Assembly: GCA_951406725.2 (NCBI GenBank)
Contig: OX597816.1
Coordinates: forward strand, 31,186,001 to 31,250,000
Source of the DNA: Octopus vulgaris
Taxonomy: Eukaryota
Direction of reading: 5' to 3'
Length of the DNA stretch: 64,000 bases
Position 1 is the stretch's first letter, and each line of letters begins with the position of its first letter. A program made the translations under genes and the position numbers. Positions 1-64,000 of this stretch are shown here, in pieces. Under the pieces are notes generated by a model. It ran no database searches and was not told the origin of the DNA. It was given only the letters and a program-made list of their open reading frames with translations.

Positions 1-329
1 CACATAATGCACATCTATATACACATATATATATATATTCACACATATACACATACACACATATATATATAATGCACACACAAACACAAAATACATACAT
101 ATAGCGTACACACACATATATATCTACATACCACACACACACACACAAACAATGTACTCATATATACACATATACACATATATACACACACACAACACAC
201 ACATATATACATATATATAAAAAACATATACACATATAAATACATACACACACACAATGCACACACACACACACGCACACACACACACAACGCACACACA
301 CACACACCACACACACACACACACACACA
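1..329. repeat. (CA)n/(TA)n compound microsatellite
   Basis: Directly visible; explains the CV/HT/IY-rich ORFs. Confidence 0.95.
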
Positions 330-1188
330 TTGACCCTGAGATGTATAATATATTCATTTTAATAATTTTTTCTGCCAATTTTTCAAATATTCTCACCATA
401 CTGTTGTACTATGTCCTCTTTATCAAAGACTGTATATATACATGTAATGTGACAATTTGCAACAACCAATAATTAACGCAACCAAACTTCCAATAATATA
501 TTTTTTTTATTCTTTTCTGCCCATTCTTTCAAATATTCTCATCACACTGTTGAACTTCTTTATGCTCTTAACATGTCCCTGTTACCAAAGACTATATATA
601 TACATGTAATGTGGCAATTATGTAAAAAAAACTTTTTTGAATTCATAACATTCAATGTGGCAATTATGTAAAAAACTTTTTTGAATTCATAATATTCTAT
701 ATGTTACTTTTGACAATCTTTTTCCAAAGAGTGAAACCGGTTAAGTAAATAAACATCTTTTAAATTGCATTTTCAAACCTTCTTTCGTATGTAATTCCAC
801 TCGTGCGATACCCCACAACTCAACTTTATATATATATGTTTAAAATGAGCCAAACAGTATTTACCATCCATAATAATTACAACATTCTAATACAGTGAAG
901 AACGTATCAGCACGCTTTGGGAGTATCGGTGTCATCGTTGCTCTCATCTATGAAACAAAATATTTAATAAGTATGTATACGCATACAGATACACATAAAA
1001 AGAAAATGCGCATACTCACAAACATACACATATACACATATACACACATACTCACAAATATATAAATATTTATATGTTATATATACCGGAGTAAACACAT
1101 AAATGTGAAACAAGGTGGAAAAAGAGTACTCAAATACCAGTGGTAGAGTAATATGCTTTGTATAAAGCAGCAGAAAATTCAACAACAC

Positions 1189-1226
1189 CTGTTACTCTGA
1201 GGTTCCCATTGCCGTTCATCGGACAG
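1189..1226 (-). ncRNA. degenerate minimal type I hammerhead-like motif (left arm)
   Basis: Minus strand CTGT-CCGATGA-ACGGCAATGG-GAACC-TCAGA-GTA-ACAG; stem I CTGT/ACAG; GAAA mutated. Confidence 0.55.
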
Positions 1227-1260
1227 TTTTTGCTAGAAAAACTGTTTTTGTTAGCAAAAA

Positions 1261-1298
1261 CTGTCCAACGAACGGCAACGGGAAACTTAGAGTAACAG
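1261..1298 (+). ncRNA. degenerate minimal type I hammerhead-like motif (right arm)
   Basis: CTGT-CCAACGA-ACGGCAACGG-GAAAC-TTAGA-GTA-ACAG; the two arms complement each other's core mutations. Confidence 0.55.
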
Positions 1299-1889
1299 GT
1301 GTTGTTGAATTTTCTGCTGCTTTAAATAAAGCATATTACTCTACCACTGGTATTTGAGTACTCTTTTTTCCACCTTGTTTCACATTTATGTGTTTACTCC
1401 GGTATATATAATATATAAATATTTATATATTTGTGAGTGTGTGTGTATATGTGTATATGTGTATGTTTGTGAGTATGCGCATTTTCTTTATGTGTATCTG
1501 TATGCGTATACATACTTATTAAATATTTTGTTTCATAGATGAGAGCAACGACGACACCGATATTCCCAAAGCGTGCTGATACGTTCTTCACTGTATTAGA
1601 ATGTTGTAATTATTATGGATGGTAAATACTGTTTGGCTCGTCATTTGAAACATAAGACCTCACATCACTATTTCTTCATTAAGCTAGAACGTATTATATA
1701 TAATCTGATTATTAACAGAATTCATTGTTTTAAGATGAATTGAAGTAATCCTTTCTCAGTTTCGGTGAGTAAAAACGAATATTGAAATCTAACGACTCCC
1801 ACCGAGTGTACGTGTTTTTTTCTCAGATTTGCGCATTAGTTAACAGCAAGAGACCATGTGAACTTTTCAACTTTCAATAAATGAATATG

Positions 1890-1953
<64 letters not shown>

Positions 1954-1993
1954 AAAAATAATGTTAATAAAACGGTAGTGTAATTTATATAAC

Positions 1994-2034
<41 letters not shown>

Positions 2035-2378
2035 ATATATATGCATATTTATGTATACATATATATATATATATATCCTAGTAGTGAATATCTGGCGTTC
2101 TTGTAATCTTTCATGTATATGTTCGTTCACGTCAGGGCTACGAAAGATCTTTGCATATTTTTGTTGTTCGTAATTATTCTTACCAGTATGTAATTCCCGA
2201 CGAAGAATCTAATTTTTTTTTCATGAAGAGGTTTACGTTATTGTCTTGGGAATGAATTAGACTCACAAATAATTTGTAGAAGGTATAATGATTCTGTACC
2301 AACAAGGATTATGAATTGAATTAATGTTCGTCTATATTTACAAATTTTCCTTCCTTTGTACTTCATTCATATATATAT

Positions 2379-3075
2379 GCGAGGTGGTATCAGAAAGCTT
2401 CGGGACCAGTTCTATAGTATGCCAACAGATAGTAGCAAAAAGTTGCGTGTGCAGTGATTTTCATGAGGCCGTGTTTTGAGTGACGTTGCTGTGTTTACTT
2501 AGCAAGTTGTGAACTTTGTGTTCTTGCGTTCACGTGTATGTTGTAGTCTGCGATTTTTGTCACGGATTGGAAGCTGGTGCAATAATTATCTTGAAATCTA
2601 ACATAGCACATGTGATGTTTGTTACAGAGCTATTGACGATGATTCAGAAAGCTCAAAGTGAGCGATCTGCAAGACATGCCAGGAGCATTACCTCAGAAAA
2701 TGTGAAGAACATTCATCGGCTTTTGCATGAGGATCGCCGGATGACATTCAACAACATTGCTGAGTTGTTGGTCTGCGTTATGTTGCCGTGCGGGCAATCC
2801 TAACGTCCGCAAAGTATTGGATCCTTCACTCCTCAAAAACAACATGGCGTAACTTCCGCACCCGCCTGATTCGACAGATTTAGCACCTGCAGCCTTCAAT
2901 CTCTTCCCCGAGATGGAAACGAAGCTCAAAGTAGGCCATTTTAAAACAAGTGTCGAGATCAAGAGAAAATCGCAGAAGGCCATCAATTTGCTCAAGGAAA
3001 ACGAATTCCAGATCGGCTTCCAAAGCATTACTTTGTATACCGGGCGGATAAAATGAACGTCGAAGCAATGTTATT
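2379..3075 (+). mobile_element. internally deleted mariner transposon remnant
   Basis: HTH-region peptide RSITSENVKNIHRLLHEDRRMT, then in another frame LPHPPDSTDLAPAAFNLFP (YSPDLAP-like motif); TIR-like start CGAGGTGGTATCAGAAAG. Confidence 0.8.
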
Positions 3076-5225
3076 ACTATGTTCCAAGTGTGTTAGTCAT
3101 TCAGGAAATGTTTAAATGCAGAATAAATGGGATTGAAATGCATGGTATATTCCTTCAAGACCCACGTCTAACCCTAAATCCTTCCACTGATAGAAGTGAC
3201 GTAACGTTTGCAGAAAAGCACAAATATTGTGCCTCTGCCTCTAAGATCAACGCATGATCTTAATGGAGATAATATCTTCTCAGGTCCTAAAGTTGTCACC
3301 CGTCTTCTTTCAGATATTTTTCTTCGGTTACTGTGAATTTCCATACATTCTCCCGTGCAGCCTGTTCAAGGCTTCTCTTTACGTTTGCCAACTTGACTAG
3401 CAAGATAAAATAGTCAGTTGATGTTTATTTTGAGAAGCCAATTACTCGACATGTCACACAGTTCGGCTGAATCGAAAACATGCATATGCCAAGTGAGCCT
3501 CTTAATCACGCAGCCAGGCCTGATTCTATTGCGGATGTTAACGCTAAATTTCCGCTTGAAGAACGTAGCAAATCTCATTGTAATTTCATTAAACAGTAGT
3601 GACCTCTGCAGTTTAGTATTCAATTTAAGTTGTATACGAGAGAAACATAATTTTCCTTGGAGGAGTGTATTGTAGGTTGTCGAGAGTTCAACATCTGGGT
3701 CATCCTGGATTTTGCTACTATACAACATTAATAGAGTGGCGAAAGGTTATCATCTCCTGAAGTACTTATTATTGTAGTCATGAAATTTCCAATTACATAC
3801 TTCACTTATTGCTGCCTCCTATTCTCGAGGAACATTTGAGTGGTTTCTGTTTTGAATCACTCCCAGCCCAAAGGTCATTTCCTTTTAACGTGATATTTCC
3901 TTGTTGACACACAGTAATATCTTCCTGAAAAAGTTACTTTGCATATAGGATCTTCATTTTGCACATTGTGTCCATTGTGACTCCATTCCGAATGTGAAGT
4001 ACATACTCAGTATTTTACAGCAGCGGTAAATGCCTAATCACCATCACCTACCACGATGCTGTGCAATTCCTCGTGTTCAATGGCGTATCGAATCTGGTGT
4101 AATGATGCATAACCTCTATGCTGCCTTTCAAAAATGTCATTGCATATGAAAGAGTGTGTGTGGAAACGGGCAGAAATATTTGGCAGATTATATCAGTCAC
4201 CTACCACAAAGATTTCTCCTTTTACGTTATGGACATAACATCTGGGTTGGTAAGTAAGTTTTAGATGCGACACATGGATGTCTTGAAATCTACTCTCTAT
4301 CATCGATGTAAGCATTAGCATCACGTCTAAAACATCATTTTTTCATTTACATTCAATAAGGAAATTAAAGGACATTTAATAAGGGTTTATGCGTTCGGCT
4401 GCGGGTAAATTCTGCCCTAATCAGGCAATGCACTAATACGTTACATTTTTAATCTGGATAAAAAATGAGAAATATTTATGAAAGAACTACTCTATCATAA
4501 GGTTCAACATACCATTATTGTAGCCCGGCTATTAATTCTTACTATTCCCAGTTTAATTAAAAATTTGTCACTACCTTCCTTGTTAATTAGGTTCAACCCA
4601 CTGATTCCTTCAACACATCATTTACCAACAATGCATTCTGTATCTACATTTATTTTAGTATCTCAAGTTCGGTCTCCGTGTAGCTTGACAGTTCCTTTCA
4701 TTCGGATGACTTAAACTTGACACATATATCCTCACTGCCATCCACAGATATATTCATCGTACTTCTATGATTTGCCACTTGAGAATTATCAGTATATATA
4801 GTCTGATTGGCATACCGATTCTGCGTATTATTTTGACTTGTAAACTAGAATTACTTTCTTCGTATTGAACAACTTCTCATTGCAGACTTGTTCAAGCATT
4901 TCCGAACTAAGTGTGTGGGAGTTTTTGTCCATTCACATTACAGCTGCCACTATCACGTGCATATACATATATACGCATACTCTCACACACACACGCGTAC
5001 ACACATATATACTTATACACATAATTATATACATGCATATACATGTATATATAAATACGTCTGTATATGAATTTATATTTATTCAGTGTGTATATGCATA
5101 TAACTTAGATAACTTAGATATGTTTAGACCAAAGATTGGTCCAGGCCATGTCTAACTTAATAGCACCACCTGATAGGATTATTCGAATCCTGTTTAAGTC
5201 AAGTTTTGTTTAAGTCATGTTTTGT

Positions 5226-8200
5226 TCAAGTAGTGAGTTCTTGTTGGGTGAGTTGTATCAAGTTTTGTTCAAGTAGTGAGTTCTTGTTGGGTGAGTTGTA
5301 TCCAATTATGGGTGGCTTATCTGGTATTCTTTGAAGGAATCTATCCAGACTCCGTTTAAAGTTGATGGGATCCTTTTCCTCTTTGATCTCCCTCGGGACA
5401 ATGTTAAATAGGGCAGGGCCTGTTGAGGCAAAGAAATTATGTTGCAGTGTACATGTATGTCGTGATCTTGAATTGGGCAGGGGAAGTATGGCCCGTGGTC
5501 CCAGTCTTGGATGAACCATGAAGCTAACGTTAAGGTTGTTTGGGCAAAGTTGGCGGTATATTCTCCACATCGTACAAATGATGTACCGCTCACGGCGACG
5601 CTGGAGGGAGTAAAGTTTCAAGGCTTTAAGGCGATCCCAATAATCGAGAGCAGCCATGCCTTCAATTCGTTTAGTGAGTGCCCTCTGGGGTGACTCAATC
5701 CTGGAGATGTTTTGCCTTGTATGGGGAGACCACAGTGGGCAGCAGTAATCAAGGTGTGGCCGTACAAAGGAGGAGAAAATTGGTATGATGACACCTTGTT
5801 TTCTGGACCGGAAAGTTCTTAAGATCCAGGAACTAATCCTACGAGCTATATCGACCTTCTTGTTGATGTATGCACTCCAACTGAGATCGTCATCAACAAT
5901 TACACCCAGGTCTCTGATATTGTTAGAGGCTGTGAGCGGTTCCCCTGAAGGAAGAGAGTATGGCTGTTTTAGTGAGGAATTTCTTCCAAAATGCATCAGC
6001 TCAAACTTTCCCTCATTCAGTTGCATTTTGTTTCTGTCTACCCATTGACTCACAGCATATAGATCAGACTGGAGTTGAGTTCGGTCTGCTTCTTCATTGA
6101 CGATTTGCTGGAGCTTAGTGTCATCAGCAAATATTTTCACTTTACAGTAATGTACGACACTGGAAAGGTCGTTTATGTAAATTATGAAGAGTAGCGGACC
6201 CAAAACAGTCCCCTGGGGAACACCGCTGGTGACTTTTGCTGGTCTTGAGTGTACTCCAGCAACTACAACATGTTGTGTTCTATTCGCCAGGAAATACTTA
6301 ATCCAGTGTAGAACTTTTCCACAGATTCCAACATTTGCCAATTTTGAGAGTAGGATATTATGGTCTACCCTGTCGAACGCTTTACTGAAGTCAAGATATA
6401 TGACGTCAGAGTTCGAACCTGTTCCCAAGGCTTTGGGTACATCTTTAATGTGGTGTAAGAGCTGTGTTAGACAGTCCCTGCCACAGCGAAAGCCATGCTG
6501 ATTTGCATTTAGGAGTTTGTGGGTCTCCAGGAAGTCAGCTATCCTTGATCTTAACACTCTTTCAAACACTTTAATGATGTGGGAGGTGAGTGAGATTGGG
6601 CGATAGTTGACTGCGAGGGATCTGTTTCCCTGTTTGAAAACCTGGTTGACCGACTGGGATAGAAACTGTTTCGGTATATAACCTGTGTCTAACGAATTTC
6701 TCCAGAGGTTGGTCAGACGGACTGCAAGTTGGTGTCTACATTCCTTCAGGAGACTAGCGGGAAATCTATCAGGGCCTACAGCAGAGTAGTATTTGACCTC
6801 ATTTATTGCTGCTACGATGTCAGTGGCAGTGAAGGTTATGTCTGAGATTTTATGTTGGGAGTCAACTTCGTTTGTTTCTCTTACGTCAATATCAGTGGGA
6901 ACACTAAAGACAGAGCAGTATTGTTTCTGCAGTATTTCTGCCATTTCTTTAGCATCGTGTTGGGGAATGCCGTTATCACCAATCAATGGCCCAATGGGTG
7001 AGACACTGGTTCTATGCTTATTTGCATAAGAATAGAACACTTTTGGGTTCTGTTTGATGTTTTTGATTACCCATTGTTCATCCACAGCTCTTTGATTTTC
7101 AATGGAGGTTTTCATGTTGGTCTGCAGATGAAGTTTTTCCAGCTCTAGTCTTTTCATTGTTGTTGAATGTGGATGTTGCGTGTGGGAATATTTTAATTGG
7201 TTGATTTTTTTGTTGAGTCTTTTGATGCGCCTAATGAGTGTTTTTTTCTTTTTAGGGAGCCGGTTTCTGTTAGTGTTAGTAGATTTCGTGAGAGCGTGTT
7301 TAGAACATGCATAGGTGACAATGTTTTCAAAGTGCTGCCACGCGGTCTCAATATGAGAGGAATTGAGAGTAAAAGACCAGTCGATGGAAGACAGATCCTT
7401 TCTGATTGCTCCCCAGTCCGGTTTGTGGAAGTTTATGTTGTCAAATGGGTGCCATGGAGTGGGATTGGCTGGTTTGCTTTTTATATGTCGGGAATTAAAA
7501 TTGCAGACTACCATGTCGTGGTCTGAGAGGAAAGTTTTTTCGACTGAAATACTGTGAACGTAGCTAGAGTGATTGGTCAATATCAGATCCAAGATCGTTT
7601 TATTCTGCCTCGTTGGTTCGAGCATTAGCTGAGTCAGGAAGTACTCATCCATCAGATTAAAGAGCAGTTCTGCTGGTGCTCTATCTGATGTAGAGCACTT
7701 GCCTAACTTCAGAGTGTTTGTGGGCCAGTTCACATGAGGGAGGTTAAAATCACCCATCACTAGTATGTTTCGGGAGTTGTACTTCCGAAGGAAGGACTTG
7801 ACTTTGCTAAGGCACTCTTCAAAGCACTTTAGAGGTGCCTGGGGAGGCCTGTAAAGACCAACAATGATTATGTCCTTGGCTTTGCTGAATAGTGATACCG
7901 ATTCACAGTAGCCATTGGAAAATATGTTCTTAGCATCAAGTGTAAAGGAGTCATGGATAAAGATGTCTGTCCCTCTCTTGTTTCGGTCTGTGCGATCCGC
8001 ACGAACAATGGTGAAATCTTTTATTTTCACCTCTGCGTCCATATGGGTGTTGTTCAGGTGAGTCTCGGTAAGGATAAAGAAAGGGAAGCAATGTGCCATT
8101 TCGGCAAGCCAACTCTATATATATGGGATCTTCCATTTTTGAGCAATAATTCATGGGTTGATGCCACGTACATTTAACAGGAATGTCGAGGTAAGGGAAG

Positions 8201-8309
8201 TTGGTAATGGGTGAGTGGTCCTTGTGATTTGCATAGTTGGTTGGTGATAGCTCGCTGGATCTCCTGGCTTAGGTCGGCCTTTATATTTTCTAGGTATGTC
8301 AGTAAAAAA
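5226..8309 (-). pseudogene. LINE-A ORF2: apurinic endonuclease + reverse transcriptase (957-aa uninterrupted part 8099-5226)
   Basis: APE motifs LLNVRGINP (from 8180), LTETHL, YRPP, GDFN, SDH; RT motifs YRPISL, DFSKAFD, GVPQG, FADD; in-frame stops at 8153-8151 (TGA) and 8117-8115 (TAG) cut off the N-terminus. Confidence 0.93.
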
Positions 8310-9447
8310 GAGTTACTTGTTTGGTTTGCCACTTGGTCAGAGGATACGTACTTCATGTTGGCGTTATTTGGTGTTTTTTCATGGTTCTGTTTACGTTGTT
8401 TGATTGTAGGAGGGGAAACGGTTGTATTTTGTTATTGTTGTTGTCCTAGATTTCCTCTGTTCCTGTTTATATTTATTCTGTGATCGTTTTGTGCCCTTCA
8501 GATGGTGGTGTTTGCATTCTGGGTTCAGGCACATCCTTTGTGACACAGAAGTTTGGCACAGTTTAGGATGGAATAAGCTGCATCCATTGCCTTTTGTGCA
8601 TCCGTATTTAGGATCAGTACCATGGATTCTGTATTTAGGACAGTATTTGGGGTGGTGGTGGGGGCAGTTTTTTCCTGTTATACCATATGGACAGGTGCCT
8701 TTAACAAGTCTACGACATAAGGTAGGATGGGAAAAAGCACAGCATCCATTGTTGTTTGTGCCGCTGGGGCCAAATCTACAGTTGCCTTTAGAATAGTAAC
8801 GGCAGGTGATTTTATGTGGTTTTAGTAGTGGTTTTTTCTATTCTGGCTGTAGTAGCAGTAGTGTCAGAAGCAGGTTGTTGATTTTGTGATAGTGGGTTCT
8901 GGCTTGACAGAATGTGGACAAATCTGCAGCTGCCTTGAGAGTAGTAACGGCAGGTAGTTTTATGTGGATGTAGTAGTGATTTTTCTATTCTGGCTGTAGT
9001 AGCAGTAGTAGAGTGTTGTTGTTGTTGTTGTAGGACCATTGAAACTTGACTTGTAGCAGTATTAGAGGGTTGTTGTTGTTTTTGTTGCTGTAGCGGCAGT
9101 GAAACTTAACTTGGTTCGTCAGGTGCTGGTGCCAATGGAAGTAGGTCAGTTGATTGTTGCTGTTGAAGTGTCCCCTGACCTGTTGTAATTTGGTCATTTG
9201 GTGCACTGCATTCATTGGCAAGAATGGCTTCTAGTGGACCCATGTGCGCGTGGAAAATAGGAAATATTCTTTTAATCTCTTTTATTTTGTTTTCGATCTG
9301 TTTTACAGATCTGTAAAGGGATTTTTTCGCTAAGTCCTCAGTTATTTTACTGTAAACATTAGCTTCGTTGTGATGGATGAACCAAGCGTTAATCATTGCA
9401 GTAATTTCATTTTTAACCCAGCGGCGTTTTTGAATATTATTGGCCAT
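8174..9447 (-). pseudogene. LINE-A ORF1: Myb/SANT-like N-terminus, Q/T-rich linker, CCCH zinc-finger array
   Basis: ATG at 9447 (MANNIQKRRWVKNE...). The TAA at 9108 corresponds to CAA in the neighbouring repeat (AGT CAA GTT TCA). Extra A near 8835. Fingers CRYYSKGNC..C..H, CRRLVKGTC..C..H, CPKY..C..C..H, CQTS..C..C..H, then LKGT. A further frameshift near 8450. Confidence 0.8.
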
Positions 9448-9551
9448 GTTCAGTGGGATAGTGTTGTGTATTATATATATGTATGTGTATGCGTGTATAT
9501 GTATATGTACACCAGTTATTGATGGCTTGATGTAAAATAGTGAATACACCT

Positions 9552-9633
<82 letters not shown>

Positions 9634-9769
9634 GCACAGAGAGCGAGAGAAGTGGGATATGGAAAGGAGCGTATTGTATGTATTTATACACGTTCTTGGA
9701 GGCAAGATATTCGATTTCCGTCCAGTATATGCATACAAAATGATGCTGCTCAGCAATATCAATGCAATT

Positions 9770-10059
<290 letters not shown>

Positions 10060-10862
10060 GTGTGTGTTGCCTCTATGCACGGAGAAACTACTGAATCAAT
10101 TTGTACTAAATTTGTAATGAACCTTTTTCCTCTACAAATCTATCCATACATATACATTTGTAATGACCGACATGTGGTCATGTATGTCTATGAGTGACTC
10201 TCTTCCTATATAGTATTACATACCGCGATTATCGACATGTAACTTTTCACTTCCCTTAAAACAATATAACATTTCATAGACGTAATATTTCTACAGTCAA
10301 CTATGGTACAGGACATTGTATATAATTGTGCACGTGCCTCTGTGGTTGTGTGTGAGTGTGTGTCTGAGTGTGAGTTTGTGTGTGTGTGTGTTTGCGAGTT
10401 CGATGCGTACGAGATAGTAAAGGACATATATGGCCACGATGACTCGCGATTTGCATATGTGTGTACGTGTGTGTGAGTGTATGTGTGTGGTTATATGAGC
10501 GTCTATGTTTCTCTGACAGTGTGTGTGCTTCCGCATTAGGCACGTTATTAAATACAAACACACATCTACACATACATATACATAGGTGACAACTGACGTG
10601 CATGAATGTATGTACATTTGTGTCTCTCTTACTATATGTATGTGTCTGGGTGTCTGCTCATCATCACAGTTTGTATATCAATGTGCATGTCTCTTTGGCG
10701 GTGTGTGCTTCCGCATGGGTTATGTACCTTATTAAAAATACACATACATCCCCACATACATATACATATATGATGAGAACGGCTGGAGCTGAAACTCTTG
10801 GCAAAGGACAATTTGGTGACAGGTGCAAGGTATATCAAAATAAATATCTGACATTCGATTAA

Positions 10863-10910
10863 CAGTTCATAAATATTGCAGCTCATAAATATTGCAGTTC
10901 ATAAATATTA
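10863..10910. repeat. 16-bp tandem repeat x3
   Basis: CAGYTCATAAATATTG units. Confidence 0.85.
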
Positions 10911-11217
10911 GTTTACACTGAATACAAAGATACAGACATGCGCCATATATACAATTGCTTACAAAAATAGAGAATAATGCATATTCTTTCTTTTTTCGAA
11001 ATTGTTAGTTTTAAATATTAAAGAGAAGTATTCCCACAACGAAGGAAGGTGATCTCTTCAGAAACGCCATATACTTATATATATATAAGTTCAGCAAAAT
11101 TTAGTTTCAAATGAATATGGTACTTAAGTCCGATACACCAGAATTTTGTACGGCATTATCCATATAAATCCATGGGGTTATTATAATCAAAGTAAGCAAC
11201 AATAATCTCTTCGGTAA

Positions 11218-11305
11218 TTTGGTACGATCGTTTCATGCTACATCATTTTATTAATCATTGTAAGTATTACATCAATTTTAAAATGTTGAGCAACCTTCAG
11301 ACATT
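11218..11305 (-). ncRNA. degenerate hammerhead-like motif with long stem II insert (Penelope pLTR remnant)
   Basis: Minus strand CTGAAGG-TTGC...GCAT-GAAAC-GATC-GTA; palindromic stem III ACGATCGT; stem I poor. Confidence 0.45.
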
Positions 11306-13069
11306 CATAGAGGTTTTCCATCAATACATATACTTATTTCCATGTCAATTGTTAACTTTATAAAGTGGGTAGATAAACAGACAGAGAGGTTGATGGATTG
11401 TTAAGAACATCATAGTGTTAGAATTTATCTTCTGACTGTAGATTTTTCTTTTAGTTATTTGGATCTGCTAGTGAGGAGGGAGGGTTATTTGGTTGAATGG
11501 AGACAAATACTTTTTCTATTTATAGATATAGGGAGGGGTAAAATAAAGGTTACGATTCATTGATTCTCCGGAGAGAGAACAAGACTCCCACAGCAGATGC
11601 GAGGCATTTTTATGGTTAGATAATTGCTATATGTCCACCAAACAACTTTCCCATTCTAATGAATTTTATTGTACGTGATACGGTGGAATCTGAACTTAAA
11701 CCGTAAACACAGACGAAATGTCGCTAAGCATTTTCTGCGGTACATTCCGAGATGTATCAATTTGAAGTTTATATTGGTAAACTCTGAAAAGAAAAAGAAA
11801 AAGAAAAATTATCACTATGTTGTTTGAGATCTTAGGCAATGAAAAAAATGCATTTCTAACATAAATTTGTAAATTTATTGCATTGGAAAGAACGTTTACA
11901 AACTTCGATGAACACATAATGAAAAGATACGTGCACTTTAGCTTAAATACTCTCCTTTGTATTATTCAACAGTAATGAAATGTTGTATCCAATTTCAAAT
12001 GTCACATAATGCAAAAGGAACATTTGTAAAAGTGTATGGTTGATAATTTCCACTGTACCGTGTGTTGTAATCATTTGTTCCGGGTAGCTGTTATGGTGCA
12101 AATACATTGTTCAATAAAGTCAAAAGAAGGAAGAGAAAATGTCACGTATATTCTTCCTATTAGCAAAGCAGAAAGTACGCATTAGTTATTGTTACTGTAT
12201 ACAAACATTATACGATTTTAATGAAAGGAAGTACAATGCGAATATCTGTCCATGTAAAACTAAAGATTAATTGCTTATGTTATGCAACCTTTGATATTTA
12301 CGATGTTTTGAGACAAACCTTTATGGATATTTGTAATACATTCATCTCCTGTATTAAAGGTGATTTGTATAATCTAACGAATTAAGGAAGCTTGTAACAA
12401 ACATGATTGCAAAGTTAGCAAATATTTAATGAATAATCTTTTCAAATTTGCCACATTTTGGTCTTCTTCATTGTATTTCTCAGTTACAAGTGTTCAAAAA
12501 GTAATGCTGCTAAATAGCAAGTCTTCTTAGAGAGAACATAAGCATAAATAATAAAGATACATTAAAGAACAATGAAATAACCAGAAAATATGAATGAAAG
12601 AATGAAGCTGGAAGACATGTCAGGTTGCTTCAGACGTGGAGAAATTTAGCGACAGCTATTATCTTGGGACTTATGTAGGTGACGTAATGCAAGTATTCCT
12701 TACATATTGAAGTATTTCCGATTCAAAGACACTTCTATTCCTCAGCTCATGTGAAGACACATTTTTCAATCTGAAATCGAAATATAAAATCGAAGGATGG
12801 TGTTCAAGGTCATGTGTGTTACATATATTACAGTTGTCTCGGGAAAACAAAATAACATCAAATGGTGCGAACTCCAAACAAGAATTGTGCGTGTGTGTGT
12901 GTGTGTGGTGTGTATACGTATATATATACACATACATACACACATGTAATGTGTTTATGTGTGTATACATGAAATGCCCACTCGCTGTGCCTCTGCAAGG
13001 CCACACTATGGTCTCAGAATTAAGGGTGATACATATAAGAATATAAAAGAATAGATTTATAAACATGTA

Positions 13070-13106
<37 letters not shown>

Positions 13107-13729
13107 TTACATACATACATGTTTATAATCTAGATACATAGATACATAAACATACTCACACGCATATATATATTATTTTGGGGATTATATCACGGAGCTC
13201 ATAAAATCTGGAACTGTTAGCACGTAAAAATTTGAATGAAAAATACATAGTCATAGAAAACTACGGAATGTTTCAATATTTCCAATCACTAACGTTTTTA
13301 TTCACAACTTTTATGTATATCGAAATCCAATTCCAAAAAGTGTAATTTTGTGCACTCTGAAAAGATTATAAATTCTTATGGCGTGCACAATGTTCGGTTT
13401 CGCGACTCTCCACGAAGTGATCCTCCCTACTCATTCGTGAAACCCATGCTATCGAGCAAGAATCTTACTCATACTGAGGCTGTGCCATATACAATCTGGA
13501 AATATACAGCTGCAAAGTAAGCATCATAAACATAACGTGTATATATTTCTGCATATGTATATACGTATGTATGTGTGAGAATGTATATATGTACACGTAA
13601 CTGCGTATGTTCTTATGGATTTCGCCTATGTATAATTAAATACAATGCCACCCAAAAGCTGGTAACGAAATACGTCGAGATAAACATTGAGATATTACTT
13701 TCAATGTTAAGCATTGCATTATTTATAAT

Positions 13730-13816
<87 letters not shown>

Positions 13817-14037
13817 GTTTTGCGTATATGCGTGTGTGTCTGTGTTCTTGTGTGTACGTTGTGAGTGTGTAGTATGTGCTAAACGTGTCTGTGCGCGGGT
13901 AATTGTGAGTTCCTATGTTTGATTTCTGTGTATCTATGCATATGTGTCACCATATCGACGCCTATTCTATCAGTATTTACTCTCGTTGAGATATAACCTG
14001 AAACACAAGCGTATACCCTCTTCACACAGGAACACAG

Positions 14038-14095
<58 letters not shown>

Positions 14096-14236
14096 GCATA
14101 TACATACGTATATATATATGTATATATATTTAATCAGAATGCACTTTCAATTATATTGCATTTTTCTCTCCAAATAAGATATTGAATATAACTGATTTAT
14201 AAAAATGTCCAAAACACACACACACGCGCACACATA

Positions 14237-14273
<37 letters not shown>

Positions 14274-14288
14274 GCACACACACACACA

Positions 14289-14330
<42 letters not shown>

Positions 14331-15103
14331 TATATGTATTTATCAGAGGTGAAAATTAATTTCTACTCCATTCAAATAATCCCAATTAATTCCATTTGAC
14401 GTTCAGGAATGTGTGCAATGATGAAGAGGCTGAAACGTGATGAGAAATATTCCAATACTATTCCATATAAACCCAAGAGAATATATACTACCACTTATGG
14501 CCACTAAATTATTTTAAACCTCAACCACAATGATATATCCATATTCCAGCATGTAGTATCTCGTTATGCGTGGGATATGAAATATTCAGTCACATTGCTG
14601 AGTTTCTGTACTTTTAACAAATCCTACATATCTAACTCTATGTAGAAAAAATAATAGAACATTTTGCTAGTAATGAATTCGTATTTAATATTCCAGCTGA
14701 TGAAATTGAAATATATTTGACATTGTCGTCTACAAGTCGGTCGGATTACTTAGGGCTTCGGAGAATTTGAAATGTATCTGAATTATTGGTACAGACCTTG
14801 TTGATTCATTATTTGAAAAACTGAAGCACACATATATTCAACAATTTTTTATCCAGCACTTTTCTATTTATGTGGCACTCTTAGGATCAATATCAAAATG
14901 TCGAACAACGGATGAATTTCCAAATCAACAGAGAAGACACCCCAGAATATTTCACTGTATTTTTCTGTTATGGCAGTTTTAGTTAAGCGTATTTTACAAG
15001 TTTGTGTGGCTATAATTCAGTTATGCGCATGTATATCTGAATACATATCTATCAAACATATATTTGTTTGTGTGTGTGTGCTTGTAGATATATAAATATA
15101 TAC

Positions 15104-15263
15104 AGGAGTGGCTGTGTGGTAAGTAGTTTGCTTACCAGCCACATGGTTCTGGGTTCAGACCCACTGCGTGGCATCTTGGGCAAGTGTCTTCTACTATAGC
15201 CTCAGGCCGACCAAAGCCTTCTGAGTGGATTTGGTAGACGGAAACTGAAAGAAGCCCGTCGTA

Positions 15264-15316
<53 letters not shown>

Positions 15317-15528
15317 CTGTATGTTTGTGTGTCTGTGTTTGTACCCCTAGCATTGCTTGACAACCGATGCTGGTGTGTTTACGTCCCCGTCCCTTAGCGG
15401 TTCGGCAAAAGAGACCGAGAGAACAAGTACTGGGCTTACAAAGAATAAGTCCCGGAGTCGATTTGCTCGACTAAAGGTGGTGCTTCAGCATGGCCGCAGT
15501 CAAATGACTGAAACAAGTAAAAAAGAGT

Positions 15529-15530
<2 letters not shown>
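15104..15530 (+). mobile_element. tRNA-derived SINE type A (CORE-like middle, internal TA/TG microsatellite, LINE-like tail)
   Basis: A box TGGCTGTGTGG, B box GGTTCAGACCC, GGCATCTTGGGCAAGTGTCTT; tail GGTGGTGCTTCAGCATGGCCGCAGTCAAATGACTGAAAC; several copies in the window. Confidence 0.9.
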
Positions 15531-15583
<53 letters not shown>

Positions 15584-15611
15584 CAAATAAGTGACAATGA
15601 TATCAAGTTAT

Positions 15612-15702
15612 TAGTGCATTACGGCCGTTTCAGGTGGTTCCATTTCATCGAACAATGCAACCATAACATCAATTTGAAACACACTGCCTTCTTCGGAGCA
15701 TA
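15612..15702 (-). ncRNA. hammerhead-like motif with long stem II insert (Penelope pLTR remnant next to (TA)n)
   Basis: Minus strand TGCT-CCGAAGA-AGG...CCT-GAAAC-GGCC-GTA-ATGCA; palindromic stem III ACGGCCGT. Confidence 0.55.
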
Positions 15703-16227
15703 AGACTGTATAGGTTTTCAACATACAGGATATAGCATTAATTTTTTTTAGCAAATATTTCCTCAGAACGAGAGAATAAAATAATTGCACCCTTTATGCT
15801 TGTGGCAGAATTGTAGCACAATAAACTTAGGGAAGAGAATAACAATGGGGTTCATGAGATGGTAATACTGTTCCATTTAGCAACGTTCTTATCACCATCA
15901 AAAAATCTAATGCAACTTGTATACAATGTCCACTAAGAATTAAAACAACATGACTGTTAAGTTCTAACTAGTGATAAGAAATTAATTAAATTTCTTTGGC
16001 TATAAATTCCCAATGACTACAGAAAGAAACAAATCTCAGAAGAAGTCAGTAAGATAGTAGTATATGCCCAGAAAGAGGTGGGTAGGGGTGGCCTAAACTA
16101 TTTTATTATTATATGCTAAAGGGGCCGAAAATAGAAAACAAAGGACGCCACAATAAGATCTAAATGGACATTAAGAGGACAGGGGGAAAACATAACCAAA
16201 TTTTATTAATATATATATATATATATA

Positions 16228-16247
16228 TAATAATAATAATTATTATT

Positions 16248-16330
<83 letters not shown>

Positions 16331-16337
16331 CATTATT
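16228..16337. repeat. (AAT)n/(ATT)n microsatellite
   Basis: Directly visible. Confidence 0.95.
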
Positions 16338-17109
16338 TGCATAACAAATCATAAAATTTTTAAAATTCAGAAAGGGATATAGACATCAAATAAGATAAAA
16401 AAAGTATACATTAAACAATTTAATCCCTAAAAAATTCGAGTATTTTATATAGAATAGAAGCATCATAGTACTTCATCGTAGGCAAATTTTTAAGGTGGTG
16501 ATGATAAACTCATTCAGATATCATGGGAGAAAGCCAGGTATTAAATGGAAAATGAGGTAATTAATTCGATAACAGATAAATTTTGATGATTCTTGGTATT
16601 AATTTTATGTGACAATTTTTTTTATTTCGTATCCTATGTCAATTTTTTAATAACTTTTCTTACTCCGTTTAACATAGGTATAACCTTTGAGAATCATATT
16701 AGTATCTTATTTACATAGAGCTTCTAGATAACGACTTCCTTTAACACCCTGGCCCCTCCTTCTAATTGCACCCTCCTATCAATAACTTGTAGTATTCCTT
16801 AGTACGTTAATAGTTCATTCACTCATTTACGTTCTTTGGGCTCGGATGGTAAATAATTATGTGCACTTAGCATATTGGGCTTTTAGACCATTTGTCTGAA
16901 TCATGTTTTCTTACCTCTTTCCCTCTCCCTTTTGTTTATATTATATGCTCTTTTCACTCTGATGTATATCCGCTGCGTTAATTCGAATGATGAAGAATAT
17001 ACTTATATTTTGCAATTGGTCAAAGATCGTTTCATCGCTTGAACGAATGTTTAGAATTTCAATTATGCATGAATGTTTAAATGCTCTATACATATCATGC
17101 TTCACACAT

Positions 17110-17236
17110 GAAGAAGAAGAAAAAGAAGAAGAAGAAGGAGGTGAAGAAGAAGAAGAAGAAGGAGGAGGAGAAGGAGAAGAAGAAGAAGAAGAAGAAGAAG
17201 AAGAAGAAGAAGAAGAAGAAGAAGAAGAAGAAGAGG
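17110..17236. repeat. (GAA)n/(GGA)n purine tract
   Basis: Directly visible; source of the poly-E, poly-K and poly-S ORFs. Confidence 0.95.
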
Positions 17237-17434
17237 AATGCAGCATGCATTCTATACCAGCTGCATATAGTGATAAAAATCGGAAGTTTTATAAAATTAT
17301 TTCGAATGTCTATCAGATATTTTAATTCGAAATAAGAGTGTGTGTGTGTGTGTGCGTGTGTGTGTGTGTATGTGTACCTTGTGTGTATATCCGTTTATAT
17401 ATATTTGCGAATGTATATATCAAATATATATTCG

Positions 17435-17509
<75 letters not shown>

Positions 17510-17511
17510 CA

Positions 17512-17574
<63 letters not shown>

Positions 17575-18190
17575 TTATGTATATATTGAAGCATGATTTA
17601 TCAAAGTTATAAAGATGTATATTTCAACGAAAATTCCCTATGCTAAGACAATTATGATGATTTTTCCTTTCTTTTATACCTTATCATTACTAATTTTCGT
17701 TGCTTCTCCTATAATTAGAACAGAATAAATTGGCTAGCCAAAAGACTTTTAACCTTGTAAAGAATTACGACAATGGAAAATTCACCGGACGGAACATATT
17801 TATTGGTCTTTGTAAAATATATATGTATTATATCAATGTTAAACAAACGGATGATTTCTAAGGCATCTGATGACATTACTTTAGTTTTGCCGGAAATACA
17901 ATTATATTCTGTGAGATTTCTATTTGTATTAATATTCAGTTTTTATAATTATCAAGTGTTAACGTAATGAGTTAGCAATGAAATCATAAAAAGTCATAAA
18001 TAAAATCTATTGTTGTTGCAGACATATCTTATGCTTCGTATTACTTCAGAATTCTGAGAAAGAAATTTCGAGATTATGACAGGAAATGTTTGTTATAGGT
18101 TACGTTACACTTGGTAGCGTAGTCTCTAACAAACAACTGTGGCTATCATGATTTCTCTCAATCTATCTATCTACCTATGTATCTACATAA

Positions 18191-18286
<96 letters not shown>

Positions 18287-20385
18287 AATAAATGTTTTTA
18301 TATATAATGAACGTGAAATACAGGAAGGGACGAACACGGAACACAGACAAATCATTCGAAGCCTTCAATCTTCAGTCAGACACCGAATCATCATAGCAAA
18401 TTTCGGCTGTTCAATTCTGATATTTGCTCCAACTCGGCCACCCCAAGAAAAAAACTAAGCTGTAAGCATTAGATTTCTTGGTAGAAGACAGGAATGTGAA
18501 CGCACAAGACGGATGTAAATACAAGAGACGAGAACGAAATTGAAAACAGTAATGAATAAACAAAATATATATAACGGTGGTTGTCATACGACTTTAGACC
18601 TAATGAGACAAAAACAACAACATAGCAGCTGGCGTAGAAATAATTACCGTTTCGGTAGCGGGGACACATGTTGGTCGAGATACTATATATATATATATAT
18701 GTATATCTATATATATATACATGCAAACATACATACATAAATATAGGCATGCACACACACATATACATATGTATATGAAGAGAAATACACAATAGCTGAT
18801 ACCATGGGAACTTTGTATTGTCGACGTATTGTGGCGTGTGTTATATAAAATGTATAGAGGTAATCATGGCGTATCACCAGAAACATACACTAAACACTAT
18901 TCATAGCATGCTTACTTTAAACGAAGCACATGCAGTTCGTCATATATTTTTTTTATTCCGTTTGTACGTATATTAAATTAGACGGAATTACTGCCGGTTT
19001 TTAATTGAGAATAATTCGTTTTGAAAATTAGTAGTTCATAATCACATTTTGGATGATAGAGCCCTGTGCATGCCCGATTTTTTTTTTTTCAGCGATGAAG
19101 AGCTGTGTTCTTTTTCTTCGAAAGAAAATATATTTAGGGAAGCTGTTTTGCTAAAACAACAATTGAAACTTAGTGTCGTTCTCATTTGTATAATGCATCA
19201 ATGTATTAGCTTTCCAGAAAGAATATTCTACATCCTCTTTTGATCTTTTAGAATAAATATTATACCCTCTCGCAGACGGCATTCAGTAGTCGATCAACTA
19301 GATCAACACACCTGATGATTGATTAATCTAGATACAAGAATAATTGTGTATTGAATAGTGACACATATTTGTTAAAATTTTTGTTGTATAAGGTTTAGCA
19401 ACAGGAGCCACAAGGGGCACAACAACAGTAGTATATGAATAAGGATTCGAAAATGTGTATCTGCCTTAATGGAGAGGAAAGCTAAGCATCAAATAACTAT
19501 TTAGGATCCTATAAATTGAAACATATTCCGACGATATATTAAGCATAGGTAATGTATGGAGAATAAAGTCGAAAACAAAAACCAATTTTATTTGGAACAA
19601 ACGTATACAATTTTTTAAATGTTAGCTAGTATTATAACAACTTTTAAGGCCAATGTTACCTAGTTACCAAGGAAAAGGTATTCACACGTACGCTGTTCTT
19701 AGATATTATTAAATAAATTTTACTTTCTTCATTTCTAAGGAAGGTGAAATACGAGCGTTTTTATTCTGTTCTCGTTTTATTGTTTCATGCTTGGTGAATG
19801 AAGAGGCGAAAGAAACATTATATCACATTTTATAATGGAAACACGTATTTCATTTACTTATGTTTCAATTAATTTTTCATGCACTGTAGACGACTACGGA
19901 CATATTTAAGGTGACATAGTAAGGTGATAAGTGAAGTATATTCTTTATCGTATACATTAAGGAATAAGTAAATATATTTCCAAGCAAGTACACTGCTTGA
20001 TATTGTAAACTAAAATTGTTTGGGTAATGAATATTTTAAGATCCCCATCTGCACAAGTATTTTTCGGTAAATTGAAGCTAATCGTATTTCAATCATGAAC
20101 TGTTCGTTAAAATATTAAGTCTTGTATAAATGCATTCATGTCTCTATATTATATTATGCTCTTCCTTCTGTACTTCTATGTTTCAAATGTTTCTTAGAAT
20201 ATCAAATATATTAATTTAATAATGTAATGAATTACAATTTTATAAGCTGGATGATGAGAGTGAATAACAAATTTGCATATACGTGCGTATATATGCGCAC
20301 GTATACATACATATATATATACACATTTTTTGTGTAATAAGATAAAAATCCAAGGCTGTATAGATATTAGAGCATTTATAGATAT

Positions 20386-20437
20386 GTCTTACATATGTTT
20401 CTAGGATATTAATTAATAATATCCCTTCATCGGAGAG
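20386..20437 (-). ncRNA. well-preserved minimal type I hammerhead-like motif (Penelope pLTR type)
   Basis: Minus strand TCT-CCGATGA-AG-GGATATTA-TTAAT-TAATATCC-TA-GAAAC-ATAT-GTA-AGA; 8-bp stem II, palindromic stem III ACATATGT, GUA triplet. Confidence 0.7.
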
Positions 20438-21281
20438 GGTGTGAGAGGAGAGTTAAGTCATAGTTAGTTTAGATGTGATACAAAATAGAGAGTGAGATGG
20501 AGGAAAGAAAATAGATGCAAGATATGTATGGGCATTGAAGATGTAAATCCGTTTCATAGGCACAATGGTATATTTGCTATATTCCAATATCCTTTGAGCA
20601 AAATCCAAAAGTCCAACATAATTTAGTATGAGTCCTTACAAATATAGAGTTTATAAGCAATGTAAGATTCCCCTATGATTGAGATCCAACAGATTTTTAA
20701 ACTTGGTCATTCCCAGTAGGAAATTTTTATACAGTGTTGCAGAGTCAAAGATTTGTATTTAAAATGACCTAGAAATAGAAAGTGTATTAGTCTGTTCGAA
20801 TTGAAAACAGGAAGAGAGGAATGGAAGAAAAAAAACGAGGAAGAGAAAAAGGAGGAGAAAAAGAAAAAATGAAAGAGAAAGGAGAGACAAGATTAGTAAA
20901 AATAACGAAATAATAAAAAATAACGAATAAAATCAATGAAGATAGGAATAAAGGGAATAAAGTAAAAAAAGAAAAAAGAAAAATTAAGATATAGATCAAT
21001 CAGTGGTCAGTGGAGATAATTTGAATGTAGGAGTGGGGATAGAGAGAGAAAGGTGTTATAGTGTAAACTCTAGAGGAAGGGGGAGTTCAGAGGTAAAGGA
21101 ATGACCAATGTGTAGTAGTATAGTCTAATGTCGGGGCAAAGTTATGAAGAATTAACAACATAGCAGTTCCGTGCTTCGTAATCTGAGAAAATATATATGT
21201 GACGATGTATATACATGTATATATCATATAAGTTACATATACAATCCTTATTCGCATGCGTATGCATTCATATGTAACATA

Positions 21282-21335
<54 letters not shown>

Positions 21336-21386
21336 TGTGTGTGTGTGTGTATTTGTATATATATTGTATCATATGAGTATCAGTAT

Positions 21387-21439
<53 letters not shown>

Positions 21440-22613
21440 TATAAATATACAAACACGTATGTGAGAGACAATATATATATATATATAAACAAACTGAAAT
21501 GCAAGCATGCAACGAAAAATAGCACATGTGTGACATACTGAGATTTTATTATTATACTAATAGTATTTCTTTCAAAGGAATATAATTTATTGATATATAT
21601 ATCCATTGGAACAGAGGAAAAATGGGATGAATATCCTTTGCAATTTCTCTGCAAAAGGTTTAACATATTATATATGCTCAGTCTTGAATCGAATCCAAAT
21701 ATTCCCCACGTTCAACTCAAGCGAAGGTAAACCGCATATTTAAAATTCATATATGAAAAAGAGTAAATCTGCTTCCAAGAAGTAAACATGTATCCACATT
21801 AAGAAATAAAGTATACATGAAATAGCTTGGTACACCATGGAGTTGCACCCACGATCCCAAGGTCAAAATACTCCCTGCTGGTTATATTTGAAGGACTCAA
21901 TATGGATACTGTCACATAACCCAGTAAAAAATATTTAAGCAAGCAGTACAAGGCATTTTCGTCCTGCGTTCATAAACTTTTAAACATTTAAAATCTACCT
22001 AAAATTAATCTAAAAAATTACTTTCAGTAAATAAATAATTACTTTCACCTATCATATTTTCTTCTGTATTTTATTCTATAGATTCAGAATTTATACCTCT
22101 CCCATAAGTCATATAACAATAACTCACCTACTCCTTAGTTTATGCAATGTCTGTTCAATAGTAACCCTATTAAAAAGAATGGCATAAAAGAAGCGTTCAC
22201 TTTTTGTGTTCATAAATGTACCAAGGCTTTAAGATTTGTCTACACGCCCAATGCTAGTAAGACAGCTACATCTATATACTTATGTAATATTTTTACATTA
22301 ATAAGTAGTTCATTACCACACTTAATTAAATTAGTATACTTAATTTCACCATAAATTTTTATTATATATTTTTTTCTTTTGCTACAATTTACTTTCCTAC
22401 ATTAATTACTTTTCTATAGCCCATCTAGATTATGATTTATATAATACCTATTATAATTAAACAAAGACAAATATAAATTTATATACTTGCATTGACAGGT
22501 ATCTTTTTTTACTGAAGATATTTTCTTGCTTAATTACAATTCTATCGTTTAATATCACTCTACCTCACTCACGTACGTTATAATTCATATCATAAGAACC
22601 TAGCGCTAACATT

Positions 22614-22692
<79 letters not shown>

Positions 22693-22819
22693 AGAATTAT
22701 TGCTGTTAAAACAGTAATAATGAGGCGGTTAGCAAGACATCTATCTTTATAGATATGATATTAAATTTTAACAGCAATAGGCGTTTTTTTTTAAACTTCA
22801 TCAAATAAATATTTCCAGA

Positions 22820-23620
22820 ATTTTATTGAACCCTGTGTTTTCGCACCCGGTTATTAAACCCCTAAGATGCCGCTCAATTGCCCTACAGCTTCTAAGACTT
22901 CTAGCAGGGGACCTAAGCACCAGAAAAATGTTTGACCCTCCATGAGAATGCACAACAGCTGGATATAATCCGGGAAGGTAAAATTTATGCTGCAGTAGAG
23001 ACTGGCTTGTTCTGGAAGAACATGTCTTCCAGAACGTAATCCTGAAGGATGAAGCCAGAGCCCCAGTATTTAAGGCACAGAAGAACAGAATGATGCTATA
23101 TATGTGTGGCAAGGTTGCTGGCTTCATAATGGAACCTGAACTTATCGACAAGTCCGTGAACCCGAGGGCCTTCAAAAGTAAGAATAAAAATCTGCTGCCT
23201 GTCCCCTGGATGCACAAGGTTTGGATTACTACAAGTCTAACTTTGAATTGGTTCCACCAATACTTCATCTCTCAAACCAAGGAATACTTCCGAAATGTTT
23301 GCATAGAATCCAAGGTGTTGTTTGTTGTGGCTAGTGCTGGTAGTCAATCTTTTGATTTGAATAACGAGGGAGTTCGTGTCGAGTCCTCCCTGCCAAAATC
23401 ACCTCCCTCGTCCAGCCTATGGATCAAAGCGTGATTCGTGCCCTCAAGGCACAGTACACACGGATCTATCTCCAACACCTTCTGATTGCAATGGATTCGG
23501 ACGAGAATTTAAAGTTAAAGGAGTACTGTCGTAATTTTCCACTCTTCCCTTAAAGACATGAAAAAAGAAACCCCCATCGCATGCTGGAAGAAAATGTGTA
23601 GATATATATATATAAATACA

Positions 23621-23718
<98 letters not shown>

Positions 23719-23828
23719 ATATTTTGACATTTATAGGCATTTTTATGGACCACGTCCAATATTTTCAGATTTTCACTACTCACGGGGGCTCTAAGAACGT
23801 AACCTCCGTGAATACCGGGGGACCACTG
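22820..23828 (+). mobile_element. pogo/Tigger DNA transposon remnant, internally deleted
   Basis: Fragments ETGLFWKNMSSRT, AQKNRMML, KSVNPRAFKSKNKNLLPVPW, WFHQYF (Tigger/DDE_1-like); right TIR CCGTGAATACCGGGGGACCACTG ending at 23828. Confidence 0.85.
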
Positions 23829-23892
23829 TGTGTATCTCTCTGTCTCTCTGTCTGTCTGTCTCTCTCTCTGTCTCTCTGTCTCTCTCTCTCTG

Positions 23893-23930
<38 letters not shown>

Positions 23931-23931
23931 A

Positions 23932-23966
<35 letters not shown>

Positions 23967-24355
23967 CATTTATTTCTAATAAGCGTGCTCTTTCACGAAT
24001 ATTCTCATATTTTTATGTTTTATGCTTCTGTATGGACTTGTGCCAAAATTGTGCTAATCAATACATTTTACTATAGCCTGTTGAGACGTTGCTCCACTCC
24101 ATCCCACTCCAGAGTGCTGACAGGCTATCCTAATGTGCTTTCATTTATCTTATCTTCTTTACAACCTTTTTGCATTACCTTTTCGCTCATTCCTTATCAG
24201 TAGAGCGTACAATAATCCCTATCTTTCTAAACACATGCATGAATGCATCACGAGTATGCACATATGAGTATGTGTGTGCATTTCTGCGTGCTGTGTTCAT
24301 GCTCACATATATATATATGCATTGGTATATATGTATATATACGTATATGTGAATG

Positions 24356-24407
<52 letters not shown>

Positions 24408-24466
24408 TACATATACATATATGCCAAAGTATAAACTGTGAGGTTGAACATGTATATACATGTATG

Positions 24467-24502
<36 letters not shown>

Positions 24503-25119
24503 TAAGACACACGCACATATGCGTATACATACACACACATATATATGTATTTTTGTGTGTGTAGATATGGACATACGTATCTATTGTTACATGTGAGTCT
24601 TCATGCGTATATCTCGATTTGAGGTTGTATGAGTACGTTTGTGTATGTATTCATATATGTGTACACACACATACACACAGACAAATACACACAGATACAC
24701 ATACACAGACACACACACACACAAACACACATATATACATATATACATATGTAGCAACATACGTGAATGTATATGCGTCTATTTAATTCCTATGATATGT
24801 ACGCCCTAACTACAAATTTATCCTTACTTCACACAGTCCCTTATCATTTGAAGGCTGATATCAAACTCATTTCCCTTCAATAAGGGAATTGATAACTTCT
24901 CTCATACTTAACCTTGGATTTTCATGGATACTTCACCAATGTAACTGCTAGCAGGTATCATAGTTAACTAAATCTTTCGGTAATTCTTCGACCATGGAAA
25001 TATGAACAAATGTTAGCCTCCTAAATTTATGCCATGCTTAGTTATGGAAAGAATAGTTATCAACTAATATTCTTGTTTCAGGATATTCTTTATATATTTC
25101 TCTCCCTCTCTGTCTCTCA

Positions 25120-26836
25120 CCGGTGACGGAATACATTACTTACGTGGAAGACCCTCCATAATAATCTATTCTAGAAACCGGCAGATTTTTTGCTGCAAAC
25201 GGACAATATATGACGTTATGTGGATCCAAAAAAGGAATCCAGACACATACAGCAAAGAGACTGCAGAAGGTGAGTACCATTCTATTAAACAACGATTATA
25301 GAATGGAATATCTGCTTTCAAGAGATTGGGGGCATGTCGATGTTAATTACAATAAAATGACGAAATGCTTGAGCATCGTACCTGAACAACCAGCAACTTT
25401 GGAAGAAATAAAAAGACATGCGAGAAATGACAAATTTATTAATCAGATATGAAGAGGGGAAAGCACTCCGTCGGTTACGACGACGAGGGTTCCGGTTGAT
25501 CCGATCAACGGAACAGCCTGCTCGTGAAATTAACGTGTAAGTGGTTGAGCACTTCACAGACACGTGTACCCTTAACGTAGTTCTCGGGGATATTCAGCGT
25601 GACACAGAGAGTGACAAGGCCGGCCCTTTGAAATACAGGTACAACAGAAACAAGATGAAAGAGTGAGAGAAAGTTGTGGTGAAAGAGTAGTGCAGGGATC
25701 ATCACCATCCCTGCCGGAGCCTCGTGGAGCTTTAGGTGTTTTCGCTCAATAAACACTTACAACGCCCGGTCTGGGAATCGAAACCGCGATCCTACGACCG
25801 CGAGTCCGCTGCCCTAAACACTGGGCCATTGCACTTCCAGATATGAAGAAAGCTGTGTCCGACGAAAGGAAATAAAGAAATGTTTGATGCAAAGAACCAC
25901 CAAGATGTGAGAGTGTAGTCTATATGTGATGGTGAGGGTGGTCATACCACAGACATTTCAGAATAGAACGTTAAAAGAGTTCCATGTTAGACACCCAGGC
26001 ATCACTAGAATGAAAGCGCTGATGCGAAATTTCGTGTACTGGCCAAGCATGGAGAAAGAATTTGAAAACCTGTTAAAAGGCTGCAGAAAATGTGCGCTGA
26101 CAGCGAAACTACCTAATACAGAACGTTAACCATAGCCGGACGTGAAGACACCATGGTTCGGATTACATATCGATTTTGCAGGCCCGGTAAATGGATATTA
26201 TTACTTAATAGTAATGTACACCAACACAAAATGACCTCATGTCGGGTGGTGTATTTCAGCAACCTCATATACGTTAATAAACATCTTAGACGGGCTGTTC
26301 ATAAGATTTGGTGTACTGGACATAATTGTCTGTGATAACGGAACACAGTTTTTATCCTACGAATTTAAACGATTCTGTGAGATGTTAACGTTAGAACATA
26401 AAATTCTAGCACCGTATCACCCAAGATGGAATAGAAGGGCCCAACAATTAGTTGAGCGCCAGAAGGATGCTCATCAGCAGAATTAATGTTTGCCAGAAAG
26501 GTGAAGTCTGTATTCGATACACTGTTACCAGGGAAGGAAAACATACGTGCTAGTAAGCACATGCCAACATTTTGTACAATTGGTGATAAGGTATATGTAA
26601 GAAAGTACAATAATCGCAAGCAATGGAAATGGAAATAACGATGGATTGGCTATATGGCACTTTTCAGGTTTCAACACCGTTACAATAAGTGGAAAGCACA
26701 CGTACAAGGAAAAGGAAGAACACTGAATTCCTAAAAACAGACCTTAAGAAAGAAAGATATTGGGTATATAACAAAAAGGAGGAGGTCGAGGGAATAAAAG
26801 AAATTGATTGTTAAATAAAATAATTAAAAAGGGAGA
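25120..26836 (+). mobile_element. Gypsy/Ty3 LTR retrotransposon pol remnant (RNase H end, integrase)
   Basis: KKGIQTHTAKRLQ..ILLNNDYRMEY; HHCC HVRHPGITRMKALMRNFVYWP..CRKC; LHIDFAGP, DNGTQF, PYHP; stops and frameshifts; PPT AAAAAGGGAGA at 26826-26836. Confidence 0.9.
25456..25837 (-). mobile_element. tRNA-derived SINE type C inserted in the Gypsy remnant
   Basis: 12-bp TSD CAGATATGAAGA at 25444-25455 and 25838-25849; head TGGCCCAGTG...GGTTTCGATTCC on the minus strand. Confidence 0.9.
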
Positions 26837-27434
26837 TGTTGTATAGACAATCTATACCCCGCTCGGTAATAAGTGATTGGAGTCAGCCATTATGAATTGA
26901 CCAGTAGCTGGACTGAGAGGGTCGAGAGTCGAAGAGTTGAGAGTCGACAGTTCTAATCGATGTCTTGTCGAGCTATCATTGATAGTAAAACAGAAGTGTA
27001 TTACTATTCCGGTACGAAGAGATAGAACGGTACCCGTTGACTTGTAACTTTAGTGGCTACTAGCGTAAAACAGCAACTACAGTACAAAGGCAGTCACACA
27101 TTACATCAGTTGTGGGAACCCACGTTACACAAGTTTGTTATTTTATTGTTACCAATAACGATAACTGTCGAAAAATTGTGATGTTAAAACTATTTCCATT
27201 TTACTTTCATATGTTATTAATTTATCTTCGTTTATTATCTTCTTACACTGAAATTAGAATTTATACACTTTCCAAATTTAATTTTCCCAACAGAAATACT
27301 TAATTCCCATAACAAAATTTAGAAGTCGATAAAAATCAGTCTGGAAACTGTGGTGATTTCCATATTGGAAAACATTTTTTTTTCCAGATTACCGCAATAT
27401 ATCCGTGTGTTTATCACTGTGGTTCATATAAACA
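26837..27434 (+). repeat. probable 3' LTR of the Gypsy element
   Basis: Starts TGTTGTAT immediately after the PPT; candidate end ATAAACA; right boundary uncertain. Confidence 0.55.
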
Positions 27435-27569
27435 GTCGAACACTCACACGCGCGTACTTATACTGACAGACAGACATACACACACACCTACATACATATA
27501 AAAAATCAGAAAGAAGGGAGTATATATATGCATCAAACATATTTCAGCTAAAATAACATTGTTTGCAAA

Positions 27570-28434
27570 TAAAAGGGTGGGCTGAAAAGTCCATAGGCTG
27601 ACTAAATAATAATAATAATAATAATAATTGTGTACAGTGCTCAGGTGCACTACAACTCATCTAAAGTGTATATATAATCAAGTGTAGTTTTGGCGGATTT
27701 CGGAAAGCATGAGGGCCTTAAAGGATGCAGTGTCATGGCAGTCAACAACTGACGCAGGCAGTTTATTCCATGCTTCAGCAACTCTGAGCGTGAAAAAATG
27801 TTTCCGAAAGTCATGGGAGCTGTGTTGACTAGGAAGGGTTGATACTAGAACTATGAAATCTATGATGAGATAATTTCAACGTTTTTAAGTATTAACGGCA
27901 GTGTTTATTTCCAGGTAAAAAAGCATCTTATTCTTCAAAGAAGTTTCATGTGTAATTTGTAGCGACATCTTTTGAAAATGAATGCGATTTCGTACAGTAG
28001 ATTTACCATGTACCAGCAAGAAAATGAGTTTAACTCCTAAAAACATTGATGCTGACATGGTTACTACATTACGGGATGACGCACTTTCTGAATCAACATT
28101 GCGAAAGTGGACAGCTGAATTTAGGAAGAGAAGGGATAGTCTAGAGAATTAGCCAAACTCTGGATGTCCTGTGACACTCACCACTAAGTCAAACATTTAT
28201 CACATTTGCTGCAAGCTGATAGATGACAGGTTATTGACTATACATCAAATGGCCAATGCTATAAGCATATCCCGTGTGAGATTTGAGAATATCCTACGCA
28301 ATGAACTTGGCATGACGAAGGTTTATTCTCTGTGGGTACCTCGTATTCTGACACATGATCAAAAGCGCACCGGGTTAATCACATCACGGGAAGATTTAAC
28401 TTCATGCGAAGCCGATTTAGTCAGTTTCCGTTAA
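27570..28434 (+). mobile_element. mariner transposase 5' remnant
   Basis: TIR-like AGGGTGGGCTGAAAAGTCCATAGGCTGAC; peptide RKWTAEFRKRRDSLE...DDRLLTIHQMANAISIS...ELGMTKVYSLWVPRILT (WVPHEL-like motif). Confidence 0.88.
27605..27825 (-). mobile_element. 5'-truncated CR1-type LINE 3' fragment inserted at the inner edge of the mariner TIR
   Basis: Minus strand DFRKHFFTLRVAEAWNKLPASVVDCHDTASFK; (ATT)n tail; TSD TGACTA at 27599-27604 and 27826-27831. Confidence 0.88.
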
Positions 28435-28789
28435 CGTTACACTTACAAACAGGCGCATAATTGCAAAATATTTCTAAGGTAAAATGCCTCTTAGATGTGA
28501 ATGCAAACATAATAAACACACTTAAGATATTCTGGTTTTGGAGGTAAAAATACACCAAACTGTGCATAGTGGGAAGACACTCCGAAAATAACAATCCTTA
28601 ACGCCACGGAACTCTAAACTTTCCATTAGATTTTATGCTGGACAACATATACATAAAGAGAAAATGTTTTTTAAAGTACAGTAAATATTTCATAAACAAA
28701 CTAGGTATGAAATAATTTTCTTTCCATAGGTTTCTTACGAGTGCTTTCAATATATCTCACTTCAAAATATTTGGCTGCTATTTCGTTGT

Positions 28790-29456
28790 TGCACGGGTGG
28801 GGTGTGGGTTCGGCTGAGGGTTGGGTTATGTAGGTAGTTAGAGGGTGGGGGTTGAGGTGGGGGTTTGTTGGTAGGCAAAGGGTGGGGTATGTGGGAGAGG
28901 GTGTTGGGGATAGGATTTCAGAATGGGAACGATAGGGAAGGTGAATGTGTAGGGGTGGGTGGGCTTATGGGGCAGCGTTGACGATGAAGGGAGAAGGGGA
29001 AGGTGGGTATGTGAGGAGAGAGAGTAAGAGAGAAGAGAGAAGAGAGAAGAGAGAAGAGAGAAAGAGTGTAAAAGAGAAGAGAGAAAGCGAGAAGAGAGAA
29101 AGAGGGAAGAGAGAAAGAGAGTAATGGAGAGGAGAAGTAGGAGTGAAGAGAAGTAGGAGTTGGGGCAAGAGAGGAGAGTTGTGTGGGAGGAAGAAGAATG
29201 GAGGGGTAGAGGAGCAAGGAGAGGAGGTTAGATGAAGAGGGGAGGAGAGTTGAGCTCAAATGGTGTAAAGAAGCGAAGAGACAAGATTAATCCCTGTTCA
29301 AGTCGCAAACGGGACTCAGGATGGCCTCTGTGCGAGGACAATCTGAACACGGACAGGTGTTGCAAAGAGTGACCGGTAGAGCGGAAATGACATGAGACCG
29401 GGGTGTCATTGCCGAGGCAGATGTCTCGGAGGTGTTCCGCGAAGGGGTCAGCCAAT
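28790..29456 (-). mobile_element. Penelope-like element 3' remnant: GIY-YIG endonuclease C-terminus plus pyrimidine-rich trailer
   Basis: [36 protein letters not shown]...[15 protein letters not shown] matches the PLE endonuclease C-terminal pattern; abuts (TA)n. Confidence 0.8.
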
Positions 29457-29515
29457 GTATACATACATATACATAAATATATATGTATATATATATATGT
29501 ATATATATATATATA

Positions 29516-29580
<65 letters not shown>

Positions 29581-30943
29581 AATATATATGTATATATATG
29601 TATATATATATATCTATTATATGTATATATATATATTTATATATGTATATATGAATATACTAATGTGTATATTTGTATGTACTATGGTTGGAGAATTTTT
29701 TTAGCAGCATTGGGAAGTGGCGACATTCGAACTGAAAAGTGTGGCGTTACATGTTGGTAAACAATTAGCTGACTTCAATTCAAGCGCCTTATAGTAATTA
29801 TAGGATAGTGTGGTATGATGGTCAATCTTCTATATCCAACCGTCGCATACCTCATACCACCCGGGTTTAACAATTACCTAGCATCTGAATATAATCTTCA
29901 GGAGCAATTCTGAATTTAGAATGACAATTTTTTTTTTCGTCTTGGGTACAGTAAAACCTTCACGCCAGAGACTTAGATTTTCGTCTGTTAAGGGTTTAGC
30001 AACATATAGGACGTGGACGTTTCATAAAGTCGTTGTCTTTCTCATATAGCTAAAATGATTCTCAGTTCTTTCATTTTTATTAGCATTATCTCATGCCATG
30101 TGGTAACAATAGGATGTAAAAAACGACATAATTGGTATCAAGAGAACGATATAATAAACTGACAAATAGGTGTCCTCAAATACCTCTTGCATTTCTGTAC
30201 ACCAAGGGACAAACGCACTTACACACAAACATACATACGCACATATATTTACGCACTTAGACACACTTAGGCGCTTACACACAAACATACATACACACAC
30301 GTATATTTACGTATGCGTGCATACACAGACACGCACACACATATATCTTTACAGATTAATAGACAGATTAATAGCAACATTGCCTATGAGTCCGTGTAGG
30401 TGATGTATTTGTGTATTTAAATGCGTATACATTCTAGAATGTAGGCATATGCAAATAGAGACATTGAAAGAAGTATAATTGTTAAAAAGGAAATATTCTG
30501 TGTGCAATAAGCTTTTTTCATTTGATATATTCTGATGTCTAGTGTTATAATCTCTATATTATCTCATTTTATCAATTCAGTACAGTGTAATATTTTCACT
30601 CCGTTTCACAAATCATAAGTTTCGCTTCATATTCATACGTTTAACTCTATGTTGAAAAGAATAAATGGCTTGTGCGTAATATAAAACGCAATAAAAAAAT
30701 CAGAAACATCTTTATTTCTTCTGTGAAAAAACGCTATAATGATACTAAAATATGTGTTCAAAGAAATAGTTAAAATTAGAATATTTATAAAATATTAATT
30801 ACTGAATTTAAGCAATGATAAAGGGAACGGCGCTGGAATTATTTAACTTCAGAACGTAAAACATATCCTAATGTTGATTGATTCTCAGGGTTTATATAAA
30901 GTATAAACTTACAAATTCTATGTAAGTTATAAACTTACAAATT

Positions 30944-31019
<76 letters not shown>

Positions 31020-31439
31020 GTATGTATGTATCTATGTATGTATCTATGTACGTATCTATGTATATATGTATGTATGTTTGTACGGATACATACATACCTA
31101 CACACATATATATAGATATACATATGTATATAGGTATGTGTGTATGTATGCATATATGTGTGTGTGTGATGTACATCTACAGAAATAGGGAGACATAGGT
31201 ACACGTACACAGCAGTAATATCAAAAGGTAATATTTATCTTCTACGTAGTGTGAGCGTTGTGTTATTACACAGAATACAGCGTTATTCAACATGAGAGTT
31301 GCTCGAAGCTGGAGGTTATGGCCCAACAACGATATGAACACGAGTGCATTTAGGCACCAAACATTTTTATGAGAGAGAATACTGAATATATATGTAAACA
31401 TACATGCATACACTCACACACAAACACATATATATATAT

Positions 31440-31655
31440 TCTTTTATTCTTTTATTCTTTTAGTTATTTCAGTCATTTGATTGCGGACATGCTGGAGCAC
31501 TGCCTTTAGTCGAATAATTCAACCACATGACTTTTTCTTTGTAATTAGACTATCAGTATCTTTTGTCGAACCGCTACGTTACGGAGACGTAAACACACTG
31601 ACATCGGTTGTCATGTGATGGTGGGTGACGATGAAAACACAGACACACAAATACA
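31440..31655 (-). mobile_element. SINE type A 3' part (duplicated at ~33243-33460)
   Basis: Reverse complement of the type A tail (TTTCAGTCATTTGATTGCGGACATGCTGGAGCAC). Confidence 0.8.
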
Positions 31656-31663
31656 TACATATA

Positions 31664-31887
31664 CAGGGTCCCCAAATGTTGGTTTACATTTATCACGAAG
31701 TCACTTTAAATTCTTTCAAAATATTTTATCACATTTAAATTCATGACATTTAAATCTTACAATTAACTAAATTAACATAGAGTAATGGTTAAGTATTTAT
31801 TTTTTATAATTAAGATCTAAACTGTTAATATATGAATGCGAAAGTAATCATTGAATAACTGTAAACCTACTTTTGTGGCCACCATGT
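31664..31887. mobile_element. Tc1/mariner-type MITE (duplicated at ~33467-33691)
   Basis: Imperfect TIRs CAGGGTCCCCAAATGTTGGTTTACA / TGTAAACCTACTTTTGTGGCCACCATG flanked by TA; related TIR at ~32781 and ~34591. Confidence 0.7.
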
Positions 31888-32039
31888 ATGTGTACATGTA
31901 TATATATGTGTATATATGTGTATGTATATATAAATTAAATTAGAGATAAAATCACTATTAGGCAACTCAAACAGTGATAGACACAAACCAAGACATAAGA
32001 AACAAAAAAAATAAATATAATTAATATAATATACAATAT

Positions 32040-32106
<67 letters not shown>

Positions 32107-32109
<3 letters not shown>

Positions 32110-32445
32110 CACAGTTGTTGCTGTGTGGTAAGGAGCTTGCTTACCTACCACATGGTTCCGGGTTCAGTCCCACCGCGCAGCACCTTGGGCAGTTGTCTTC
32201 TACTGTAGCCTAAGGTCGATCAAAGCCTTGTGAGTGGATTTGGTAGACGGAACTTTGTGTGTGTGTGTGTGTGTGCGTATGTGTGTGTTCATGTTTGTTT
32301 GTCTGTGTTTGCCCCACCATCGCTTAACAACCGATGCTTGTATGTTTACGTCCTCGTCAATTAGCAGTTCGGAAAAAGAAATGATTGAATAAGTACTAGC
32401 CTTACAAAGAATAATTCCTGGGGTCGATTTGTTCGACTATAGGCA
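32107..32445 (+). mobile_element. SINE type A (duplicated at ~33920-34248); headless fragments at ~32653-32750 and ~34456-34558
   Basis: Homology to 15104-15530. Confidence 0.85.
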
Positions 32446-32745
32446 TATAATTCATAAAAGTGAGTTTATATTGACCCTAATAGCTAAATTGCCGAAAGTG
32501 TGTCTTGGTTGTGTCATAGCATCAGCTGTTCCTCCACAATGTTCTTGTCAATAGAAATCATAGGTAGGATAGCTAGCTGTAGGTTGGCAGCCAGGGTGGA
32601 ATTTTAACTGTGGGTGTTCGTTGACTCGAAGAAACTTGAGAATCTGGGCGGCCACTGCGTGGCACCTTAGGCAAGTGTCTTCTAGTTTATCAGGCCGACC
32701 AAAGCCTTGTGAGCAAATTTCGTAGACAGAGCCTGAAAAAAATAT

Positions 32746-32783
<38 letters not shown>

Positions 32784-33860
32784 TTGGCCCCAAATAGATT
32801 TACAGTTGTTCAAGACTATGAACGAGTAGTACTAAGTGTTGGGATCTCTGCACTGATATTTAACATGTATGTATGTTTGTACGGATACATACATACCTAC
32901 ACACATATATATATATATATATACATATGTATATAGGTATGTGTGTATGTATGCATATATGTGTGTGTGTGATGTACATCTACAGAAATAGGGAGACATA
33001 GGTACACGTACACAGCAGTAATATCAAAAGGTAATATTTATCTTCTACGTAGTGTGAGCGTTGTGTTATTACACAGAATACAGCGTTATTCAACATGAGA
33101 GTTGCTCGAAGCTGGAGGTTATGGCCCGACAACGATATGAACACGAGTGCATTTAGGCACCAAACATTTTTATGAGAGAGAATACTGAATATATATGTAA
33201 ACATACATGCATACACTCACACACAAACACATATATATATATTCTTTTATTCTTTTATTCTTTTAGTTTTTTCAGTCATTTAATTGCGGACATGCTGGAG
33301 CACTGCCTTTAGTCGAATAATTCAACCACATGACTTTTTCTTTGTAATTAGACTATCAGTATCTTTTGTCGAACCGCTACGTTACGGAGACGTAAACACA
33401 CTGACATCGGTTGTCATGTGATGGTGGGTGACGATGAAAACACAGACACACAAATACATACATATACAGGGTCACCCAAATGTTGGTTTACATTTATCAC
33501 GAAGTCACTTTAAATTCTTTCAAAATATTTTATCACATTTAAATTCATGACATTTAAATCTTACAATTTAACTAAATTAACATAGAGTAATGGTTAAGTA
33601 TTTATTTTTTATAATTAAGATCTAAACTGTTAATATATGAATGCGAAAGTAATCATTGAATAACTGTAAACCTACTTTTGTTGCCAGCATGTATGTGTAC
33701 ATGTATATATATTTGTATATATGTGTATGTATATATAAATTAAATTAGAGATAAAATCACTATTAGGCAACTCAAACAGTGATAGACACAAACCAAGACA
33801 TAAGAAACAAAAAAAATAAATATAATTAATATAATATACAATATATATATATATATAATA

Positions 33861-33922
<62 letters not shown>

Positions 33923-34554
33923 CACAGTTGTTGCTGTGTGGTAAGGAGCTTGCTTACCTTCCACATGGTTCCGGGTTCAGTCCCACCGCGCAGCACCTTG
34001 GGCAGTTGTCTTCTACTGTAGCCTAAGGTCGATCAAAGCCTTGTGAGTGGATTTGGTAGACGGAACTTTGTGTGTGTGCGTATGTGTGTGTTCATGTTTG
34101 TTTGTCTGTGTTTGCCCCACCATCGCTTAACAACCGATGCTTGTATGTTTACGTCCTCGTCAATTAGCAGTTCGGAAAAAGAAATGATTGAATAAGTATT
34201 AGCCTTACAAAGAATAATTCCTGGGGTCGATTTGTTCGACTAAAGGCATATAATTCATAAAAGTGAGTTTATATTGACCCTAATAGCTAAATTGCCGAAA
34301 GTGTGTCTTGGTTGTGTCATAGCATCAGCTGTTCCTCCACAATGTTCTTGTCAATAGAAATCATAGGTAGGATAGCTAGCTGTAGGTTGGCAGCCAGGGT
34401 GGTGAATTTTAATGTGGGTGTTCGTTGACTCGAAGAAACTTGAGAATCTGGGCGGCCACTGCGTGGCACCTTAGGCAAGTGTCTTCTAGTTTATCCTCAG
34501 GCCGACCAAAGCCTTGTGAGCAAATTTCGTAGACAGAGCCTGAAAAAAAACCGT

Positions 34555-34593
<39 letters not shown>

Positions 34594-37104
34594 GTTGGCC
34601 CCAAAGTAGATTTACAGTTGTTCAAGACTATGAACGAGTAGTACTAAGTGTTGGGATCTCTGCACTGATATTTAACAAATTAACAAAGAAATGTGAAAAG
34701 GGGAATCTCTCTAGCAACTGCTTCCTGGGGGGATTGGACCACAATTACCATACATAAGGCCATCAACAAGGAAGGTCTCGCCCTAGTAATGTCCCATACG
34801 GGTCCACTCTTGCATAGCCAACTGTTAACGAAAATATCTCACATACAAGAACAAGCCACCACACTAATGAGCAGTCCTATCCGTGACACAAGCGCTGCGG
34901 ACAGGCATGGTTTACAAAGTACGGTATTGAAATACTCATACGTCATCGGTAGCATGGTTCAACTGTTCTGCGGCTACAAAAGGTATTATGTTTCATTCGA
35001 TAACTATCGAGGTGAAATTAATGTTAGTTTCCCGTTAGGATTTTGAAACTGAGAAGAACTGTTGTGCAAAATCTCTCATGTACCTTGCGGATTTTCGTAT
35101 CAACCATATTCTAAAGGAGAAACTATGATTGTTTTTATCTTGCATTTAACTTGACTTCCGTATACGCTACATATATGTTAATACTTGTGATCTTGTTCGT
35201 ATTAATTGCTTTTTCCGTATTAGGATTAGGGTTAGGGTTATGATATTATTTGTTTTTGCTCTGATATCATGAACATATTTCTATTTTTAGAATATCCAGC
35301 TTCTTTCGATATTGTATGTTTGTCTGAAACAATGATCAACCTGTCCCAATACGGTGTTCCATTCATGGTTAATGTTCTTAGACCGTTTTATAACAATTTA
35401 ACTGTTTGATCAGTGAATATATATTTGTGGATTCCTTCTAGTTCTAGTTTTGTTCTTGATTTTTATTTAGACCTACTTCTCATTTGACATAGTTGATTAC
35501 ACTAAATTTACATATGGGAGAAGGTTAAATGTGTCCTACTTACTAGTAAAGGAACAACTGCGTTGAGGAGCGATTTCTATGTTGTTAAAATATACATTGA
35601 GCTACATCTGCTACACTTGAATTTTCAAAAAATGTAGATCATATGGAAAATCCTAAACAAATGCTAACTGTACATGCAGTGTAGCAAAACAACAGAATTT
35701 TCTGAAGATCTTACTGGTCTGCATCGTAAGTTTCAGTGCTAAAACTGAAGCTTTTGAGATCTACCCATTAGCTTTCTTGTATATCCTCAGATTTTGCACA
35801 ACACAAAAACAAGAAGGCGAATGACATTAAATATTATACTATATATTAGTTACTACCAATTTTATTAAAATTTTTAGACAGTTATTAATTCTAAAAATGT
35901 GATTAATCTTATCAATTTATATGGAATTAAGTTAAAATATATTTCCATATGCGAGTGTGTGTGCTTATGCATATCTACGTGTCTGCTCATATGTGTGTGT
36001 GTACTTGAAATTACGTGTTCAAATATGAAATTTACATTTATATTTTTCAGTAATTTTATATTCATAATTATTCATATAATTTATTCATTGTTACTAGTGT
36101 GTTTCAAAGACACACACCCCCACACCCACCCATAAATTTGTCGAAACACTTTTTAGTATTACTAGAAAAATCCATTTTCGTTATGTGTATATATGTACCT
36201 ATGAGTATGGCCATATGTGAGTAGATATGTACTTATGTATCTGCTCTTCCATTTGTATGTGTATATATATGAATACACACACAGAGACACAGTCACTCGC
36301 TCCTACGCAAATATACATTAATATATAAAAGAAGTTTGACATGAGAAGGTGGAATGAACATGTTTATTCCAGAATCGCTACAATTGTTTCTGCACATCGG
36401 TATTACTGGTATTAGATGAAAGTTACTCATACTATACGCATTAATTATATCCAGCAATTGCTGTGCACCTGCACACACGCAGGTGAAAAAGGTGGAGAAC
36501 ACTGCTGGATCAAGTTTAATTTCCCTTTCTTTCATTCCGTTACTCATTCTATTGTCAAAAAGTAACACGGAAATTCAAAGCGATACAAATGAGAAATAAC
36601 ACCATTGTTTAATTTTATGCAATTTCATAATATTATTCAATACTACAAATGAGAAACCTTGCCATAGCGCAATATTATGCTATGATAACATTCTTAAAAA
36701 GCACTCTGAAATGGTTCCAGCATGTTTCTCCATCATCTTACCCTAGAATTAAAAGCTCATTTCTTGCATTTCAAAAAAAAAAAAGACTTTTAACGTATAA
36801 TATATTATATCAATATTTATTTACTAAAAAATATATTAATGTATTTTGTTTGTCCTCACTAGCATGGTTATACTGCAGTTTAATTAAATATTTAATTTCA
36901 CTTCTTTCATGCTCACCAATCTTTATGTATTATTTATTTTTCCAATTACTTCACAATCATTTTTCCATTGACGTTCATTTCATTTCTATATACTTTATTT
37001 ATATTAAACATTCTCTACCTCTTCCTGTATCTCCCTCTTTCTATGAATATATATATATACATACATATATACATACACACATACACATACATATATATAT
37101 AGTT

Positions 37105-37352
37105 AAAACCAAGGTAACATGACTGTCCAGAAATATCGGAAGAAAACTGCCGCTGATTAGCTCCAAGAGGACATCGCCTCTGGCTAGCTATGTGACACAC
37201 GAACCTGTATCCATTATAATCTTCGAGCAGGGGAAGTCAACCGCTTCCCGTTGCTGGTCAGGCATCTGCAGACTAGTTTAAGGGTATTTTCCCCTTATCA
37301 ATACGGCCGAACCCAGCAGGCGTCACTACTAACCATCTGTTCGAAGTCTCTC

Positions 37353-37355
<3 letters not shown>
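37105..37355 (-). mobile_element. short Penelope-pLTR-like insert between (TA)n tracts, with a decayed hammerhead at 37267-37305
   Basis: Minus strand GTA-TTGATAA-GGGG-AAAATA-CCCT-TAAAC-TA-GTC-TGC; palindromic ACTAGT; three core substitutions. Confidence 0.45.
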
Positions 37356-37426
<71 letters not shown>

Positions 37427-38127
37427 CTAAACGTATATATGTATATATATGTATATATATTTAAATGTATATATGTATATATGTATATATATATGTATAT
37501 ATATATGTATATATGTTATCTTACCGTTTTACCAGTATATATATACATATATTTATATAGTTTTCTTCTCGTTCCACCACATGAATACTTCTTGCACCTT
37601 GAGAGTTGAAATGATTTTTGAGTCCAGAAAAGCGTTTGAAAACAAGTTCACATATACTGTATCAATGATGCATTTCAATATTGCCTACATATCCGCTTTT
37701 TTTATTTTGAATCTGTAAGTGCAGGTTTATTCACATGCATTGCATTGAAACAGTTCAACCGGAAAGAAATTCCGCTAGGTATGCACTATTTACCCGCCTC
37801 GGATCGTTGGTACATTGGTACCAGCGGGAGATATGCATATGTATGCGCATAATAAAATTAAAAATAAGAATAAGAACCTCTCGGGATGCTATTAACATTA
37901 ATATTATTTTTACTAAATTTCCCTTACGTGTTAATGTGCTTCACTTCGTGAAGCTCAAAATTTTTCCTATATATAAAACACAATGCACACAAATATACAC
38001 ACACAAACACGAACACACACATACACATGCAGTCACGCGCGCACGCACGCACATATGCATCCATATATGCGTATATATAAATATATATGTATCTGTAAAA
38101 TAATATGTGGCAATTAATCGGTTGCCA

Positions 38128-38190
38128 TAACAAAACTCCGAGTTTCGGATGTCGAGGCGGTAACCAGCTCCGGCATTTCGTGAGTCATTA
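38128..38190 (-). ncRNA. decayed hammerhead-like motif (left-arm counterpart of 40160-40222)
   Basis: Minus strand TAATGA-CTCACGA-AATG...CATCC-GAAAC-TCGGA-GTT-TTGTTA. Confidence 0.5.
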
Positions 38191-38365
38191 AGACATGAGA
38201 AAAACGCTGGGAAAATGACCGTTAAACAAAGGGAAATTACTATGAAGTTGACCGTTATTAAGACAAACAAAAGAGCTATTAGAATGAAGGTTAAGTAAAA
38301 GAAAAAAAACGGAAAAGGGGGACAGTAAAACCTGTTCATAGGATTCACGTTATGCGCGCATGTAC

Positions 38366-38579
38366 ATTTACTCTTTTACTCTGTTACTTGTTTCAGTCAT
38401 TTCACTGCGACCATGCTGGAGCACCGCCTTTACTCAATCAAATTGACCACAGGACTTATTCTTTGTAAGCCCAGTACTTATTCTATCGGTCTGTTTTGCC
38501 GAACCGCTAAGTTACGGAGGCATAAACACACCAGCATCGGTTGTCAAGCGATGTTGGGGGGACAAACCTGGACATACAA

Positions 38580-38677
<98 letters not shown>

Positions 38678-38832
38678 ACGATAGGCTCCTTTCAGTTTCC
38701 ATCTACCAAATCCATTCACAAGGCTTTGGTCGGCTCGGGACTACAGTAGAAGACACTTGCCCCAGGTGCCACCAAGTGGGACTGAACCCGGAACCATGTG
38801 GTTGGTAAGCAAGCTATTTACCACACAGCCAC
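38366..38832 (-). mobile_element. full-length SINE type A
   Basis: Reverse complement of 15104-15530 including head, internal microsatellite and (GAGTAAAA)-like tail. Confidence 0.9.
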
Positions 38833-39095
38833 AATTATATTCATATACACGTCTAAAGATACGCATATGCATACATGCACACCCTTACGCACACACCTCT
38901 GTGTATACATATATATGCCACCATACACATGTACACATATACGCACCCGCACACACGCACACAAACGCCCGTATATATACCCATGCGTACACAATTATGT
39001 TCATATACACGTCTATATACGCACATGCTCAAAAAGCAGGGTAGAAGTTAATAAACAGAAAAGCATGTAAAAATATATAACGTGATAACTATATG

Positions 39096-39202
<107 letters not shown>

Positions 39203-40159
39203 CATATGTAAAAATATATAAAGGAATAAAAATATTAAAAAAATGTATATATAAATATGTAAAAAATAAACGGCAGTGGAAAGTGCAGTTTTGTGATATA
39301 AAAAGATAGCTCGTCTGGAAAAACAGCTTAGACACTGCTACACGTCTGAATTCAAGCAATGAACTTTTGGGGTCATGTTCATATATCGCTAAAGATAGAA
39401 CCTCCTTTTTATATTGTGTCCACCTACAAGCATTTTATCTCTCTATTTTTGTTTATATATTTTTACATATTTTTACATACATTTTTATATATCTTTATTG
39501 CTTTATATATTTTTACATATTTTTTCTATATATCTCCTTCCAGGCTGCTTTTTGTGCATGTGCGTATATAGACGTGTGTATGAACATATTTGTCCGTGTT
39601 TGGGTATATATGCGTGCGTGTGTGAAGATGCTTATAGGTGGACTTGTGTATGATGGCATATATATGTATACATATATGTGTGTGTGAGGGTGTACATGTA
39701 TGTATTTCATGCGAGTGTGAGTGAGCATATGCATATATAGCATATGCGTATCTTTAGACATGTATATGAATATAATTGTGCGCGTATGGGCTTATATAAG
39801 TGTGTGTGTGTGCGTGTCTGTGTATATGTATACGCGTATATGTATATAGTTGCATATATATGTATACATATAGGAGTGTGTGTTGTGGGGTGTCCATGTA
39901 TGTGACTCACGCGAGTGTGATTGAGCATCATATATATGCACATGTATGTGGGTGTGCGTGCACGCCTGTGTATGTATGTATATATGTATGTATGCACATG
40001 CTCGCAAACGCGAATCCTATGAGCAGTTTTTACTTTGACCCCTCTCCAGGTTTTTCCCTTTACTTAACGGTCATTTTAATAGCTCTTTTCTTTGTCTTAA
40101 TAACGATCAACTTCATAGTAATTTCCACTTGTTTAACGGTCATGTTCTTAGCATTGTCT

Positions 40160-40222
40160 TAATAACTGACGAGGTGCTGTAGCAGATTTCAGCCCCGACA
40201 TCCGAAACTCGGAGTTTTATTA
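40160..40222 (+). ncRNA. minimal type I hammerhead-like motif with canonical core
   Basis: TAATAA-CTGACGA-GGTG...CATCC-GAAAC-TCGGA-GTT-TTATTA; perfect 6-bp stem I; GUU triplet. Confidence 0.68.
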
Positions 40223-40313
40223 TGGCAACCGAATAATTGTCACATTATATTACAGATAAATTCCACTATTTACATAATATCGAGGTCTCATTCATTCTTT
40301 TTTTCTCATACTA

Positions 40314-40434
<121 letters not shown>

Positions 40435-40753
40435 ATGGATGTATATATATATATTATGTAACTATATATATTCCTGTGAATTATGCAGTCCAATTCTCTC
40501 GTTCTTCAGGCGTCATTTGTTCAGCTTCGAGAATAAATTTTCACACAAGCAAGGAATTCGTTGTCTACGCAAATATGTTTTCTATGTGATGTGATACTAC
40601 TTATAATTGTAGAATATCTCAGTTGGAAAATACTATCAATTCCGAACTCAACATATCTTTTCCAATATTCTTACAGATTATCCAGGTGCGATAACGAAAA
40701 GTGCCAGATGGCCGCTATATTTGTATATTATCATATATACATGTATGTGTATG

Positions 40754-40785
<32 letters not shown>

Positions 40786-40827
40786 TGTATGTATGTATGT
40801 ATGTATGTATGTATGTATGTATGTATG

Positions 40828-40862
<35 letters not shown>

Positions 40863-42415
40863 ATATGTATATCACAAATGTGTACGTACATAAGTATGTG
40901 TGTGTTTTTGTGTCAGTGTGTGTGTGCGCGCTTGCATGCGTGTATGTATATTCACAATGCCGCAAACGGATGCTATTTTTCCTTGTTTTAGTTTTCATTT
41001 CACAATTTGCTCATTCTTCATGCGGATCTCGCTTCTTTCTCGAAATCAGTTGTTCATTTTTAATATTTTATTGAAATGGTGAGACTTCCGTGGAGTAATG
41101 ACTTACAGAATAGCTGATTAGCTACGGCACCATCCTTGATTACCGATTGCATATCGCAAAATTTTGTACACGTGGTTTACTGGAAAACTCCAACTATTCT
41201 GTGCGCGTTTCATATTTGTGTAATATAGTAAATATATTGCTCACTCTCAATGATATTAAGGTATACATTTTTAATCGTTACACTCATTTACACAAAAACA
41301 AGCACACGTATACACACGCGCATACAAGCACATAATACACGGAGATACATTTATGCTTGCACTCGTGCATACAATAATGTAAGAAATGTAAGTATATATA
41401 AATATGCAAATCTTAATTTAGATAGAACTTGACTAGAATAGATATATATATTTTTAAGAAAAAATTCTCGGTCGACAATTACTTCCATCTTTTAATGTTC
41501 ATACCAGTGAGGCAAATAAGGGAGCTGCATTATGTTTTTTAAATTAAAGGACGCCAAATGAATAGGGTGCTAAATGAAACAGCAGACAATCATTTGAAAT
41601 AGAACTATTGAAATTAGAATTCAGTGGTAGTAGATGTATGCTTTCATGGGTATGCATAAACTGTAATTTTTTAAAGATTGTACAAGGGTATCTGTGAATA
41701 TAGCGTAATGAAATACTTTTAGAGTTAATTTGATATTCACAATTGGTATCAGGGCTGCTTCAGGGTAGAAATGCTACTTCTTAAAAAATATCATTGTTAT
41801 ACTGTAATTAATTTTTCTTCAAGTTTTCTTTTTCTTACCCTGAACTTCTGCCTTGTCTCTCCTTTTTCTTTTCTTTATTCATTTATTTCTAAAAAAAAAA
41901 AAATCTTCCATTTTCTTTTTCTCCCGTACATTTGTAAGCTTCAGATACGTACACACATCTCTTTCACGTTTCATTCACCTCTTCAACGAGCCTCATCAAT
42001 TTCCTCCTCTCGCTGGTTACAACAGACCTTGCTTGTACACCACTATTGTAATTATTCTACCTTCATTTATTATCATATTCTTCATTCATGTGATTTATTT
42101 CCCTTTAAACCGCCCTTCTAAAATACCTTCAGTCTGTGTAATAAACCCCTCCTAACCATCCATACAATTCTTAAACATCCTTCATGAATCTCTGGGCTGT
42201 TTTAAAGTTACTCTCGCACTCGATCTCATTTCCACCAATCACCCAACTCCTTCAAATTATATTTACACACACATCATACATTTAGATACTGAACAACTAA
42301 TATATCATATTTCTGCTTACCCATGACAATATACGTCCGCAATTTCAAACCTTTCAACACCTGCACGCATATTCAAAACCTTAAGAATGAGAACCCAGGT
42401 TCGAAATTTCCACAA

Positions 42416-42461
42416 GACATCTGACGACGGCTGAAGTGTATATCAGCCGAAATGTTATGTT
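42416..42461 (+). ncRNA. minimal hammerhead-like motif (Penelope pLTR type)
   Basis: GACAT-CTGACGA-C-GGCTGA-AGTGTATA-TCAGCC-GAAAT-GTT-ATGTT; stems I and II pair; stem III essentially absent (dimer type). Confidence 0.62.
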
Positions 42462-43266
42462 AACAACAAACAAAATGAGGACAAATATCCGTCAAATGTA
42501 AATAATGTTCGTGAATTGCTTTTACTCCAATTTCTCGCAAATTTAAATATTAATTACATTCTCTGCGGAGTATTCCATTCTCATTTGCAAAGTCTCTCAC
42601 TTTCTCTTTTAAGTTTTCATTTGGTATTAGGAAAACCTACAGTTCATTCTATTAATGTATACGTAATATATTATTATTCTATTAATGTATACGTAATTTA
42701 TTATTTATTGAATGAAATAGCCGTATAAATTTTGAACGCGGAATAACTATAAGAAGAGCCTAAAACGTTGGGTAATTACTATCAGAAGATGAGGAGCTGC
42801 AAAGGTCACCGACAAGTGCTCGAAACTTGCAACTTATTCGCAGTTTCCAAGCACTCTGTACCACTAAGCCAATATCAACAGAAACAAATTGCACGAGCAG
42901 CTTCAACAGTTACACACGCGCACAATCATAAATACACAAACACACAAATGAAAGGTAATGAATGTGTGTACGTGCGTGTATGTCTGTGTGTTTGTGTGTG
43001 GGTGTGTGTGTGTGTGTTTCCTGTTCACGGCAAAAAGTTCGTGATGCATTACTTTTACAAAGTTTTTTTTTCTGTGAACAGGTCACGGCTTCAGAGCGAA
43101 GAAAATATTTCAATACAAATGAAATTTTAATGTTGAAGTGAAACTGTTACTACTTAGATAAAGATGTCCCTTAACGGTATTACTAAAATACAGAAGTACA
43201 ACTTAAATAGAGGTGTTAGGTACAATAAATTTTAAATGTATGCTGTGCGGACGTGTAATGATATCT

Positions 43267-43337
43267 TAACCCTATATAACCCTAAAACTAGCCCTTACTT
43301 TAACCCTAAAAAAACTAACACTAACACTAACCCTCCC
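43267..43337. repeat. degenerate interstitial (TAACCC)n-like repeats
   Basis: TAACCC/TAACAC/TAGCCC units; a short TTAGGG run also at ~35220-35240. Confidence 0.55.
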
Positions 43338-43369
43338 CTTGAAATCGTTACGTGTATGCATCTGTATTT

Positions 43370-43783
43370 AAGTATGAATAAAGGCTGAAGACGTTCGACT
43401 TTTATTCTCTAGAAAAATGACGACGCCGTGGTGATCTCATTCTTGCTCACAACATCATAAGCGGAAAGTGTAACCTCTCGAAAGAGCTGTTCTTCACTCC
43501 TGCTCCAGAGCGTCGGCTGCGGGGTCACTCCAAAAAGCTCTATCTGCGACGATTTGATCTCAATCGAAGGAGAGAGGCTTTCTTCGTCCGGGTTGCGGAT
43601 CCGTGGAATAAGCTGCCGGACGAGATAGTGAAGATGCCGAGGACCGCTCGGTTCAAAGTCTCTCTTGACCAGAAATGGCCTGAACTCTTTGCATGAACAC
43701 CACCCTGTACTTAACTCCATGTCCCCCTACATGGCCCTGCTTTTCGCTTTTTGAGCCAGAAAATTAACTTAACTTTAACTTAA
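43370..43783 (+). mobile_element. 5'-truncated CR1-type LINE 3' fragment
   Basis: SLEK*RRRGDLILAHNII...RLRGHSKKL...RVADPWNKLPDEIV...FKVSLD; 3' hairpin CCATGT-CCCCCT-ACATGG; (TAACT)n tail. Confidence 0.88.
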
Positions 43784-44874
43784 GTAGTGCCATGAAACTA
43801 CGGTTTCTGTGTGTTCTTAAATGGCTTACAAACAGCTACGCTGTAATTGTTTTTGCTTCAGTAAACAACCCCAGATCATGTCACTCCGCAATTATTATTG
43901 TTTTTTAATTTGCTAGCAAATATGCTAGCAATGACATCCTCAGTCTCTCCAACATTTTACTTTTTAAACAGAAAAAATCGGGGGCAATGATATGGGTTGC
44001 AGAAAATTCATAATTTCTTAAATTTTCTTTTTTATTGCATATAAATGTGTTTATGGGGGAAAATATTGAAAGACATCAATACATGCGAGAGTGATTAAGA
44101 AACGAGGAGGGTTGCCTTTGGATATGCTACAAACAAAAGCCAAATCGCCCTTGAATCACCCATTTTTTCCTCTGAAAATTTTAATAATTCAAAACCAAAT
44201 ACTGAACATATTCTTCCCACGGTTTTGAAGTGCAAAAAATTAGCTCAATAAGTTCGGAGTTGGATGATGAGGGAGGGGGTGTAAAACAAAGAGTTTACAA
44301 AACTTTTTCGTACAATAATCCCCCCAACCCTTCATTTCGTGGAAAATCCCTTAAAACCTTTCCCTACAAATTTCTTTAAAATTGTAATCTATGCCGTTTG
44401 AAAGAGCATTAATAGATACCCGCCTTCCTGAAAATTATGAGGGAAAAATTCAGATCGTAGGAATTTTTTAAAACTCCTCTCTCTACCGCTCGGAAAAAAA
44501 CTCTTTCTCATAAACCCCTATATACTTTGAAGTCACAGCACATAAATAGCATTTGTAGAAAAGGTATCCATTTTTCTGGATGTCATGGGGCGTATACATC
44601 TGTAGTAATGCTCTGTTATTTATACGATTTTTTTCCTTTCATATTTATTTCATTCATTGTTTGCAATGTTCTCTCTCGTGATGTTTGTTTTAAAAAAGAG
44701 AGATTATGACTGTGATAAAATAATGAAAGCAATACTTATTAAATAAATGAGCACTATTATATATAGAAATATTTAAACGTACATTATAAAAATTATTATA
44801 ATTGGGAATCAGATGTGAAAATATTATTAAGGGGCTAGCAGAAAACTGCCCGAAGTGCGGTCTTCCTGCCAGTG

Positions 44875-44917
<43 letters not shown>

Positions 44918-47900
44918 TACGTCATATATTTGCATTACTTTTGACACTTTCTGTTGTAATCATTTGCAGACTTACGTATTCAATTAATTCCGCTAAATAT
45001 CAACAGATGTAAATTAACAGTATTTGCGATTTAAGATTCAGCTTTGTTTTTCGAAGAATTCTAAGTGCTTCCTTTTATGCGATCCTCCTCAGAATTCGAT
45101 GATGCTATTTGTTAAGACGTGTTACCTACAAAGAACAAACTTTCCATCACGCATTAAATCTAAAATACTCCGCATTCAATTCTTTGTAGAATCTTCTGAA
45201 ATAAATACTCTCCGAATCTCTAGAATTTGAGTGAAGTAGTGACGTTCTCTGCCAGAAAATATCCTTCGTATATAATGAAAGCAATGGAATGTAGATTATG
45301 ATATGAAGATGCAGAGAAAATTAAGTAGTTGTCTAAAATATATTGTCACAATTCACATTCTATCAATTGTGAATAAGGGTTTCAGATAGTTTCTTAGGAT
45401 ATTACAAGTTCTGCCTTAAGCATGAGATATACTCCATTGTTTAAAGATTTGAAAATTATTGTTCTCAAATTTTTAACTTGTTCTCAGATTTTAACTTTAA
45501 TAAGGACGAACACTAGCTTTTGCATTACTGAATTGTAGGAGGTAATCATATGGCATTGCTAAAATCATTATGATTTTTTTTTCACTCTCACGTGTAATAT
45601 AAAGGAATATTATTCATTTAAATTTCATGAACAGCTGTTTGTTATATCATTTAATTTTCAATGCTAATATTTACCTTGCTATAAAGACACGCACACACAC
45701 TCACGCAATTACACAAACACATACACACACATGTATATGTTTATATTTACACACACGCACACAAACATTTCTGCATTGAAGGTGAGAGCTAGTTAAGTGA
45801 TCATATATTATCTGAATTGCTAAAAAAAACTTTAAGGGTTCTTTCAGACATTTGAAGGCCTTCGGTATTCGGGTATTTCATTTAATTTTCGAATCAATAA
45901 CTGAAAGAAAATACGTTCCCGGACAGCGAAATTCTATCTTAATATTTCGTGCATGTCACATAGGAGTAAACCCAATATGTTTTGTTTGGAGAAGGGTTAG
46001 AGAATGGGTCAAAATCGTCTCCATAGATTTGGCACAAAGCTTCCAAGCACCAACAATTAGTATCTGCTCAAGTAATGCTAAAATAGCAACGAGGGAAGAA
46101 ACAGCGCATATATTTGTAATAAGTAAATATTATGCCCTTGGGCTGTTGAAGGAGATCCGAACTATTAATCCCTGTTATTCGACTCAGCTCTGGATTCTTG
46201 AGTGGAGTGCCTTGCGCATGCTCCTTTGTCGTTCAAACATTGAATGAAATTGAAACCCGATTTTGTCAATTTAATGTATTTGAATATATTGATTCAATTT
46301 GGAAGGATATGATGTGTGAAAGGAAAGAAATTTAGTTGCTTTCAAAGTTTTCCCTGTTATTTCACGCAACTTGGGTTAAGGTGTTTTGCGTTTCGTGAGT
46401 AGTCAGGTGGATTTCAAATATTTTATTGTATGCATTACGTTGCCGAGGCAACTATTTCAGAAAGTACTTCTATTTCCTCAAATGACGCTTTGGTTCTAGT
46501 ATAGTTTTTACCACTCTGCAATTCTACTGAAAACAGATCTTCTTTATATTTTGATATATAGATTTCGCCTGATTTTTTTATGTTGCGCACAATGCAGTAA
46601 ACATGAAATGCATTCCACTGGTGGTCATCCTGTGTTTTATTTGATATCCATTGTTATAGTCACAAATATTTTTATGGTGTTCTCTATTTGGAAGATTTCA
46701 AGAAATTACGTAAATTATTTTATTAGCTCATGCTCTAATCAGTTAATCCCAAGGATATACTGAATGTAGTAATTAAACTAAACAAATGTAGCAGAACGAA
46801 GAGTCTCATTGTTTTAAGATAAATACTTACGGTACTTTATAATCTAAATTAACTAACACCGAAACTAGCGAATTTATGCAAGCTAATTTTATTGTCCTAG
46901 CGAACAAATATAACAACAATGTTTATGCAAATCATTGCATGTAAGTATCAGTTATTAAAGATAAACTTTATTCTTATTTCACCACATTCATAAAGTATTA
47001 TACGCCATGTGGTATATCTGGAGACTTACTTGTGTATAATTAATCAAGCTTTATGTAAAACACGAGACGTAAGGAAACATGTAACTTCACTTCTTAAACT
47101 ACTTTACATTTCCTATGACGTGCAGCAACATCATTAATCACGTTGACATTTCCGTTTCCAGAAGATTGGAAATGATGACTGCAGCTTATGCTAATCTCGG
47201 TGTCTTAAAATTGGTTGCAGTAACATCGAAATATCTAAACCCTATTTAAACTTAGCTAATATTACGTAACTCAAAGCACTTCTTATTGAAACTAAATTCA
47301 ACAAATTATAGAGAAATATTCATTTCAATGGAAATTGCCTTCTTCGTATATAAAGTGGGCACGAGACACCTATGTAGTCCTGAACCATCATGCAATGATG
47401 GTTCAGATCTATACATTTTATGATTATTTCCAACAGAGATACTATAGTGAAGTAATTACCTTCAGAGTCCTTCCAAATCGAAATCGCATATAGTTTACAG
47501 AATGGTTACATAAGGATTATTATTTCATGACGTGTTTATACAAAATGACAAATTCTAATTTGATGTGTATTGCCTGTTTTCAGGTCTGACATTTCCGTAT
47601 ATGTTTCAATTACACTAGATACTGAGAATATAGTAACAGCTTATATCGGTAAAATTACGAATTATCGTGTTCCCGCAATAAGACTATCTAAGATAATTTC
47701 TACAATACATGCTTAATATGGTTCACGAAGAAACTAATTTACGAATCCATCCATGTGCCACTTACAAATTTGTCTCCGATGCTATTTAGAACAACTTAGG
47801 TTCAAACTTGGAAGTCAATTGGCAATTCACACTATACTGTATCTCTAATATTTATCATGTAGCTGATATTATATCATCATGTATATGTCAATGTGTTGAG

Positions 47901-49509
47901 AGGGACAGAAAATCGACTTCACTCAGTTGTTACGCTATTTCATTCTAATTCCAAGATGTCCAAGAGGTCCCCTTGCGTCTACCAACGAAAATATTTTCTC
48001 CATATAAATGTTATGATCATATAAATGCGTCTACCAATGAACACACTTTCTCCATATAAATGTTATAATCTTCACAGATATTTTTACTACCACAGGGTCT
48101 TTTAAATTAAACTCTATAATTATCAGAAGTAACTTATTTATTATTGAGATGTTGTAGAAGACGGATAGACCGTAATCATAAGACAAAAATTTTACTTTGC
48201 GATTCATTTATTCACCCTTTAACAAATAATTCCTACTGGAATATTATACATTTATTCACACACGCTACTGTAAAACAGCAATTGAATACATTAGCTACGA
48301 TTATTAATTGAAATGTTATATAAGGCCTTGCTGGTCGATTTCGTAAGGTTTCTTTTCTAAGGTTTCTAATAACATCGTCACTTACTATTTAATTACAACA
48401 TTGCTATATACTTTTACATGTGAATTATTTTCCAAACGGTTGCTTAGAATTAATAGATAACTCATTCCATTTAATTTTTACATAACAAGACGAATCAAGC
48501 ATGCAATACAATTGCTAAAGAATGTATCGAGGAGTATTCCATGAAAAGTGATGTACCTTTTATGAAGGGGCTGGGAGCGATATGATAGGAATTCAGCTGA
48601 GCTGTCTTGCAACTCAGGCAAACGAACATAGACTCTGCTGCTGCACCACACAAATATGATATAATTTGATAAATAGCCACGTCAGACTATTCATTACACC
48701 GAGAGGATATAATTTCTTCTTAATATCATCTTCTGCTGCAACTCTGCCAAATTTCTAATGCAACTATCTCAATTATATATCTTCTTTCTTGATAACAGTA
48801 CTTCAATGACCACTTGTTCTACTCTGTACAGCAAAACATTATTTACTGTTATAATTTCATTACAACTATGAAAGTTTGCTCAACTTATGATATTTTGTTC
48901 GTTTTAGTCTACACATTTATATCTACTGTTCATATGGGTATTTTGTAAACATTATGTCTTATAAAATTACAAACACAATTAGTCCGCATATTATTTATGC
49001 AATTAATACTGAAATTATACAATTATGGCCATTTTACTTTTACCATATACCAGTTCATATACGCGGGTGCGTTAGTGATATTTTTGCAAATTCCGATGTT
49101 TATAAATCTTCAAAGGACAATCTTCATCAACAAAATGCTCACGTGTGACAGAGAGAGAGGGGGAGAGAAGAGAGAGTGAGAGAGAAAGATAAGAGATAGA
49201 GGAGAGAGAAGAGAGATATAAGGGTTGGAGGAAGAGAAACTACATAGATAGTTGAACACGAATTAATAGAGGCAATTATTTTTGAGTTTCACTTGTAACG
49301 GCTCATCAGACAGTCTTACAAGTCATTGCTGTCGAAATTTCAGCTACAGATAACTTTCGAATTAATGACGAGATTACACGGATGTATGTGTGAGTGTGTG
49401 CGTATGTATGGGTGTATGTGTATGTATGTGTGCAAGCGAGTGTGTGTTACACTAGCTGAAGCAGCTGTTGTAATTGCCTTGTTATATTTGATCTAATGGT
49501 TTCAAATAT

Positions 49510-49886
49510 TCTTTTCTACTCTAGGCACAAGGCCAGAAATTTTTGGAGAGAAGGCCAGTCGATTAGACCTACACCAGTACGCAACTGGTACTTAATTTAT
49601 CGACCCCGAAAGGACGAAAGGCAAAGTCCACCTCGGTGGAATTTGAAATCAGAATATAAAGACAGGTGAAATACTGCGAAGCATTTCGCCCGGCCTGCTA
49701 ACGTTTCCTATTTCTTTATTGCACACAAGGGGCTAAATATAGAGGGGACAAACAAGGACAGACAAACGGATTAAGTCTATTATATCGACCTCAGTGCGTA
49801 ACTGGTACTTATTTAATCGACCCCGAAAAGATGAAAGGCAGAGTCGACCTCAGTGGAATTTGAACTCAGAACGTAACTCAGAACGT
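49510..49886 (-). mobile_element. nested or tandem Nin-domain-type SINEs (type B), left part of an array split by LINE-B
   Basis: Plus strand TGGTACTTAATTTATCGACCCCGAAAGGAYGAAAGGCAAAGTC.ACCTCGG is the reverse complement of a Nin-like domain; B-box GAATTTGAACTC. Confidence 0.85.
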
Positions 49887-51152
49887 AGTAGTAAGTAGCT
49901 GTTGGAACAGAAAGACGTGTTTCAGCTCGCTCTGACCAGTAAGTGGCTGTTGGAACAGAATACATATGAACCCAACTTTACAATTTTCAACTGAAAACTC
50001 TACTGAAAATTCTTCCTTCTCAAAAACGACAAAGCCTTAATTCCAGTGAAAGCTACGTTTTTGTATCGTGAACACGTATTATGAAAGATATAATACTGTA
50101 ACGATAATAATAATTATTCGTAAGTACACAATATTCCTATTAACAAACACACAATAGTTTACATTATCTCAGAACTATAACATATACCAGTACTATTGTC
50201 TCCTACTGTTCAATACACCACAGAAGTTGATATTTTGAATATTTCTATCCTTATTTGCCATTACCTATATTTATTACCTATATTTACTGTTATTATCTAT
50301 ATTTCTTGTTGCACAAACAACTTGGTTAAGTGACCAACAACGAATCGAAGACACTGAAAAACAATAGGTAGCTCACAACAACAGTAACAAAAAACACATC
50401 TCTAAATATCGCAACTGGTCGTACATTGAAGTGGATACTTTCATTAACTCATGGATCATTCTCTTTCAAACCGATAACATACATGCCTCAAACTTCAATT
50501 TCATTGCTAAAAGAGTTGGCCATCTCTTTAATAACCCTGCTTCATATCTCACTGTGAGAAACCTGTAACCACGTGGATAAACTAGCCCGAAATTTCTTAC
50601 TCACCACAGCCCATTTAATGTTATTATCTATATTTTTTTGTTGCACAAACAACTTGGTTAAGTGATCAACAACGAATCGAAGACACTGAAAAACAATAAA
50701 TAGTTCACAACAACAGCAACAGTAACAAAAAAAAAAAACAAAAAAAAACACATCTTTAAATATTGCAACTGGTCATATATATTGAAGTGGATACAACTAC
50801 AACATTCACATCAGCAGCTAAAAGAACTAATAGACCCGTCATTATCGTCATCATCATTGTTTCCATCTTCTACTGCTACCTCCCCTTCTTCATCTTCTCT
50901 CCCCCTCCTCCTGCTACTACTCCTAGTGGCCAAAGCCAAACATTCCATTCTACCTCGCCAGTAACCCATCCCAACCACTCTTACTTTCTCCATATCCCAC
51001 CACCATAGCTCCACTAACAACTCAAGTACCATTGCTACTACTACTACTATCTCAGCCAGTGTACAAAATCAACCACTGCTCCTTCCCCCTCTCCATTCAA
51101 GTCAAACAATTCTAAATCTCAAGCTATTCACAATCCACCGCCCACATAAACG

Positions 51153-52553
51153 ATGACGGGTAACGGAAATCCACGGACTGCCAGCTCAGAGAGCAACACT
51201 TGCCTGGCCACAGACATCATATTGAAAATCATCTCATCAACACAAAATCAAGATATAAAAAGTGTCTTGTCGAAATATGATATCAAACAGGAAAGTGGAG
51301 CAATATACAAAAATATTTTCACCAACTGTAAGTTTACGATGTTAAAGAAAGCAGCAGCTTTCTTGAATGATGGTGTCCAAGTTGAGCTCACAAAACCAAA
51401 CCTCACCAACTGGATTATAGCAAGGATTGAAAACTTCCTCCCGGAGACTTGCAAAATGTGTGACAAACAGTACTGCATTACATTTGGCCAAAAACCAGCT
51501 TTGGCATGCTTCATCTGTGGACAAGGAATACACGAAGCGTGCTACTTAAAAAAGATAAATAACCACACCATTCCAGATATTCTAGGCCTACACTGGCTAT
51601 GCAGTTATTGTTCACCAAGGGCCACAATAACGAATGAACCTAGGACCCTACCACAGACAGGCCGTTCTAAACAGATATTGATTGGCGAAACTGACATGGC
51701 AAATAAATCCTGCCACACACAGGCCATCCAAGTGCCTCTTGTAAATGACAAGAATGAAGACAATGACATGCAAACACCTACAAAACGAGAAACAGGAGAT
51801 CCTGCAGAAAAAGACCAAACTTCCCACGAAAAGAAACAGATCCAGAGCAAACGCTCAAATGAAGAAAGGCCAGTATGTATCCTTTACAGGCGCAACAAGT
51901 GCAAACATGGTCTTTCAGGTACAGGGTGCATGTACAGTCACCCCAAACCATGCAGACCATATATCAACTTCGGTACTGATCGAAAAAAAGGATGCCAAAA
52001 TGGCCGAGAATGTGAACTCAAAGATGTGCCGCAATTCGCTGAGAAAAAAGAATGTTTTGGTGAGAATTGCAAATTTATGCACCGGAAGGGTACAATTCGC
52101 ATAAAAACTACTGAACCCACACCACCAGGACCAAGCTCAGCAGGGTATGAAAACCATTTCCCAAAAATGCGGAAACCAGGTCATGGCTCAGTAGGGTATG
52201 AAAACCATTTCCCAAAAATGCGGAACCCAGGTCATGGCTCAACAGTGAATGAAAATCATGCTACTCAATTGCATACATCAGCTGTAACAAACCCAAACTC
52301 GCAGAAATTCGATATAGTAATGAATGAAAGCAGTTTTTTAGGCATAATCTACCAACTACAACAACAGCTGTACTCCATACAGACGACTCAGCAAAACCAG
52401 GCAACATTGATACAAAGGCTGACACCTGGACTTACAGGGCACATACAACAAATACAGACAGCCCAGCAGACCGAATATCCAGTCAGCACAGTCCCAGCAA
52501 CTACAACAGTCTTGCCAACAAAAGGGCAGATGTATCCGGTACAACAAGCATAA
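51153..52553 (+). CDS. LINE-B ORF1: PHD-like finger + CCCH zinc-finger array + Q-rich C-terminus
   Basis: CKMC..CFICGQGIHEAC..WLCSYC (C4HC3); CILYRRNKCKHGLSGTGCMYSH; CRPY..C..C; CFGENCKFMH RKGT. Confidence 0.88.
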   Translation: MTGNGNPRTASSESNTCLATDIILKIISSTQNQDIKSVLSKYDIKQESGAIYKNIFTNCKFTMLKKAAAFLNDGVQVELTKPNLTNWIIARIENFLPETCKMCDKQYCITFGQKPALACFICGQGIHEACYLKKINNHTIPDILGLHWLCSYCSPRATITNEPRTLPQTGRSKQILIGETDMANKSCHTQAIQVPLVNDKNEDNDMQTPTKRETGDPAEKDQTSHEKKQIQSKRSNEERPVCILYRRNKCKHGLSGTGCMYSHPKPCRPYINFGTDRKKGCQNGRECELKDVPQFAEKKECFGENCKFMHRKGTIRIKTTEPTPPGPSSAGYENHFPKMRKPGHGSVGYENHFPKMRNPGHGSTVNENHATQLHTSAVTNPNSQKFDIVMNESSFLGIIYQLQQQLYSIQTTQQNQATLIQRLTPGLTGHIQQIQTAQQTEYPVSTVPATTTVLPTKGQMYPVQQA

Positions 52554-55492
52554 TAACAGCAAATATCCAGGGTCTTTATCCGAAAACAAAACAGTGTAAA
52601 GTCCCTTTCTTGGAAGAATTAGCAACAGAAAACAACTCCAAAATAATTGGAATTACTGAAAGTCATCTCAACGAAAACATCCGCAACAGCGAAATCACAA
52701 TCAATAGATTCAACATCTTCAGATGTGATAGACAAGGCAGATCCCATGGGGGCGTTATCATGTATATCCATGATACCTATGCATGCATAGAACTTGTCAA
52801 TGAATCAAATGCCTACTGCAACCTGCTGTGCATAAAAATCATCCAACTTAATACAGTTGTAACAATAATGTACAGACTGCCAAACAGCCCAACATTATCC
52901 TTCACTGAGCCACTGACGAAGCTCCAACAAATTCTGGGAAACATGGCAAGTCCAATGCCAGACATTATCCTCCTTGGTGACTTCAACTTCCCTAACATCA
53001 TCTGGCCACATGGAAACATACTAAAACTGGGGACAAAAGCTGAACAAATACAGGCAGCCAAACTGTTGGAAGTCACAGAGAAATTATACCTCAAACAAAT
53101 GATGACAGAAGCAACAAGAAATAATAATACGATCGACTTGGTTTTCACCAACAACGAGGACACGCTATTTGACCTTCACTCAACCCCAACAATCCTTTCA
53201 GACCACAATATTATTGAAATGCATTTACACATTGGTAATGAGCCCAATGCCACAACTCTTAAACAAAAGGACATGCCAAAGCTATGCAGGTATGATTATC
53301 ACCAGGCAAATTGGGAAACTATTAACAACCAGTTACAAATCATTGACTGGGATCTCTACCTTACTGGGCCAGATAAACACAAGAAATTCTTAAACAAGAT
53401 CGAAGAAATATGTGAAAAAAATGTTCCTCTAAAGAAAACCAAGTCCACAAAAAAACCTGTACCACGGGAGCGAAAGATCCTGACGCGCAAAAGGTCAAGA
53501 CTAAGAAACAAAACATCTAAGCTGACATCAAAACATGAATTACAGAAAGTCCTTGACCAAATATACAGATTAGAAGACAATATAAAACAGCACTATGATG
53601 AAGAACGTAACAATGCAGAAAAGAGAGCCATAGAAAACATCAAGAAAAATCAAAAATGTTTCTACAGTTTTGCAAAGAAATACTCGAACACCAAGTCAAC
53701 AATAGGACCTCTCCAGAGACAAAATGGGGATGTAGTGAATAACCCTATTGAAATGGCAGAAATGTTGGGTCAACAGTATGAAAGTGTCTTCAAGGATATC
53801 GACCATACTAAACCTACCCTATCCGACATTGATTTCAACCCAGAAGACATAGCAAGAGCCATAGACAAGCTCTCCATGCACTCGGCTGCGGGGCCTGACG
53901 GTTTCAATGCCATGATACTTAAAAACTGCAAGGCACAATTGTCGAAACCCCTTTACATGATATGGAGGGAATCTATGGAGAATGGCAAAATACCAAATAC
54001 ATATAAAGAAGCACACATAACTCCAATACATAAAGGGGATAGCAAATCAAAACCAAAGAACTACCGACCAATCTCACTGACATCACACATTATCAAGGTC
54101 TTCGAAAGAATAGTTCGTGGAAAACTGGTTGAGTTCCTGGAATCCAACAATCTGATGAATTGCAACCAGCATGGATTCAGGTTAGGTAGATCATGCCTTT
54201 CCCAACTACTGGCACACCATGACCAAATCCTAGAAAATCTAGAGAATGGATACAACACAGATGTTATCTACCTCGACTTTGCCAAGGCATTTGACAAGGT
54301 AGATCATGGCATCCTGGGTCACAAACTTCGAAAGCTAGGAGTAGGAGGAAAAGTTGGTACATGGATACACGAGTTCCTTACAAATAGAACTCAAACAGTC
54401 ACTGTGAATGGAACCCATTCAACACCATCACCTGTGACCAGCAGTGTTCCTCAGGGTACAGTACTCGGCCCAATCCTGTTTCTCATCCTCATCTCTGACA
54501 TAGATGAAGATACAACCAGCAACGTCTCATCCTTTGCTGATGACACCAGGGTCATGAGACAAATCAAAGACGAGGTGGATACAGAGGCCTTACAAAAGGA
54601 CCTGACCACCATATATAAATGGCAGGAAACAAACAACATGTTGTTCAATGATAAGAAGTTTGAACTAATTCGCTACGGAACAGATCAAGATCTGAAAAAT
54701 ACAACAAACTACAGAAACCCATCAGGACAACAAATAATGGAAAAACAGTATGTGAAAGATTTAGGCATCCACATGGGAACCAACCTAAAATTCAGAGAAC
54801 ACCTTGACTCAGTCTGTCTTACTGCAAGAAAGTACAGCGGGTGGATCTTGCGCACCTTCAAATCAAGAGATACCTCAACAATGAAAACCCTCTGGAACAG
54901 TATGATACTTCCGAGGATTGACTACTGTTCTTAGTTGTGGTCACCAACAACAAAGGGCCAACTATCTAAGATAGAATCGCTCCAAAGAAATTCTACCTCA
55001 TACTTCTCAGAAACGAGGGACCTGGACTATTGGCAAAGACTCAAAACCTTGAGGATGTACTCAATGGAAAGAAGATTTGAGCGATACCGAATTATATACA
55101 TTTGGAAAATGATAGAGCAGAAGGTGCCAAACTTTGGTATCAAAACCCACCACTCACTGCGCCACGGAAGACGTTGCCAGCTGCCACCAATCAACAAAAA
55201 GGCTGGCCAGGAAGCAAAAACCCTGCGAGAATCAAGTCTGTTGGTTCGAGGAGCACAACTGTTCAACTCCATTCCGGTACATGTCAGAAATCTATCAGGA
55301 TGCAGTGTGGAATCATTCAAATTGCAACTGGATAGATACTTAAGCACCATTAGAGATGAACCCCATCTCCCAGGATATACACAACGAGCACAAACTGACT
55401 CAAACTCGCTCCTACACATGTCAAATTTAAGCAGAGAATACAACCTGGCAACCACACCAGACTCTGAGGGTGGAGTCTTCGACTTGGCCTGA
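52328..55492 (+). pseudogene. LINE-B ORF2 (APE + RT) with a single in-frame TAG at 54932-54934
   Basis: Frame open from 52328; ITANIQGL at ~52553-52576, ITESHL, GDFN, SDH, YRPISL, DFAKAFD, SVPQG, FADD; YCS*LWSP continues to 55492. Confidence 0.92.
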
Positions 55493-55525
55493 GCATGGAC
55501 TCAAACCCAAATGAAATGAAATGAA

Positions 55526-55781
55526 AATGTAACGGCATACGAAATACCTATTTCTTTACTACCCACAAGGAGCTAGACACAGAGAGGACAGACAAGGACA
55601 GACAAACGGAGTAAGTCGATTATATCGACCCCAGTGCGTAGCTGGTACTTATTTAATCGACCCCGAAAGGATGTACGGCAACGTCGACCTCGGCAGACTT
55701 TGGACTCAGAACGTAGCGGCAGACGAAATACCGCTAAGCATTTCGCCTGGAGTGCTAACGTTTTTAGCAGCTCACCGCATT
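55526..55781 (-). mobile_element. SINE type B, right part of the split array
   Basis: GTAACGGCATACGAAATACCTATTTC... matches the uninterrupted junction at 60901-60940. Confidence 0.88.
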
Positions 55782-56390
55782 TTAATGGATTCAGATATTA
55801 GCACAGAGTCATCAGTTTTGGGATGATACCAGTAGCTGGTGTTTGAGAAGGTATAAGGTGTTATCATTCAGTCGTTTGGAGTTGTGGGAATTCTGTTACT
55901 TTTCGATTGACATCTTGTCTCTGGTAATTTTTGTGAATAAATTGTGTTTTCTCTTTCTGCTGCTTTATTATCGGATATTTCAGTCTTTCACAACAGTTTC
56001 AAGGCACAAAATATTTTGTGACATCTGTTCTTCCTTGGCACATATACAGCTAAGAAACGGCCATGTTCAATCTGTAATGCAAAATAGAAAGTTGAAGGGA
56101 TCAAGGTTAAACCTCGGTTGTGTAACTACAAGAGTACCGCATTTTACCACGTGAGCACTGAACGTGATGCAGCCAAAGTAAAACATTTTTTGGTGAAATG
56201 CAAATAATTCTTGACTTCCCCTTATATATTACTCCTACATTAATTTGTATTCATTCTGCGTATTTGGAAATTACGTATTTTCATTGTACAGAATCAGTTT
56301 TGAGCGTAACTATGAGTTGTATGTTCAAATATGTTCCAGTTTCATATAACACCTTTATTTATAAATATACATGAGTCAATATTACCATGT

Positions 56391-56688
56391 GTGGAGGCGC
56401 AATGACCCAGTGGTCGGAGGATCGCGGTTTCGATTCCCAGACCGGCGTTGTTTGTATTTATTGAGCGAAAACACCTAAAGCACCACGAGGCTCCGGCAGT
56501 GGGGGCGACCCCTGTTGTCCTCTTTCGCCCCAACTTTCTCTCACTCTCTCTTCCTGTTTCTTGAGTAACGCTATGATGGACTGGCGTCCCGTCCAGCTTG
56601 TGGAGGGGGGAACGCATACGCCACAGAAACTGGAAAACCGGGCCCATGAGCCTGGCTAGGCCTGAAAAGGGCACATAAATAAATAAAA
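56391..56688 (+). mobile_element. tRNA-derived SINE with type C head and a different tail
   Basis: Head GGAGGCGCAATGACCCAGTGGT..GGTTTCGATTCCCAGACC shared with 25456-25837; tail GATGGACTGGCGTCCCGTCCAG...(TAAA)n; TSD AATATTACYATGT. Confidence 0.85.
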
Positions 56689-59283
56689 AAATATTACTAT
56701 GTAACTTTTGATTTTATTTAAGATGAGTGAATTTGGTTCAGGAAATATTTGATAGCCATACACAGTAGACATTATTTCTCCTTTCGACTGCCAAATTGTG
56801 TTTGTTGCACATGATATTTATCGTGAAACTAATTTATCCCAGCATAACTTTGACACGAATCCAATTTACTGAAGAATCAATGTTGTAAAATATTTATGTA
56901 TAGAACAATTATAAGTAACATTCAACGGATCCTTTTAATCTCCCTAAATGGCTTAATGATATCTGTAATAAGAAGAAAAATATGGTTTTACACTCGGGAA
57001 GATTTGTAGTATGTGGCAAATTTTCCCGCCAGCCATCATTTGTTACAACCTGTAAGATTTGCAACTATCTGACTGATATAAATCAATTGACGAAGGATTT
57101 TATTCCATGATACTATCAGTAACTAACATCGGGGAATGTTCTTTTATCTCTACATTTTCTAAGAAGCAGATTTTTGATAACGAAATAAAACAATTTCAAT
57201 GCGGCTTCATGTCTATACAAATGCATTTGAAAAGCCTCCTAGTAACATTTAAGCTTTGAGAAAATGCCACTTTTTTAATAGTATCTGCAGTTAAACTTTT
57301 ATTTTAGTTTTCTTCAGTCAAATGTAAAAATTCCTTAATCTTTTTAAAACTTAATGTGCTGCATTTTTCTGATAGCTATTACTTTACGTTACTTGTAAAG
57401 AACAACTAATACTTATTTGCTACCCTTAAAAAAGAAAAAAAAAACTGTTTTATGTATATTTTCAATTCCCTCTGGTTGAGTATACGGCTGTAAACCGTTT
57501 TTTACTCACTATGAGGAAACTGAAAACCTACTTTGTATACATTTATCTACTTCTCAAGAGATTCGAATTTCAAATATTTTAAAAATTAATTAATTAATTT
57601 TCTGAGAACCTGAATTGAAACAGCTGTAAGTGATATTTGTTAATTTTCTAATTAATAATAATAATTTATTAAAAACATCTCCTTTCTCTCATCCTATTAT
57701 TGTAATATATTTAATCTACGGTCTATATAGTTACTTTGCAGTTGAGTATTAAATATATTCAATACCCTTTCTATAGGTAATTAACCAGGATTTTCATAGG
57801 AATTTTGCTATCCCTGAATGGCGTTTATAAACTTTAGTTGTGTGGATGTATATATATATATACATAAATGTACACATGTGTATACATATACACACAGACA
57901 TAGACAAAGACACACACAAACAGAGACACACACACACACACACACGCACACACAGATATATGGTGCATACACTCATGGATGAAATCTTGAGGTTTTTGTG
58001 ATTTTCTGTAGGTTTAACTAAATACACTTTTACTCCTAAGCGTAAAACTTATCTCTATCCATGTTAACCACGTAACCACATATTATTTATTCAACACACG
58101 TTTGTTATTACCTGTCACGATTATACACTTAATTGATGTTACTTTATTCTTTGACCGATTAAATACTTATGATTTGTATTAGAACATAATTGCAAGGATG
58201 TCGGTTATAATATCATAAAATAGGGACTAATTTTATTTTTAAAAACGTGTGCACAGTGATGAGCCCAGTTTCTTCTGAGAGCGGTATCAGTGTCTTGTTT
58301 TATCATTGTGTTAAATATAAGATTTTTGATGGGAAAAATGACTTGTATTTTAAATATTCTGAATATGTGCAACTGATAACCTTATATACGCAAAAATAAA
58401 AATATTGAACTGTTACGCTTACTCGATGGCAAATAATACCGAATAAATAAGTGAAAATAACACTATAATCATCTAAGTAAACTTGCTAATATAGTTAATG
58501 AAAACAAAATTGGTTGTACCTAATTATTTGGTCTTTTAATATCCTATTATTTCCTATAGAAATCTGTTGAATTAAATCTACATAGAAAATAATATATCCC
58601 AAATTGTCCTTGGAATTTTCCCTGAGGTATATACCTGATATTTAAACGACTGAATATTCCTTTACAGAGAATTATTTCTAGATTTAAGCAGCAGAGACAG
58701 GATCGCATATATTCATGGCCCACAGCAAACGTTTATAAATGATATCGGGTTGAGTAGCTCAAAACTGTCAATAATATATGTAAGTTGTTATAAAATTGCA
58801 TCTAGGAAGCCAAGTATGGGACTGTTGTCAGCAATTGCCAAACTTTATAGGCGTACTGGAAGGCACACTATCGTGCATGGGTAGTACAAAACGTGTGGGA
58901 CATAACATTTATACCTATAGTACTGCAGGCGTCATAGATGTCAGGAAAATATTATAGGTAATTAAACCAAAAGTGAGTGATATTCCAGGAAGAAATTGCC
59001 AAACTGATTGACTGCTTTGAGTCCGTGACATGTTTATCTAAATCGTAAAAATCCACTTTTGGATATGATATATTTTTTTCTTCTGAGGAATTATATTGAA
59101 ACGTTATGAAATGCGTAAAATTTAGAAAGTAATTATTTTAGTTTAACATCTTGCATATAGATGTATGTTTTACGGTCACTTTAAGGTGAAAACAACATAT
59201 AATAATGTTTACTATGACATGAATATTGGCTTCCAAATTCCTTGTGGCACATGACTTCATCTGCATTTTAATATTACATGTAA

Positions 59284-59500
59284 AAGGGGGAGAACTGACA
59301 GAATAGTTCACGCGCGGGAAAATTCGTAGCGGCATTTCGTCCAACTTTACGTCCTGCGACCAAATTTCTCAGCGTTCGATTTTGTCTTTCATTATTCCGT
59401 GGAGTAGATCAAATTAAACTTTTGAATATTGGGGTCGATGTAATCAACGCAACCCCTTCCAACAAAATTAATGATATTGTGCCAAAATTTGAGACCAGTA
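59284..59500 (+). mobile_element. degenerate SINE type B
   Basis: GGGGGAGAACTGACAGAATAGTT..CGGCATTTCGTC..GGGGTCGATGTAATC. Confidence 0.6.
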
Positions 59501-60556
59501 TTTCAAGTATAAGTGTATCTACCGTGTAGATTTTTAAAGAGAGATAATGAACATTTAAAAGTGTGTAATTTAAGTAATGTTTCGGTGTGTTTACAAGCCA
59601 CCGACATTAAGGATTTAATTTGATCCACCGGAATACTATTTATTAATGAGAGAAGAAGCAGACACTATTTTTCAGTTTTACCTGTGTTTTTAATGTGAGA
59701 TTACGGTTAGTAAATTTATGGTAGAATGAGTTTCAAGAAAGATTTATGTCAGAACAGTTCTCACAGGAGTGAGGCGTACATAGGAACTAAAAGCTAATTC
59801 GAAGTATATTGACGATTCCATGCGAATATATAAATATTTCTCAATGCTGAATTATGCATAAATCCCTAACGATTTGTTATTTCAGAGGCAGTATTATATA
59901 AATCAGTTCCCGGTTTTCGAAAAATTTCACCTGCTGATAAATGCAGTTCTATGTACAAGCATTCTCACTCTTTCGTTTCCTTTCAGAATATATTCGTTTA
60001 AGTAGCACCAGATTTGGTACAGAGAATAACATTGAGTACATGCTATTACTAAGATTATTTTAATTGATATTTTAAACTTTCTCATCACTTGTTACTTGGT
60101 CTTGTAATTCAGATGTACACGGATTAATGTGGAGTGTACGTATTTCGTCACCTCACCGCTGTTATATTGATCTAACCTAAGCCTAGCACTGAAGGATTTG
60201 AAGTACTGTGAAATGTGAATCTAGCTCTTTCCGAGATTATTATAACTTTTCAAATATAATTCATCTCAAAAGATTCTAATATGGCCTTCATAACTTTGGG
60301 TAGATGTAGATTGTAATTTAAACAACATATCAGTTAAACAAATGTACCCTGCAAAGTGTCCTAATTCCTTTGCCGATGTTGTGATTTAAAATGAAAAACA
60401 ATTACTAAACAATCAGAACAATTTTATTTACGTTAGAAGTTGTTGATTTCCACTAACAATTCTATCAATATTATTGTTGGTATATGGTGAAAAAGATTAG
60501 GTTCATCATAATTGCTCTTCCAAACGTATTGTTAACCCGCTATTGGAAGGAATTTC

Positions 60557-60604
60557 AATCATGAACAAAACTTTAAATCCCTATTTAAAGTTTTGTTCAT
60601 GATT
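60557..60604. repeat. perfect 22-bp inverted repeat with 4-nt loop
   Basis: AATCATGAACAAAACTTTAAAT-CCCT-ATTTAAAGTTTTGTTCATGATT. Confidence 0.95.
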
Positions 60605-60769
60605 AAAGTTTAAATATATTAAAGAATATCGTGTTTTCGTGTGCATACTGCATCAATATGTTTAAATTCAGTGGAGAGCTATTTCGTAGCTGAAAACTTA
60701 GGCACCCTTACATTGCTCACTGTTGTATACAAATGCAAATATTACTACTTCATTTAGTGAATGGCATAT

Positions 60770-61166
60770 CCTTTTCTACTCTAGTGACGAGACCCAAAGT
60801 TTTGGGGTAGGGGACAGTCGATAAGATCGACCCGAGTACGAAACTGGTATTTGATTTATCGATCCCGAAATGATGAAAGGCAAACTCGACCTCAGAAGAA
60901 TTTGAACTCAGAACGTAGCGGCAGACGAAATACCTATTTCTTTACTACCCACAAGGGGCTAAACACGGAGGGGACAAATAAGGACAGACAAACGGATTAA
61001 GTCGATTACATCACCCCCAGTTCGTAACTGGTACTTAATTTATCGCCCCCGAAAGGATGAAAGGCAAATTCGACCTAAGCGGAATTTAAACTCAGAACGC
61101 AGCGGCGGACGAAATATCACAAAGCATTTCGCCCGGCGTGCTACCGTTTCTGCCAGCTCGCCGCTT
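60770..61166 (-). mobile_element. nested SINE type B pair; further decayed copies at ~61345-61553 and ~62435-62633
   Basis: Nin-like domain twice; head ends TGCCAGCTCGCCGC. Confidence 0.85.
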
Positions 61167-63164
61167 TTTTCCGAACGGCATGTTGCAAAAGAGTACGTAG
61201 AACGGAAAAATGTCGATTTGAATTTGTAAGGCTCTAACAGACAACTGTAAATTAGAGACTGCTGAAATCTGAGAAGCGCATAATATAATTGCCTTGACAA
61301 AAGTAGGTATATATATATATATTCATGTATCACTAATATTAGTTTCAAATTTTGTCAGAAGGCCAGTACTTTCGGGAAAGAGTATAACTTGATTACATCG
61401 GCGACAATGCTCTCTAAGTACTTAATTATTCGACACCAAATTAATGAAAAGCAAATCGACGTCGTTGGGACTTGAACTCACATCATAAAGACAAAGAAAA
61501 TTCCGCAAATATTTTTGCCCGGCGTTTTAACGATTCTGTCAAATCGCCGCCTTCATTTATCTCTAATATTACAATATGAAAATAAAGAAGACAAGACTTG
61601 GCAATTTAGATGAGTTTAAAAGTTTAATTAACGATGTAACTTATTGCCAGAAGAAATTTTTGTAAGACAAAATTTTAGATTGAATTATTCATTCCAAAAG
61701 AATAAAAAGGGAATCAACCTATCAGGAAACATAAGTATTTGTGACATAATTGTTATGATATAAATAATTATATAAATACATAATAATGGACGGATAAGTA
61801 TACTAAAAATGCTAAATATATTTTAAAGTGTTATGTAGTTACAAAGAAATATATTAGCAAGTAAGTGTATTGAGAAAAATAAAATATTCATAAATTAATA
61901 TGTAACAGGCTATTATTTACGACTTTAAAGACTTGATACAGACAATCTATAGACAATTAAAGGAAATATCTATAATAGTAACAGGATATCAAAGTATGAA
62001 TGATGAATGACAAGAATAAATTTTAACGTTTTACACACAAACACAGACACATAAGTATAAGAGTATACACACACATGCACGCACACAAGCACATAAACAG
62101 ACAGGCACACACACACACACGTATACATTATGTGCAAAATAATATATTTTGGAGAGATAAGAAGAGCTAAAAATTAAAATATTCAATCGTTGAAATTTAA
62201 GAATCAGGCATAAAAATCTAAAGATGCAGTTTTTAGTAACTTAATTGAATTCGATATCAGAAAATTTTACTGTAAGACGTTAAGCCAAGAAAGCAAATCT
62301 AATATCCAGTCTAATATTTGGGCCGGTAGACGTAATATAAATAGTAAGACAGAAAGTGAAATAAATATTCGTGGAAGCTGAGTATTTAATCTGGTATTTT
62401 AGGTACGTAATGTTGCAAAATAATGGTTTATAATTTAGGCACAACGCCTGCAATTTAAGGGGAGCAATTTAGTAAATTATATCGACCGCAAAACTAAATT
62501 AGTACTGTATTTATAAATGAGTTGCGGAGTTGTTCTCGGCGGTATCTAAATGAAAACATCTGGAAGAATGTAAACAATCACAAGAATTAACCCATATAAT
62601 TTTTCCGATGCTGTAACGATTCTATCAGCTTCCACAAATTTGCTCTACCGAAATAATACAACGAGTTGTGTCATAAGGAGTAATGTATATAAACCATACT
62701 CATACTGAAAAAAAAACCCCAGATGAATTGTCCTCTATACAGAAGCCTTCAAATTAATCGATGTGTTCTTTGAAATTCATAGTTTTCCAGATATATTTCT
62801 TACGAAAACAAAACTACCTACATTCTGTTAAGTTATATGCAGTAATATCTATCATAAGTTCAGTTTAAAGTGAACATTTTATTCACGAATGTGACTCCAT
62901 GCTACAGGGTAACGGGGAGAGGAATGTCTTCATAGATAGTGGAGAATGGTTTTAGTCTCTGATAACTTTACGAAACACCAAAGCAAGGATATTTTGTAGG
63001 AAAGCATTAATACGTAAAATATAAAAGTGTTTACTGAACCTGTGTATGTCCCGGTATAGCAGAATCGTTAACACGCCGGACAAAATTTCGTCTGCCTTTA
63101 CCTTCGGATTTACCTATGTCACTCAAAGTCCGAATATTACACATACATATGGATACACAGATCA

Positions 63165-63452
63165 CTCTCTCTCTCTCTCTCACTCTCTTTATATATATAT
63201 GTATATATATATATATACATACATACAAACATGCATACATACATACATACATACATACATACATACATACATACGTACGTACGTACGTACATACATACAT
63301 ACATACATACATACATACATACATACATACATAAATACATACATACATACATACATACATACATACATACATACATACATACATAGAGACATATAAGAGT
63401 TGTATGTGTAAATATTGAGATATATATAAATATATGTATAAATATATATATA
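63165..63452. repeat. (CT)n/(TA)n/(ATAC)n microsatellites
   Basis: Directly visible; (GTAT)n/(CTAT)n also at ~40740-40862. Confidence 0.95.
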
Positions 63453-64000
63453 CACGTCTGAAAAATACATGTGTATATATCTTCACATATATGTTTTCCT
63501 TATATTACTAAGCACTGAACTGCTAAACCATATAAATTCTTTAATTCTTCATACTACTAACCCCCTCTCGCTGCCCCTACACTTAGACTCTACCACTACA
63601 CATTTGTCACTCCTTTACCTTTTACCATCCTCATACTTTCTATCTTTTTACACTATAATACCTTTCTCTCTCTTTTACCCTCCGTCTCCCCACTCCTACT
63701 TTTAAATCATTTCCACTGACCACTAACTTATCTACATCTTCATTTTCTTTTTCCTTCTTTCTTTTTCCCTTTATTTCTCTATTCAGGGTTTTTATTCTTT
63801 ATAATTTTAATTTTTTATTACTCTATTACTTTTCTTCTTACATTCTTCTTCTTCTTTTCTCTCTTTCCTCTTCTCTTTTTTTTCTTTCTTTATTCCTCTC
63901 TTCCTGTTTTCGGTTTGACCCTACTTATACACTCCCTATTTTTAGGTCACTTTGAAGCTACAACACTGTGTATAAATTCTGTACTTGGAATGACCGTGTT

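Follow-up and report, generated by a model that had tools for sequence, protein, structure and literature searches.

The LINE-A element and its ORF1/ORF2 junction

The window, a 64,000-nucleotide stretch of the Octopus vulgaris genome, contains two LINEs, LINE-A on the minus strand and LINE-B on the plus strand. ORF1 of LINE-A starts at an ATG at 9447 with a Myb/SANT-like domain (9106..9447; PF13837, E=1e-5, 26.3 bits against a cut-off of 27), continues into a CCCH zinc-finger array (8391..8837; zf-CCCH_4, E=0.001, below the curated cut-off) and ends in a C-terminal frame (8174..8425) that holds a Phe-Leu (FL) pair, a predicted helix and a tail, with its stop TAA at 8176-8174. ORF2 (5226..8174) encodes an APE endonuclease (PF14529) and a reverse transcriptase (PF00078), and a 3' tandem tail of TATCTAAGT units lies at 5101..5120. 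An ORF1, an ORF2 with APE and reverse transcriptase, and a tandem 3' tail identify an APE-type non-LTR retrotransposon; the domain search gave no RNase H hit. No full-length relatives of LINE-A ORF1 were found at E<=1e-8 in a weak search, a fold search with an ORF1 structure model returned no match at E<=0.001 (the best weak rows being the CCCH fingers of CPSF30), and none of the runs containing the LINE-A stretch is on record as RNA.

The LINE-A copy in the window is itself decayed. Copy-specific indels near 8832 and 8419 separate the CCCH array from its flanks, and the fingers (8837-8394) lie in the ORF2 frame, not in the FL frame. The original prediction had assumed a common frame for the fingers and FL; this fails for the window copy but holds for other LINE-A copies, in which 2 extra nt behind 8419 (4 of 4 runs, 5-100% of depth) put the fingers in the FL frame. 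A profile built from the FL segments of 49 relatives scored the FL frame alone in LINE-A (11.8 bits). An ungapped FL-helix profile built on 86 proteins gave it no score; relative to that profile, the LINE-A subgroup has a one-residue offset in the FL-helix region.

At the junction, the minus strand reads TAA (8315-8313) CTC TTTTTTA (8309-8303) CTG. In the ORF1 frame, TCT TTT TTA CTG encodes S-F-L-L, which places the slippery heptamer T_TTT_TTA (8303..8309) on ORF1 codons xxT-Phe-Leu. The TAA (8313..8315), 3 nt upstream of the heptamer, bounds the -1 frame, which reads stop-LFFTDIPRK...TMQITR...FLLNVRGINP-stop-IIAQKWKIPYI-stop-SWLAEM from 8315 and contains the 962-codon ORF at 8114-5229 (957 aa when read from the Met at 8099, a residue within the endonuclease). 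The heptamer, the upstream TAA, the open ORF2 frame and an ATG in that frame, all of which had been predicted, were confirmed by sequence reading and translation. The -1 frame is stop-free from the heptamer to 8154, and its first 45 codons, a linker before the first Asn of the endonuclease (8174-8172), form a dual-coding ORF1/ORF2 overlap (8175..8309). One contig carried a version of this overlap that is 102 nt (34 codons) longer. The TGA at 8151..8153 and the TAG at 8115..8117, which had been taken for secondary mutations, proved to be specific to this copy: contigs of 4 of 4 runs have sense codons at position 8152 (98.6-100% of depth) and at position 8117 (99.8-100%). The ATG (8232..8234), a possible reinitiation site, precedes the ORF1 stop by 58 nt and the endonuclease Asn by 20 codons. 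Among the 40 variant rows listed out of 73 for the run contigs, none affects the heptamer and none this ATG. TTTTTTA occurs 51 times in the window (both strands), and the chance that a given overlap has it in register within its first five codons is about 0.002.

In LINE-B, the heptamer T_TTT_TTA (52334..52340, plus strand) has the same register, 6 nt after a -1 frame TGA at 52325-52327. It lies in an ORF1 (51153..52553) with a PHD-like finger, a CCCH array and an FL helix, where the ORF2 frame opens (52328..55492; internal stop at 54932-54934). The two ORF2 sequences are deeply diverged (38% identical). LINE-A and LINE-B nest in one endonuclease clade, nearly all members of which have the heptamer, in a tree that contains no named reference elements; judged from sequence, this nesting makes the shared heptamer one signal inherited by descent, not convergence or two independent origins. 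The suggestion that the same heptamer, register and position in both elements is not due to chance was upheld, but the two instances are not independent.

Conservation of the heptamer and the -1 frame among relatives

Relatives were collected with a single degenerate zinc-finger pattern search, which gave 121 loci in 74 clusters. The loci came from metagenomes (117) and prokaryote assemblies (4, likely contamination by host DNA), with none in viral contigs. The clusters are mutually related, and counts of them overstate independence. In 54 of the 61 clusters with an FL, T_TTT_TTA encodes the FL of ORF1 that comes first behind the CCCH fingers, against an expected 1.7%, while other FL pairs at the same loci use it in 0 of 42 (ORF1) and 1 of 92 (ORF2) cases. 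The varied synonymous codons that would have spoken against the original prediction were therefore not seen. Between the fingers and the endonuclease, 33 of 34 TTTTTTA matches are in the tandem-slip register; the remaining one belongs to a copy with an upstream ORF1 indel. Of 55 relatives, 91% have G as the base 3' of the heptamer.

Of the 19 clusters that lack an in-frame T_TTT_TTA, 10 carry a different slippery-type heptamer near the start of an open -1 frame (5 G_GAU_UUU, 2 G_GUU_UUU, 2 A_AAA_AAC and 1 U_UUU_UUG), L056 has the usual heptamer in register with ORF2, L087, L028 and L121 have no convincing slippery site, and 5 are too short or broken to judge. The exceptions with other heptamers fall mostly in a second, distant LINE clade. 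There, all 15 loci whose long ORF2 frame spans the junction combine a -1 offset with such a heptamer, against a background of 0.16 slippery heptamers per 18 codons. This second clade with its different heptamers is better independent support than the LINE-A/LINE-B pair. Together, the FL codon counts and the alternative heptamers reveal conservation at the nucleotide level beyond the needs of the protein.

Of the 37 cluster representatives with an endonuclease hit, 34 have ORF2 in the -1 frame; among the remaining three, L061 and L056 look decayed, and L068 has ORF1 and ORF2 fused in frame. No stop interrupts the -1 frame between the heptamer and the ORF1 stop or the endonuclease in 32 of 33 relatives (median 74 codons), where synonymous resampling expects 2.7, and the +1 frame is stop-free over the same span in none of the 33. 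Upstream of the heptamer, the -1 frame closes after a median of 3 codons (+1 control, 26). The sites thus have an X_XXY_YYZ heptamer in the register of the upstream ORF, and a downstream ORF in the -1 frame that is open from the heptamer.

A 3' stimulatory structure usually lies 5-9 nt downstream of a -1 frameshift site, although this is not universal. Folding found no strong structure downstream of the heptamer in either element of the window: z was +1.1 to +1.4 for LINE-A and, for LINE-B, +1.5 at 80 nt and -1.1 at 120 nt. A scan for simple H-type pseudoknots found none in either. Just downstream of the heptamer, z<-2 was reached in only 20-24% of 55 relatives and at none of 10 second-clade sites; in some lineages, the candidate stimulator is a hairpin 7-8 nt downstream.

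A predicted ORF1-ORF2 fusion and alternative explanations

Taken together, the sequence evidence makes it very probable that the LINE-A heptamer directs programmed -1 frameshifting to yield an ORF1-ORF2 fusion. A minority of ribosomes would slip back one base at U_UUU_UUA, where the ORF2 frame opens inside ORF1. The predicted fusion protein would retain the N-terminal domain and the CCCH fingers and run via a low-complexity linker of 45-200 residues into the endonuclease and reverse transcriptase. In an AlphaFold model of P0071, the heptamer Phe lies at the start of a helix (403-433); since the heptamer falls in the first turn of this last helix of ORF1p, the fusion would drop the helix and the Gln/Pro tail. 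By analogy with gag:gag-pol frameshifting, a low slip rate might set the ORF1p:ORF2p ratio. The domain search found no protease encoded in ORF2, so the fusion would stay joined unless cut by the host.

The conserved FL might instead be kept for the protein, as a helix start after an N-cap residue, with ORF2 translated by termination-reinitiation or non-AUG initiation and the 8234 AUG as the LINE-A start. FL does lie at a predicted helix start, after S/D/H/P/N/A and before E/G/D in 120 of 129 protein tails, and a review gives reinitiation as the model for SART1 and L1 (PMC2881922). LINE-A, its sister L044 (at -19) and 2 of the 23 closest ORF2 proteins have a Met that precedes the endonuclease Asn by 19-22 residues, and among the variant rows listed none touches the 8234-8232 AUG. 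However, the protein motif does not fix the codons, which are nearly uniform, and protein constraint leaves the open -1 frame starting right at the heptamer unexplained; the second clade has K-N, D-F or V-F at the site, not FL. Moreover, an AUG before the endonuclease Asn is absent from LINE-B and from 18 of 31 relatives, the other 13 having some Met in the linker. A SART1-type stop-start AUG at the ORF1 stop is likewise not the rule (4 of 31 relatives have one within 15 nt), and the family conserves no AUG at a fixed position, 8234 included; conservation of the 8234 AUG would have counted against the original prediction. We consider this explanation unlikely; the 8234 AUG may be a side route in LINE-A.

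That TTTTTTAG is a 3' splice acceptor, joined to a donor in ORF1, would suit the G that usually follows the heptamer and an Octopus vulgaris gene model (P0002) that joins a LINE-B-family ORF1 to ORF2 at an Arg just after the heptamer. Yet LINE-A has C at this position, all 49 of 49 acceptor-like sites have the all-T form with none of 7 synonymous pyrimidine variants used, there is no upstream pyrimidine tract (0.42 against a background of 0.43), and the adjacent AG is missing from A_AAA_AAC sites and from most of the G_GAU_UUU type. In the required phase, consensus GTRAG donors were found in 0 of 39 cases, as they would introduce a stop into ORF1. Splicing is thus very unlikely. RNA polymerase slippage on T6, adding one U in a minority of transcripts that would then be fused in frame, is more doubtful still: LINE-A, LINE-B and 55 clusters do have a T6 run, and slippage on a homopolymer would not depend on a 3' RNA structure, a feature missing from most relatives, but the register of the run is fixed, G_GAU_UUU has a U run of only 4, and slipped RNAs should yield fused daughters, whereas the single fused representative among 37 has an unchanged heptamer.

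Within the preferred frameshifting explanation, a broader and more tentative possibility is that CCCH fingers, slippery site and terminal helix form a widespread ORF1 module common to at least two distant animal LINE clades, which would make an uncleaved Gag-Pol-like fusion and regulate its own ORF2 output. Since a 3' RNA structure is missing from most members, another factor might stimulate the slip, such as the RNA-binding fingers of ORF1p itself or the nascent peptide.

Comparison with known systems

If frameshifting holds, a large LINE group (2,333 ORF1 relatives at 50% clustering) would translate ORF2 by a different route, and the active enzyme would be an ORF1-ORF2 fusion with its own RNA-binding fingers. 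For annotation, a -1 offset at the junction would not signify decay, and when ORF2 proteins are called from the first AUG, their start falls within the endonuclease.

LINE-A and LINE-B resemble CR1/L2-lineage LINEs with a PHD-bearing ORF1 in having APE, a reverse transcriptase with no RNase H hit and a short tandem 3' tail; the main text of the survey that describes them mentions no CCCH array, Myb-like domain, frameshift or overlap (PMC4120745). The PHD-like finger scored E=0.015 in LINE-B and 0.002 in P0005, both below cut-off, and LINE-A has the Myb-like domain instead. ORF2 translation in LINEs has been reviewed as unconventional initiation (PMC2881922, PMC5009743), with UAAUG coupling in SART1 and unconventional reinitiation in mammalian L1 (PMC2881922, PMC2699510, PMC5009743). 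As described there, these elements resemble LINE-A and LINE-B in having a bicistronic LINE RNA and in making ORF2 translation dependent on that of ORF1, but they make a separate ORF2p, whereas the octopus type combines a long -1 overlap with a predicted fusion and has no conserved stop-start. The APE-type LINEs TRE5-A and TRE3-A of Dictyostelium are said to 'require a -1 frameshift' for ORF2; these elements, from an amoeba, carry a zinc finger in their ORF2, and the passage concerned names no slippery site (PMC5911963), whereas the octopus-type heptamer is conserved across dozens of lineages. The slip-back route is known in retroviruses and hardly described for animal LINEs in the literature surveyed; Repbase Reports and subscription literature, which lie outside it, may mention the site.

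The closest parallel is the HIV-1 gag-pol site, U_UUU_UUA, where a 3' GGG matters; as it is described in the relevant part of PMC5009743, it shares with the octopus LINEs the heptamer, the register, an RNA-binding gene overlapping a reverse transcriptase gene in the -1 frame and, usually, a G next. Unlike HIV-1, LINE-A and LINE-B are non-LTR elements with an ORF2 without protease, no conserved 3' structure and an overlap of 45-200 codons. Alphaviruses, which are RNA viruses, also frameshift at U_UUU_UUA, yielding a short transframe protein and not a polymerase fusion. Some have a stem-loop stimulator and Semliki Forest virus an unstructured 3' sequence, according to the same source (PMC5009743), and the likeness to the LINE sites is that of one kind of site served by diverse stimulators.

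LINE-A and LINE-B in the window

The two LINEs of the window are both long APE-type copies, LINE-A at about 9450-5100 (minus strand) and LINE-B at about 51150-55530 (plus strand). The slippery heptamer T_TTT_TTA lies within ORF1 at the opening of the -1 (ORF2) frame in each, at 8309-8303 (minus strand) and 52334-52340 (plus strand), respectively. LINE-B ORF1 is 86-95% identical to three Octopus vulgaris proteins, which makes an octopus the likely host. A search for a full-length relative of LINE-A ORF1 found none at E<=1e-8. A Myb/SANT-like domain opens LINE-A ORF1 (9447-9109, minus strand; PF13837, E=1e-5), at the position of which LINE-B and most relatives carry a PHD-like finger. A short frame swap in the last finger of LINE-B ORF1 relative to O. 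vulgaris protein P0001 (about 52015-52050, plus strand) is due to compensating indels in the window copy. Both LINEs end in a similar GGTGG...TGGCCTG motif (5170-5101, minus strand; 55468-55530, plus strand), likely a 3' recognition element, followed by different tandem tails, of TATCTAAGT units in LINE-A and AAATG units in LINE-B. At the end of LINE-A ORF2, a ~45-nt segment is duplicated (5300-5195, minus strand), lengthening the C-terminus.

The LINE-A heptamer, its register, the upstream TAA, the open -1 frame, the AUG at 8234 and the in-frame stops at 8153 and 8117 were all as originally described. Contigs from four public runs (three coded organisms), compared over 8000-8900, have sense codons at both stops (98.6-100% of depth), in line with the proposal that these are secondary mutations. 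Two additional bases behind 8419 in the contigs of all four runs (5-100% of depth), together with one base fewer than the window copy at 8832, unite the ORF1 pieces in the frame holding FL, the Phe-Leu pair after the CCCH fingers whose codons overlap the heptamer. That frame alone scored with a profile from the FL segments of 49 relatives (11.8 bits); an ungapped profile from 86 proteins gave no score on it. The heptamer and the AUG at 8234 were both without variants among the 40 of 73 variant rows listed, so this comparison does not discriminate between them. Contigs of all four runs diverge from the window at 8200-8202, where one has 145 letters replacing 43 (a 102-nt difference that keeps the frame); the 45-codon linker of the window LINE-A copy may therefore be a shortened form.

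The original prediction took the two sites for independent instances in divergent elements. The divergence was borne out, with ORF2s 38% identical across 950 residues and DNA alignable over 413 nt only, at 65%. Independence was not: in an endonuclease tree (FastTree, midpoint root, 38 sequences, no reference elements), LINE-A, whose sister is locus L044 (support 0.90), and LINE-B fall within one clade with U_UUU_UUA in nearly all members, and their common heptamer is best read as inherited.

Encoding of the heptamer in related loci

Among representatives clustered at 50% identity, 2,333 proteins matched one ORF1 relative at E<=0.001; with the best 150 of these matches, the set analysed comprised 154 proteins. 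A tail of at least 40 residues past the last CCCH finger was present in 129 of the 154, and FL in 120 of these tails, against 28 expected from shuffling. An AlphaFold model of ORF1-related protein P0071 (86-sequence alignment) predicts that the last helix, residues 403-433, starts at this Phe. A protein-only cause was thus a serious rival, and a comparison of DNA was required.

A degenerate pattern describing the final two CCCH fingers, which fits 128 of the 154 proteins, yielded 117 metagenome loci (long flanks available for 80 only) and 4 in prokaryote assemblies; viral contigs gave no loci by the same pattern. The LINE sequences within the four prokaryote assemblies (MAGs; L118-L121) are likely eukaryotic contamination. 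The 121 loci formed 74 clusters at 75% finger identity, each counted by one representative unless stated; finger identity between representatives had a median of 45%, and the pattern itself fixes 11 of the 31 positions. Varied synonymous codons for FL, named originally as evidence against the heptamer, did not prevail: the first FL was encoded by T_TTT_TTA in 54 of 61 FL-bearing clusters (55 at some FL), whereas codon use predicts 1.7%, and control FL pairs in the same loci took this form in 0/42 cases in ORF1 and 1/92 in ORF2. ORF2 lay in the -1 frame for 34 of the 37 representatives with an endonuclease match. No stop interrupts the -1 frame between the heptamer and the ORF1 stop or endonuclease in 32/33 (2.7 expected by synonymous resampling), and the +1 frame is open over this stretch in 0/33; upstream of the heptamer, the -1 frame closes at a median of 3 codons, compared with 26 for +1. 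The heptamer is a real, conserved signal. One contig, L068 (Ga0115565_10011116), has a continuous reading frame joining ORF1 to ORF2 (1,102 codons past the fingers) and an unaltered heptamer. Where cluster mates of L068 show an intact junction, it is -1; the fusion may reflect an indel, an error of assembly or a naturally occurring single-ORF variant.

Clusters with other heptamers and a second clade

Among the 19 clusters lacking in-frame T_TTT_TTA, 10 have another slippery-type heptamer early in the open -1 frame (G_GAU_UUU in 5, G_GUU_UUU in 2, A_AAA_AAC in 2 and U_UUU_UUG in 1). In L056 the usual heptamer stands in the register of ORF2, with an indel in ORF1 upstream of it; 5 are too short or broken to judge, and L028, L087 and L121 have no convincing site. 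G_GUU_UUU is a shift site. PMC5009743 lists G_GAU_UUU and A_AAA_AAC as shift sites.

Several of these exceptions fall in a second, unnamed LINE clade (L019, L021, L022, L024, L026, L043, L048, L054, L059, L060, L066, L070, L073, L080 and L120), a long branch with full support in the endonuclease tree, whose ORF2s are only 25-33% identical to that of LINE-B. Where a long ORF2 frame spans the junction, in 15 of its loci amounting to about five independent groups, that frame is always -1, with a heptamer 3-54 nt past the frame opening under a permissive definition (background 0.97% per codon and 0.16 per 18 codons). Four different slippery heptamers occur at this opening, and the endonuclease starts WN[IV]R. 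The CCCH-array ORF1 is common to both clades, which suggests that the ORF1 module was exchanged or that its ancestry is very deep.

Routes to ORF2 and known systems

Programmed -1 ribosomal frameshifting, which would yield an ORF1-ORF2 fusion, is the most likely mechanism, and we regard it as highly probable. Reinitiation may offer LINE-A a side route through the AUG at 8234, and a Met at a similar distance occurs in L044 and in 2 of the 23 closest ORF2 proteins, whose starts are gene-caller choices. As a family rule it is not possible, since 18 of 31 intact -1 junctions have no Met ahead of the endonuclease's first Asn, and Met positions in the others are scattered (in 4 of 31, no more than 15 nt from the ORF1 stop) rather than marking the conserved ORF2 AUG raised originally as the alternative. 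In LINE-A, as in 12 of 31 relatives, the ORF1 stop lies 2 nt ahead of the codon for this Asn; the stop is probably created by the hydrophobic codons of ORF2. Splicing, with TTTTTTAG as the suggested acceptor at the site, would fit the G found directly 3' of the heptamer in 91% of 55 relatives, and the O. vulgaris gene model P0002 points to it; however, the acceptor-like sites are of the all-T form in 49/49 and lack a pyrimidine tract, and LINE-A has neither this G nor the AG. RNA polymerase slippage at the site does not explain the fixed register of the heptamer.

Regarding a downstream stimulator of frameshifting, the 80 nt past the heptamer folded no better than shuffles in LINE-A (z +1.1) or LINE-B (z +1.5), and no simple pseudoknot was found in either. 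Across 55 relatives, mean z fell to -0.9 in windows beginning 4-8 nt downstream, compared with -0.4 to 0 outside this stretch, and 20-24% had z<-2 just downstream. Clear hairpins with a 7-8 nt spacer were seen in L029, L063, L071, L078 and L103, and a CCGCC...GGCGG hairpin 7-8 nt past the heptamer is common to one lineage (L052, L063, L071, L078, L103 and L116). Being clear in some relatives and not found in the window copies, such structure appears lineage-specific.

Programmed -1 frameshifting is a known mechanism that is hardly described for animal LINEs in the literature found; open-access titles and abstract openings gave no description of a conserved slippery site in them. Frameshift precedents are Drosophila HeT-A gag, the Dictyostelium elements TRE5-A and TRE3-A, which are reported to require a -1 frameshift (PMC5911963), and Paramecium LINEs, for which a +1 shift is possible.

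Follow-up and report, generated by a model that had tools for sequence, protein, structure and literature searches.

A predicted two-hairpin 3′-end module with a G.G mismatch, conserved in a CR1-like LINE lineage and present on an octopus SINE

A 64,000-nt stretch of the Octopus vulgaris genome (GenBank assembly GCA_951406725.2, contig OX597816.1, positions 31,186,001 to 31,250,000)—the whole of it referred to here as the window and numbered from its first letter—carries two LINEs, LINE-A and LINE-B, and several copies of a SINE, SINE A. The LINE features relevant to this study, with P1 and P2 for the first and second hairpins of the 3′ end, are as follows.

5103..5120, minus strand: LINE-A terminal 9-nt tandem repeats
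5122..5141, minus strand: LINE-A hairpin P2 (5 bp) and (G/T)AAAC, with AAAC at 5125-5122
5143..5172, minus strand: LINE-A hairpin P1, with a G5167.G5147 mismatch, a 3+3 bp upper stem and a bulged A5151
5226..8114, minus strand: LINE-A ORF2 (APE endonuclease and RT)
7188..7265, minus strand: LINE-A basic segment of the EN-RT linker, a candidate tail-binding region
51150..52553, plus strand: LINE-B ORF1, 467 aa from stop to stop
52328..55492, plus strand: LINE-B ORF2 (APE endonuclease and RT), with one premature stop at 54932-54934 in the window copy
53453..53530, plus strand: LINE-B basic segment of the EN-RT linker; it is conserved among relatives and, by its position, a candidate tail-binding region
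55468..55490, plus strand: LINE-B hairpin P1, with a base stem, a G55472.G55486 mismatch, a 5-bp upper stem and a 3-nt loop (ViennaRNA minimum free energy: P1a 55468-55471/55487-55490, P1b 55473-55477/55481-55485)
55491..55506, plus strand: LINE-B hairpin P2 (55491-55493/55500-55502) and AAAC (55503-55506)
55509..55526, plus strand: LINE-B terminal 5-nt tandem repeats, the family 3′ end lying at ~55526

Pfam matches in ORF2 were to APE endonuclease (PF14529/PF03372) and reverse transcriptase (PF00078) models. The two ORF2 proteins share 38% identity over 787 aa, and the closest named protein to that of LINE-A comes from Argonauta hians (52%). In LINE-A and LINE-B, Pfam found no RNase H, and neither Pfam nor a CCHC pattern found a C-terminal CCHC knuckle. 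LINEs of the CR1 group (CR1/L2 lineages) have no RNase H and no C-terminal CCHC knuckle. Both elements end in short tandem repeats rather than poly(A). These features fit the CR1 group, and we speak of a CR1-like lineage, the protein tree of ORF2 relatives being made up of members of the LINE-A/LINE-B lineage only. The LINE-B ORF1 product gives a weak PHD match (PF00628, E = 0.015, under the Pfam cut-off); at about aa 220–310 it carries a PHD-like finger and then a CCCH-like Cys/His cluster, for which support from Pfam and the ESM Atlas is weak (best Atlas value 0.87, a lead only). Where PMC4120745 deals with ORF1 types, PHD is common, though not universal, in CR1-group ORF1, and CCCH has 0 occurrences.

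SINE A has the hallmarks of a tRNA-derived SINE: pol III A and B boxes, multiple copies and a repeat tail. ARAGORN found no intact tRNA in it, and we take it to resemble published octopus SINEs. Four tail-bearing copies lie within the window, arranged as follows.

15105..15527, plus strand: SINE A, with pol III A box (~15109-15119) and B box (~15152-15161), microsatellite, body and tail
15476..15514, plus strand: SINE A tail hairpins, P1 with a G15479.G15492 mismatch, P2 at 15497-15501/15506-15510 and AAAC at 15511-15514
31460..31665, minus strand: decayed, 5′-truncated copy of SINE A that retains its tail; its duplicate is at 33263-33468 (minus strand)
38384..38832, minus strand: another full copy of SINE A, bearing the same tail (36/40 tail positions identical)

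A tandem duplication of ~1.8 kb (window about 31400-32800 and 33200-34600) holds two partial SINE A copies in each unit.

An earlier note on this DNA had quoted the tails of LINE-B, LINE-A and SINE A as sharing one architecture of two hairpins, AAAC and short tail repeats, and the architecture was borne out. All three quoted sequences were located where it had placed them, the minimum free energy fold that ViennaRNA gave for each consists of two hairpins side by side, of which the first contains a G.G mismatch, and short repeats follow the hairpins in LINE-A, LINE-B and two SINE copies. Fold z-scores against shuffles were −5.06 for LINE-A, −3.16 for SINE A and −0.89 for LINE-B, the tail of which, taken alone, folds no better than shuffles and has a weak P2 of 3–4 bp. 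The further assertion that the stems differ yet still pair is true of the upper stem and P2, where the stem differences among the three tails lie, but not of the base stem, which is GGT/GCC in all three with no double (compensatory) change, so that covariation is not established from these three sequences alone. A descriptor written from the three tails matched them and nothing else in the window, and on shuffled windows gave 0.05 matches per window (10 of 200 shuffles with one match); it is circular for those three tails, yet it bounds chance.

Public sequencing runs extend these observations from single copies to families. LINE-B loose ends fall at 55526 in four of four runs, which marks the family 3′ end, and no variant at ≥3% was seen within 55466-55507 in the four runs. 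For the LINE-A family, ~98% of depth at position 5126 is G, which shortens P2 by one pair and places GAAAC after it. Seven further variants are listed within the module: three fall in loops, three preserve pairing as a wobble and one, minor, breaks a pair. Loose ends also reveal a sister subfamily in which P2 has undergone a double change.

Relatives for comparison were chosen on protein alone. An alignment of ORF2 C-termini supplied 7 loci from the genome collection and, out of 533 confirmed in metagenomes, the best 80; removal of 6 without a C-terminus, 5 with <75 nt downstream and 19 near duplicates (>85% amino-acid identity) reduced these 87 to 57; a C-terminal search with LINE-B gave 27 relatives, as proteins without DNA context. 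ORF2 identity of the 57 is 38–51% to LINE-A and 30–43% to LINE-B, with a median of 48% among themselves. The protein of locus L002 is 97% identical to one from Bolinopsis microptera and that of L044 81% identical to one from Mnemiopsis leidyi, so that, as judged from these sequences, several loci are likely ctenophore-derived; horizontal transfer may have occurred in the lineage. Loci L081-L087 are bacterial MAG records with animal-type LINE sequence, probably contamination, and L081 has a variant of the module.

Pairing was scored from anchors that were sequence motifs holding no pairing information, with four registers hand-shifted by 3 nt. At least five of six core pairs were present in 50 of the 57 non-redundant relatives, compared with 20/228 ORF-internal and 17/228 shuffled windows. 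Three of the passes (L040, L058 and L069) show neither a covariance-model match nor a tail and are probably due to chance, which makes 47/57 the safer count; seven relatives failed (L016, L054, L057, L060, L075, L080 and L081). Different 3′ UTRs and tails occur at L058, L069, L040, L075, L080 and L016, which are candidate tail replacements within the lineage; at L058 and L069 the UTR is long and ends in a 4-nt repeat.

The module consists of a GG/CC base stem, a 1×1 G.G mismatch with G.U or G-C above it, a variable upper stem and loop, a second hairpin and AA. Among the 50 passing relatives the mismatch is G.G in 45, a second hairpin with AA is present in 38, and an exact tandem tail follows in 41; in all but one of these 41, the tail starts 24–30 nt (about 26) after the mismatch. 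The AAAC given by the earlier note as the 3′ end describes the three window tails but not the lineage, in which AAAC occurs in 13/50 and each A of AA in 49/50. Two subtypes can be told apart, one with a 5-bp upper stem and one with 3+3 bp and a single 3′-side bulge as in LINE-A. A third hairpin 5′ of P1, which we regard as an optional part, was not enriched under a lenient test (26/50 versus 116/250) and was enriched under an energy test (20/50 versus 32/250), the rows not being independent. At L052, L055 and L073, members of one starred clade, the mismatch has shifted naturally, with G.U plus U.U in place of G.G plus G.U, a change useful for mutant design. Viral contigs held 47 pattern matches to the module, none of which was confirmed.

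Among the protein-chosen relatives the stems do covary. A tree-aware G-test was run on 630 column pairs and 59 rows, with a null generated by simulating each column separately along the protein tree. When no register was set by hand, E was below 0.05 for two predicted pairs and 0.12 for the inner base pair. Hand-setting of five first-block and three third-block registers brought three upper-stem pairs to E ≤ 0.001; the inner base pair, which varies between U.G, U-A, A-U and C-G, then had E 0.054. Two non-structural column pairs also fell at E < 0.05, so the tree null is imperfect. With blind anchors, shifts in its register kept P2 from family-wise significance.

A further test used two alignments of 22 rows each (44 rows), made from sequence only with rows picked by hand: A3 for the short and A4 for the long subtype. 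Relative to the 57 loci they add L038 and leave out 14: L002, L016, L022, L025, L031, L040, L053, L054, L057, L058, L060, L069, L075 and L080. Counts exclude a further sequence-only alignment, A2, of 47 tails, in which the 5′ strands of the short and long subtypes are not in register. RNAalifold predicted P1 with mismatch and bulge from A4 and P1 plus P2 from A3, and paired cells made up 79–85% in these alignments against 33–54% for slid partners. For P2, the observed level was reached by the tree null in 0/2000 runs (A3) and 14/2000 (A4); for P1, in 0/2000 in A4 and 543/2000 in A3, so that P1 of the short subtype does not beat the tree null, the sequence being conserved there and three rows lying out of register.

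Covariance models trained without any window sequence were run on the window: LINE-A, LINE-B and SINE A ranked 1, 2 and 3 with model R2 (E 5e-4, 0.94 and 2.8) and 1, 2 and 6 with model R1 (E 4e-6, 0.53 and 4.5). Only LINE-A is significant, LINE-B (0.53–0.94) and SINE A (2.8–4.5) individually being not. Model matches on the relative loci are mostly training rows and were not counted as evidence. The two non-significant E values are what speaks for a chance resemblance of short hairpins, an explanation that we nevertheless consider very improbable: the descriptor rate on shuffled windows, the excess of passes in the pair test over both controls, the tree-aware covariation, the A3/A4 tree null and the fixed mismatch-to-tail spacing all oppose it. 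Chance is refuted for the LINEs, and a small doubt persists only over the origin of the SINE tail.

The position of the ORF2 stop relative to P1 bears on two further explanations. Frames are mixed: of the 50 relatives, 13 have the stop upstream of P1, 18 inside it and 19 downstream. In LINE-B, P1 doubles as the last codons of ORF2 (stop at 55490-55492), and a peptide pattern, GG...MA or G(R/W)S...M, ends 46/120 LINE-A homologues, so the shared sequence could in principle reflect a conserved C-terminal peptide instead of an RNA structure. That is scarcely to be expected of a P1 whose frame differs among families and which is non-coding both in the SINE and in the window copy of LINE-A, where the stop lies upstream at 5228-5226 (minus strand); covariation of the paired columns also argues against a purely peptide reading. 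Protein-coding constraint was rejected as the cause on these grounds.

A hammerhead ribozyme core (CUGANGA, stem II, GAAA) is called to mind by some relatives, which have CUGANGA before P2 and GAA, and by the GAAAC of the LINE-A family and SINE A. CUGANGA, however, occurs in only 8/50 relatives and is absent from LINE-A, LINE-B and SINE A of the window. Where present, it forms the 3′ strand of P1, which is paired and covaries, and the pairing that stem II would need, between the bases following it and those preceding AA, is missing. With 0 matches to Rfam at gathering thresholds in the window, a ribozyme is barely credible as the identity of the module and was rejected.

The fold could also be real and serve a different step at the RNA 3′ end, such as end formation or protection, stability or termination of ORF2 translation. 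Covariation demonstrates a structure and not the identity of the protein that reads it, and the stop falls inside or just after P1 in 37/50 relatives, as it does at 55490 in LINE-B. The same module nonetheless sits on a non-coding SINE of pol III type, P1 lies entirely downstream of the stop in 13/50 relatives, and the spacing is constant to the terminal repeats, not to the stop. We therefore hold this alternative to be unlikely, though it is the least improbable of those considered.

The principle of stringent LINE/SINE tail recognition has long been known, but it is understood in detail for few LINEs: UnaL2, ZfL2, R2 and SART1. According to the sections of PMC4176376 and PMC5135761 on these elements, UnaL2 and ZfL2 depend on a stem interrupted by a mismatch or bulge and on their terminal repeats; UnaL2, which requires its stem-loop with mismatch and bulge, mobilises its own SINE (PMC5135761). 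The tail of ZfL2 is described as bound by the region of ORF2p between EN and RT, a conserved basic part of which reads the stem and a variable part the loop (PMC4176376). The window module resembles the tails of eel UnaL2/UnaSINE1 and zebrafish ZfL2-1/ZfL2-2 (L2 clade) as there described—a stem-loop with a mismatch or bulge, then short tandem repeats and no poly(A), common to LINE and SINE, with a conserved stem and a variable loop. Unlike UnaL2, for which the same sources give one stem-loop with a GGAUA loop, a C bulge, a U-U mismatch and [TGTAA]n (PMC4176376; PMC5135761), it has two hairpins side by side and a G.G mismatch, conserves AA but no loop sequence, and carries repeats of 5–11 nt. 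Membership of the L2 (UnaL2/ZfL2) tails was accordingly rejected, two hairpins with variable loops standing against a single GGAUA-type stem-loop with [TGTAA]n.

Amniote CR1, an APE and RT LINE, likewise ends in a hairpin and an 8–10-nt repeat, hypothesised to be the RT recognition site; the part of PMC8665684 that describes it gives an ATTCTRTG microsatellite and a single hairpin and mentions no G.G two-hairpin module. Turtle CR1 with tortoise PolIII/SINE is a related comparison case. A further one is the bivalve SINE tails from CR1-14_CGi/CR1-Zenon, CR1, Nimb and L2 (PMC4824008; PMC11481361), for which PMC4824008 describes mollusc SINE/LINE tail sharing with stem-loops and already reports compensatory changes between SINE and LINE tails; by eye, none of the five bivalve alignments in Supplementary Fig. 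1 of PMC11481361 has this two-hairpin motif. The 3′ UTR of Bombyx/Drosophila R2, as outlined in PMC5135761, also keeps structure despite low sequence similarity and is recognised across species, but is about 250 nt long and belongs to a clade with a restriction-like endonuclease, whereas the window module measures 40–50 nt and sits on APE-type LINEs. No description of a two-hairpin G.G module, or of an octopus SINE/LINE pair with it, was found in the literature covered; Repbase/Dfam, the FASTA supplement of PMC11481361 and Ohshima and Okada 1994 lay outside that scope and could show the tail. The word ‘octopus’ is absent from the SINE/LINE review PMC3747384.

Within a deep CR1-like LINE lineage the predicted fold is conserved, with covarying stems and a near-constant spacing to the terminal repeats. 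Such spacing is as expected of a stringent-type recognition tail, as are a conserved stem-loop at the extreme 3′ end and the tandem repeats, not poly(A), that follow it. Its fold differs from those described above, which makes the module a deeply conserved structural variant, new in the literature covered, on the familiar stringent type of LINE/SINE tail. By analogy with the characterised LINEs, we put the probability at about 80% that it is a cis-acting tail bound by the LINE ORF2 protein before target-primed reverse transcription. A conserved basic segment lies between EN and RT, in the same position as the tail-binding region of ZfL2; through it, ORF2p would grip the conserved stem base, the G.G mismatch and AA, family-specific loops would add specificity, and the fixed spacing would set the terminal repeats where cDNA synthesis starts.

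SINE A would use such a tail, likely borrowed from a member of the LINE-A/LINE-B lineage. The fold and motif are common to SINE and LINEs, as the earlier note held, but the SINE A tail is no close copy of either LINE: it matches LINE-A in 31/51 columns and LINE-B in 27/41 (61–66%), below the 72–95% identity given for bivalve SINE/LINE tail pairs in the portion of PMC11481361 on these tails. The donor was therefore probably neither of these two LINEs but a third family within the lineage; otherwise recognition would have to tolerate a difference of this size.

More tentatively, and with some scepticism on our part, the module might be an ancient docking site common to the whole lineage and retained from ctenophores to octopus, for which ORF2p would rely mainly on the G.G stem base, on AA and on a 26-nt ruler and not on loop sequence, such that one protein mobilises tails only ~60% alike (LINE-A, LINE-B and SINE A interchangeably). 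If true, this would be a mode of recognition between stringent and relaxed. A module of 40–50 nt offers natural compensatory variants, an invariant-looking mismatch and fixed spacing at 30–51% protein identity, and with such variation across the lineage, clade-wide and family-specific determinants are separable by swaps. The covariance model could also assign orphan cephalopod SINEs to a LINE lineage where sequence identity is too low.

Several further observations concern the surroundings of these tails. Between 57 and 69 contigs per public run match only the last 60 nt of LINE-A (window 5111-5172); upstream of the match they carry different, partly shared sequence that begins at the 5′ edge of P1, and they possibly represent another element family that has borrowed exactly this tail. 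The end of LINE-A ORF2 (window 5191-5302) contains 43-bp and 16-bp tandem duplications, where public contigs skip 55–59 nt. A few public contigs start at 55465 or 55471, very short insertions comprising little beyond the structured tail of LINE-B. Directly after that tail, in the opposite orientation, lies a second SINE-like family with a different tail (55530-55790, minus strand); copies occur at 60816-61169 and 49557-49875, and those other than the one beside the LINE-B tail are arranged head to tail as partial repeats.
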